A stretch of 64,000 nucleotides of DNA from Yuukianura sp. NJ FZ-2021 (GCA_046563655.1 CM102288.1:6200001-6264000); one strand, 5' to 3'; shown: positions 1 through 64,000, counted from the stretch's first letter. Notes: a model not told the origin generated them from the sequence alone. Numbers and translations are program-made.

Positions 1-3000
1 ATTGGGGTTGTTTGTCTGTGTGTATACCTTATTGCGTTTGGAGATAACCCGCTTTGAAAAGATATATTGAATGTGATCTGAGGAAATAAATTTTGAGAAC
101 TTGCGTGTTGAGGAAATCCATTTTTAGGAAATGTGCTGAGAAATTGTGTTTTGAGGTAAATTGGAGGAAATTTATTCTGAGGAAATAGATTTGGAGGAAA
201 TGTTCCAAGGAATTTTGTATTGAGGGAATTTCTTGTAGTATTTGTTTTGAGGAAATTATTGTTCGCGGAAATGAATCTTGGATGTTGATCAAATGTTCTG
301 ATAAATTGTGTTTGGTTGAAAATTGAGTAAAAGTTTAGACGAAATGTGTTTTGAGGACATTTGAGTAAATGTTTTGAGGAAATGTGTTTTGAGGTAACGT
401 GTTGCATGGGAATAGTTTCCGTTTCACTTTCACATGAACGGAGGAGGAAATTGACAGAAGAAGGTCATGGATATTGCGGGCGAAGGGGAAAAGTGATTTG
501 GCGGAAGTAATAGATTGCATGTGGACTTGAGTTTTGTTTAGCCAAACTAAACTCCAGCGACAAGCAAGGCGGAAAATTCAATTTCATGGAGAGTAGTGTA
601 GGGAAACAGTGAAAGTGAAATTTGGAAACAGAAGTGGAAACCTATGCAAAATCCGGAATTCGGGAGGTGGCGCTCGGGTGGAACCCAAACCTAATATTCA
701 TTTCCTTTTCTCCATTATCCCTCCATTGTGCTCCACACGAACTTTCTCCACTCCCTCATCCACAAGCTAAAAATAAAGTGGGGCACTTGGACCTCAGCCA
801 AGTCCCCCCCTTACCAAGGCCATTCAACCCCCCCTTAACTCTAACCCCCCCCCTTCTCCGTCATTCCCCTAAAAGCTTAAGACTTATTGACACTCACCAC
901 TCAAACTCTCCTCAAAGAACCACAGTGACCCAAACTTAATCTTCCTACAAGCTACAGCACAAAAAACGAAAAAAGTACAAGATGAAATGAAAAAAAAATG
1001 AAAATCCATCGGAAATGAAAAAAAAAGTTGACTGGTACGAGAAGGAAACGGAAAAGAAACGGAAAAACTGAAATGAAGAACCCAGAAAATTGAAAGTTTA
1101 GCTGAAATGAAAAAAAGAGGAAATGAAAAGTTTGTTGAAATAAAGACCACAAAAAGTTAAAAGTTAACTGAACTGAAAAATGGAAAAAGAAACTTAACTG
1201 AAAAAGAAAGTTTTAAGACTTTAAATTTCGTTCACAAGATTGTTTCTCATGTAAAAGGTTGGTTTCGGATTTTGGACATGACTTTCAGCGTGGAAAAGAG
1301 CATCAACCCGATAACGCAACAGTCTGAAATTTCACAGACGTCATGTGGGCTTAGAGTAGAATCGATGTTCAAAAAATTGGCGTGATGCGTTTTCGGGTTC
1401 TCGTCCAAAAGTGACGCCAAAGTTGATCTAGTTTTCAACAAAAAATTCGCAATTTTCTGATTATTAAAATGTATAACATCGTCGAGATTAATGTAATTTT
1501 TACCACAGAAATATGCACAATTGTAAGTTTCGTTCTGCGAAGCTGCACAATTTCAAACTTCGGGTTTTCAATTTTTATTTTGCACAATTTCTAACTTTTT
1601 AAGTGTATCCGCTGCACATTTTCCTGGTTTTACGTTTTTAGGATGCACAATTTCTAGATTTTGTGTTATTCGCAGTGCACATTTCAAAAAGTTTACGTTC
1701 GAACATTGCACAATTTTCGTACCTTTTCTGTTGTTGCGTTGCACAAGATCAAACTTTCTGGCTGTCACATGGCACAGTTTCGAACCTTTTGTGTTTTAAA
1801 TTGCACATTTTCATAAGTCATAATAATGAGAATTAAGGGCTTGTAAACCGAATATACGTAAGTAGCGAAAGCCCTGTTGAAGTCTGGAAGTGTTGAATTT
1901 GGTAAATGAGTTCCAATTCTAAATGAGTCCATTTTGTTCTTCAGTGATTTCGAAGAATGAGTTAAAAGTTTAATGTTGCAGTTTTAGATTTTTACGAATG
2001 ACGAATTTATACTCCATTTTCCTAAGAAAAGTTTGTCGTAGAACGAAAAAGAAATCAATTTTTGATAGAATTTTATATGAATTCGTATGAAATTAAAACT
2101 TCTATCAAACTTTGCATACGAAACGTTGTCTAGGAAAATAAAGCATAAATTGGGGTTAACAGGTTAGGCTACCTTGGAGTTTTTAATTTGTTAGGGAAAA
2201 TCATTCAAAACAACAACAAAACGTTTTCGTTATTTCCTTATTCGAGATTTTTTTCAACGATCGCCTTATTGCCTAACCTGTTAATGAAACAGTTTTCTTT
2301 TAAAACACCGTGGCTGCATCTGTTGCCTGTGTTGTAGATAGTTGACGTCAATTATTGACTGACGGCCAGACAGACAGGAAGGGTCAAACCATCAAGTAGC
2401 TTTCGCTATTTAGGAATAACAGGTGTTTCACAATTTCGAGCTTTTTGAGTTTTGATGTTGCACAAGGCCGAAAGAATTGTGCAACATTGTGCACATTTGT
2501 GAAAAAAACAGGCGATTTAAAACGATTTATAACGTTATTAATTGGGCCGGAGAAAATACAAACAATCATGTGGCACTGGGCCGGTTTTTCTACAGAAACC
2601 CGAAACCATCCTTTGTTTCCGCAATCCCAAAATATTTATGTGACGTTTTGTTCAGAATTTAGTATCGTAGTTGAGATGTTAAGGAATACTAAGGTTGTGC
2701 AACATAAAGTTATGTAACGTTATGTAAAGGCTGTGTTACATAAAGATGCGATGCTAGGAGGAAGCTCTTTTCTGGTTTTACTATCGGGATGATTTCTTGG
2801 CTGGAACAGAAAAGAAAATGAAATTTGAGGGAGGTTTTCTTTGAAAGAAAGTGAGAGAAAGTAGTTTTTTTTGCGTTTTGATTAAGTCTCTTTAGAATTC
2901 TTGTGTGGGTTTGTTCGGAAGGAGAGAAGGAAGGTGTGAGATTACATCAAAAAGAATTGGATGATCCTCCGGGTTATCTTGTCACTCTCAGCCTTAAAAC

Positions 3001-3278
3001 CTGAATCAAATCACGTCTTCAACTAGCTCAGTTTACATAAAAACAGGGTTCGCCTGTCACCCTCCGGTAATTTTTTCAAAGATTGACTTATTGCATAACC
3101 TGTTTAAAAAAAAACTATATCGTTATCAAGACACCTTGCGTGTAACCATCCTTGCATAAATGGTCTTACATAAAGTTAAAGTCGAAAACTTTGCTGAAAA
3201 ATAATCAAAACTGGAGTTATTGCCTAACCTGCTCAAGAGCAAGTGTTTGTTTATCAACCTTGGATGAATTGTACTGAC

Positions 3279-6200
3279 CTGTTCCCAGACGAGCCCTCTT
3301 TCGGCAGCTCCTGGACGCAGGTTCATGATCTGGAGTTCGACCGATTTGAGGGTTCCGTCGGAGTGGAAATGGATCGGGGGTTTGTTGGGGCTGGAGTCAA
3401 GGTCAACCGATACATTTCTAAGGGCTTTGTAGAACCGATCTCCCTCCGCCCACTTCGCTCTCTCACCCCTCCCAGCACAAGACAGAGAGGGGGACAGAGA
3501 GACAAGGTCGTTCGAAGTGTCACTCACAAAAGACTCCACTCCATGCAGAAACACTTTGAGCGTGGCAGAGATGAGTGGAGTGAGAGCCTCATAACTCGTG
3601 TTGAAGTGGACACCTACAGAATCCAATAAAGTCAATTTTAGTTACTCCCGCCATCACACCAGGCACATCACATAGTTACTCCCGCCATATCACAAGTCAC
3701 ATGACATGCCCAGATAAATGTGAGAGTTTTTGAAAGGAAACGAGGCAGAAAAGTTTCGGAACAAAGCAACTTTTATGACAAGTTAGCCTAAAGTCTCCCG
3801 GGTGGAATGAGAGCCTAGGGTTTTCAAAACTCCCGGGTTTTTCTGTTCAGAATGCTGAGAAATACCCGGGTGTTTTTGGCGTGCCAGAAAACCCTGACAG
3901 AAAACACCTTTGGTTTTTCCCAGTACAACTTTTTTTGTCTCTCTCACTTTCACCCAACTTGAAAACCGTGAGAAAGTTGTGTAGTATGTTTTGTGCACCA
4001 GAAGGAATTGGATGATTGTTGTGCTTCATTGACTTTGGATATGTCAAACCATGTGGACCATATGGGACAAATACTGCTACGCTTGTGCAGAAAACTAGTT
4101 TCAGGCTACAAACATTGCAAATTTATCTGAACATGCGCATCAAATCCAGTTTCTGCTTTAGAAACATTTCAGCACATGGGAAATCACAAAACTTTTCCCC
4201 AGAATAACTTTTTCTCTGAAAAAAAAATTAAAGAAAACAACTTTTTTTGTTTTACATTTTAACATTTTCGCAAATCACCACCAGATCTACGGGGTTTCGT
4301 GGGAATTTTCTCATAGGCGATTTTTTAAAAATCTTTACAACACATATGACAGTTTTCGCGGATTTTTTCTTCAAGTTTTCCAAAAAAAGTACGTCAGAAT
4401 AATTTTTTTGAAAACTGTCTGTCTCAATTGTTATGTTAGGCTAGAATAGGTTAGGTTTATGTTAGACTTGTCTTTCCTTGTACTTTTGTATGAGTTTGGA
4501 CAAGTGAAAGTGATATTCGTGTTAGTTGAAATTCATGAGGGACTTTGAAAATGAGCCAATTAAGCTGTTGGGAGCGTGTAGCCATGTCTGAGAGGAGGCT
4601 ATTCCATTAATCCTTGTACTTTCTGCGCTGCCAGGAAGTTAGGTTGCTGTTATGCTAGTTAGGTTTAATGTTGGGCCAGTGTCGCTTCCTTCCGCTTCAA
4701 CAAATTTAAGCTCTCTAATTAGCTAAGCAAGCGTTAAGGAAAGTGGAGCACAAGGGATGAGAGACAGTTTGGAACAAACAAACCAAACCCCTTCGTCTGT
4801 CGGATTAAGAACGAATGACGAAGTGCGGTTTCAGCTTTCCCCTGAAATACGCCAACAGTGGCTCAATTACACCAATTTTTCAAATAACGCCCCACGCCTG
4901 TCCAGAACAAGGTCACTTCTGCCCGGGGGTTTCCAAACAGAGATCGTTATTAACACAAACACAACTTTCTGCGTTATTTCATTCACTAAAACATCGTAGT
5001 CACAGAAAACTGAACTATAAAAAAATTAAGTATCAAGCTTTAGACGTCAATGAAACGCACAAAACAACAACGTAAAACAAAAAACTTCAATGCAACCCCC
5101 AAAATGTAAGTAAAAGAAAGAAAAAAAAACGTCGTTATTACCGCAAACGTTTCAAACAAAAGCGAAACGTTTTGCCGTCAATTCCACTTAAACGAACAAC
5201 ACAATATCCAAGTAATGTAAACGTGTAAAAGACAAACGTCCATCAAAAAACGTTATTTTGACGTTCAAAAACGTGAAACGTAAGTAAAACGTATAATTGT
5301 GAATTGAATAAAAGGATTTCCATGTGTCAAAAAACTCTCCGCGTATAGAAAACGTTCATCGTAAATTCTCCAAAAAACGTCATCCGAACGTAGAAAAACG
5401 TTATTCGGACGAGGTAAAACGTCATTCGGGCTGGGACAAAAGTCATTCGGGTTGAGAGAAACGTCATTCTGACGTGGAAAAACGTCGTTTGGGCGTAGAA
5501 AAGCGTCAAAACGTAGAGTCAAATAGCTTTTTGTTTGACTTACCGAGCATGCCAACGGGGAAATCGACCGGAGCGTCATGGCTGTTGCCAATGGCAGACT
5601 GCGTGACGATCCAGACGTAGTTGGCTCCCGTAAGTCCGAGTTTGGCGGCTCCTTTTAAAATTTCTGCCGCTTCGTCACGGGTTGAGTAGAGCAGGAGGAT
5701 TCGTGCCTCTGACCCCACGAGAGACAGCAAATCCTGCTCACTCAAAACTATCACCGTCGTCAGAATCACAAACTTAAAGTCAGATGTCTGCACATGGTCA
5801 CGCAGAGCTTGGTTGAACTCGTCGTGACCTGCGATTTTACTCGTGACCTGTCAAAGAAATCAAAATTCGAAAGTTTATTTCTCAGACATGATTGAAATTT
5901 TCCAAATTTTCAGTTGTTTTTAAATTCTTACAACTGCAAACTGATGCCACTTGTATCGGACGAGAATGCTGAGCATGGCTGCTGCTTGGTGTGCAATCGA
6001 CGGAGCCAGTTGAAGAATCATGTCACGCTGACCTGCCCTCTGCAAAATAAAAGTCAAAGGTCAAAGGTCACCAAGAAAAACAACCGCTTTAGCCTAACTG
6101 AACTTTTCAGAAGTTTGCGCTGATTTGGAATCTTTCTGCCTATTTTTCTTTTTCGCACACAAAAGAAAAGTTTTTGTTCTTTATAGCATGAAAAGTACTG

Positions 6201-9200
6201 GAAGGAGAAAGCGAAGCGATTATGCCACCCATTTAAGAAATATATGCATTTTGAGCGCCAAAGGCGAAACTTTCTGCTTTCCCTTATCGTTTCGATTGTG
6301 TTTAAATCTGAATATTTCACAAAACTTTTTGCGTCTATAAAAGAACTCTCCGCAGTTTCTCTCTCTTTTTTATGACTCATTTTTTAGAAATATTAAACAG
6401 TTTCGGCACTTTAACTCTCAGTTTATTAGGCACAAAAGTTTGACAAGACACGAATAGACACGAAATCGATGCACAGTTGGTATCTACCAACTGTACATTG
6501 CAAAAAAGGGAGAAGAAAAACGTGCCTAGAGTGGGATTCGACCTCACATTTACCGTTCCCGGGTACTCGCTCTCACAGTTGAGCTATTCCGTTACAGTAT
6601 CTTTTTGCTGAAATACAGAACAGAAGAGAGCACAAAAGTAGAACAAAACAGGAAAAGCGTAAAATCAGGAGAAAGAATGGAGAAAAATCAGGAATAAAAG
6701 AGGAGAAAACAGAAATTAGGAGAAAAGGAAGGAAAAAAGAGCAAACTCAGAAAACAGAAAGAAAAAGAAAAAAATTGTAGGCCAGAAGGAAGAAAACTCA
6801 TTGTGTCAATTGAATTATGTCAACAGAATTGCGTCAACTACAATTTTGTCAACTGGTCAATTACGACTAATTGTGTCAACGTCTGTAATGCTTAATTGAA
6901 CGTAGGTTTGGTATAGTTTGGTTCGTTGATACACGTAGCCGTCGACATAATTGATTGTTGATAGAATTCCAGTTGACACAATTCAGTTGATGCAATTTAT
7001 TTGACACAACGGTATGGAACAGGAGGTCCATATGAGTATCGGTTGCTTAAAAAACAGAAGAAAAGAAACTAAAAAACAACGCGTTTAGAGAAACTTTAAA
7101 AACGTTTTTTTCTTGCTTTAAAAACTTCAAATTTTCTCCATAAAAGTTCGTTTTTTTTTCTTTACTTTGTAACCCAAACCAAAAAACTGGATACACTTTT
7201 AGAGAGACAAAAAGAGAAGAATTCTTTGTGTATTTTGAGACATGTCATGGCTCCGAGGAATGCTGTAATTTGAAGGTCATTGACCCCTCTGCTTCCACTG
7301 GAATGTCACTTTTGAGCAAATTCCTTTGTCCTTTGATCCGTTTCAAAGAGATTTCTTTGTCCTGAGAAGAATGTTGATTCGTCTTTAGAATGAGATTGAT
7401 ACTCCGCCAAAGTCATTTTGAGAAGTCTAAAGAGGAGACGACCATTCCTGTGAAAAGGGAGAAAGTGGGACTATTCCTCTGAAAAGGAAGAAAGTGTCAG
7501 ACTTCAAACTGGGATTTCCAATATAATCAAATGGGAGAGGAGTGACACTCCGCTGGGACTTTCTCTCTGGCTACAACTTCAATCTGATTTAAACTTTTGT
7601 TCGGAAGTGTCAGAATAGCGGAACTGGGCTCGTTCGTGCTCATGATAGGGACACTCCTGTATTTTTTTGTTCTGTCATTTGGGATAAGTGGCAGGGGAGC
7701 AATTAATAGTGAACAGAGATGAATTGCTCTTCTGCTTGGCTAGAATTGGAAGTGACAGGGACAAAGAACCCATGAAAGGCATGGGGTGTCAGGTCACGTG
7801 GGCTGCTTAGTCCAAAAAATGTCACAAACTGACGCATCACCAAAAGAGAAATGACAGCGTTCAGACGTCATCAAAACTGTTCTACGTATGTCTGGTGAAA
7901 AAAAAAAGTGGAATTCGTAGGAAATGAACACTAACTTAAAAAAAAACGCACGAATCACCTATCAGTTCACAATGAACGACCACCTACCACTTGCTCCACC
8001 ACAGACCACCTACCACTTGTGAGAACCCATCACTTTGCAAAAACTGACCCCTATCATTTCACGACCACCTATTATTTCACTACCACCTACCACTTCACGA
8101 CCATCTACCATTTGACGAAAAGCGGACTTTTTTCAAGTGAAAGTGAATACCCACAGTGGAACTTGGGTTTTGGTTAACCCTGGAATTCATTTGTATGGAA
8201 AATGGAAAGCGGATATGATGTGAGATGAATGCGGAAGACGGAAGACGTCGTGAGGCGAACAAACATTGATTCAATGTGAACATCTCATAAGAGGGAACTT
8301 TCTACTGCGGTATAACATTACTGCTACAGTTTTACATTAGCACCAAAGTCTAATATTACACTATCATAGTCTAATATTGCACTACCATAGTCTAACATTT
8401 CAGTATCGAAGTCTAACGTTACAGTGACTCTATGTAAGGTAGACGGGAGGAGTCATTTTTTATTTGGCGGGAGAAAGTCATTGGTGTGTAATTGGAAGTT
8501 GGTTCCTTTTCACTTTTTCCGTCTCTGGAATCGTTACAAGAAAAGAGAAGGGGGAGCGATGAGGGTGAAATTGAAAGTGATAAATCCAACAGCCTCCTTT
8601 GGACAAATTACTCCTGAAACCACCTTAATCAGAACAAATGCGGAGGAGTTGTTCTTACTCAGCACTACGACCCTCATACAAAGGAAATTGGCTCACCACC
8701 AATGGCAATGGTCACCGAAAATTTAAACTCAAACGACAGCAAACTTCCCGCCATTTCCACTTCCTCACTTTCTCCATAGTGGAAAACTCAGTCACTACTC
8801 AAATTTCATCCTGCACGACCTCAATTTTCTCCAAAACTTGAAAAAAGTGGAACCTTTAAAAAAAAGTTCACTTTCCTCCAAATTTTTGCATTTCTTCAGT
8901 TTTAAGGATATCCTCAAATGCTGGTGGAAATGAATGCAATTATGGAAATAAATTACGTAAATGATGTAAGTAATGTTTGAGGATATACTCAAAGCTTTGT
9001 TTTTCAAATCATGTAAATGATGTAAGTATTGCTTGAGTACATCCTCGAACGCTTCTTTTTCTAAAACTAAAATGATGGAAATGACGTAAGTAAATGTCCG
9101 AGTATATCCTCAAAAACCTTCTTTTTGTCTAAAATGATGTAGTAAATGTTTGAGGATATCCTCAAAAGTATTTTTCGTGGCGCCAAGAGCGCTGCCATGG

Positions 9201-12200
9201 AGGGACATAGGAGGCTAAATTTGTGTTATGCTCCATAAAAATTCAGAGGAAGTAGAAAAGTAAAAGTGGAGTTTGGTTTTGAAAGGAATAACTACGCTTT
9301 CTCTCCGGCGCATTTATCTTCTTTATCCAGCGTTCCAATAATGTTCTCCTCGCTCAAAGTAGAAAACTAAGGGCTCCTTTCTATTCAAAATGGGTGCAGT
9401 TATTTGAGAATAATAATTCTGGAATTAAGTAGGCGGAAGGAACAGGAGTTTGCTCATCCAACCTACCTTACGTGCAGCTTTTACGAAAAGAGACAGAAAA
9501 AGTTAGGTGAAAGCGGAGTGCGTAAATAAATGAAAAATATGCGTCTTTCAAATATTCCTTTAAAAAAAGTTCCATTTTTAACAATCCTCCATTGTTTTAG
9601 AAAACTCCATTTTTTTGTTGGAAAACTGCGTTTTCTTTCAAAACATCGTTTTTTGAAACACTCGCCTGTAAATTATTTCCACTTTGTTCTTTTGCCATTT
9701 CACTGAAACTGAAAAGTGCTTTTGTAATTTGCAAACAACAGAACCTAATTGTTTCTGCTGCTTTAATTACAATGTTCTCCATAAAACCAAAGTGGGGCTC
9801 GTTAATTATTAATCAACGAAAATGAAAATAACTCAAAAGTTGCCTCCAGCAAAAAAACATTCTGCGAGAATTCAGACTTTTGGTACACAGAAAGTTCCAC
9901 TTTTTGAAATTCCTTTTCAAAATTCCGTTTCTTCATATTTTACATTTTCATAAAACTTCATTTCTGTAGCAAATGAGCCGTTTCAGTTTCAAAGTTTTCA
10001 TTTTATTTCAAGAATCTCGGCTAAAGTATGAGAGAAAGTTATAATTTCGTGTTTCAGTTCATTTTCGCTGCTTTCACAAAATTTCTAGCTGAAATTTTGA
10101 GATGACCTTTGACATGGGAATGCATGTGGTTAGAAGATAATCCTGTTGGGAATCCACCTTTGTTTGAAATTCTAATTACCTTGTAAGCCTACGACTCAAA
10201 TGAGAGATTAATAAGAGGAAGAGGCAAAGTCGTTAATTAGAAAGTGCCGAGAGTGTGTGTGATGATTAGTTTCCTGCTAAATTTCAAATTCTAAACCTTC
10301 CCGCCACAGCTACCGGTTTTTAGGTTATCATCCAACCAACATCCATCTCAAAACTTGCTGAGTAATTCATGTGAAGCGAGATACACTAACAACGGAAACT
10401 CGGTTGCCATGGCAACTGAAAATTTGGTTGCCATGACAACCAGTAACTTTGTTGCTAAAAGCTAGTAAAAAGGAAAAACTATTCAAAGGTAACAAATAAA
10501 TCTAATGAATCCCACTTTACAATTTTTTGGACATGACGAGAATGCTACACGTTCTTCCTGGGACTTCGCCCAAGAATTTTTAAATCGCATTACTTTTTCA
10601 TTGAACTCATTTGAATAAATTGTGCTTGAACATTTCCATTTTGAGCAAATTCAATTTGACCTAGTTCATTTTGAACTGCCTGCTCTCATTGGAGAGATCT
10701 GCAATGCAGCAGAGGGTCCACTTCCGGCTGCTTTTGGTTATGTGGTGGAGCCAAAGTTAAACTGAGAAGTTGGAGTAGTGGGGCCCAAGAGAGGGGAATC
10801 GTAGTAGCTACTCGTAACTCTTTCCGTTGTCAATAAAAATGTCAAGGGCGGAAGGAAAGGGAGAGTGGAGAAAGCTCATCTCCATTCCCCTAACCAAACA
10901 CTCCCCCTCTTAATTCCCCTACATCCTATATTTTCTCAGGCGCTAATGAGAAAACGTCACACGAACCAACACTTTTACAGTTACAGCAACATACTTCTCA
11001 ATTCCCACGCACAAAAAAACTTTGCCGTTGGGTGGGCTCGAGCTCGCGGCCTACTCAATTTACTCACTCTGCTCATTACCATATCGCAACCCGAAGGCTG
11101 TGAGCTTTCTCTGCATTTGTTTCAAACCTCGTCACAGAAATGTCAAGCATACAATACATTTAATTAAACTCAATGTACTAAACTCAAAAAAAAATTAGCA
11201 GGTGCGAGGATTCGAACGCTCGGCTTACCAATTTGAGTAAATTAGCTCATTTAAATTAATTCAGAGACAATAAAGTTCTTTCACCTCTATCTTTTACAAA
11301 CAAAATGAAAATACGTCGGTACATTGTTTTGGGCTGGATTTAAATTTTAAAAAAATCACGGAAGGTGGTATTGAACCGACGCCCTCAGAAAAGGAAGAAA
11401 AGTGTGGACTTACCCTGAGTAGCCCTGAGTTGTCAGCATTCCAAGCAATGACAGGAATGCCAAGGTATGCTGCTAATTGCAGAAAGTACTGCGATGCCAC
11501 CGTGCTGCGGCCGTACGATTCAGAGTTAGTGAGGTACAGGATGGCTGAGACATTGGCCGACAAGAACTTGCCGCATAGTGAGTCCAGAATATCTGTACAA
11601 CAGAGAGCAACGTTATTTAAATCCAAATTTTGTTTGTTTTTTTCTTAGCAGGTTATGCCATAACTCCTGTCACAAAAAATTATTTTAATTTTTTGTCTGA
11701 AAAAGTTGACAGCTCGCCATGTTAAACAAACGGGATTGGTACAATTTTTTTTCGCAATTTTTTGAAAAACTAAATGGAGTTATGACATCACCTGTTAGTG
11801 CAGTTGCATAAATGGGCGTTATAGCAACCTTGGCAGAGAGTAAAAGCCACTTAAAGGTCATGCATGATTTTAATATTCAAAAGAGTCCGCTTCTCCCGCC
11901 ACTTGACATTCCCACCCCTTCGCCAGTTTAACACAATTTCACATCAGAAATGGAAATTACATTCAGGAGCTTAGAAGAATTTATTGAAAAGAGTATCGAA
12001 TTTAGAAACTTTTGTAATTTGGAGTTTGACTTGAACTTAAGGCGGTTCGAGATTGAAAACAATCAATCAATGACAAGGCTGCTAAAGAAAGTTTCCATTT
12101 TTAAAATCACAGCTCAAATCTCAAAAAAAAAGTAAAAAAAAAAACGTTCAGAAAAACTGGAACAAGAAAAAGTTTTGTTGTTTTTCATAAAATGAACAAA

Positions 12201-15200
12201 GAACTACAAAGTGTAAGGAAAGCTCCTTAAACAATCTAAGAAAGTGTGAATTTTTCAGCACTTTTGTTTTCAAAACTATTTTTTGAAAAACTTTGTTTTA
12301 AAACTTTGTTTTTGTGAAGCCCTTCGCATTAAGGATTTTCTTAAAAGTCCAAAGTGGGAAACGCTGATTCGTTTTTTTTAAAGAAAGAAAGAAAACCAAT
12401 TAGGTTTCATAAAAGAATTTGAATGAAAAGAACTTTCTCAATGTGAAGAAAAAAATTGGGTTTTTAGAATTTCTTAATTGAGAAGAGCGGCGAAACTGTT
12501 AGCGATTCCGACTCCTGACAGACGGGCGCCAGATCGATTCTCCCAACCAGCCAAGTTTTTTAACTCTTTCCGACAGATGCTTTTCTTCTTCGAAATGTGA
12601 TTCTAATACAATTACTTTCTCCCGCGTCACCAAAACCTTCAAACAGACGCAAAAATACTAAAGTTTAAAAAAGCGGGAAAACTTTTTTTGAAAAAAATCT
12701 TTTTGAAATAAGTCCGGAAAAGTTTATGAAGCTCAAAACTAAAATTCCCTTGCTGAAAAGACTCGTGAGAGGCTCAAACTCGTGAAAGTGGGCAACTTTT
12801 CACCACTTTTAAAAAAAAAATTCCTCAATCCCAAATGAAAGGGAGAGAATAATTTACCAATCAAAGTTTATTTTTAAAAAACTCCAAAAACTTTTCAAAA
12901 CCTTAGATTCCACATGAAGTCTATTGAAAACTTAAAAAAATCATATTTTCAAAAAATCCTCTTTTCAAAAAATACACTTTTTAAAAAACCCTACGTTTCA
13001 AAATTATGAAATAACTTTTTCAATTCAAAACTCGCACTTCCGGTTCTTCCTCACTACCTCAAAATTCTTCCCATAAAAATTCGCAAGACGTGAGAGAAAG
13101 TTTTCACTTTTTATAAAAAGTAAAAAAGTTTAAATTTAATTCTGTCGGGAAATGAAGTTGTGCAACTCGCAATTTTTGGCGCACAATGAGCTGCCCTTCC
13201 ATTTGCCATTTTTTCCATTTTCGAAATTTCGAGAACTTTTCTCTCCTTTTTTTCGTTTTTTGGAAAGTGAAAGTGTTTAAAGAGTTGGAGTTGAGTTTGT
13301 GCCTGGCTGAGCATAAAATGAGAGACGGAGGATGTCAGGGGATTTGGTTGTAATTACAGAGGAGGAGCGGAAGGAGAGAGAAAGCGGGAACGTGAAAGTG
13401 AAATTTCTTTTTAAAATTCCTGCAGAAGTGGAGTGAAAGTGTAATTTTCCTTAACTTTGGGCATTGTAAGCCCTGAGTGGAGCGCCTTTCTAATTATGTT
13501 ATCCCCTTTTAACTTAAACGCAAATTCCACTTCACTCCATCTTCAATGTTTCCACTTAAACACAGGCAGCAACAACTTTCTACTTTCACTCCAAGCAACA
13601 ATTTTTTGAAATTTCTAAACAAATTCCAAGGATATAGCTCCACTGTATTTTGAGGCAATCCTCTTTTCTATTCCTAGTCTTAAACCTACCCAATGCCTAA
13701 ACCTTATGAACGAAAGTGATTCGGAGGAGACAAAATGAAGAGTGAGGAAATCCTCGAATTGTGCAGATAAAAAACCGAAAACTTAATTAAAATGATATTT
13801 CTTGAATAAATTTAGAACAAAAAAATAGGAGTGCCGATAAATTCAGCGAGGAACGAGGATGTCTTCAAAATTTGAAATTCAGACCTACTTTTAGGAATTT
13901 TTTACCCTTGTGTCTTTTGTGACCGAAAGTAATGTGAAAGATGTAAAACTAAAACTGAGGATATGCTCAAATTGTACTTTTAAAAAACCAGAGATTAAAT
14001 TTGCCAATTAAATTAACACTTGTTTAATAAATTGAAGAAAAATAAAAATTAGGACTGCGGAAAACTTTAGCGAGGAGTGAGGATATCCTCAGTGAGATTT
14101 TTGCTATCACTGGATCTCAGAGCTCAAGGGAGGTGAGCTGCTAGTGTCGTCTGCTTTTGATATGAGATGAGATGAGCTTTAGCGGCGTCATTTGATCCTG
14201 CCTCATTAACTTTTTGATTTTGATCTCATAAGTGGAGGAAGCCAGATTATGATCCCCATTGTGGTACGGGGATTTTGATCCCCAGATCCCCACTAACCCT
14301 ATTGTTGGGCGGCTTGAGAGGGGGAGAACGTGCTTCCTTTGATCCAACCGAGGATTCCAATCCCATTTACTAAACTTTAATAACATCTCAGCCCATGGAG
14401 ACACACAGAGTTACGAAACTCAAAGGAAATACTTCAAATTATTCCAATGTCAGTTCCACTTCCAGTCACGAATACCCAAACTACCACAACTACGCAAAAC
14501 TTCTGCATTTCTCACAAAACAACAAAGAAAGCAAAGAAACTAACAAAAAACGACGTTCCTCAAACAATTTTCATACTAAAGTAAAAAGAAACTGAAAAAA
14601 AAACTTTTTCACTTAAAGCCATCGCCACACTCAAGCCCATAAAAAACTCAAATTAAAAATGTTTTTCATCAAAATTTAAAAATGACGCCAAAAATGTTTT
14701 GATAAAAGTCTGACTCTAAAAAAATTAGAAACCATTTGATACAAAATGGTTCACAAGAAATTTTATTTCCATTGACGTCATGAACGTCATGAAAAATTGT
14801 GGTATAAAAACTTTCTTTTCAAGAATTGAGCTGGAAAAATATTTTGATAAAAACATTTTGAAATTGGAAAAATGGCGTCAGAGAATATCGGACGTCAGAA
14901 TTTGTGTAAATGAGACGGAGTTGATTCAGAACACGATCAGAATTCGAAAGAGATTCTCAAAACATAAGGCTGTATCAGACACATGAAAATTCAAACGAAG
15001 AATTTTGGGATTTGTGGAGTGTGAAGGAGGCTTAAGTTCCATAACACTAAAAGTCCCTCAACATATTCAAATTTAGTGTTCTTTTAGGTGTCGTTAGCCT
15101 CATTTCACAACCGCAAATGGCCAAAACGAGCCTCGCAAACGGCCGCGTACGTCATCAGCTCAAGGTCATTGACTTCTTGACGTAAAGAGTCTTGGAAGCT

Positions 15201-18200
15201 TCAAAAAATTGCGCTGGCGCATTGCCCAAAGCACAAGTCAAGGTCACCGGAAATGATTCCATTTGCACCAAACTTAAAAGTCGGCTGTGCTAATTTGCTC
15301 AAAATATCTCTTTTCTCTCTTCTCTACATGGTTCTGCACCATTTAGCTAAAAGTAAAAAGGTTCGAAAACAATTTGATCAACTAAACAGGTCCAATACTA
15401 ACTGATTGGATCAACTGAAGATATACGAAACTAACTCGTTCACCCGAAAACGTTTAAAACCAATTGGCACAACTGAATAAGTTTCAAAATGAATTGGTCC
15501 AACAGAAAATTTTCGAAAGTAATTGGTTCAACTAGAAAAGTTTTGAAACTAATTTTTTTCTTCAAAAATATTTGAAACAAATTGCTCAGATTATAAATCA
15601 GCTAATTGTAAGCTAATACTTAGTTTAGGTCGAAATCAGTTTTGGTCCAATTTAGTTTTTAACTAATTGATTTCGAACCTTTTTATTTTGATCTCTTCAA
15701 ATTGGTTCAAATTAGTTGTTCAGCTGTTAACTATTTTTAGAACACAATGTAAATTCATGATTTATGCTTCCTTTTGAACCAAATGCCAAAAGTTAGTCCC
15801 TCCACAGCATAAGTTGGTTGGAAATCCAAAAGTTGTGGTTTGTGAAGAAAGTTGGTGAGACAGAGACAGATGCGACGAGAGAGAAAGCGAGCAGCAGCAC
15901 ATTATTTGGGAGGCACAACGTGAGGTGCATTCGTAAGTAAGGTTAACCTAACCAACTAGGTTACTAGCCTAACCTAAAACAAAGTTCACAACAAAACTTC
16001 AAGTTCCAGCAGCAGAAAACACATTCAAAAGTGACCTCTGTGACCTCTCGCAGCTTTTAGTGAGAAAATGGAATTCTTTTCCGAAATGGACCAAAAGTGA
16101 AAGCAGCCTCAATTTCCTTTCATTGAGTTTCTCGGTAGTTTGAGAACAGGAAACGAGTACCGTAAAGTTCCAAACATGAACCCAGGCGCCTATTTTCCAA
16201 AAACTGAATTTTTGGTACTTTCTACTTCCGATTGAAGTTTGAGTCAACGTCATTTGGTGAATAGTGTTCTAAATAAAATTTGAAGTAAGCGCCTGACTTC
16301 TCTTCGGAACCTTACGGTATTTTCATGTGCAGAGACTCAATAAGGCCTTAATTAGATTCCTGGATAAAATCACAGAAACCCAATAACTACTCCGCCCTTC
16401 CACTCCCTGAATAAGTGCAATTACGCTCACATGAACACAAAAAATCAAAACACCCACGATGAGTTCCAAATTTCACTCATCTTCCAGGAATTCATTGGAG
16501 ATAGGAAATCTATTTCAAAATTTCAGATTTTCATAAAAATCTATTCCTTTGAAAAAAACTTTTGCTTCTCCCCCCTCAAAAAGTTGACGGAGGAGAAGCA
16601 AAAAAAAATCAAAATTTTGATTTTATTTTCCATTTACAAAAACTTAGGAAAGACAAAGGGAAATTTCGAAAACAAAGAATAAAGTCGTTGCAAATTGCTC
16701 TTTGAACTTTTTGCAAAAACTTTTTTTTAAACTTTTTTAAATTTTATGTAGAATTTTTGGCAATAGTTCTGCGGATCCAGTCCGTGTAACTAGAGACTTT
16801 GGTGTACACTCCAGGCAGACGTCCATCACACTGAATCGTTCCAAAAGAAATTATGCCTATTAAGTAATGTCGATCTCCCTTCTCCATACTTAACGGACCT
16901 CCAGAATCACCCTCTACGAAAAAAAAAGTTCAAAATAAAATTGTGGGAAAAAATTTAAAAAACAAAACACTTTTCTAGTTGCTATTATCAATACAAGCTT
17001 TGTTTCACGCCGCGAACTTAGCGATTCGCACGACGTGAAAATCTGAAATTCGTTCAAAAACTTACTGCAAGAATCTTTTCCTTTCTCTCCAGCACAAACC
17101 TGCATTAAAATTGTAGGTTTTTAAAAAGGTTTTTAAAATTTTGGAATTTTTTTTAAGTACTTGGTATTGCGGCAGGACGCTAACGCGAATTCTTCTGAAC
17201 CTGCGTTTGCAAATATCTCCGGGTATTAGTGGAATGTCGCTCTTCTGTAGAATGTCGTACGACGACTTTTTGCCGTCGCTGCCCCAGCCGACAATTGTCG
17301 CAGTGGAATACGGCTTGTAAAATTTTTCATCTTCATCCTCCTGTGGGACACAAATTGGACCAACGGTTGCTACAAAAACAAGAAAAACAAAGCATTTGTG
17401 CAAATTTTTTGAAAATTTTTAAACTTTTGTGAAATTTTACAGCCGAATGTCACTTTTTTCTTGAGTTTGACCAGAGCAAGGTCATCGCGAACGATCGGAC
17501 GCTCTCGGAATCCGTCGTGCACGAAAACGGCTTCGATCGGAACGTCTTCTGCTCCGTTTTCATTCGTCCGTGAAATATTGTGAGCTCCCACACGCACATG
17601 AGATCTAAAATAAACTCAACCAATTTCACAAACCTAATCTAACAACCTAACCTAATATTAGCCTAATCAAAGACTTTTGTTATTGTCCTAACATTAGCAT
17701 AAAAGCAAAACATCAAAGAGATTGTTGCTTACATGTTTCTGGGGCGATGTGAGGGATCAGCAACGCAGTGAGCCGCTGGAATTAAAAACAAAAACCACAA
17801 TCTCATCATTGTCCCACGGCCCCACCACCGCGATCCCACCGCAGCCCCACCAAAAGGAAAGCTGACACAAGAGCTCTTACCCGTCACCACAAAGTCATCT
17901 GACACCAAGGCCCCACCGCAAACAACCTGCGATCCAGTGGGAGCTAAGCAAACGAGGAAAACATCAAGAGTCACTTTCAAAATTTCAAAATTATTTCAAA
18001 ATTATTTTCAAATTCAAAATTTTTGTGCTCAAATTTTCAAATTCAAATTTTCCCGTTCAAATTTGTACTCACAGTGTGCATAAATTGCTGCAGTCCACGG
18101 AAATTCCCCACGCCCCGCCCCCTCTCCACCGCTGATTCGTCCAGGAAAAGCTGTTCCGCATTCTATCTATTTACAAATGACAAAAAACAGCAACAAAAAC

Positions 18201-21200
18201 TTACTAAATTCAAAATTTTGAAAGACAAATTCGAAATTTTGAAATTTCGAAACAAGCATTCCTATAAAAGCAACTGCATAAGAAAGACTTTTCACTCTCA
18301 CCTCGTCCAGTTTTGACGCATCAGTAAATTTTTTCCTTGGTTTCTGTTGGTGGGACGCAAAAGTCAATGATTGGTGGGCCGATCCGGTGGGGCTGCTAAA
18401 GCCACCAGAATCTTTGTACTTGTGACAAAGTACCAGCGGACGACCAGATACAGTGAAACCACAAGAAGCATTGCGCAGTCGCAGAAGATTCTGCGAAGTA
18501 GGCTGCATCAGAAGCGACATCAGGTGGGGGCAAAGGTCAAGGGCGACGCAGCTAGAGGTCGATGACCTCGGTTCAAAACTTCTTAAAGAAGTCTCTGTGG
18601 CTTCACCCTCCTCCTCAAACACAATCTCTGCACAAGTTAAACACAATTAAGTTAAATCATGCCAGTTATTAAGTTAGTAAAGTTTGTAACCTAATTAAGT
18701 TAAGTTAGACACAAATACCTTGTCCGAGGGATCCATTTTGATGAGAGTGGAGTGAAAAACAAATGGCCACGAGCACAATAGTCCAAACTGAGTCTTCCGT
18801 CTTCGTCTTCATTTTTATTAAGAAGCACAACCACGGAGAAACGCAATTAAACTAAACACTTCACTCACACTTTCCAAAATTTAATAAAAACGCCAAAAGT
18901 TCACAAGTTTGAAATTTGAAACTTAATTAAACAGCAAAATTGAGGTTTAATATAAAGTTAAATTAAATTGTTTATAGGCGTTCAGTGAGCCTGCTCACCG
19001 TAAAATTAAAAGTGAGGTCACACTCACTTCCAGGAGACAAAAGTTGATATTCTGCAGAAGTGGGTTGCATCTGCGCAACTCCTAAGAAACTGCACACACA
19101 ACAAAACAACCTTCGCAGATTAAAAGATATGATCCCCAAATTGTAGTAATTACTATGTTAAATGTTTTAACAATAAGAAATTAGAGGAATTGGGGAGAGG
19201 GTGAGAAACAAAGGGGCAAAACAGGGTTCACGGGTTCAATTCCCCAACTGCCCAGCAGATGAAAAAAAAAATATTTGCAAAAACTTGAAATCAAACAGTA
19301 AAATACCACAAACTTTCTGAATTTAAAAAACTTCATTGATTCAATATCACAATTTTTTGGTCTAATGGAACCTTTAAAAAAACAGATTTCTTTAGCTCAC
19401 CAATTTTTTGTTTCACTTTTAGCAAATAAAAGACTGTTGATAAAATTTTCTTATTTAAAAAATGTTGATCACTATAAAAAAAATTAAGATTGCATAAACA
19501 CCGCTGTTGAGTTAAACTTAGAAACAAGTGAAAAAAGAAAAGAAAATTAGTATAGTTTTTAGTTAGTTTTTCAGTAGAGTATTAAATCTAACGTGTTTCT
19601 ATTCCCTACTGTGGAAGTGGGTGACTGGCTAACCCTGCACAGGTTGAAAATTTGCCAAAAACGTGCAAGTAGTGAGAAGTAGTACAAAATTAGAAACGAG
19701 TTATTCATATTATAATCTAACTTAAATCCTACTTCTTTTCTCAACCTGCCTTTGGCAGGTGACTGTGAAAAAATTCGATAAATAAATGAAAAACAAATCA
19801 AAAAAAAAAAAAAAAAAAGTACAAAAAAGTTTTTTTTTAAAGAAAAACGTAAGTTTAATGCCTATTTTTAATTGAATTTTAAATTTCAACTGTCCCTATT
19901 CCCCACTGGAGAGCTGGGTAACTGGCTAACCCTGAACAGGTTTAAAATTTGGTAAAAACGTGTAAGTTGTGAGAAGTGGTGAACTTGGGAGTTGTTTGCC
20001 TTTCCACCTCAGGAAGTTTAGTTCCTCCTCATAATATCCTTCACAGGAAAAAAAAGTTAGGAAGAGCCTGGTATTGTTGATTTAAGGAAGAAATATATTT
20101 CTCAAGAACACAAAAAGTAATTGACAGCCTACGCAAACAGCATCACAATCAAGTTAATCAACTCTAATTGCTATCCACTGCATCCTCCCTCAAACAACTC
20201 CAAAAAATCCAATCAGTTTCAAATTCAAAAAGCTAAAGACATTTCAAACTAAAAACAAAATTCCAATTTCGGAAAAGCAGGGACGCAAAATTGAGAAAAT
20301 AAAGACACTAGAAAATTAGAGATTTCAGAAAATTCAGAAATGACAAAAAATTCGCAGTTTTTTTTTCAAAAGTGCAAACATGTATCTCCCATGGGTAATT
20401 TTCATCTTCACCTGCAGTTGACACTAAAAGCCGAATGAATCGCAAGAGATCTAATGAAGATGAGGATCTCCGTTAATGAAACTTACACTTATGATTTTCG
20501 TATTCCTCTTGTTAAGTTTGGAAGAGTAAAAAATTTGCAAGTTTTGTTTAATATATGAGAAATTTGAAATTCCTCCATGTTATTTAACCTTTTTGAAAAA
20601 TTTTTCAAAAGAAAAGACGGAAATGAGAAAGTGGAGAGATCAAACTTCCGTCTGAACAGCAGTTTCTCTCACTTTTCAGTTTTTCATTTTCCACTTTTCA
20701 TTTCCTCTAACATTGGAATGGAGGAGAGGAAATGCCTGAAGTTAGAGCAACTGACAAAAGAGAGGAACAAAATGTTCCGCTTCACCCGCCAAAATTCAAA
20801 CTTCCAACACAACTCTTTCATCGTCCTCCTCAATATCGTAATTTCACAAACGCTAATTCAACAATCAACTGGAGTGTGAAGCTTCCTTTACCAACCTGTT
20901 ACTCAAAAGAAAAGTTTTCCCAAAATTCCAACTCAAAACTTCCCACTCTTTTCAAATTTTCATCCTTTGTGTGCGATTGGCCTCACTTTGTGATTTCCGT
21001 TTCATCTTGTTCAAAGTAGGAGAGTTTCGATAACCTTAATTTGAACTTGTCATGACAACACACCCAAAATATATGAATTTCTGAAAACAAGTTTTTAGAA
21101 AAAAACTAAAAATCAAAAACTGAAATCGATTGCACAGTTTTTCCCGACTAGACTGTATATTGCAAGAAAGGAAGTAGAAAAACACTTGGTTGGAGTGGGA

Positions 21201-24200
21201 CTCGAACCCACACCTTACCGTTCCAGAGTAAACGCTCTCACCGTTGAACTACACAGTTCCAGTGCCTAAACTTGTTTCCTGTGGTGTTTTTGTTGTACTG
21301 AATCATGGCTGCCCTTACTCTACCCTTCACCTTGACCTTGATCTTGATGGTGACCTTGACCTTTGACCCTGCATTGACCTTGACCCAGGCTCAGCTAGAC
21401 CACTACTGCACCACAATGGTCAACGAGGAGGACGACAGTGACCTCACAGCGTCTGGAGTTGACCTGCGTGAAGAAACCCAGGCAATGCGTGAGTATCGAC
21501 GTGCAATTCGGCCTTGTTGCATCGGTGGCACTTGGACATCCACTCTTGGCGCATGCTCACGCCTTGAAAACAGAGAAGCCATAAGCCTCAAAGGTCAACC
21601 TGCAGGTCACGCCAGTTCCACTTTACTTTTCTACGTTATTCTACTCCTAGTCCTTCATTTTAACTTCATTTTTTGACTTTCCATTACTTTTGAACTAAAT
21701 AAACTTTCTGCCCTAAAAGCATCAATAGAAACTGAAACCGTTTGTCTAAAAAAAAGTTCCGTTCAACAGAATCAAATCATCAAAATCAAATCACGCCCTA
21801 ATCTTGTTTTACGAAAAAGAATCCAGTTTTGAAAACTTGTAAAAGCAACAAAGTACTTTGTTGCTTTTACTTTTGAAGTTTTCAAAGTCTTAAAAATGAA
21901 AAGCCAGAAGGAATGAAACCAGAAATTTTTGGCCGTTTTGGTGTCGACCAAAACGCAACTAAAAGAGTCTGAAGCCTTTCTTTGCCAATTGGCAAGGAAT
22001 GTTGTGCTTCTTGAATAGGATTTGTGTTGACCGTGTAAGGTCGTTTGAAGGGCCTCATTTGCTGTGTTGCCTGTTCTGGCTCAAGAGATCTCAACGTTTC
22101 TCCTAAAGAGAAAGTACAAGCAATTGGCCTTACTTCCAACCTCACACCAACTCTTCTGACATCAACACTCCCAATTCAACCAGCACTCAAACTAAAGACA
22201 CTCAAACACACTCGAAATAGTATCTTCAGACCTAAATACGCACAAATTATGACCTCTGACCTTCAAATTCCTCAAATTTTAAAGTTCCTGCTGAAATTGA
22301 GATTTTAACATCCTCAACTTGAACATCTCCGACGTCAAAAGTCTTACTTTGAAACTTCTAATTCAAACCTTGACCTCTCGCTTCAAAATTTTGACTAAAA
22401 TTTTGAATTGAAATTTTGAAATTCAAAGTACTTTTCAATTTATAAATTTTAAGTTGTACAAATTGAAATTGAGACGAGGCTTGAGCCAGGAAGTGGAACG
22501 ACTTTGGACAAAGACAAGACGCCAAGGGAGAAAGTTTGAAGACGGAAGAGGTTGCATGCTAATTTCTCCGAGTGCCATTAAAAATGCATTAGATGGCTTA
22601 GGTTAATGTTAGGCTATGGTTAGGCTATTGTTAGGTTAATGTTAGGCTGTGGTTAGGTTATGCACAGGAGATTTTGTAAAGAAAGTAAGGATGGAGATGA
22701 ATGGGAAACGTTAAATTGATTTATCAAACCGCTTCCAACCACGCCCACTCTGGAAATGTCCACTTTCCTTCATGTTACACGACAATTGGACACATTCATG
22801 CACCGTACTTTCAAAAACTCTCGCCAAAAAAAACTTATCTTGCGTCACGCCAACTTTCACTGGAGAAATCTCTTTTTCCGAAATTATGACAAAGACGGGA
22901 GGATGTCGTGGACAAAAATAAAAACGTCCTGCACAAATCACCGTCTCGCACAAATCCCCTGCCTCATTTCACATTTTTTACCTCAAAAAACTCTCATGCT
23001 TCTCAAAAAAAGAAAGAAACCGGCAAACTCAAGTTTTTTGCACAACAGAAAAAAGTCACAAAGTCATCTCATCATTAGTTTCTATCTTTTTTTCACAAAA
23101 AACTGAAGAAAAAACTGAAATAAATTGATACCATTTGAGACTTCCCAAGATTTTTTCTCAAAATCTTCCAAAATCTAAGGATTTGGCGGCTAACTTTCAA
23201 AGATTTTTCACATTTTTTCAAATCCTGAGATCCACCACATGTCAAATCTCCCCAATCGATATTCCGGACTGCCCAAAAACAAGTTTTTGGTCTTATGTTA
23301 CCAGTTATTAGCAGGCTTGTCAAAAATATGTGCTAAAACACTCAAAATATTGACAAAAATATATTTTATAAAATCGCCCAAATATTTACTTATTCAGCAA
23401 TATGTGAATGGGCAAATACATATTTAACAGAAAATATTTAATATAAATATTTAAATGGGATTTGAATATTTAATATAAAATAATATATAAATATTGGTAA
23501 CAAAAAACCGCAAATGTTTTTTATTAACATTACGGGCATGGAAACTAAATATTTTTGGCATCCCTGATTACTAGCGAAAGCCCCGAAATCCGTGCACTTT
23601 TTCGGCGCACAGGATCATTTCTCATCTTGTAGAGACGGAAGTAGTATAGGAAAAGAGATTCTAAAGCCGTGTTTACTTTTGGCATCATCCATTGTTTGGA
23701 CAAGGGGCCTTAAGTGCCCCACTCCGTTGGATGCTGAGGGCCCTGGGAGTGAAAGTGACATGAGTGCAGAAAGGCCGCACTTCAACAACTATGCTGGACA
23801 ACCTCTTCACTAAACGACAACTTCAACCAAATCCCATCTAAAACACTGAAACGTCACAAAAGGCGGCTGTAATTATCAACGTGTCGGAAAACCAGCGGGT
23901 GGGGATTTACTTCTGTCTTTGTTGTTTTAGAAACTTTTCACTCACTATAGCTATTATTCCACTCTGCTCGACATTACGTTTAATTAACTTTCAGTTTCTC
24001 CAAAATTTTGAAAACTTTTGTCACTTTTGTTTTCAGAATTATGAAAAAAACTTAAAAAAAACGTTGTCTTCTAATGGTAGAATACCTTGAGGTGGAAATA
24101 GGGCCAAGCATAGTCAAAAAACCATGAGGGGGTGATTGCTCAACAACTTCAAAAATAGAAGTTTAGATTTAGTAAAAAAAAACAAGTCAGTATGGGGAGA

Positions 24201-25629
24201 TAAGACATTTGCCAAGAATTCGAAACCATGAAGGGGGAAGTGTTCCATTTTATTAAAAAAAAAGAAGCTTTTTGGGGTTTTTTAACAAACAATTTAGTCA
24301 AAAGTGAAAATGTCAAAAACTGAGAAAGTCAAACATAATAGGACGTAGCCTAAACCAAATTAATTGTAAAGATTGGCCTTTTCACTTTTTGACCATTTAA
24401 ATTTTTGACTCAAATAATTTTGAGCATTTGACCTGCTATGGCTGTATTTGGAGATGCTGAACTGCGTGTTGGTTTCTGTGGAAAGTAGGTCCAGGAACTG
24501 GTGGAACCTAATGAATACTTCACTCGGCCCTTGTTTTGAAGGATCAAGTCTAAAAGCTTTTCTCTCTCAATGGAGTCGACAGTGAGAAATGAGAGAAAAC
24601 AGAAAGAGCAACGAATTGGGTACTCACTTTCCCCAAAGGTCATGACTTATTCACCAACTCCAGACACACATCTCACCCAATCAGCCATACTCACTGGCAC
24701 ATCCATCAACCTACGAAGAAACAAGGCTCCAATCACCAGTATCTACATTTTTATAATTCTGAAACCAAAAATCAGTCAGCCACATGATCAAGTCGGTCAT
24801 GTGACATATTTTTCATAAAAAAAAATATCCATGGAAACGGGTAAGCACGGACAAACAATTATCACAAATTAGTAGTATTATAAGTACAGGTTAGGTTAGG
24901 TTAGGTTAGGTTGTATAAAGCACAGACGGACAGACAGCCTTAACATTTCATTAGTAATACCAAAAATATTTTCCCCGCGCAAAAGTGGTGGGAAAGGTGT
25001 GACCAATATTGAAATTAAAAATATTGCAAAGATTGAAAAATATTGGAAAATTGAAAAATCCAATTTTGTAAAATTTTGAAGCATCCAATTTTGAAAATTT
25101 TGAAAAATTGAAAAATCCAATTTTGCAAAATTTTGAAGCATCCAATTTTGAAAGAAATTTCTTACTCACCTCTTGGACTTGGACTGACGGTGATCATGAT
25201 TGTGGGTACTTCGGAAGTAGTGAACCTGTATTTCGACAGAAAGTCAAACTTCATCTTCCCTTTCTGGATAAATCCAAAGACATTGGCCACTGCCCTCTCG
25301 TAGTCTCTTTTGTAAAACATAGAAAACGGAACAATGAGTCCCACCGAAACATTCTGTGTCCCACCCACATTCACTTGCACTGGAGAAAGGGTGGGAGGGG
25401 GTGGGGTCGTCGTGGTCCCACCAACACTGATTCCTTGCCCTCTATTGATATTCCTTAAAGCGTTGATCCCACCGCCCAAGGTCATGTTCCTTCCCCCACT
25501 CCCGATGGAAATCCCTGACCCACTTCGTCCTCCGGTGGGACTTGTTTGGTTGGTGGGTTTCGGCATTCGTTTTTGAGCTGCAGTGAGCGTGAGGATCCAT
25601 AAAATGAGGGCCACTTCAAGGGACCTCAT
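3279..25629 (-). CDS. Nmdar2: NMDA-type glutamate receptor subunit 2 (GluN2/NR2), N-terminal part; 3' exons lie left of the window. Coding exons: 25629-25170, 11592-11414, 6039-5932, 5847-5544, 3613-3279
   Basis: All four junctions are GT-AG and phase-consistent. Joined product: signal peptide [18 protein letters not shown], then ...[66 protein letters not shown]/...[39 protein letters not shown]...[17 protein letters not shown]...[11 protein letters not shown]...FPVGML/GVHFNT...[16 protein letters not shown] recognise this as the arthropod NR2 amino-terminal domain. Confidence 0.93.
6463..6593 (-). mobile_element. tRNA-derived SINE-like element (tRNA-like head + 3' hairpin)
   Basis: Minus strand has A-box-like TAGCTCAACTGTGAGAGC and B-box-like GGTCGAATCCC, then a T-rich stretch and the hairpin CAGTTGGTA..TACCAACTG. 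Head and tail are both shared with 21123-21258. Confidence 0.6.
6801..7009. repeat. Foldback-like element built of short modules (TGTCAAC on the left arm, GTTGACA/GTTGATA on the right arm)
   Basis: Motif orientation flips at the centre. The ends TTGTGTCAATTGAATT / AATTTATTTGACACAA are imperfect inverted repeats. Confidence 0.6.
16744..18812 (-). CDS. Clip-domain trypsin-like serine protease nested in Nmdar2 intron 1. Exons: 18812-18719, 18627-18302, 18166-18073, 17943-17881, 17775-17733, 17604-17441, 17369-17161, 17099-17066, 16913-16744
   Basis: Signal peptide ([21 protein letters not shown]) and clip-like CVALDLC..CG..VLC. Activation site ECG..GR/ISGG, then GEFPW, CGGALVS. Catalytic motifs TAAHC, DDLAL and GKDSCKGDSGGP, plus PGVYTKV..Y..WI. 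All junctions are GT-AG and phase-consistent, ending at TAA 16746-16744. Confidence 0.95.
21123..21258 (-). mobile_element. tRNA-derived SINE-like element, second copy
   Basis: Minus strand TAGTTCAACGGTGAGAGCG...GGTTCGAGTCCC. The tail AAATCGATTGCACAGTT...ACTGTATATTGCAAGAAAGG matches 6463-6510. Confidence 0.6.
21305..21676 (+). CDS. Putative small secreted/GPI-anchored Cys-containing protein (123 aa), single exon, antisense within Nmdar2 intron 1
   Basis: ATG-initiated ORF with a hydrophobic N-terminus, a GC-richer acidic core with 4 Cys (C, CC, C), a small-residue stretch (AGHASS) and a hydrophobic C-terminal tail. AATAAA lies ~20 bp after the stop. No family recognised. Confidence 0.5.
   Translation: MAALTLPFTLTLILMVTLTFDPALTLTQAQLDHYCTTMVNEEDDSDLTASGVDLREETQAMREYRRAIRPCCIGGTWTSTLGACSRLENREAISLKGQPAGHASSTLLFYVILLLVLHFNFIF
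23312..23566. mobile_element. Second, inverted and more diverged copy of the CAGGG-ended hAT MITE family
   Basis: The reverse complement of the right end (CAGGGATGCCAAAAATATTTAGTTTCCATGCCCGTAATGTTAA) matches the left end at 26014. Ends are CAGGCTTGTCAAAAAT / TGGCATCCCTG; the TSD is degenerate (GTTATTAG/ATTACTAG). Confidence 0.75.
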
Positions 25630-26149
25630 TCTCACAACGCCTGTCACTTCAAATCCCTTACAAATGGGGTCCACGTTGGAATAAAAAACACTCACAAAAC
25701 TGTCGGCGCTTGATGAAAATCAATGAGGGGATTTTCACTCAAAATGTGTTTCTGGTTTTCACAAAAACGAAAACTTCTTTTCAACAAAATCAGATGTCCA
25801 GAGAATGGAATATTTCTGGAAAAGAGCAAAAACAGAGTTTCAGAATTCATAAATCAAATACAAAATTTAATCCCCACAACACTCTTCGCTTTCACGTTCA
25901 CATTCGTGTGTATACTTGTGAGTTGTAAACAAAATCCCTAATTTACTTTCACTTCCACCCCAATAACCAACATAGTTTTTGTGAGAAAACTAAACATATA
26001 CGTGTATTATTTGCAGGGATGTCAAACATATTCAGTCTCAATGCCAGTAATGTTAAAAAATATTTGCGGGGTTTTTGTTTCCTAAATATTCATTTATTTG
26101 CCGATGCCCTTAATATAAATTAAGTAAATATTTTAACAGTTAAAATTAA

Positions 26150-26947
26150 TAGACATGCCCCGATTCATCAATTGGCCGATGCGCCGATGCACATATTCTT
26201 TGAAAATTCCAGAATCGGCGAACCTATTAATAGCCTATTAATAGGCTTACTAGGCCGATTAGTAAAATGGCAGACATGTGCCCAATCCCTCTCCTCCTCC
26301 TGCCCTGTTATTGGTTTTTACCCAATTTTTATTATGAATTAAGTCGTTTAGTCTGCGCAACAGCGCAGAAACTGCGCAACAGCGCAAAAACTGCGCAACA
26401 GCGCAGAAACTGCGCAACAGCGCAGAAACTGCGCAACAGCGCAGAACCTGCGCAACAGCGCAGAAACTGCGCAACAGCGCAGAACCTTCGCAACAGCGCA
26501 GAAACTGCGCAACAGCGCAGAACCTGCGCAACAGCGCAGAAACTGCGCAACAGCGCAGAAACTGCGCAATATATGAATATTATGTATATTAATATTAATT
26601 ATATACTCTGAACTTCGAAACAGGAAATTTTCATTAGAATGGTGTTCCTAGCCTTAAATTCCATATAACTGACCGTTTACCAGAAATCTTACGGTACTGG
26701 GGGAGGCGCCTACTACCAATCCTCCAATCGTGATTTTTCCCTTATTTAGAGAATCCACTGTATGTGTTTTTGTATTAAATTGATACAATTACTGTTAAAT
26801 TTTGCCTGATTTTTATCATAAATTAATAGGCCAAAAATAGGCCGTATTAATCTGCCGATTTTGTAGGCGGCCTATTATACCGATTCTGGAAATTAGCCCA
26901 ATAATAGGCACCGATTAATCGGAAAAGGATTAATCGGGGCATGTCTA
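26150..26947. mobile_element. Non-autonomous hAT-type MITE (inner) carrying a 19-bp minisatellite
   Basis: TIRs TAGACATGCCCCGATT / AATCGGGGCATGTCTA. Perfect 8-bp TSD AAAATTAA at 26142-49 and 26948-55. Subterminal CCGAT/ATCGG and TAGGC motifs. Confidence 0.9.
26353..26569. repeat. Minisatellite, 19-bp unit CTGCGCAACAGCGCAGAAA, ~11 copies
   Basis: Directly visible tandem array; each unit contains the inverted repeat CTGCGC-AACA-GCGCAG. Confidence 0.97.
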
Positions 26948-27929
26948 AAAATTAACATAAAAAAATATTGTTGAAAATATTTCGGGGGCTTTTGGCATAT
27001 ATTTTTGACAACCCTGATTATTTGTAATGTAGTTTAGTGGATACGTGTAGTTTAATTTTGACTGAAAATCATTTCAATTCCCTTTAGTATAAAAATTTTG
27101 ACTGAAAATCATTGTACAATATAAGAGTAAAGTTGAGCTAAAAGGTTTAAAAATATGTGCATCAACGGAAAGTGCTGGCTTAGGATTTGTGTAAGTGAGG
27201 ATCCACAGGAGAAAGAGAAAGTTCTTTCTTGCTTAAAAGGCTCTTTGGACAGAAAAAGTAAAAGTAAAAGTGGAGCATAAAGGCTTGAAAGCCTTTTTCT
27301 CTTTTGTTCTCTCCTTCAAATTAATATGTTTACACAAATGAAACACAAATAGACTCCATGCTGCTTTGTTCTCCTCAAAATCACAAAAGAATTCCCTTCT
27401 TTACCGCTCTCCATTGTTCAGAGTCAAAGGAACAGAAAAAACATGCGCAGAAGGACCAGAGATCAATCACGAAATCCACCCACTTTTCAACTTTTGACTT
27501 TTCACAGTAAAAGCAACAACTTTTGACTTTCTCCTGGAAACTTTGATTTTTGAAAGTTAAAAGCAACAGTTTTGGAAATCTATTTTTAGTGCTTTTCAAG
27601 TTGGAAACTTGATTACAGTTTGAGTACCTCCCGTCACTTTGTCAATTACTGCTCAGGGAATTTGAATCAGTAAATTGGACAGGCGCTGCTCATTCAAGCG
27701 CAGAATGAAAGATAAGTCGATTAAAAGTGTTGAAATTGAAAGCAAATTGACATCTACTCGAATGGTGTGACTGCTTTCACTCAACATCACTCTATCAGCC
27801 CCAATTACAAAGCTTTATAGTGCTCAACAGGTGAGGAAACACGTTTTAGCAACACGCCACTCCACAAGAACCCAATAAGTCACCTGTAACCTCCTGCCCA
27901 TCTTCAGTAAAGTACTTTCCAAGATAGCG

Positions 27930-28672
27930 TGGAGGGAGTAACTATTTTTTTTTAACCCAGGAAAGCATTTCACAGAAGTTTTTCCTTTAAAAGTTTCTCT
28001 GTCGTAGTGTTTTCACACTATTTGAGTAGATTTTCATTGTTGAAAATGGAGGGAGTAACTATTTCACAACTAAGAAATTGTTATTCCCTCCAGTTGCTGC
28101 AAATCCAACGGTTTTTGACCGTAAATATTATTCATGTATTTTTTACTACAGGATTTTCAGGATCTTCCAATAAAGTATCGTTTCTGAAAAAGGTTTGGAG
28201 GGAGTAACTATTTTGTTCTCAAGAAATAGTTGCCGGTAACCTACAGCCTTCCTTTTTCATAGAATACTGAGTATTATTTCCTACCACAGGATAAAGTATC
28301 TTTTCTGAAGATGGTTTGGAGGGAGTAACTATTTTAGTCTCAAGAAATGGTTGCTGGGGGGCCACAGAACTTTTTTATTGAACATGCGTGTTTTCCCACA
28401 ATAGTATTTTCTCGCTTTTTCACAAAAGTACTAACGTTGAGGAGTAACTATTTCTGAATGAAGAAAAGGTTGCCGGAGGCCTATAGACCTTTTCCGTATA
28501 AACGTTTCCCACCGTAGTACTATTTTCATGCTCTTTGAGAAAGGTATCATTGCAGAAGATGTCCGGAGGGAGCAACTACTTCTCAACGAAGAAAGGGTTG
28601 CCGGAAGTCCAGAGACCTTTCTCTTGTAAATTTTTAATTTCTGCGGATGGCCAGAGGGAGTAACTATTTCTG
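27930..28672. repeat. Array of 7 diverged ~120-bp units with conserved core GGAGGGAGTAACTATTT, most forming hairpins
   Basis: Cores at 27931, 28048, 28197, 28318, ~28439, 28565 and ~28654. Most are followed ~10 nt later by a complementary AAAT(A/G)GTTGC arm. Confidence 0.8.
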
Positions 28673-30586
28673 AGTGTAGCAGAGGTATCCGAGGGTGCAC
28701 AAGGTATTTTCGGGAAATAATTTTTCCGCCCAAGTAATTTTTGCTTTCTTTTAACTTTCTTGTCCTCTGCCTTCTAGTAATTCAAATAAATAAACAAAAA
28801 AGCTTGTGACTTTTTCTGAGCAAAGAGAGAAAAAGGCAGTTACGCTTTATTTTGTCAAAACAAAGTTAAAGATGTTTGAAATTCAAAAAAGTATTTCCAA
28901 CATCTTTTCCCGTTCTAAAAATCGAGAGAAAATTCAGAGCAAGGCCGTCACGCTACGGAGTCTTTCCCGTTTTTTCTTCCGTCTTTCAACTGCCGCCAAA
29001 GTTTCTTTCACAACTTTCTCCTCTTTTCAAAAACTTTTGAACCACCTTGTACGTTTTTCTTTCAGAAAAGAACATTGTAACATTCCATAAGTGTCCTCCG
29101 AATTATGGAACCAAAGCAGATGAAATAATAAAAATTGACTTGGCGCTCCCTATTCGAATTTCTCTCTCTTTTGAAATTTCCCTCTCTTTTTGAATTTCCC
29201 TCTCTTTTCGGTTCGTAGTGTAATCTAGTTTACGACCATCTTACATAACAAAATAGACTTTTTCAAAAAGAGGCGCGTTCTTTTGGGAACACGAAAATAT
29301 GAATACCATTACTCTTCATGTGCACAGTTACACAAAACTAAGTTTCTGACATTTCGTGTTCCTCCAAAAACAAGTTGCACTAGTTCGTCCTAACTCAATC
29401 TTCCCAGTTAGCCTAACCTAAGCCTAACGAGGTTAACTTAACCTAATTTTAGCCTACTTTAAAGTTTTAGTGTCAGATCAACTTACTTGAAGTGTGGTGG
29501 TGGTTGTTCAAGTGCTTGAGGTCAACTTCAACTTCAAAAAGAAGGAAACGGGCCATGCAAATCCATGTAAAGGGCGTGAACTGGTGAAAATAGTGCACAG
29601 ACGTCCAAATAAGTGTTAGTTACCAGAAGCCAACAAAAAAGTGCACGGTTATAAGAGTTGCACGACAATCAAATCACAAGTGTAACAATAGGTAGCCGTT
29701 CGAAAACTGCACAGGTAACTAAAGTAAGTAACGTCACAGTAGCACAGTTGTACCAAAAAAGTGTACTGTTTCAAGAGTTGCACAGTTACCACAAGTCCAA
29801 AATGTGCATTTTAAACAAGTTGCAGCATTACCAGCAGGGTTCCAAAATTTGCAAAGTTACCAATGTGAAAACAAAAGTGCACACGGTAGGAAGCGGTCCA
29901 AAAATGTGCATAGTTCCGAGATTCCCGAAAGTAGCACAGTCACAAGTGCACAAAATGCATAAAATGTAAAATGTGCACAGGGTTAAAGTTGAGACAACCA
30001 AAAAGCGTGGGCAGGTCAAAGGTCAGCTCCATTTTCCAAACTTCCTACAATCGTAAGTTTGTCCAGAATATGGGTGGAATTGCTGACACAGAGAAAGTGA
30101 CTTTGTTTGAGTGTGTCTGGACTGGAACTGAGTAAATGTGGTGCGTTGAGTGAGATGCTTAGCCCAGAAGTGGTTCGTGTGCTGGTCGAGATGTGGAGAT
30201 GGTGAGGGAGACAGTGAGTGTGGTCCAGAGTAGATGCTGGTGGCTCCACTGCGACGACATGCGGCACACCCCTTTCTCTTTCCAAACTTTCACTCTTTCC
30301 TTCCCAATTTAGACTTTTTAGGAACAAATCTTCTCAATCCAAAGACCAAAATAATCCTTCAACCGGAAACACGATAGAGCACATCTCCTCATTCACATCC
30401 CAGGGGAATTCTATGCGTCTTATTCCTGTAGGAGGATTACAAAAATGTTAGGTTAGACAAAACAGACGTTAGAGGACAAGACGCTTTTTCAAACCCTGTA
30501 TACACACACAAAAACGGTCAAGAAGCTTCCAAGAGAATTGCTGACATTTCGACCATACAGACAGACAGACAGGCAGACAGACGGAC

Positions 30587-31444
30587 CAGAGGTGGTAGCC
30601 TGCAACTATTTTCCCCAACCTGCCCCGCCTGCACTGCAGGAATTTTTAGCCTGCACGCCTGCAGCCTGCAAAATTATCAAAAATCGGCAGCCTGCACGCC
30701 TGCACCTGCAAGGCTCCTCGGCAGGCCAGCCTGCAGCCTGCGCAGGCTGCCTGCAGTTAGCCTGCATTTTTTTTTATACGAACTGTAATCTACAAAAATT
30801 TTAATATACACTTACAACTACTGCGTAAATTCGTTTGCGTATAACGGCAATTACTCAATCACCCTCGATTATCTGTCGGTTGTCCTTTCCAAACACGTAG
30901 GGAGAAAAATTCCTAGTAATAAATTGTTTTACGACACTGCTACCTTACTTTTGGTTTGTTTAACTTTTAAAAATTCTGGATCCTTGCACATAAAAAAATC
31001 CTCAAAAGTTATACTGTCAAATCTTGCGTTGCCTACACGGGCAAGTGTAACGCCAACTTTACTTAACCATATTTCTGCCTCCGGATTCATTATTTATTGT
31101 TTAAAGGCCCTATAGTGCAACTAATGTGCAGCAAAAAGTTTGCATAGTTCCATTGACTTTAATTCTTCAACATTCCAAAGTAATTTTTCTATTCGTTTCT
31201 GTCTTTTCTTGAAGTTTCTGGGAATAAACTCTCAAAAAATCACAACCCGCAGCCTGCAGGCGAAATGCAGGCTCCTGCAGGCGCCTGCAGAGCATTGCAG
31301 GCCGAACCCGCCCGCCTGCAACATTTCCAAATAAAAACCTGCACGCCTGCAGCCTGCAAAAATCCACCGCAGGTTGAGCCCGCCTGCACGTGCTGCAGGT
31401 TAGCCTGCAACCTGCGCAGGTTTACCTGCGGGCTACCACCTCTG
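30587..31444. mobile_element. Non-autonomous hAT-type element (858 bp) inserted in a (GACA/GACG)n microsatellite
   Basis: TIRs CAGAGGTGGTAGCC / GGCTACCACCTCTG. Perfect 8-bp TSD AGACGGAC. Dense subterminal GCCTGCA/TGCAGG motifs around an AT-rich non-coding centre. Confidence 0.9.
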
Positions 31445-32170
31445 AGACGGACGGACGGACAGACAGACAGGCAGACAGACGGACGGACAGACAGGCATAA
31501 ATTCGACTATAAAGTAGCTTTTTCTATTTAAAAATACAAGCTTTGTGAAGTTATGTGTAAACATACTTCACATAAATTGTTTTTTTTTACCGTTGGGTTA
31601 AAATTTTTAAAATTCTGAAAATGAAAACTGGTTTTTGCCTCTGCTGAACACGAATTTTGTCACATTTATTGGACATTTGGGATGTAGAAACCAAACCGTA
31701 TTTGTGAGCTTACACCTAACATTACAGTTGAGTAAAGCTTACAAAACTTTGTATACAATTCAAACACAAGTAAGTATCCCATTGTACTTAACTTTTTAGC
31801 AAAGCAAAATTTATATAATTTTATATGATGTATATAATTTTATATAAATTTGAGCAATAAACATAGCTTGCTCGAGCTGACACTAATAAATTGCATGCTC
31901 AGTGTCAGCAGTTAGGCTAAAATCACAAGAAGAAAGGCGTTGCTTTAGTTAAGTCAGCAATTAAACAACGGCTTTGAGCTAACATCAGTCTCGAATCAGT
32001 AAATGTTAGGCTACTCACCCTACCATAACATATGTAAATACGTGATAACTGTAAAAACTCTTCACTTTTAGTTAGCCTTAACTCTACTTTACTCTACTTT
32101 TTACTTTACCTTTACCTTCTGCTTTACATTGTACTTTTACCTTACCATACTTTCACTTTACCTTTCCTTT

Positions 32171-35100
32171 TTAACTCAAAATCTGAATTCGGTTGATCTT
32201 TTTGCAAGAATCGTCCAAAATCTTTATCGCAAAGTCCTTCGCAGCTTCACGAGCAGCCGCTCTCGCAGTTTTTTCACGCATGTCTTCTGCGATTGGCTCC
32301 ACTTTTGACCTTGCACTTGCGCATTTTGCAAAATAAGCTCCATTCTCTCCAAGCGATTCAGCGTTTCCAGAAATCACCACAAACAGCTTCTCCATCAACA
32401 CCCAAATGGCAGTACGCACTTGTGGATCCTCATCTTCCAATCCAGTCTCAAGCCACTGCCACACCTAAGAAAAAACAAAATTTTGAATTAGAAATTTAAC
32501 AAAGAAGTTTTTCTTTTCTTTTTTTTTTAAGAAAACTTTTTCGAAAACTTACATCGACCAAAATTTGTTCCAAGATGGTCGTTCCAAGTTGCGGGACGAG
32601 AGCAGCTATGACTTGGTATGCAGACATTTTGAGTTGGGGATTCGCGTACTCTCGACTGACGTTGAAGCAGACGTTGAGCACTGGAATCAAATACACGGCA
32701 GCGATTGGACCAAGACTTCCGAGAGCCTTGCACAGAACTTCTCCCATTTTGAGCTGAAAGCTGACCTCCTGCGGGGTCAACAGGTCAACTTTCCCGCCTT
32801 TCCGTTTGGGATCAGCTGCAAACAGAGTCAGCAGCTCCACAAAAGTTGTTTCGTGGTGCTCCACAGTGAGAACGACGAGGGCGTTGATGCAGTGATTATA
32901 GATGTACTCGTCATCGCTCTCCAAAGTCACCAAAAGTCGCTGTTTCACCACATCAAAACTGGTGCCGATATCTGAAACAAAAAAAAACTGAATTTTAACC
33001 ACAAAGTTCAAAATGTTGAATTTTGATGAAATCTTGAAAGTTTAAAAAAGTGGCTGAAAAAGTAGCAGGACAATGTGTGCTATCATAGCCTTCGGATTAG
33101 ACCTTTTCTAAATTAGAGCCTGATAGCTTAATGGTCAGACCTATTCCCCGTATGAAGACTTCTGGGATCCAATCCCGCTCGGTTTGTTATTTTTTTAAAT
33201 GTCTTTTTTCATATTTGTTTTCAAAAAACTTACTTGGGTGATGCTCCAGAATCAGTTTTTTGAGTTGGATGAGTCCCATGCCCACAGTTCCAGGAATGGC
33301 TGAACTGAGACTAAAAATGGCTTCTTCCACGGTGCCCTTGGAACCGTGATGCCCAGTGTCGCTTCCTTTTCCACACCGCGAAGCTCCCCCTTCGCTCCTC
33401 CCGCGCGTTTCAATGAGAGTGATGAGTTGTTCTACTCTGTTTGAAATTCCAGTTTGATCCAGAATTGGGTGCTTCAAGTCCAGAATCTTCTGTAAACTGG
33501 GTTTCATTTTGTTGAGATTGTCCCAGCCAATGAGCGCAGTCTCCAGCCCTTGGTCTGGAGGGGGCCCTTGAGGCTCTTTCCAGTGTGAATCCTTGTCCAT
33601 TTCGTACGTCGTGTCAATGAGCACTCCGAACAAATCCAGCGTCTGGACGAGTGTCGAAGTGAAAGGGAAGTCCACGCTTGGCTCATTTTGAGTCGTCCAA
33701 TCAGCAATGTCGGTAACCAGTTTGTCCAGAATCAGCTGGAGGGAGGCCAAAGAAGTCTCTTTTAGTCCGGACACGAAGGAATCAAAAACGGGTTCGTCTG
33801 AACCGAACTCCGAAACGATCAGCGACCCCACAACTTTCTGCAACAAAATGAAATATTAGTGATGGCACAGCAAAAACGTTGAAAAAACGTTTTAGAAAGG
33901 GTAAAAAACTGTAAAAGAAAATGAAAAACGTTTAAAAAAGATCACAAACTTTGTATGTTCAAAAAACGTTTAAAAAAGGTGAAAAAACTATAAAAACGTT
34001 CCGAAAGCGTTTAAGAAGAAGGTGAAAACACTTTGTAAAACCGTTGAAAAAACGTCTAAAAAAGGTCACAAAACTTTGTATAAACGTTCAAAAAACGTTT
34101 AAAAAATGCAAAACAAAACTTGAAAAACGTTCAAAAAACTTTGTAGCGACTTTGAACAAACTTCTTTTTATAAAGTTTGATTTTTTTTTGAAGAAAAAAG
34201 TACCTGGACTGTAGCGTAGTTTGACCAATCCAATTTTTCGTCGTCCATCTTGTACAGAATTTTTTGGTTTCGAAATTTCGAATCAGGGAACAACTGACCT
34301 TCAAAATGCAGAAATTCACCGAAAAGTAAATTCTTGGTGGCTTGGTCCAGTTGATTGAACAGAAGTTTGGAAATGTGCTTTGAAGCAGATTCCAAGTGAC
34401 CTCGAATCTTGTCCTTTGTCAAGTTCAATCGCTGAAAACTGTCCAATCTTGACTCGTCATCGCTGTTTTCCTCCTGTTCTGGACAGCATTCCGTTCCAGT
34501 GCTTTGAACAAGTTCTGCTGCCAGCGGACTCACTTCTCCGCAATGTCCAATGATTAAACTGACCACGAATTCTGCCAGTTTCTTCGGTTTCGGCTCCTGG
34601 TCGAGGTTTTGTGGCTCAAGCTTGGCGTAAGTCTGGATAACTTGGACGATGAAGGCACCCAGTTTAGATTTTACCTCGGCCAGGAACTTGTTATCTCCGA
34701 CTTCAACGATTGGCTGGTCCAGGTGACAAGAGACACACTCGAAGATGGAAGTAACACAAAACCAATGGGAGCGATAAGCTAAGAATTTGGCGGGTTTAGA
34801 CAAATCCGGAAGTTCGAGGAGCAGAGAGTACAATTTGAGCAGACTCAGAACTTGACTTAGTTTGGCTTTCTTTGGAACTGGACATTGGTAGAATTCAGCG
34901 ATTGGCGAAAAGAGCTGGAGATGACTATCTTGTCTCTGATTGGTCGAGAGCTGGCTATCTTGCTTGTGATTGGCTGAAGCAGAACTGGATTGAACTGAAT
35001 TGGATAATACTTTGTGTTGGTATCTGGACACTCCGAGGTAGATTGATAAAGCAACGCGTTTCACCGGATCAGCTGAGTTTTCACTGCGTAAGATTTGAAT

Positions 35101-36295
35101 TGTTTCATGAAGCAGAATATGGCAGAGATCCAACGAATCCAGCATTTGTTCATGTGTTGCGGGTGATGATACTGCCAGTATATTGTGTGCTGCTGAAGTG
35201 CTGGCCAGTATATTGAGCATAGTTTTTTGAAACATTCCACAATCGCTGTACCAAGTAGATTCAGTGACAGTAGAAAGTAGAAGTCTACTCAAATTACCAG
35301 GATGAGTGAGGATGTCACAGAGACCTCGGACGGAACAATCCTGAAGTGGCTTGCAATCTGGATTGTACAAGTGGAACAGAAGTGCTCGGAAGCCTTGATC
35401 CGCCGGAAGTGTGAACAGGAGATCCCGAATCCAGAATTCCTTGAGTATGGAATGGATAGAAGTGGAATGATTTTCTGTGGGTGGATCTGGATTGAAGTAC
35501 AGAAAGTGGAGCAGACATGGAAGGAGATTCTGATTCTTGAGGACAAATCTTGAGAGGTGACCGAGGAAACTGGGGATGAGTGACATGATTTCAGTAAATC
35601 TTTTCGTGGTCTGTGCAGAAGTCAGCTGATCCGTTTCTGTTTTGTATAGTTTGGCTGTTTTGGAATCCAAAAGTGGAGATGGACGTCCGGGATTCCTTAC
35701 TTCGTAGGAAATTAAGCACCGAGCGGCATAGCCCATGACGAAATCTAACGAAGATTGGAGCACACCCTGCTGTTGCAAACTGATGTTCTGTTTGGAAAAA
35801 GAAAAAAAAACAATTGCTTTAGATTTTTAAGTAGTGACTCAGTGACAGCTACTTTATGCATTGACTTTCCATTGGATTAAGCTCATGTACTACTAAATAC
35901 TTTTCCTTACGTCAATTGATGTTGCAGATTGTCCGACTTTTTGCAAGACTTCGAGAGTGGCCTTAACACGGTTCCAGAGAGGATTTCCTTTCTCTGGAGC
36001 GGAAGCCAGCGATGATTGGTTGTTCTGTGCCACATTGACATTGTTATTGGCAGTTCCCAACTTTTGGCCTTTCTTTCGTCCAGGGTCATCTTTAGTAGAG
36101 CTTCCTGGAGACAATGAAACTTCATTTCAGAGATGTATGAATTATGCCACCTTAGAAACTGCTTAATTATTGATCGGTGCAAATCGAAGGCCACTTACCG
36201 TTAACTGTGGGTTTTTCTATGTGGATTTGTTCCAGTTGTTCACACCATTTCCGGATCTTGACTCGCTCTTTCCTTACTTGGGCTGGATTGCCCAT
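32171..36295 (-). CDS. Tango6: TANGO6/Rtp1-like HEAT/ARM-repeat protein (~1050 aa). Exons: (start uncertain, ATG 36295)-36199, 36104-35911, 35787-34204, 33837-33234, 32971-32553, 32464-32171
   Basis: Phase-consistent GT-AG junctions. The C-terminal GLIQLKKLI...LESDDEYIYNHCINAL...LKMGEVLCKALGSLG...LEDEDPQVRTA pattern resembles the RTP1 C-terminal region of TANGO6 proteins, and the length fits. The true start may lie further upstream, since the frame is open to 36523. Confidence 0.78.
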
Positions 36296-37157
36296 CGCCT
36301 CGTCCTCAGTTCCTGAACTTTCGTTATCCACCGTGGAAAGTGGAAGTGTACCAATCACTGGAAACAAGAATTGATCAATTACCTTAGATTGGACGATACC
36401 GGACAGTTTCGCGTTGATACTTTGAGGACGATACGTATATGAATCGTTTTCAACTGATGAAGAGTTGACATGTAACACTAGTGGCGCGATGATGATCAGA
36501 TGATCCTTTGTTTGGAACGGCAATTGGTTGACAAAACGTTTAACAATCGTCTTTGTAACCGCAGAGAGTAGTCTCTTCGGCTTTCCTGCGTATCTACACC
36601 CAGTGGCGACATTTGTAGCTGCTCAAACCTGAAAAACTTAATCTAACGTGGCAACTATGTTGCCACACATCGTAGCCATTTATTGTAGCCGCGATGAATT
36701 AGCTACACAGTGCAGTTGCAATACAAATCCTTAAACATTACTTCAACCTCAGATGAACTGGCAGAGAGGGACTATTCGGCAGATAAAGCGGACAAATAGG
36801 TTAGCGGCACAGTGAATATACGGCCGAACTACGATAGTTGAAGAATTAAACTTAAGATTAATTAAAAGTAAGATTAACTTGATGAATTCGATAAATAAAC
36901 GTAAATCAATACGGAAGACCATTTATGCTTGGTCTACTTGTCATTTTATTTGAAATCACTCCACATCCACAACTTGGGATTTGGATTTTTTTGTATCCTG
37001 GGTCAGTTCAAAGTTAACATTATAAGTTCGCAACTAATAAGCTGGAATTGGTTACAGCACAGCTATGTTTTACTACGGAGACTGTTCATGTTAATTGATT
37101 GTTTGTCTAATTTTAGTTAATGTTCATTTCCCCATTTTCCGTTGACAACTACCACCT

Positions 37158-37953
37158 TTACTGGTACATTCCGTGGGAGTCACGGCATTGACGAAGGGCC
37201 AAGTTGAATCCTTCGCACAAGGTCAAGTCGTTTTGATTTCGGGCACATTGAAGAAACTCGCGTAGCTCAAAAGCACAGACATTGCCCTCTGGAAGAGAGG
37301 AAACAATTAGTTTAGCGGTGAATTTGGATAAATCGTTGTTAGTAAAATTACCTTGTTGTTGAATTGGCTGAGGCTGAGATGCCACAGGAGCTGGGGCCTG
37401 TTCTGCTGATGAGCTTCCACCCCCAATACCTCCAACCAGGGCGTGACCCACCACGTGACCCTAATTGTGAAAACAAATAAGTGAACTTGTGGAAACTATA
37501 GTCATGTGTTTTAACTTTTAACTCTAGTTTTAACGTTTAACTGTAGTTTTAACTTACCACTGCACTTCCAACAGCAACTCCTCCTGCAGTGGCAGCCTAA
37601 AAGTATGAAAATGATTAGTAACTGGCTGTATTTAATCAATTAATGTGTTGGTTTTACCATTTGCTTGAGCAAACCGGGCGGTTGAGCACCAGCAGAAGGA
37701 GCCATCATGGCGGATGGAGGTGCAGCAGCAGGAACTGGACTTCGCGATGGAGCACTGACGAGACAAAATTAAGATAGGATTTCCTCGTTAACGTTAGGTT
37801 ATGCTATACCTTATGAGGTTAGTTTGAATAGATTCGTTATGTTAACGTTTTATAATACCTGTAACTAGGAGCCGGAGCTGGTGCTGGAGCTGCTCGTCGG
37901 GGAGCACTGGCCATCCTAGGCGGAGGACTAGCTGAACGTCCACGTCGTGGCAT
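37158..37953 (-). CDS. CHCHD2: CHCHD2/CHCHD10 (Mix17-like) mitochondrial twin-CX9C protein. Exons: 37953-37859, 37754-37658, 37596-37558, 37460-37352, 37288-37158
   Basis: Joined product MPRRGRSASPPP...PGLLKQM/AATAGGVAVGSAV/GHVVGHALVGG...CAFELREFLQCARNQNDLTLCEGFNLALRQC carries the family signature and CX9C-CX9C. Confidence 0.95.
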
Positions 37954-38669
37954 TATGGAGTTGGCAAGATTCGATTTGGACACCTACACAATTAGAATAA
38001 AACCGGGTTTATAAAATCGGTAAGTTAATCAGTTACGGATCAATTAGCTCAATATTATGGTAATACTTGGCTTACCTAACTTACGAAGCAGTGCCTCCAA
38101 AGTAGACTTCAACTTGATATACCTTCGTTCAATTAACGTAAATTGTGGAGACGAAGAAACTGAACATGTGAGTAAAAAGGAGGATGATGATGATGAAACT
38201 TTTTGTTCTTCTGTTGGTGACGTATTTTGTCGTGGCGACTATTCCTCAGTCGCACAGCAGACTGCTAGTTGATTGTGTACCACTATTTACTTGCGACCGC
38301 GGGCAACGACGAGTAAGCTTAAGTTCTGTAACGTAAGCTATGTATTTATAAACTATGCTATTTAGTTAGGTTAGTTTAGTTATTTAATTAATTTAAAACT
38401 TTAATTATTCCCATTTCAATACCTTGTCTGATCTGGTATTTCTAGCGATTTGGTTTATAAACGTTTCATTAACAATCAATTTTCAATGTATACATAAGTT
38501 GCAAATGCTACTTCATATGTTAAACTCGTCTCTCTGTCTATCTGTCTGTCTAACTTCCTTAGTACTAAAGGTATTGCTTATTCTACCTAACATTAAATGA
38601 GGTAACGAACTACCTCTGTTATATCAATTTTTAAAACTAACGTTATACTTTACATTAAAATTAGATTAT

Positions 38670-41037
38670 TTAAAGATAAAGTTTCGTTTTGTCAGGTACA
38701 CATTTTATTGCTAACATAGCATATAAAATTTTCACCCCCTTGTACCACGTAACTATTTTGGGTAGCATTACCTCTCCCAAAAACGCAAAAAAGGCGGGAA
38801 CGATGCAGGTCAAAAGAACAACAAACGTTACCCAGATTTTGTCACTGAGGTCAAGTGCTTTTACAACTGACTTTCTTTTCCTCGGAATTGTCGCATACGC
38901 TCTAACTAATTTGAAATACTCGTCCAGTTTTTGCCAAAGGTCAATAACTCCTGCCTCCTGCATCGATTTTATTCCAGGCCGTACTTTGGGGTCCGTCACA
39001 AACTCAAATTTCCATCCGTACGTTAAGTTACCTAGACTATCGGTACCCATCGTCAGAGTATCGCTACCGACATCCTCGGATATCTTCCAGTGTCGATACT
39101 CTTCGTCAATTATGTTGGACCAATCGGCATAGGCCGTCCCGCGGCAGTCTTTGACCAATTGAGTTAACCGATCACCATCCGTCATGTTTCTTGGGTAAAA
39201 TTTGTCCCAGGGGATGACCAAGTTGTCAATTACTTGTTTGGCAACTTTGGGGATAGCAAGGTTGCTGCTATTTCGTACAAACTGTTTGTAAGTCACATCC
39301 ATATTTGCGTAGAAAGCGTCCATAGCTGTGTATCCAGCGACATTTCGCATTATTGGGTAAACATATTGCTGGCCATAATCGGACATTATGTGAGTTGGGT
39401 ACCCCTTTTTCAGAATGGTACCGTTTTTGTCTACATACGGGCTCATCCAGCTGTAGAAGAACTTGTAAATGGCTTGTGATTCTGGACGGACATAGACTGT
39501 CAAGTTTTTGTCCATCAGCTGATCGAAAGTTGTAATCAACTTGGGATCTCTGGGAGCAACTATGTCCGTTGTAAACAAGCCTTTGTAACCATTGGTTACC
39601 ACAATTAAGGTTACGAGCAATGTGGTAGTGATGGGATACATAGCATTGAGGCGATACGGATTTGTAGCCGATGAGCAACTGTGGTCCAGCAATGCAGAGT
39701 ACGTCGTTTTGAATCCATTGCACTTCTTTTTGTTTAAACTCAAAGTGATATTCGTCACGGTACCGATTGCCAAAAGGGTACCAACCAACATGGCCCAAAT
39801 GGTACCGCTGAATGGAGAAACGAGGCTGTTGAAATCTGAAACTTCTTCTACAAGACCGTCACAAGTTAGGAATTGAAATTGGAGGCGCCTGGATTCAAAT
39901 ACATTGAAGTCCTTTTCTCCAAAAAACACCATGGGATACGCGATCCAGTAGCCTTGGTAAAAGCACGAGCCTAATTCATCCCAAACCGCACTTTTGTTTG
40001 TCATTACCTACAATATTACAAATATTCATCGAAATCAGTAGACTAGTTAAACATATTACTTTATATTATATAATAGCAGATATCGTATGATATAAACCTT
40101 TAAATATTCAAAACCTTACAGCTTGGAGCAATGTAGGTTCCCATGTACCACTGCGGTATCTTCCAGGCCTCGGTTTCTCCGGTATCGCGCGTCTGTAGGT
40201 AGTCCACTTGGAGTTTTGCTGTTGATCTAGTGCTTTCCAGACCGCCCTGATCTGGGTCAAATTTTTTGGGTGGGTCAACTCCACGAGAGGGTAAAAACAG
40301 TCGTTGCAATAGTGGCAAATCGTCCAAACCCGCTTAATTTCATACCGCCCGTTTACCCACGTCGTTGACTGGTTAATTAATGAGGTAGTTGACCCGTTGC
40401 CCAATGATTTACTTGGATGGTTGACCTTGACCAATGAGTAAACCACAAACTGGTCAACACCAATTATGCATCGGGCTTCTTCTGACGTCCCACCGTAAAA
40501 TGTGTTGATTGCTGTTTCGTTGTATGGTGCAACCAGAGAAAATATTGCCGAACGGTCAAAAAGAAAGCCTTTTCCGGCAGTAGAGAATCGCCACAGGTTC
40601 TCGGTACGCCAAAATTTTTGCCAGAACGGCATGTTTTCCGGTACTGGAAAGCGATAACCTATAGTATTAAAATACTTAAGCTTAACTTGACCTATAGGAA
40701 AGAGGTCAAATGATGTGAGCAGAAAGATGTAGTTGAAACACTTGAATCTGAAATAAATTTCCCGCCTTTTGGTTTGGCCGTGTGACTTCAACAGAGAGTG
40801 GGCATAGTACAAATATATTTCAAATGTAACATGCCACTCGGTAAAGATTATGACATTAGTAAAAATTATAGGGAATTTGAATGGTGTGAATTCAGTGTGA
40901 TTGTTGTAGTTGATTAAGTAAATGGAACACTCTGTTGTGAATGGACTAAACCACGGATTTAAGTCAATCTCCAATGAAGCAGCTGTAGGCAACGCACATA
41001 GTTTGTACAACAATAATAACCAAATTAGAGGAAACAT
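38670..41037 (-). CDS. Divergent ionotropic receptor (IR)-like membrane protein. Exons: 41037-40120, 40007-38670
   Basis: Signal peptide and a phase-0 GT-AG intron (40119-40008). iGluR/IR-like topology: FLTC..LVSPFSGTIW + TM1, a pore-like segment, TM2 followed by NGYKGLFTTDIVAP, MQEAGVIDLW, and a C-terminal TM (KIWVTFVVLLTCIVPAFFAFLGE). Confidence 0.7.
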
Positions 41038-42257
41038 GATAAAAACAAACTAGGTTTTACAGGACATTATAAGCATCAGTGTATATATAATAAACAAAAT
41101 ATTAGGTTTTGGTGCGACCAATCCTATAGGAATGCGGACAGACTGACAGTCGGACGGACAAAGTCGTATCAATAGTCCACTTCAGAATTCACTCCAGAAA
41201 ACAAAAGAGTTGTATCTTTGGGTGAACCACTGAAAAGATTAAACATGGTGAGTTCGTTCCTAAATTCACATTGAAACTTCAAAATTCACTTCAAAATTCT
41301 AGCACTACTTGTTTGGATTAACTTTACCAACTGTCGTGACCATCGTATGATTTTGAAAAATGTAATATTTTAACATATTCAAGTAGCAAATAGATTAAAA
41401 TAGACTTTATTGTACAATACGAAATGTGGGCGTATCATAAAAAATTCACATTCGAAACACGTAAAAGATAGTACCAAAAAATTCACATTTGATAGCAGGT
41501 CAAGGTTCATGTAAAATTTATATTTACAAGCACGATATCACTACAACTAATACACTAAAAGGTATTTAAAAGTATTATTATTTATATTGAAAATTCAAAA
41601 CCGACTCTTATTTTATTAAACTGAATTAGTTAAGTTTCGCAGTGTTTGTGTGTGTCAACCCATTTTCGTCACCTTGACCTCACTTGAAAATGAGAATTAC
41701 TAAAATATTTAATTCTTCACAAAAATGTAAAGCTAAAAACCTAAAACCCAAAATTTAGTATTAGTATATTGAAATGTACTATATTGAAATTTACTGTATT
41801 GAAATATTATAAAACTATTGAATACAAAAGTTTTTGATTTAAAAATATTCAGTTGTCGTTGTCGCTGCTTTATACTATACATGACAGCACGGCTTTCTCG
41901 GATTTCCGTTTTGTCTGAGGTTTAGTCACTCACAATCAGTAGTACTATAGAGACAAGCTCATGAGAAATTTGAGCGCGAATTTAAAAATTTCAGTAATTC
42001 TTTGTCTTCGTGTTCACCATTTGTGAATTTAAGTAAATAGTAACTAAGTAATTAGTGATTAATAGGTAATTATTCAATTACTAGACACAATTAGTAATCA
42101 GGTGATGCCGATTGAATTCGTGTTGATCAATAATTGGAATTGAAATTGATAACAAATTGTACGGATTTTATTGAGGTAACAAATCACAACTTCCTTGGAG
42201 CGTGAATAACAAATGGATCAAACAACTAATCGTTTTTTCATCGTTTTAGCAATTGAA

Positions 42258-42424
42258 CTAACCATAGTGTCCTCCCACTTTGTGTCTCACTCCCCAGGCG
42301 AAGTTGGCGTTATAATCGGTCTTCTGGAAAGTGTGGACGGGGCCAAGGTATCCGTAACCATGACCGTGACCTCCTTCGTGACCTCCGTCGTGACCTCTCC
42401 TAACTCGCAAGTGTGACTGGGGTA
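42258..42424 (-). CDS. Paralogous terminal exon (probable alternative 3' exon, isoform B) of the His/Gly-rich peptide gene
   Basis: Polypyrimidine acceptor TTCTTGTCCATCTCAG, in phase with the donor at 43308. Encodes (V)PQSHLRVRR-GHDGGHEGGHGHGYGYLGPVHTFQKTDYNANFAWGVRHKVGGHYG*, clearly homologous to the isoform A C-terminus. AATAAA lies ~90 bp downstream. Confidence 0.75.
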
Positions 42425-42740
42425 CTGAGATGGACAAGAACAAGTTATTTTGGTGGGAAGTAGGTAAGCTAGCTCATTTGTGTTGTTAGTTTTTAGTTAA
42501 TCGGGTCAAGCAGTCAAGTCAAGCTGTAAAGTAAACTACCCTACGGTATTTACTATTTGACTAGAAACTCCACTGGATTGACACTGTCAGAAGTCACTTC
42601 TCAGAGGGTTTAACTAGAATACTGACTAAAGTCAAAAGTCACAAGTCAAGAAACGTCGGCGTGTCGTTTGCGTTAAATAGTCAAGGTCAAGGTCACATCT
42701 TGGTCGGATTTAATTGTGGTAAGTCATGTCAGTCTTTTGC

Positions 42741-43468
42741 TTATCGTCCACTCCACCCTCCGCCGACTTTGTGTCTCACCTAAACAATTCAAGAACGTTT
42801 CAGTTTAAACAAAAAACGTTTCAGTTTTCAGAGTTTACGAATCAGCTGATCCGTGACTTACGCCGGTCTGGAAGTTGCCGTGGTAGTCTGTCCGTACAAA
42901 TGTGAATACTGGGCCGATGGGCTGACTATGTCCATGACCCTGTCCATGTCCATGTCCATGTCCATGACCATGTCCATGTGAGTCGTATGTCGGTTGTTGA
43001 TAAGTCTGGTGGTTGTGACCAAAAGCGCCTAACGGCTGAGCGGGATGGACGGAGCCCCGTCGTGTCCGAGTCACACCGTCAACTAAACCTACAATCGTAA
43101 ACAACTTTCTAACTAAAAGCGAACTACAAAGCCAAAAAGTCACTGACTTTATGTGACCTTTGACACAACTTTCCAAAACTACGACCACCATGCGCTAATT
43201 GAAATCTACAGGAATTCCATTTCTCTAGTTCCTAATGCCATTTTTGAAAAAGATCAACTTTTTTGAAAAATTAAAAGTTCTGAACACTTTCTAAAATTTC
43301 AGGTCACCTTGCGTGGGGTTTTCGTCGTGATCGAATTCCAATTGCGGGTAGGCGTGAGCCAGAGCGAATGCAGTCAGCAGCAGGAGAGAGGCAATTTTCA
43401 GCTGAAAAGTGAGTTGAAAAATTAACGGCTCAAATTTTGTTTAAAATTTGAAAACTTACAAAATCCAT
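42741..43468 (-). CDS. Small secreted His/Gly-rich pre-pro-peptide, isoform A. Exons: 43468-43460, 43401-43308, 43088-42862, 42779-42741
   Basis: Joined product MDF/LKIASLLLLTAFALAHAYPQLEFDHDENPTQ/GLVDGVTRTRR-GSVHPAQ...HGHGHGHGHGQGHGHSQPIGPVFTFVRTDYHGNFQTG/VRHKVGGGWSGR*. Junctions are canonical, with a TATA box upstream. Confidence 0.85.
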
Positions 43469-43522
43469 GTTGATTTTTTTTGAATTTTAGAGATGGATGC
43501 TGGTGGCTGTTTGTGAATTGTC

Positions 43523-43558
43523 TCTGAACGGAGGTTTCTACAGAAAAGTTCTTTTATA
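43523..43558 (-). promoter_or_regulatory. Core promoter (TATA box + Inr-like) of the His/Gly-rich peptide gene
   Basis: Minus-strand TATAAAAG at 43558-43551, an Inr-like TTCAGA ~30 bp downstream of the TATA start, then the ATG at 43468. Confidence 0.6.
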
Positions 43559-43865
43559 TCCCAATCAAAAAGTTCACTTTCGTATTCCACTTCGCTTTCT
43601 TCTTTGCTTTCCGCTGACTGACCACGCATCGAACCATGGACACAAGAGAAAGCGTTAAGTCCACCCACGACACCAACAATTCTTCAATTCTTGTAGGCCA
43701 CACGTACGAACACAAATCACTACGCATAGCAAGTTTCCAATTTTGAACTTACTTTTTCAAACTATTTTTCCATTTTCAAGGTCATTGGCATCATTAATAC
43801 CTATTCTAGCGGTACACGATTTTTGTTTAAAAAAAGTTAAGAATAGTGTTGCGGAGTACCGAGCC

Positions 43866-44198
43866 ATTGGGTCAAATGAATTAGGTCAAAACCAATTGGT
43901 TCGAAACTAATCCGTCCTAATGACAAATTTGCTAAAAATAAAAATTAGGTGGATAATACCAACAGGGCCAAGCAAATTGGTTCGAAAGCACGATTGAATC
44001 AAATGTTAAATTGGTTCGACAGTGAAATTGGATCAAAAATGAAATTATTTCCAAAGTGAAATAGATCAAAAGCCCTATGATGACAAAAATTGACCAATCA
44101 TGACTGAATTGATTTTAAATAATTCTAGCGCCCATTTACTTTTTGAACCAATTTACATTTCGACTTAATTGCTTTCGACCCAATTGAGTTGATCCAAT
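43866..44198. repeat. Foldback-like element with AATTGG(A/T)TC(A/G)AA modules; related sequence at ~15361-15720 and ~54143-54182
   Basis: The left arm CATTGGGTCAAATGAATTAGGTCAAAACCAATT resembles the reverse complement of the right arm (CATTGGATCAACTCAATTGGGTCGAAAGCAATT). Confidence 0.55.
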
Positions 44199-44270
44199 GT
44201 CATCTCCCTTCCATAAGGTTGATAGAAAAATAGATAGATTCATTTCTCAAAATAAGGTACAACGTGTCTT

Positions 44271-47200
44271 CTACTGGTTTAAGTTAATTGGTTTTCTGAG
44301 AAGGTGGGGTTGTGCCTGAGCGGGTCTGTAGAACTGCTGCTCATCTTGTGCTGCTGTGTAGTACTGCTGGGGATACTGCTGAGGATGCTGCTGAAGATGC
44401 TGCTGAGAATACTGATGCTGCTGCAGTCTGAGCGGACTCTTGACCTTGACCTTCTCTTCCTCCGGAGCCTGCGTTGGAACTGGGAATTTGATCTTCACTT
44501 CCGTCGGCTCTCGAACCACTTTGGCCTGAAATCCATTCTTAGAATCCGCAGTGTACGTCACTGTGCGGACATAGCCGTCAGGATCAACCTAACCAAAGTA
44601 ATTACATTTGAATTAACTAATTAATTACAAGTAATTACTTAATTACTTAATTCGTAATTAAAATGTTGGCTTACAACGCTATAACTCCCCTTGATGACCC
44701 CACCATCTCTCTCCTCCTGCCTGTTCTGGTAGTTTGTCAACTCATCGTCTTTGACATCAAACGAAAAATTATACTGCGGATTCGGCTAAAAAATAAGAAA
44801 CAATTTTTTTAACATTTCAATCAACTTTTCGGACCAAATTGGATCAAAATTTTGTTTTTACATCTGCAGGGTACTCTTCTTCAGCGTCTGCTTCCTGTGC
44901 TGCCGTTTCCTGCACTGCGATTGGTCTGAGTCGATGTGGAACTGCTGCTGGTTTGACATGCGGCCGCACTACTGGAATTGGTTTCTTGTTTCCCGCCCCC
45001 AGTTGCCCCTCGGGGTAAAATCGGGGGTCAAGCAGTTGACCTTGACCTTGACCTGGGGCCAGGCTGTACACCACTTGCTGAGCCTCGCTCGCTGGAACTG
45101 GCACCAATCGCAAGCGTTTCAGCGCTGAAGCTGGGTAGGCCCGCACGAGCTGTCCATTCTTGACAAATAAAAAAAAACGTTTCTTTTTTCGTTTTCAAAA
45201 CGTTTTGTGCTTTTGTTTTCAGAAGTTATGAAAGCTAGAGGCACAAACTTGTACAAGTTTGTGTCTTTAGTTTTCATAGCTTTTGAAAGAAATTGGACCC
45301 ACATAGCCAGCATAATTTGGGAGAGTTTTGGGAAATATAGTATTACTCGGGGAAATAACTTTTACGGATATTTGAGGATATTTTTAATCGGAAAATGTCC
45401 GGGCCATTTACAAACCTGGGATCATTCGTTATTTTGGGAGAAAATTTTCGAACTAATTTGGTCCACTTGCGATATTTGTCTGGTAAATACTATTCTGGGT
45501 TAATTCCAAAAGTAGTATTTGGCCCAAGTTTGGTGTGAGTACTTCCGGGTGTATTACGGCATGGGAAGTTTGGGCCATTTAAACTACGCCGATATTTTCT
45601 GAGTGAAATCACACTTGTTTGGGCCAAGTGCGGGAATCACCAAAAATTAAAATGCATAAAAGGATGACGCAACATCCACCTTCCTCGTGCTCACACTCCA
45701 AACTTCTTCCGTTAGGAGCTCATTTCAGTGTTTTTGGTAGATTCTTTAGTCTGACAGTCATGGACCGATTGTATTCGGTTGTCAGTTTTCCGTTAGAAAA
45801 TTCAGTGGAAGCTGTTCCTTCTAGCTGGTTGTCAGAAGACAGAACCGTTTGCCAGTACCCAACTGGTCCAACTGCTCAGCAATTGATAAAGAAGTGCGCT
45901 CTTCCATTGGATTCATGGCCAGTACATCCTTGTGTTGAACTAAGAGGAGGCAGTAAGTACAATTTTTGTATTTTTGAACAGGGTAATCTAGATTTGATGT
46001 GAAATGTAAACATTCAGTAATATCTAATCAGGTGTATCACGTTTTTTTTTTCAGAAAATCGGAAAGAAGCAGTCCGTTTGGCAAAGCGTGCGCTTGTAAC
46101 TGATGACTTTTTGAGTGAACGCAGTGATATCGAAAACGATATTCGTAATCGTGAACCACCGACAAGTTCAAAGGAACCGGAACAACGTGGCGAGGTGACA
46201 GAAGGTAATACCTTAAATGTATTTGTTTACTATCCAAAATATTATATCCTTTGCTGTAGTAGAATTGCCTAATAAATAACTAAACCCGATTCTATTTGCA
46301 GAAACTTGTTTCACTGGAAATATTGAAGTCATTACCCCTGCATGCATCATTGCTACATCAGCTGAGTTTACCGGATTTGTGGAAGAATTTCGAGGTATAA
46401 AATAATTAGAATTTGTACCAACCAACTATTTAACTACTCCCATGTTAAACCAATGAATTTTTCTCTTCTAGCATTTCAAGAACATGTGATCACAACTCTT
46501 GTCGATTTGAAGGAAACCCTGGCACATTTACTTAATTCAAGGAACGATCAATTTGGCAACGACTTTACCATTGCTAAAAACGCACTAGAACAGTTCGCCT
46601 TGCCTTTGACGTCGCCCACCCGGTTGGATGAACTAATCAAATGGACCAAATCTTGCGATGAAAACAGAAACTTTTTTGTAAGACATGTTATGCTTTTCTC
46701 TATACAACTGTAACGATTTGTTTTTGAAAGTAGGAACTAACGTTGTCCGTTACATTACTTTAGGTGACCGTATTTAGTGCACAAGGGGGAAAAACTGTTC
46801 GTGAGGCCATTGATCGTATTATGAAAAAATTGTTTACGAAAGAACTGGCACAAACTTTCAGTTTAACTGGAAAGCGGTCACGTGGAAGTGTAGAGAAGTC
46901 GTCCCTACAAGCTACTGGAGTGTTGGAGCTAATTCTTGGTAAAAAATTAAGTTTTAAATTAAATAGCCTGAGGCTAACCTAACCAAATTACATTTGATTG
47001 TATTATACAAATCACTAAATATTATTAACAGAAAACCTGAAATGCATTAAATCATCTTACATAATTACCAAATTACACTTATCGTAATTTCTTTGTTACA
47101 GAAAGCCTGAGATGCAATAAGGAAACCAAAGAATTTACAGAAGCCGAAATCGAAAAAGGAGTCGCAAAGTATCTCAACGGAATTGGGGACAAGTACGGTG

Positions 47201-49872
47201 GAAGAGAAGTTCGCAGAAATCGACAAGTTCAGAATGAGCTCCCCGCAGGCTCAGCAACGGCGGAAGCGACGCGAAATTAACAAAATTCTTTCAGATATTA
47301 GAAATCCTAAGTCCAGTAAGTCAACTTTAGCTCTACCTACTGCAGATGTCCCATACGTACCCGAAAACGTTTCTAACGACCCGGTTTCACAAAGTTCAAG
47401 TTCTCTACCGACTGATTTAAATTCTTGCACTCAAGTGAGTACGCCAGAAATAACGACTTCAAATTATTCTAGTGAGGAGAAGTTAACTTTTGTTCAGGAA
47501 CTGTCTACTTGGAGCGTAACGTATAACATTCCACATGTCGCAGTTTCTTCTTTGCTGAAAATTTTAGCTATTCGTCTTCCAAATGAGAATATACCTTTAG
47601 ACGCTAGAACTTTGCTACAAACACCAAGAAATCTTAGTTACAAGAATTTGGAGGGTGGGAACTTTTTTTATTTCGGTTTAACGGAAGAGTTGGTACGCCG
47701 GGTTACTAACAATTTTTCAGCAATTACTGACAACAATCTTACGGTGTCAATAGGAATTGATGGTCTCCCACTTAACAAAAGTGATGACACTCAATTTTGG
47801 CCTATTCAAGCCAAATTGGATCAAATATGTAATGACGAACCGTGGATTGTTGCCATTTTTGTTGGTTTAACAAAACCCCAATGCCTGAACTCATACCTTA
47901 ATGATTTCGTTTCGGAGTTTAGTCACTTAAAAAGTAACGGAGTTACAGTGTGTAACAAAAACTTTCGTTTTGATATTAGTTGCGTTGTCGCTGACGCGCC
48001 TGCGCGAAGTTTTGTTAAAAGTATCAAAGGACATAATGCATATTACGGATGTGAACGATGTCTAACCAAAGGTACATATTACCTAGGAAGTGTAAGGTTC
48101 CCAGTTGACGATTCCCTGCCACGAACTGACAGCAACTTTGCCGAAAAATTTCAACCACAGCATCATGACGGTGATTCACCGCTGACAAGATGTGGGTTCG
48201 GAATGGTTTCAAAGTTTCCCCTTGACTACATGCACAGTGTGTGTCTCGGCGTCATGAAAAAGTTGCTGGGGCAGTGGTTAAATGGGAATCTTAGACTACG
48301 CAGGACGGATCGTCTTCTCATTAGTACAACACTTCTAAGTTTACGTGCATTTATTCCAAACGAATTTAGTAGAAAATGTCGGGAGTTAAAATACTTCAAG
48401 TACTTTAAAGCTACCGAATTTCGCTTGTTTCTGCTCTATACCGGTTATGTGGTACTCAAACACCGGCTAAGCAAAACGCTCTTTCAGCACTTCACAAAAC
48501 TGCACTGCGCAATGCACATCTTACTTTCCTTCCACTCGAGAAATATTTCAATGCTTAATGCTGCTCGAAATCTGCTTGTTGATTTTGCAAAAGAGGCGCA
48601 AACTATTTACGGTCAACAGTTTCTTGTCTATAATGTTCATTCTTTAATTCACTTGGCTGATGACGCTGAAAAGTTTGGACCTCTGGATTCTGTCTCTGCT
48701 TTTGACTTTGAAAATTCAATGCAGAAATTATTAAAAATGATACGTGGCAAACATTACCAACAACTACAGCAAGTGACGCGCAGAATCTTTGAAAGGGTTA
48801 AAATTCAAAATTTACTGCCAAGCAAAGAGCCATTGGTTAGGAATTTTAAATGTGGCGTAGCGTATAAGAATGTTAAAGTTTCTAACAGCGAAGGGGACAA
48901 TTGTTTTTTGACAAAAGCTGGAAAATTAATTGTTATTACGAAGGTAGTTAAGGAAGTAAGACCGGAGTGTGAATTAGATGCTGTTAAAATACACTATAAG
49001 TTAGCAATTACTAAAGATTTAAAAAATTATCCTGTAAAAAGTTCGGAGTTAGAGATTTTCAAAGTCGTTGGATTTAAAAAATTAGACACAGGTACTCTAA
49101 GTATGTTAAAAAGAAAATGTGTTATGTTACCTAGCCATAAAAACTCCAGAACACGAATTAATTATGTCTGTATCCCATTTACTACATTACTGTGAAATAA
49201 AAGTTATTTCCATGTCAAATTTTCCCGTGAGTATCAATTATTTTGATATATTAAAAGATAATTGGTCCTAAAGATAAAAGTTTAATGGGCCACATAAAGA
49301 AATATTAAAGGGACCTAATTCCGGACAAATATTTTTTCAATATTTGGGCCTCATCTCAAATCAGGATAAGGACCAGATATGAGTTGGGAAGTGTGGAACT
49401 ATTTCGGACCAGCTTCAAACATTGTTGGGAGAAGTGTGGGAAGTCCCACTTGGGCCGCACTTGGGATCGCAGACAAAACACTTTTATTCCCAAACATCTA
49501 AAATTTTATTTGGCCCAAAAAACTCCCAAAGATCCGTGGCTATGTGGGGAGTTTTGAAAGTTAAAAGATTTGAAATTTTGAAAATTTGATTGAATTTTGA
49601 AATGTTTTAGGTTGAAAGTTTTACCTTGCCGGCTACAAGTTGTGGTTGGGGTTGCTGAATGTACTGCCCGGGAGAGTATGCTTGAAATACTTCGTCTGAC
49701 CTGAGCTGACCGTCGTTCTGACCCACGGCCCACCCAACTGAAGCCACCAACAAAGTGGGCAGTAGCAAGTAAACCTAACAATGAATTAGTTTAATTACAT
49801 TATTTATAAATTTAATTATATTATTTTAATTGTAATTTAATGTTTGGCTATTGTTCTTACGTAGTGTGCCAT
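44271..49872 (-). CDS. Cuticular protein, RR-2 (Rebers-Riddiford chitin-binding). Exons: 49872-49861, 49774-49625, 45158-44862, 44785-44675, 44588-44271; intron 2 contains a transposon
   Basis: Signal peptide MAHY/VYLLLPTLLVASVGWAVG. Extended R&R consensus PNPQYNFSFDVKDDELTNYQNRQEERDGGVIKGSYSV/VDPDGYVRTVTYTADSKNGFQAKV, then a Gln-rich tail. All junctions are phase 0. Confidence 0.92.
45760..47280 (+). CDS. Transposon accessory gene, DUF4806-like. Exons: 45760-45952, 46055-46204, 46302-46394, 46472-46677, 46764-46938, 47102-47280
   Basis: Phase-consistent GT-AG splicing with no stops. N-terminal YSVVSF..SVEAVPSSWL and C-terminal GGKTVREAIDRIMKKLFTKELAQTFSLTGKR...EIEKGVAKYL..DKYGGR resemble the accessory proteins of animal EnSpm-like elements. 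Confidence 0.75.
47234..49195 (+). CDS. EnSpm/CACTA-type DDE transposase, intact (~650 aa), intronless
   Basis: Motifs LDARTLL, IGIDGLPL..QFWPI, VADAPARSFVK.IKGHNAYYGCERC, FPLDYMHSVCLGVMKKL, KATEFRLFLLY, YNVHSLIHL, SAFDFEN. Confidence 0.92.
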   Translation: MSSPQAQQRRKRREINKILSDIRNPKSSKSTLALPTADVPYVPENVSNDPVSQSSSSLPTDLNSCTQVSTPEITTSNYSSEEKLTFVQELSTWSVTYNIPHVAVSSLLKILAIRLPNENIPLDARTLLQTPRNLSYKNLEGGNFFYFGLTEELVRRVTNNFSAITDNNLTVSIGIDGLPLNKSDDTQFWPIQAKLDQICNDEPWIVAIFVGLTKPQCLNSYLNDFVSEFSHLKSNGVTVCNKNFRFDISCVVADAPARSFVKSIKGHNAYYGCERCLTKGTYYLGSVRFPVDDSLPRTDSNFAEKFQPQHHDGDSPLTRCGFGMVSKFPLDYMHSVCLGVMKKLLGQWLNGNLRLRRTDRLLISTTLLSLRAFIPNEFSRKCRELKYFKYFKATEFRLFLLYTGYVVLKHRLSKTLFQHFTKLHCAMHILLSFHSRNISMLNAARNLLVDFAKEAQTIYGQQFLVYNVHSLIHLADDAEKFGPLDSVSAFDFENSMQKLLKMIRGKHYQQLQQVTRRIFERVKIQNLLPSKEPLVRNFKCGVAYKNVKVSNSEGDNCFLTKAGKLIVITKVVKEVRPECELDAVKIHYKLAITKDLKNYPVKSSELEIFKVVGFKKLDTGTLSMLKRKCVMLPSHKNSRTRINYVCIPFTTLL

Positions 49873-50904
49873 TGGATGCTGTGATGTGTGACTCCTTGGA
49901 CAGCCTCAGAAGAAATGGAAATGAGGAAGACAAAGACAAGGGAAATTGAGAGCACATTCCGCAACTTCCGCAGCAGGAAGTCCCACGACACTCCCTTCTT
50001 ACGCAACTTACTTCAATCTTCTCAATCAATCAATCCAATCATCACAGGTATGACGCAACTCCACTCCAATTACTAACGACATACCAAAATTCTACTCTCT
50101 TTTTTAAAATTTTCTCAAAATCTGCTTTCTTTTTCGAAATGTAGTCGAAATCTACTCCCTTTTTCTAAATGTTCTCAAAATATACTCTCTTTTTTTCTCA
50201 AGTCGAAATCTACTTTATTTTTCAAGATGCCTTCGAATTCTACTCTCTTTTTCAAAACGTTTCTTAAAATCTACTCCACTCATGACATGTCAACTACTCT
50301 TGTTCAAAATACTTTCAAATTTCAGCTACATTTTACTTTCAGATGAAAGTAGGTGAGCATTTTGTTTACAGTTTTTTTTTTCTAAAAATGCATTTTTCTG
50401 AAAACTAATTTTTTCTTGCTGAACTTTGTTAAAATCGTTAAACTTCGTTTATAAAATGAGATTTTTGTTAAATGACAAAGAAAATCAGTGGGATTTGTAA
50501 CATTTTTTTTTTATTTTAGTTTGTGTGTGATGTGTATTTTTGGCCTTTTTTGTAGGTCCGTAGGAAATTACGTAATGAGGAGGGGTGAGAGGGTGATTTT
50601 TTTTTTAAATTTTCACCCCAGCGAGATGCGATCCCCTGTCTCGGATTCTCACTTGTTGCTGGACAGTCATCCGCATCACGCAACATGATCTGCCCAAAGA
50701 TCTGAACAGTAAGCTCCAGCACACGTTTTACAATAACAACTCCAAATACAATCTCCAAAAGTCATTTTAAAATTTCCAAAGTTCAAAAGTTTTAAAAACT
50801 GAAATTATTTTTAACTGGGGAAGCTGAAACTAAAAGTGGAAGTGGAATATGGAAACTGGTGGGGCAAATTTGAATTTCGGACAGCATATACTATAAGCCT
50901 CAAG

Positions 50905-53900
50905 ATGGATTTGGTGGGTTTGTTGTTTGTGTTGTTTGTGACCCACTTCGGTGGGGCCGGTGGGGCCGAAGAAGACAATGGAATTAACTCTCACCAACCA
51001 TACGCTCTCAACTTCACTGCCATTCAGCAATTCCCTACTCATTGCGCAACGCACTGCAAGGACCAATTACAGGTACACTTTTTCACGTTTTTTTTTCCAA
51101 TTCGAATTGAAAAGTCCAAAAATCTACAACAATTAAAAATTTCTTTATTGAAATTTTAATCTCTCTTTTTTTTGGAATGACTTGTGCTCGTTAACCTTTA
51201 CACTGGACTTGCTTTTGCGTCGTGCAAAAATTGCACACAGTCAGCTCCAACTTTTTTTTTTTTCAAAAACTGGCAGATTTTCACACCGCAAAAGCTATTT
51301 TCTGCTAAATTGAGCATTAGAAAAAACAGTTTTTTGGAGAATGTAATTGAACAATGTTGGTTTTTGAAGAAATTTTGTTCAGGAATTTTGAAAAATGTGA
51401 GTTTTTAAAAACATTGCGGAAGAAGCAGTTGTGATTCGTGTGGATTTGAGTAGCTTTTGTGTGTGGAATGAATTGAAAGTGAGTCAGTTTGATTTCGTGT
51501 GGAATTGGTTAAATTGTTGTAGTGTAAATTGGACATGGCAATGTCATAGGAAGCTGGATTCGGCGGAAGTGACTGATCAAGGCACAAGTGACATCCAAAC
51601 ACCCCCAGGCTCCACTTTCTCATAGACCAAAATGACGAATCGGCAATTCCAAAAATCTCTCTTTCTCAAATCACGATTCCAACGCTCAGCATATTTCATC
51701 TATCCATAAAAAAATCTTAGAGAGGAAAAAGTTTGGCAAAAAGAACTTTTTTCCACACATTTTGCACAGTTTAGTGGAATTAAAAAATAGTACCTATCAC
51801 TCATTTCATGACATGCAATGAGTTGGAACTTGTTTTAAGCTGCGCAGAAGGAATAGTTTTTGACATGCTGCGCAGATGCAAGGTCGTAGAAAGCTGCGTA
51901 GATGTAAAACTTTAGAGATTCAAATGAAATCCGATTGGAAATATCCGATAAGACCCAGTAACACAGAAAATGGATAGTATTAAGTACTTTGTGAGAATAA
52001 GAGTGAAAGTTAATTGTTGATTAATTGATTAATTGTGTATTTGTGATTAATTGTTGATTAATTGTGGAAGTGGGACTTCCTTGGCTTTTGTGATTTCCTG
52101 AGGAGGGGATGAGGGTTGTTTTGGAGGGCGGATTTCCGCTCAATCCTCCCTCCAATTTCTTCCCACATTTTCAAACATCCCTCTCTTCTGTACAAAAACT
52201 ATTCAAAAGTGAATGTTTTAGTTGCAACAATCAAGGAGATGCTTAGATGTCACAACTATTTGCATACATTATATTATATTATGTGATATTTTATTGGCAA
52301 TTTATATCGGTGGGGTCGGGGATTGTAAGGATGGGGATTCGGGGATTTTGGTATGGTGGGGCATGGGGATTGTTGTTTTGTGCGTGTTTGGCTGTGACCG
52401 GAACTGGACTTCCGATTTAGCTTTGAGTTCCCCTCTCAAGTAATTCCCATTGTTCACAAAGTCCATTCATTCACTTGTTCCTTATACCCCGCCTGTTATC
52501 CCCCTACCTGTTGTTCTACCAAGCAGAACACAAGGCAACAAGTGACACAGCAACAGATTCTCACATTTTCAAAAACATTTTTCAAAAGATTTATACATTT
52601 TTCAAGCATCTTTCAACAGATTTACAGATTTTCCAAACCGTTTTTGAGAAGATTCCAAAAAATAAAACTAAAAAGAAATTGTGCCAAATCTGATTTTTAG
52701 TGACCCAGGCACGACTGGAATTGTTACACTTTTTGAATATTTTTTGAAAATTGGGGAAGGAAGGAATTGAAAAGTCGTTTTTCAAATTCATTTCATAAAA
52801 ATGTCAAAGGGAGTTAAGCTGAGGGTGTTAGGTAGTGAGCATGCGCAGTGCATTCCTTCTTTTGTCGGTTTCCTTTGCACTGTGATGCAGAGTTGGAGGA
52901 TTTAGTAAACAAAAGTACCTGACAGTGTCCAGATTTGTGTAAAAGTAAGACCGTTAACCACATGGACTGGTGTACGTTTCAATTTGCGTCAATTGACCAA
53001 ACTGTATCCAATTTCAAAGCTTACTTTACAAAAACACAAAAAAAGCAACATTTTTTTTTAGCTCAACACTAGTTTTGTTTGGTTTTGGAATTTTGTGTTT
53101 TTCAATTCTCGATTCAGCAGAAACCCCCCATTTATTGGTTTCTTGAACTTGAAATCCTATTTCTTCAAAGTTTGATTGTAAGTTTGTGTTTTTTTTTTAA
53201 TTCTTCAATTTTTCGAATTTATGATAGAATTGGTGACTTTCTGGAAACCAAAGAGAGAAGAGTTTCAAATAACTTTAGAGTCTGATTTTGAAATGTGGAT
53301 TTTTGAATTTATGATTTTGAAATGTAGAGTGTTTTGAGAGAGGGAAATTTTGAATTTTGGGGGAATTTGTAATTGATTGTAACTTGTGGAGTTGTTTGTT
53401 GTGCCACCCAAGCTACTGCGTGGTGTTGAAATCCGTCTGGACTGGATCCAGCATCACCTCTGTTTGGACGAAGGGCCCACCCAGGGCTCCCTTCCACAAA
53501 AATGAGTTGTGGTACCGATGCGTACCAGAAGATACGCCGAGGTATCTCGGAGGGGAGAAGGCGCCTTGAGATTGAGAGTGTTTTGCTGTTCTAATCAGAG
53601 CAGAAAGTCTCTCTGCTAGAAGTGACCTCTTGAGCAAGAGGTCAACCACTACTATCTCCGTACTATCAGAGTTAGATGGAGGTCAGGAGCAAAGGACACT
53701 TCTGCCTCATGTCCAGAATTCAACACTCTCTTTATCCAGCACACTTTGGACTCTAACCACCAAAACACTTACTCTAACCCTCCATCTCCCTCTCAAAACA
53801 ATAACAATTCTTTTCCCGCGTTTTTTCATCTTTAAAATTGTTCAAAATTATCTCCAGGTCAACATAACCCATGATAGACACGCAGACGCAATTTCTAGAC

Positions 53901-56900
53901 TGTCTAGTGACCCTTGACCCCAAACAAAGGGCTACTAATCCTCGGAAACGCGGAAACACACAAAAAAGAGAAATTTTAACCATAGATCGGCAATTTTAAC
54001 ACCAGTGGATCAAGGGTGAAGGCTGAACACCAATTACGTCAAATAATTTTAGTTCAAATTATAATAGTTCAATATGGTGCGAATTCAGAAGCGAATAGTG
54101 TGGGGCTTAACCAATGCTATAACATAATTCTCTGTTCATGTTGAACCAATTAGTTTCGATCCAATAAGTTTTGAACTAATTACTGTTGAACAAATTTTGT
54201 GGTTTTACTTGACCGAAGTGGCATTTATGCAAATTAGTTGATGCTGGAATCGTTGACCTCGTCAATCACTCCAACATGCTTAGATAGTCATGTGCAGACT
54301 TGAAAAATTTATGCAAATTATGAGTAAACTTTTACTAAATTTAGTAAAACTTTCATAAATTTCTCACTAGTTTTTCACTTAAGTGAACTTTTAAAGCGGA
54401 AGGAAGTTGGTTGTTGAAGTTGACAAAAGAAGAATGAAAATGTTGATGCGGATGTTTGAATTGAGTAGTAAATTGAGAAGTACTTCTCACAACTAATCTG
54501 TTGAGTTAGTCAATTGAGCAGCATTTGTCATAATCCCTTGTATCAGTATCAAGCATTTGTGCTAGAGATGAAAAATGCTTGGCAGCAGTTGAATACTTGA
54601 GCAGTAAATATTTGAGCAGTAGTTGTGATGTTGTTGATTAATGGACTAATTGATTCTTTTGTTGGTTTTTAGTACAACTCAATTTGCATAGAAGGGTGTG
54701 GAGAGTGGAGACGTGCACTGAGAGATGGGTGTGGAGCAGTCTGCGTACGTCAAACTTCATGCATCGATTTGTTCAAAATTCACTTCAAAATTCAAAGGTT
54801 CAAATTCAAAATTCAAAATCTACAACTTGTTTTTGTTGATTTTGTTGTAGGTTGCGAGGGAAGCGAAGTTCCGTGAGTTCCACGCATGTCAAGTGGGGTG
54901 TTCCAAGGTCATCGAGGACTACTACTTCTATCTCTCAGGTGAGGCATACTCACATGCTGCGCCAGCATCTTTTGGTCCAGCATCTTTGTCTCCAGCATCT
55001 TTTGGTCCAACATCTTGAGTTTGTGATTTCACGGCTCATTTAGATCATCTCAGTTCTGGAAAGTAGAAATTCCAGAAATTTGGAAGTGACGAAGTGAGAG
55101 TTGAGAAGGCGTTGACGTGTCCAAAAGAAGTGAAACCATGAGAGTCATTACTCAATTGACAAAGTCATCTTGGCCAATTGAGGATCTAACAAGGAATTTT
55201 GTTTCCCAGAAACAAAAGAAAACCGTCAACGCCTTTGTCAACTTTCAACTCACTTCCACACCAAACGAGCCGCTAAACACAAAATACACAAACCAAATGG
55301 AATTTTTGTTTCAGAATTCTTAGAACGTGATTTTTATGGGGACAAACGACCAGAGGAATCTTTAAAATTTTGGAACTACAGACAATCTTTCTGTATTTCT
55401 AAAATTTTGTCCCGCTTTCACTTTTTGTTTGAAATTTTAGAGGGAAAGCGATGTTTTACTTTGATTTTTTTAATTTGCAGGGGTCCTAGGAGTGCCTGAG
55501 CCACCGAGTTTGATTCCTTCGACATTGGGTCACACTTCACTTGATTTGACGTGGGAGGGGGTTCAAGGTCACATTCCTCATCTCCTTTTTACTGTACAGA
55601 AGAAAGTGAGTCTGCGCAGTGAAGATTGGGAGTCACCACTCATAGATGCTGTCAACACCACGCATGTCACAGTAGACGGTCTCAGACCGTACACAGAGTA
55701 CCAGGTTTGTAGCCTCGCACCTAAATTTTAACACTTTTCTGATTTTTGTTTTCTGTTTTCTACTTTTCGGATGTATTTTCTGTTTTATGGGGACCTTATA
55801 TTGGTTTTCGGTGTTGATTTTTGATTTTTTTTCTTCAGTTCTGATGTCGTTTTCTGAGTTTTTTTTTAGTTTCTTCTGATGTTGTTGATTTCTTTTCCAA
55901 TTCTTTGCTTTCTGGCTAAATTTTCGGATGCTATTTTTCGTGTTCAGATTTTCTGTAATTTTATGTTAAAATTCCTTATTTCTAATGTTTCATTTTCTGT
56001 TTTCTGTTTTTTTTTGTAGTTTCGAATTGGATGGCTGATAGCTCAAGATTTCCCGCCTGTTTACTCCGCCGAGTCAGTTGGAATTGTAACTTTAGCCAAA
56101 GGACTTCCGAATTCTCCACAAATAACAAGTATCCAACCAATCACAAACACGAGTGTATCCGTCACTTGGCTTCCGCCCTCACAACCCAGTGGACCACTCA
56201 TCGCTTACATTCTCAAACTACAAAACATACCCGATGGACATCTCATACTCAAGGTATACTTCAATATTGCATATATTTCAATATATAGTATATTTTATAT
56301 TTACAGTTTTATATCACATTTTCAGGAAATTCCAATTCTCGGTAGTCAGAATCACGGAGGCTATACTTTTTCCGCACTTTTACCAAACACAAACTACTCA
56401 CTCGCCATCTCTGCACTCAACCGAGAGGGAGAGGGAGAACCAAAACTCGTCACTTTTTTCACACCTCAGTCACAAACATCTAACGGTAACAAAAATTTAA
56501 AAAAATTACAAATTTTTCTACTAAACTTTTATAATTTTGAACTTTTTGTAAAAATTTTGTTGCATATTTTTGAACTTTGCAGATATTTCTAAGAGTGGAG
56601 AGCCGAAACTGCTGATTCAGGGGATTAGGGAGGTGTATGTGCAGGCCATTGACCTCCTCCTCCAACCAGAAGTGTCTGTTTTCGTCTCCACCAAGAATGT
56701 CACAGGTCAGTGAAAACTATTTTCTACTATTAAAATCTGTCAGTCTGTTCGTCTGTATTCTTAGTTACTAATTTATTTTAAGGATTCAATCTTCAAAAAC
56801 AATGTTCAAATGCCTGGCATTTTGAACTTTTCACCTCATGATTATTTCTAGAATTGATATAAAACTTAAATCTTGTTTTGAAAAAAAAAATGGAATACGA

Positions 56901-59900
56901 ATAAGTGCAAATACTAGGCAGATTTAATGGATCCAGGGCGATACCCCAACAAGCATTTGCAGCATGCTACCTTTTTTTTTATAGTTTTAATGATTTTTTC
57001 CTAACCGACTATTTTGATTTCTGTTTCTTAGGAATGTGTGCTCACTTTGGTAAAAACCTGGTTTTTGTTGCCACTGGAGACGGAGACGTTGTTCGGCGGA
57101 GTTTAGGACCAGGAAATGACACGAAAGTGATTCTGCGCAGAGACAAGGTTGACATGACGGTGACATTTCTGTCGGTTGACTGGTTGCACGATACGCTGTA
57201 CCTCGTGGGAAGGAAGAAGAGAGGCGACAGTTGGGTCATCAAGAAAAGCGATCTGAGTGGAGCCAGAAGTCGAACTGTTCTGGCAAATATCGGGGCCACA
57301 CCAATCGACTTCCAGGCGGATCCGTACACTGGGTAGGTCAATGTCGCCTTGACGACATTTCTATCACCAAGGTGACATTTTTGTCACCTCACCCTATCTT
57401 AATTGTTTTGACCTAGGTACTTGTACTGGGTCACTTCAAGTGGACTGTACAGAATGGATCTATTTCCGAGTCGTGGTTCGGCAGAAATCGTGCCACTTGT
57501 GGAGGAAGAAGGTCTCGGGCCATTTACAATCGATTTCACAAATTACAGAATACTCTTAGTACACAAACGCAGAAACACAGTGTACGCAGTCTCTCTCGAC
57601 GGGTAATGCAAAACTCGAAATTCGAAAAATGAAAACTCGAAATTAGAAAAACTGAAAATGGAACTAAAATTTTTGTTTGAAATCTTGTTTTTATTGATTT
57701 TTAGAGAGAAAAGCGACATTCGTGGGAACACGCAGAGTCCGAACTGGGCCGAAGTAGTTTCTATTGGCAACTACGATGGAGTTTTTTACTGGACAACTGG
57801 AACTTCCATTGTGGTAGAAGAATATAATGCCATCCAGCGGACTTTTTACCACAACAGTTACGAAGTGGCCAAGTCCCACCAGCCTTGTTCCCGCCTCCTG
57901 CTCGTCCACCCCTCGCTCCAACCCACCCCCGCCCCCATGGCCCCACCAGCAAATCTACAAGCAGTCTTCTCTCAACGACAAGCAAGGGTCACCTGGAACC
58001 CACCACCACAAATCGCTGGGCTAGGTACGTTCATCAGCTTCTGCTCCGCCTTTGAACTCCACTTTATACGCCCTCTAGAGTTCCTCTTTGACCCCTGACT
58101 ATCACTTTTCATTCCTGACTTCTCACTTTTCATTTCTGACTTCTCACTTTTCATTTCTGACTTCTCACTTTTCATTTCTGACTTCTCACTTTTCATTCCC
58201 GACTTCTCACTTTTCATTTCTGACTTCTCACTTTTCATTCCTGACCTCTGACTTTTCATTTCAAACGGCAGACTTCTATTTGTTGGCTTCTGACTTCGAT
58301 TTCTTAACTTCTGACCTTGAATTCCCGAATTCTGGCTTTGAATTCCTGAATTCTGGCTCCGAATTCCTGACTTCTGCCTCCTATCTCTTTACGTCCTATT
58401 ATTCCTGACCTCTTTCAATTTCTCTTGCTTCTTCTGACCTTGCTGAACTCCTAAAAGAAAACGATTCTATTTTTGAATTTACGCTCCGTGTAAAACAGAA
58501 TTAGGATAAGGTTTAATTTATTGAAATAAATTGGAAATGGCGGGAGTTTTCAAACTTTTTTCTATTTGCTGTACCTGTGCACTCACCCAAAAACATTTCC
58601 CTCATTTAAGTTTTTGTGAAAAGAATTAAATTTGAACGGAAAAGTTTAAAAAAAGTGGAGACAAAAGTCTTTAGTTTTTTGTTTCAAACGGAGTGTGAGT
58701 GTTTTTAAAGTAGGAATCCAAAGGAATTGTCCAAAGCGTTGATCGCTTCTGCGCACCGTCTCTATTTTCTCCCAGCTTGTTTTTGGCTTTGTGCACAGGT
58801 ACGGCCCTCTCTCACTCTCTTTCACTTTCACTTTTCTAAAAACACTTCACACCTTAAGCTAATTCATCAAGTTTTTAATTACTTTTTTTAACAGGAGAAG
58901 GAAGTTGGAGAAACTGGAACTACGAAGTAACTCTCTCCAACAACACAGGTCACCAAGTCAAGGTCACTGGGGTCAACGACACAAATCTACTCCTCAACAA
59001 TCTCCTACCAAACACACAGTACTCTTTCCAGGTAAAACACAACATTTTGTCAGCCAAGGTTGATAAACAAAGAGGTAATTTTTTTAACAGGTTAGGCAAT
59101 AAGTCGAATTCTAAATTTTTTAAGCAAATTTTGAATTTAAAGATCAAAGAAAAAGATCAAATTTAAAGATCAAAATTGCTAATAAAATTCAAAAAGAAAA
59201 TTCAGCTGAACCTGTTTTTTGAAATCGTAAACAAAGATGGCTAAAAAAAATCAATTTTTTGTATTTTTGTAGGAAAACTCTTTCTAATCAGCATAATTCC
59301 AAATTCCAAAAAGTTAAAAGTTTAGTAGGAAAATCACTCTTTCTAATCAGCATAATTCCAAATTCCAAAAAGTTAAAAGTTTAGTAGGAAAATCACTCTT
59401 TCTAATCAGCATAATTCCAAATTCCAAAAAGTTAAAAGTTTAGTAGGAAAATCACTCTTTCTAATCAGCATAATTCCAAATTCCAAAAAGTTAAAAGTTT
59501 AGTAGGAAAATCACTCTTTCTAATCAACATAATTCCAAATTCCAAATAGTTAAAAGTTTAGTAGGAAAATCACTCTTTCTAATCAACATAATTCCAAACT
59601 CCAAAAAGTTAAAAGTTTAGTAGGAAAATCACTCTTTCTAATCGACATAATTCCAAAAAGTTAAAAGTTTAGTAGGAAAATCACTCTTTCTAATCGACAT
59701 AATTCCAAATTCCAAAAAGTTAAAAGTTTAGTAGGAAAATCACTCTTTCTAATCGACATAATTCCAAAAAGTTAAAAGTTTAGTAGGAAAATCACTCTTT
59801 CTAATCGACATAATTCCAAATTCCAAAAAGTTAAAAGTTTAGTAATTGTCTAAAGATCGAGTAAAGATTTAGTAAAGATCGAGTAATTGCCTAAGCTGTT

Positions 59901-62900
59901 AAAGAAGTATTTTGTTGCCAAAACACCTTGCTTTCATCCTTATTTGTAAAAAGAGCGGGAAAGTTGCACAAATTTGAACTTACTCATTTTTTTCAGGTTG
60001 TTGCTTACTCGGAAAGTGGAAGAAGTCCTCCGTCAACATCTTATAAAGGATTCACTGTTGAAGAAACTTCGAACTTAACAGTAGTTTGGGCTTCCGATGC
60101 TGGCCGAATCTACACGACTGACACACTCGGAGATGAAGTTCGGCCAATCGTGTTTCTCTCTTCTTCTGACCTCCTTCTGTCACTCGCAGCTTCTCCTTCT
60201 GCCATCTTCTTCTCTGTCCAAAATGGATCCACTTTTCAATACTCCAAAGCAACTGGAGAAGTCATTGCCCTTAAAGGAGTGACCTCCGCCATCTCCATGG
60301 CATATGACCCCATAGGAGACAAAATCTACTGGGCAAATCCAAAGAAACAAGCACTTCTACGCAGAAGCATCACCAGCAGCGATCAGCGTATCAGCGATTC
60401 TCACGCAACCGAATACTTGCCAGTACTCACCACAGCGCTGGAAATTGGGCTGGACAGTGCTCGAGCACTGCTCTTCTGGACAACTGGACATTCAGTGGAA
60501 GTGGCAAGACTCAATGGCAGAAACCAACAAACTCTAACGTCAGTCGGTCTTTTTTCAGGTCAAATTTTGAAAAACTATAATTTTGGAAATTTTGAAAGTT
60601 AAAATTTTAAGAATTTTGAAAATTAATTTGTGATTTGTGGTTTTAGGTGTTCGAATTTTGTCGATTTCGGTTGACGTGAAGTCGGAAAGAATTTTTTGGC
60701 TGAGTAGAACGAGTACAGCTTCTGTTTTGTACCAAAAGTCGTACAGAAGTTATGCATCTCCGGAGGTTAGAGGTCAAAGAAGGGCTGACGACGTAGAAAT
60801 TGTGGTGGGTACTTTTGAGGAGGGGGCCTTCAAGGGCCCACTGAGATACTTGAGTGAGAGACTACTTGTGCTCGAAAGCGGATCTGAAGCACTTGTACAA
60901 GAACTAAGGGCTCCTCAGATGAGAGCAAAAATTTCTCTCAATTCAATCGCAAATATCTCAACTCTTTTAGTGGTTGGAGAGCAGCCCCACCTCAACTACT
61001 CGTCGGCCCCACCCCCGGTGGTTCCTTGGTCGGTGGGACTGACAGGGAAATGGGACGTCTTTACAATTACATGGCAACCTGTTAGTCACTCCAAACAGGT
61101 CTTCTACGACATCTCTATCAACGGATTCAACCTTGAGGTAAGTTAAAACTCACTTTACATTGTACTTACATGTATAAATCACGATTTCATACATTTTTAC
61201 ATGTATAAAAGCAAACTCTCAGTGTTCCCATTTTTTTCTTGCATGTATAAATCACGATTTCATACATTTTTACATGTATAAAAGCAAACTCTCAGTGTTC
61301 CCATTTTTTTCTTGCATGTATAAATCACGATTTCATACATTTTTACATGTATAAAAGCAAACTCTCAGTGTTCCCATTTTTTTCTTGCATGTATAAATCA
61401 CGATTTCATACATTTTTACATGTATAAAAGCAAACTCTCAGTGTTCCCATTTTTTTCTTGCATGTATAAATCACGATTTCATACATTTTTACATGTATAA
61501 AAGCAAACTCTCAGTGTTCCCATTTTTTTCTTGCATGTATAAATCACGATTTCATACATTTTTACATGTATAAAAGCAAACTCTCAGTGTTCCCATTTTT
61601 TTCTTGCATGTATAAATCACGATTTCATACATTTTTACATAATATAAAAATAAAGGACCGAGTGGGATTCGAACCCATGTCGCTTTTATCCAGGAAGCAC
61701 TCTAAAACCCTTGAGCTATCAGACACTATTCTACAAACTCTTAGTTTTGCCTATTTTTTTTTCTTGACTAAATTGAAGTTATTTTATCTGTTTTTAGTCA
61801 ACGTCGCAGCCATTTGTGCGAATCGACAACCGGCGACAAAACAGAACGGTCGCTCTGCCACTGCTGGAACCTTATGCAGAACTTGAAATTTCCATTACAA
61901 CGGCCACTTTCTGGAGCAGTTCCAGAACTACTGTGGCCAAACTCAGAACCCCCTCAGGCAAACCCTCTGCCCCCCGCAACCCCCGCTTCTTCCTCCACCC
62001 ACTTCCGTACCCCTACACCCCTTTCAACAACCAATCACAAGTGGCCACTGGTGAACTCCGGTGGGACACTCCGTCAGAACCGAACGGAGTCATTCTGGGC
62101 TATTTAGTTCACATGTGGAAGGGAAGGCAGAAAGTGTCAGAGTCATTTCCACAAGTGGATCTGCGCAGACTCAGTGCTCGAGTGACCAATTTGAGCAGAA
62201 ATGCTACTTATCACTTTGGAGTTGAAGCTTATACGGACGGAGGAGTGGGGCGCATGAGCAGAAAAATTCAAGTGGAGATGCAAAATGGACAACTTCTGTC
62301 CAAACTTATGTTGACAACAGGAGACAAAGTGGAGATTCTGGACGTTGATAGAAATGGAGTCGAACGACTAAGAACACGTAAGTTTTACACTTGTTCGATC
62401 TAACAGTTTTAAATTTTGAAAGTTTTTCTTTGAAATTTTGAAAGTTTTTTAAAATTCTGATTTAACTAAAATTCTGACCTTTGACATTTTTCAGCGTACA
62501 ATCCTCATACGGTAGCGTACTACGCTTTAGAGGAAACCTTGTTTTGCTTTGACGAAGGAAAGCATCTCTTCCGCTCACTGTTGAGAGGAGGAAACAAAAC
62601 CCGGGTACTTTTTCAAAAAATGTCAAAAACAGAAAAATCAAAAAAGTTTGTTTTTTATTATATTTTATGCCTGCAGATTTATTACTAATGTTTTAGATGC
62701 TGAGTTTGAATGAAGGTGTGGGTTCTAACTTGGTGGTGAACTGGATTTCCAGAAAGTTGTTCTGGATACGAGAATCGAAGGACAAGAAAGACCATTTTGC
62801 CATTGACAGTTTGGATTTGGACAGAGTTGATGAAGGGCCCAAGGAACTTTTTAGTTCAAACAGTCTCATAGCAGCACTCGTCACGAATCCATTCACTAGG

Positions 62901-64000
62901 TAAAAGTTTTAATTTATAGTATAAATTAATTGCTTTATATAAGTATTTATACAAAATAATTAATATATAATTTTTACATCTTTGAATTAGTTCTTTGGTT
63001 TGGACGAGCGTCGCACGCAATGGAATTGTATCTCTTCACTCAGCCTTGGACGATGGAACTTCTCACGCAAACTTTCTCAAAGGGACAGCGTAAGTTTTAT
63101 TTTAAAAAGTGTTAATTTTATCAAAATTTTATTAAAAAAAAACACACAAAATCTTAAAAATAATTTTTTCGTGATCTTAGAGGTTGCAATTGCAGTGGAG
63201 TCCATTCTGTGGGAGAACCGCTGACTTTGGATGTAAACGGACTGAGAGGGGGGCCTGGAAGAGGACTAGTTTTTACTCAACCTTCGTCCGGACTCATTTG
63301 GTTGGCAGACGAAGATGGCTGCAAGTGCATTCCTCTGTTAAATAGCACTGGAAGTGGACGACCTTGGCGGTTGGCTGCAGAGGTCAATGACCTCTACTGG
63401 ATTTCTGCTCAAGGTCACTCCCCCGATGGACTCTACGCTGGACACAAACTGGGACAATCTGGAACTACGCAACTCAGAACTGGAGTCATCACGGAAATCA
63501 GCTCAATCGGACCCAACACACAGCCTTTTCCAGGTTATTTTCCAATTTCAAATTCAAAATCGAAAAAACCTAAAAAAAAAAACGAAAAACTTCAGCAAAC
63601 TTTTAAACTTCAAATATCCGGCTCTTTTCTGCAAAGGGTGGAATTGGAACCTAAAAATCTGACGATTTTCGATTTTCAAGTTTTGGGAACTCGAATTCCA
63701 TTTTTTTTTTTTTTGGCTTTTCAGAACGAGATTGTTTGATTCCTGTGAAACTGGAAGTGGAAGAAGCAGTTTTACTGAACCGCACTGCGCATGTACTGAC
63801 TTTACGCCTTCCTGCTCCAGAAATTCAAAACTGTTCTCTGGACAAAGTAGTACTGCCGACTCCACTTTATTCAATCTACTACGCACGCGTAGATGACAAC
63901 GGACTCACGCCATGTACAAAAACGTCGCTTAGTCAATGCAATGTCCTGGAAAACGCAACTTCTCCAGCATCAATCCAGCATCTCGAACCATACACTTCCT
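50905..64000 (+). CDS. sev: Sevenless/ROS1-type receptor tyrosine kinase, extracellular part (continues past the window). Exons: 50905-51072, 54673-54744, 54851-54938, 55481-55704, 56020-56253, 56326-56485, 56583-56705, 57032-57332, 57417-57602, 57705-58024, 58895-59031, 59997-60558, 60647-61137, 61798-62377, 62495-62604, 62697-62899, 62991-63089, 63181-63533, 63725->64000
   Basis: Signal peptide and a Cys-rich N-terminus (CATHC, CIEGC, CQVGC). FN3 repeats ([40 protein letters not shown]) alternate with YWTD-like propeller repeats ([38 protein letters not shown]). This is the ROS1/sevenless architecture. Junctions are phase-consistent; the kinase domain is not in the window. Confidence 0.88.
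58095..58262. repeat. Intronic minisatellite, 21-bp unit CTGACTTCTCACTTTTCATTT, ~8 copies, decaying rightward to ~58440
   Basis: Directly visible; source of the spurious SEKSEMK / SHFSFLT ORFs. Confidence 0.93.
59271..59843. repeat. Intronic tandem repeat, 59-bp unit, ~10 copies
   Basis: Unit AGGAAAATCACTCTTTCTAATCAGCATAATTCCAAATTCCAAAAAGTTAAAAGTTTAGT; two units lack 7 bp. Confidence 0.97.
61169..61640. repeat. Intronic tandem repeat, 73-bp unit, ~6.5 apparently identical copies
   Basis: Unit CATGTATAAATCACGATTTCATACATTTTTACATGTATAAAAGCAAACTCTCAGTGTTCCCATTTTTTTCTTG. Confidence 0.97.
61655..61724 (-). pseudogene. Degenerate tRNA-like sequence (SINE head or tRNA pseudogene)
   Basis: Minus strand GATAGCTCAAGGG...GGTTCGAATCCC with imperfect stems. 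Similar fragments occur at ~11198-11232 (minus) and ~33117-33185 (plus). Confidence 0.5.

Follow-up and report, generated by a model that had tools for sequence, protein, structure and literature searches.

Terminal-exon choice is already known in peptide genes. Calcitonin/CGRP is a peptide gene with alternative 3' coding exons, CHH/ITP peptides are Cys-rich with a conserved six-cysteine pattern, and in ITP the alternative exons exchange just the C-terminal portion of a single peptide. ITP and ITP-L have been described as alternatively spliced variants (PMC11035804), and the CHH superfamily, whose genes also have alternative 3' coding exons, has been reviewed (PMC7560641). The gene described here would share the layout of the ITP/CHH genes, in which common 5' signal exons and alternative downstream coding exons give two secreted peptides, one of them amidated, and its mechanism would be one more case of terminal-exon choice. 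It differs in that its two alternative ends, A and B, have no sequence relation to ITP/CHH or to calcitonin/CGRP, and in that its splicing is predicted from the genomic layout. Unlike in ITP, each alternative end would bring its own cleavage site and an entire mature peptide, which is the twist of the present case.

The consensus of furin-type convertases is R-x-K/R-R, and a terminal G-R or G is processed via the PAM pathway by trimming and amidation. A conserved furin-type site is unusual in structural cuticle proteins. Holotricin-3 and tenecin-3 are Gly/His-rich arthropod antimicrobial peptides, armadillidin is C-terminally amidated, and immune peptides evolve fast. Armadillidin has been described as a Gly/His-rich antimicrobial peptide of arthropods (PMC5031766), and histidine-rich cuticular proteins have been reported (PMC8062583).

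Gene Structure of the Locus

The window, which is the whole stretch of DNA that was analysed, comprised 64,000 nucleotides of Yuukianura sp. NJ FZ-2021 (GCA_046563655.1 CM102288.1:6200001-6264000). The gene was located at 42258..43468 on the minus strand, and the features that a sequence-only reading had placed there were found base-exact when read from the sequence. A TATA-like box (TATAAAA, 43552..43558, minus strand), a putative promoter element, was found about 85 nt 5' of the ATG; two loci from metagenome contigs, L002 and L019, had TATAAAA-type boxes 125-150 nt 5' of their ATGs. Coding exon 1 (43460..43468, minus strand) consisted of the ATG at position 43468 and two codons (M-D-F), in the context ATGGATTTT/gtaagt (ATG-GAT-TTT/gtaagt; the slash marks the splice site), and ended in the phase-0 donor TTT/gtaagt. 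After an intron of 58 nt, exon 2 (43308..43401, minus strand) encoded the remaining signal peptide, with the h-region LLLLTAFALA and A-H-A/Y as read by eye, and an acidic pro-piece (PQLEFDHDE...); this exon was common to the A and B branches. Exon 2 ended at 43308 in the phase-1 donor AAG/gtgacc, and two phase-1 acceptors fitted this donor, ttgtag/G at 43088 (A) and ctcag/TA at 42424 (B), in agreement with the sequence-only reading.

Branch A was divided into two exons. Exon A1 (42862..43088, minus strand) began at the phase-1 acceptor, contained RTRR and a Gln/His/Gly-rich tract with (HG)n (HGHGHG), and carried the beginning of the family motif (GPVFTFVRTDYHGNFQTG) up to the phase-0 donor GGC/gtaagt. 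Exon A2 (42741..42779, minus strand) completed the motif (VRHKVGGGWSGR) and closed with the stop codon. The phase-0 intron between them (42861-42780) cut the motif between G and V; a motif shared by A and B had been claimed, and it was indeed present in both, but the A version requires this extra intron. Branch A may use ATTAAA (42709..42714, minus strand), 27 nt past the A stop, as its poly(A) signal. The A-B spacer (42425..42740, minus strand) would represent the A 3' UTR and/or the last part of the intron before B.

Exon B (42258..42424, minus strand) began at a phase-1 acceptor after a pyrimidine tract (ttgttcttgtccatctcag) and contained RVRR, a Gly/His tract (GGH/GHG), the full family motif without an intron, a terminal Gly and the stop codon. 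An AATAAA poly(A) signal (42167..42172, minus strand) was found about 85 nt past the B stop, and the related locus L002 had ATTAAA/AATAAA about 130 nt past its own B stop. RTRR and RVRR, the His/Gly tracts and the C-terminal ends SGR-stop (A) and YG-stop (B) were all present where they had been claimed. Exon 1, exon 2, A1 and A2 joined together formed an open frame of 122 aa; exon 1, exon 2 and B formed an open frame of 89 aa. The translations of the A and B exons contained no Cys and thus lacked the six-cysteine pattern of CHH/ITP. The upstream neighbour on the same strand (44271-44588) matched Chitin_bind_4 (E 1.7e-7).

Comparison with the Orthologous Locus of a Related Species

Metagenome contigs were scanned with a 13-row alignment, and 19 loci were obtained. 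Among them, L002 (a contig of 2798 nt) was the orthologous locus of a related species. The order of its features was the same as in the window (TATA box, exon 1, exon 2, A1, A2, spacer and B), with identical donor and acceptor phases. The counterpart of exon 1 was a micro-exon of 5 codons with the donor /gtgagt. A1 of L002 (667-899) carried RTRR and was followed by an intron inside the motif at the position found in the window, and A2 (985-1029) ended in GGR-stop. After a spacer of 381 nt, B (1411-1595) began at the phase-1 acceptor ...tccgtcctcag/TT, carried RFRR six residues in and a complete motif, and ended in HHG-stop. The spacing from the B acceptor to RxRR was six residues in both species, and both splicings of L002 were open (130 aa for A and 99 aa for B). 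Another AG of L002, at about 1336, was paired with the B acceptor of the window in the MAFFT alignment of the spacers, but it was rejected as the working acceptor because it does not match the phase of the exon-2 donor and leads into a stop.

Exons 1+2 of the window were homologous to those of L002, with a local score of 53 against 18.3 +/- 3.8 for shuffles (0/2000 as high); 11/34 residues were identical (pN 0.38, pS 0.63). Between the two species, A had 66/86 identical residues, with pN 0.148 and pS 0.771 over 86 codons, and B had 42/53 identical residues, with pN 0.118 and pS 0.812 over 53 codons. The excess of synonymous change was significant for A (Fisher p 2e-19) and for B (Fisher p 2e-15), and 25 consecutive residues of the B motif were identical. 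Synonymous sites in A and B were saturated between the window and L002. These values indicate that both A and B are under strong purifying selection. Since pS is saturated and pN is yet only 0.12, B does not behave as a dead copy, and the excess of synonymous change in B and A points to translation of B in both lineages.

Outside the exons, the intron between exon 2 and A1 showed a likeness no greater than that of shuffles, and the A-B spacer had a global alignment score of 30 against -7.9 +/- 6.5 for shuffles, with the conserved blocks mostly within the first 120 nt past the A stop. The ATTAAA found after A in the window was not kept in L002, which had just AATGAA there. The poly(A) signal of A is therefore rated as weak, and because it is weak and not kept, A transcripts may run on through B. 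Frequent reading of A transcripts through B may leave room for either kind of splicing.

An unspliced reading of A, with the intron inside the motif retained, gave ...QTGVSHGSADS-stop in the window; this form is not conserved, because the reading in L002 stops after one more codon, and it was rejected. A possible RNA docking/selector pairing was also considered, in which 42481-42499 would pair with 43110-43128 (19 nt, 84% complementary), with an arm immediately 5' of each of the two acceptors, A and B. It was found in the window only and was treated as chance, because L002 has no counterpart.

An Arthropod-Wide Peptide Family

A phmmer search of 1.84 billion representative proteins with B alone as the query (cut-off E <= 1e-3) revealed a family of at least 119 clusters at 50% identity, with a best E of 1.9e-11 (P0003-P0121). 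The members were small (49-283 aa), and nearly all had the motif at the C-terminal end, with a few predicted proteins having tails of 20-77 residues after it. The consensus of the family tail was VGPVYTFVKTDxxANFKWGVRHxVGxxYG(R/K). In members that looked full-length, a signal peptide came first and then an acidic stretch, in many cases ...F-I-L-D-D-G/E...; they also contained a variable low-complexity stretch rich in His/Gly, Asp/His or Pro/Tyr/Ala. A core pattern caught 116 of the 119 clusters, and in the remaining three, Arg stands at a site for which the pattern requires Asn or His. Exactly one core motif was found in each of the 116 pattern-positive members, and by eye also in the three that escaped.

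The sequence-only reading had claimed a furin-type site and an amidation signal for both ends. Among the relatives, the furin-type site was well supported: R-x-K/R-R was found upstream in 83/116, at 14-90 residues before the TD core, with RVRR as the commonest R-x-R-R form (37/116), and many of the members without it were truncated open-frame fragments. The amidation signal was less general. The tail ended in Gly or in Gly followed by Arg/Lys in only 66/116, while the signal was absent in the other 50/116, with endings such as ...KYAS, ...KYV and ...YAGGYH.

In an alignment of 108 rows, G27, P28, T35 and G50 were invariant, and R9, V29, T31, K34, D36, K42, W43, G44, R46 and H47 were nearly invariant; the last Arg of R-x-R-R was nearly invariant. 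B had all of these positions except K42, which was replaced by Ala (NFAWG), and A matched the family motif except for W to T and K to Q (NFQTG for NFKWG).

The locus had the features of the family: a C-terminal motif of about 30 residues in both B and A, R-x-K/R-R upstream of the core (RVRR in B and RTRR in A), a signal/acidic exon (the signal being read by eye) separated by an intron from the exon with RxRR, and one motif in each proposed isoform. The C-terminal Gly expected of candidate PAM substrates was present at all four ends, as G-R-stop in A and G-stop in B of the window, and as G-G-R-stop and H-G-stop in L002. Judged from these sequence features, A and B belong to an arthropod-wide, unnamed pro-peptide family. 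The family and the locus thus share the signal, the acidic pro-piece, R-x-R-R, a low-complexity stretch, a single C-terminal motif and often a Gly(+basic) end. The locus differs in that two members depend on a single signal/pro exon and are not two complete genes; the motif of A is interrupted by a private intron, and the stretch at the locus is His/Gly-rich, whereas that of many relatives is Pro/Tyr/Ala-rich or Asp/His-rich.

Pfam-A gave no match to the 108 members at E <= 0.001; exon 2, A1 and B gave no Pfam family even at E <= 10, and 10 relatives gave sub-threshold noise only. A profile of the family had no match in the PDB at E <= 1. The Atlas clusters nearest to one full-length member were 100% Eukaryota, with Arthropoda the commonest group, and were named 'hypothetical' or 'uncharacterized'. 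A literature search by motif text returned no relevant paper; sequences given in figures or supplements would escape such a search. The term 'Histidine-rich' in a Daphnia paper (PMC10253896) belongs to an unrelated annotation. Because the Pfam, PDB, Atlas and motif-text searches gave no name, the missing family name is not an oversight, and the earlier statement that the motif fits no named family held, with neither a Pfam model nor a description findable by motif text. As far as checked, the sequences indicate a family that is real, wide and unnamed.

Among the other loci of the family, L003, L004, L005 and L009 consisted of an exon with a signal and PRYFI(I/L)DDGE, an intron, and an exon with (A)SPMVRVRRD... 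and the motif. Because these four genes are split there too, the junction of exon 2 with A or B is a shared intron position. In L006, two complete genes stood in tandem; the downstream one had a signal exon of its own about 620 nt past the first stop. In L012, the last exon was present twice; the second copy, about 375 nt beyond the first, had no signal exon and was frame-shifted between RVRR and the motif. Orphan copies of the last exon thus do arise, and the L012 copy, unlike B, is decaying.

L019 was a B-like gene with a single open frame and its own TATA box. Its N-terminal part was homologous to exons 1+2 of L002 (score 43 against 17.9 +/- 3.5, 0/2000 shuffles), and exons 1+2 of the window were not significantly similar to it (137/2000 shuffles as high). 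L019 may represent the ancestral state, a B gene that stands alone, or it may have arisen when an exon 1-exon 2-B message was retro-copied. Since L019 has them in one frame, a B-type peptide behind such a signal/pro piece is a real product elsewhere.

The splicing logic of the locus is familiar, and the peptide family looks like the undescribed part. Of greater use is this orphan family, whose C-terminal motif is nearly invariant and whose members have a furin-type site and often an amidation signal; it can be tested in moulting, cuticle formation, immunity or signalling.

Relationship of A and B

A tblastn search of the whole 64-kb window with B found solely A besides B itself. The match to A1 had an E of 6.5e-5 (59% over 22 aa), and the match to A2 was 7/7 (VRHKVGG), which was not significant alone (E 4.2). 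The likeness of A and B exceeds chance. At the DNA level, A and B were alike in the coding motif only, and because the likeness is confined in this way, their duplication is old.

A phylogenetic tree was built on 33 columns, and many of its forks remained open. WIN_A and L002_A were grouped together (99/91) and were joined by P0007 (100/90), and WIN_B was grouped with L002_B (99/94), while A and B were not sisters. Because the tree groups A with A and B with B, the A/B split predates the two species. The placement of P0003 (the L019 protein) relative to B fell on an open fork. These results indicate that A and B are old paralogues that are not paired with each other in the tree. An exon-duplication switch had been proposed for this locus; B is a live coding exon whose phase fits exon 2, as that proposal needs, but a recent duplication was not supported. 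The conserved A/B pair would offer a natural experiment, with one signal/pro-piece and two different peptides.

One Predicted Start and Two Peptide Ends

The stop-to-stop frame of B contained no Met. Inspection of the ATG frames found no usable start exon in the A-B spacer of either species. In the window, the three ATGs of the spacer (316 nt) opened only 5, 1 and 2 codons, and in L002 the spacer ATGs opened 14, 14 and 18 codons without a hydrophobic run. The 800 nt of the window between the upstream cuticle gene and the ATG of the gene lacked any ATG frame carrying a hydrophobic run. In the intron before A1, the single ATG frame with a hydrophobic run (ATG 43191) led into A1, not B. The earlier claim that B is preceded by no ATG/signal exon of its own was therefore upheld. 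Exon 2 is the only signal-coding exon available to B, which it matches in phase in the two species; B, though a live coding exon, is unable to start translation itself.

The locus is probably a single gene with one promoter, one ATG micro-exon and one signal/pro exon, followed by two 3' coding ends that serve as alternatives. Exon 2 would be joined through its phase-1 donor (43308) either to the two exons of A, giving a precursor of 122 aa, or, with A skipped, to B, giving a precursor of 89 aa; the junction of exon 2 with B (43308 to 42424) is predicted from phase and layout. Each precursor would shed its signal peptide, and a furin-type convertase would cleave after RTRR or RVRR. The terminal Gly(-Arg) would then be trimmed and probably amidated, with products of about 75 residues ending in ...GGGWS-amide (A) and about 44 residues ending in ...GGHY-amide (B). 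In each mature peptide, a conserved tail of about 30 residues would follow a His/Gly-rich head that varies. Cleavage and amidation are likewise predicted from the sites in the sequence.

Three other explanations were weighed against this arrangement. It is unlikely that A and B are released from one tandem precursor, in which a phase-1 donor inside A2 (after TGG A) would join B to give a 174-aa protein composed of A, a short linker, RVRR and B, from which furin would free both peptides. A GT inside A2 does occur at the same offset (28 nt) in both species (GGA/GTGGAC and GGA/GTGCAG), splicing A2 to B leaves an uninterrupted frame as far as the B stop (174 aa in the window, 186 aa in L002), and the Ser at this GT is coded AGT in both species despite saturated synonymous sites; A also lacks a canonical AATAAA, with only the ATTAAA variant in the window and only AATGAA in L002. 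These donors, however, are weak, since GTGGAC and GTGCAG lack the +4 A found in five of the six gene-model donors of both species (the sixth, GTATAA of the L002 A1 donor, also lacks it). Moreover, two core motifs were found in 0/116 family proteins, and the normal A ending is conserved too, as Gly-Arg before the stop (SGR-stop; AGGR-stop in L002).

There is also little likelihood that B belongs to a separate transcription unit with its first exon(s) outside the examined stretches, or is joined to the exons of another gene, its fit to the exon-2 donor then being a leftover of common ancestry. Whole-gene tandem copies with their own signal exons do exist in the family (L006), and in another species the B-like gene of L019 has its own promoter and signal. 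At the present locus, however, no signal-type start exon was found in either spacer or in the 800 nt of the window up to the cuticle gene, the spacer is just 316-381 nt and must also hold the 3' end of A, and the two species agree in phase 1 and in the distance from the acceptor to RxRR. That B is a decaying duplicate exon without a product is very improbable and close to refuted. A frame-shifted orphan last exon exists in another taxon as copy 2 of L012, but B is intact in two species (pN 0.118 against pS 0.812, p 2e-15), where it retains its acceptor, phase, RxRR and terminal Gly, together with 25 identical motif residues in a row.

Possible Function of the Peptides

An AlphaFold2 run on B with 108 aligned rows gave a model without secondary structure, with a mean pLDDT of 56.6 and a pTM of 0.15. 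Because the model is of low confidence, it lends structural support to no function. The strict conservation of the tail, together with the lack of a predicted structure, is consistent with recognition of the peptide by a partner. The sequence-only reading had taken both peptides as probably metal-binding and as candidates for cuticle hardening or antimicrobial action. The present interpretation leans toward an extracellular ligand or matrix-binding peptide, with the conserved tail as the recognition element. It may tentatively be suggested that the family comprises undescribed, arthropod-wide peptides that are released by furin and often amidated, whose nearly invariant tail would be a recognition element for a receptor or matrix partner, and that one gene of a branchiopod-like lineage has long delivered two members from its one signal/pro exon by terminal-exon choice.

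The predicted peptides and the Gly/His-rich antimicrobial peptides are alike in being cysteine-free, secreted and Gly/His-rich, and this likeness is by composition only. They differ in that the 30-residue tail of the family is nearly invariant across arthropods and identical in two species at saturated synonymous divergence. A fast-evolving antimicrobial role fits least well, given how strictly the motif is conserved.

The frequent amidation signal leans toward signalling. The cuticle-like low-complexity heads and the Chitin_bind_4 neighbour lean toward a role in the cuticle or matrix, and a cuticle-associated role may be somewhat more likely than a hormonal one. Chitin_bind_4, the Rebers-Riddiford domain (PF00379), was absent from exon 2, A1, B and the 108 members. 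The Pro/Tyr/Ala-rich or His-rich stretches of the family were judged to resemble cuticular proteins in composition.

Intron within the branch A motif

An intron private to branch A, one of the two proposed alternative 3' coding ends of the peptide gene, was located at 42780-42861 on the minus strand of the window, where it splits the conserved C-terminal motif of the family between G and V. It adjoins a Trp to Thr replacement at a nearly invariant Trp position, and contains two copies of a 16-nt unit (42791-42806 and 42812-42827; 94% alike, spacing 21 nt). The same intron position was present in L002, a metagenome contig of a related species carrying the orthologous A-B locus. None of the other family members seen is interrupted at this site, and the intron therefore looks like a gain later than the duplication that produced A and B.

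Sequences near the acceptors

A 19-nt inverted repeat with 84% complementarity was found at 42481-42499 and 43110-43128; its two arms lie shortly 5' of the acceptors of A and B, one arm at each. Pairing of the arms would loop out branch A. A counterpart was sought in L002 and was not found; therefore, the repeat is probably due to chance.

At approximately 1320-1345 of L002, a stretch was similar to the B acceptor of the window (CCATTTTAG/TATCCCGATCTCA). It lies about 75 nt 5' of the working phase-1 acceptor of the L002 B exon, and its phase does not match that of exon 2 (the signal/pro exon common to both branches). The similarity may be accidental, or the site may be the remnant of a former acceptor.

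Tandem copies in other taxa

The metagenome locus L012, from another taxon, contained a second tandem copy of the last exon of the family (475-650), in which the reading frame is shifted and interrupted by stop codons between RVRR and the motif; no signal exon precedes this copy. It is either a decaying orphan exon or an assembly error. Another metagenome locus, L006, also from another taxon, contained two complete family genes in tandem (292-582 and 1217-1410), the second having its own signal and FILDDE exon.

Neighboring genes and open frames

The minus-strand segment 38670-41049, which closely follows the peptide gene on its 3' side, contained a pair of long open frames (445 aa and 313 aa), neither having a Pfam match at E ≤ 0.01. 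The adjoining gene at 44271-45194, on the same minus strand as the peptide gene, matched Chitin_bind_4 (cuticle protein) and also had a Gln/Pro-rich tail. On the plus strand, a 694-aa open frame (47111-49195) showed weak, sub-threshold matches to DUF1258 (E 5e-4) and DUF4218 (E 4e-3), and is possibly a transposon-derived gene.
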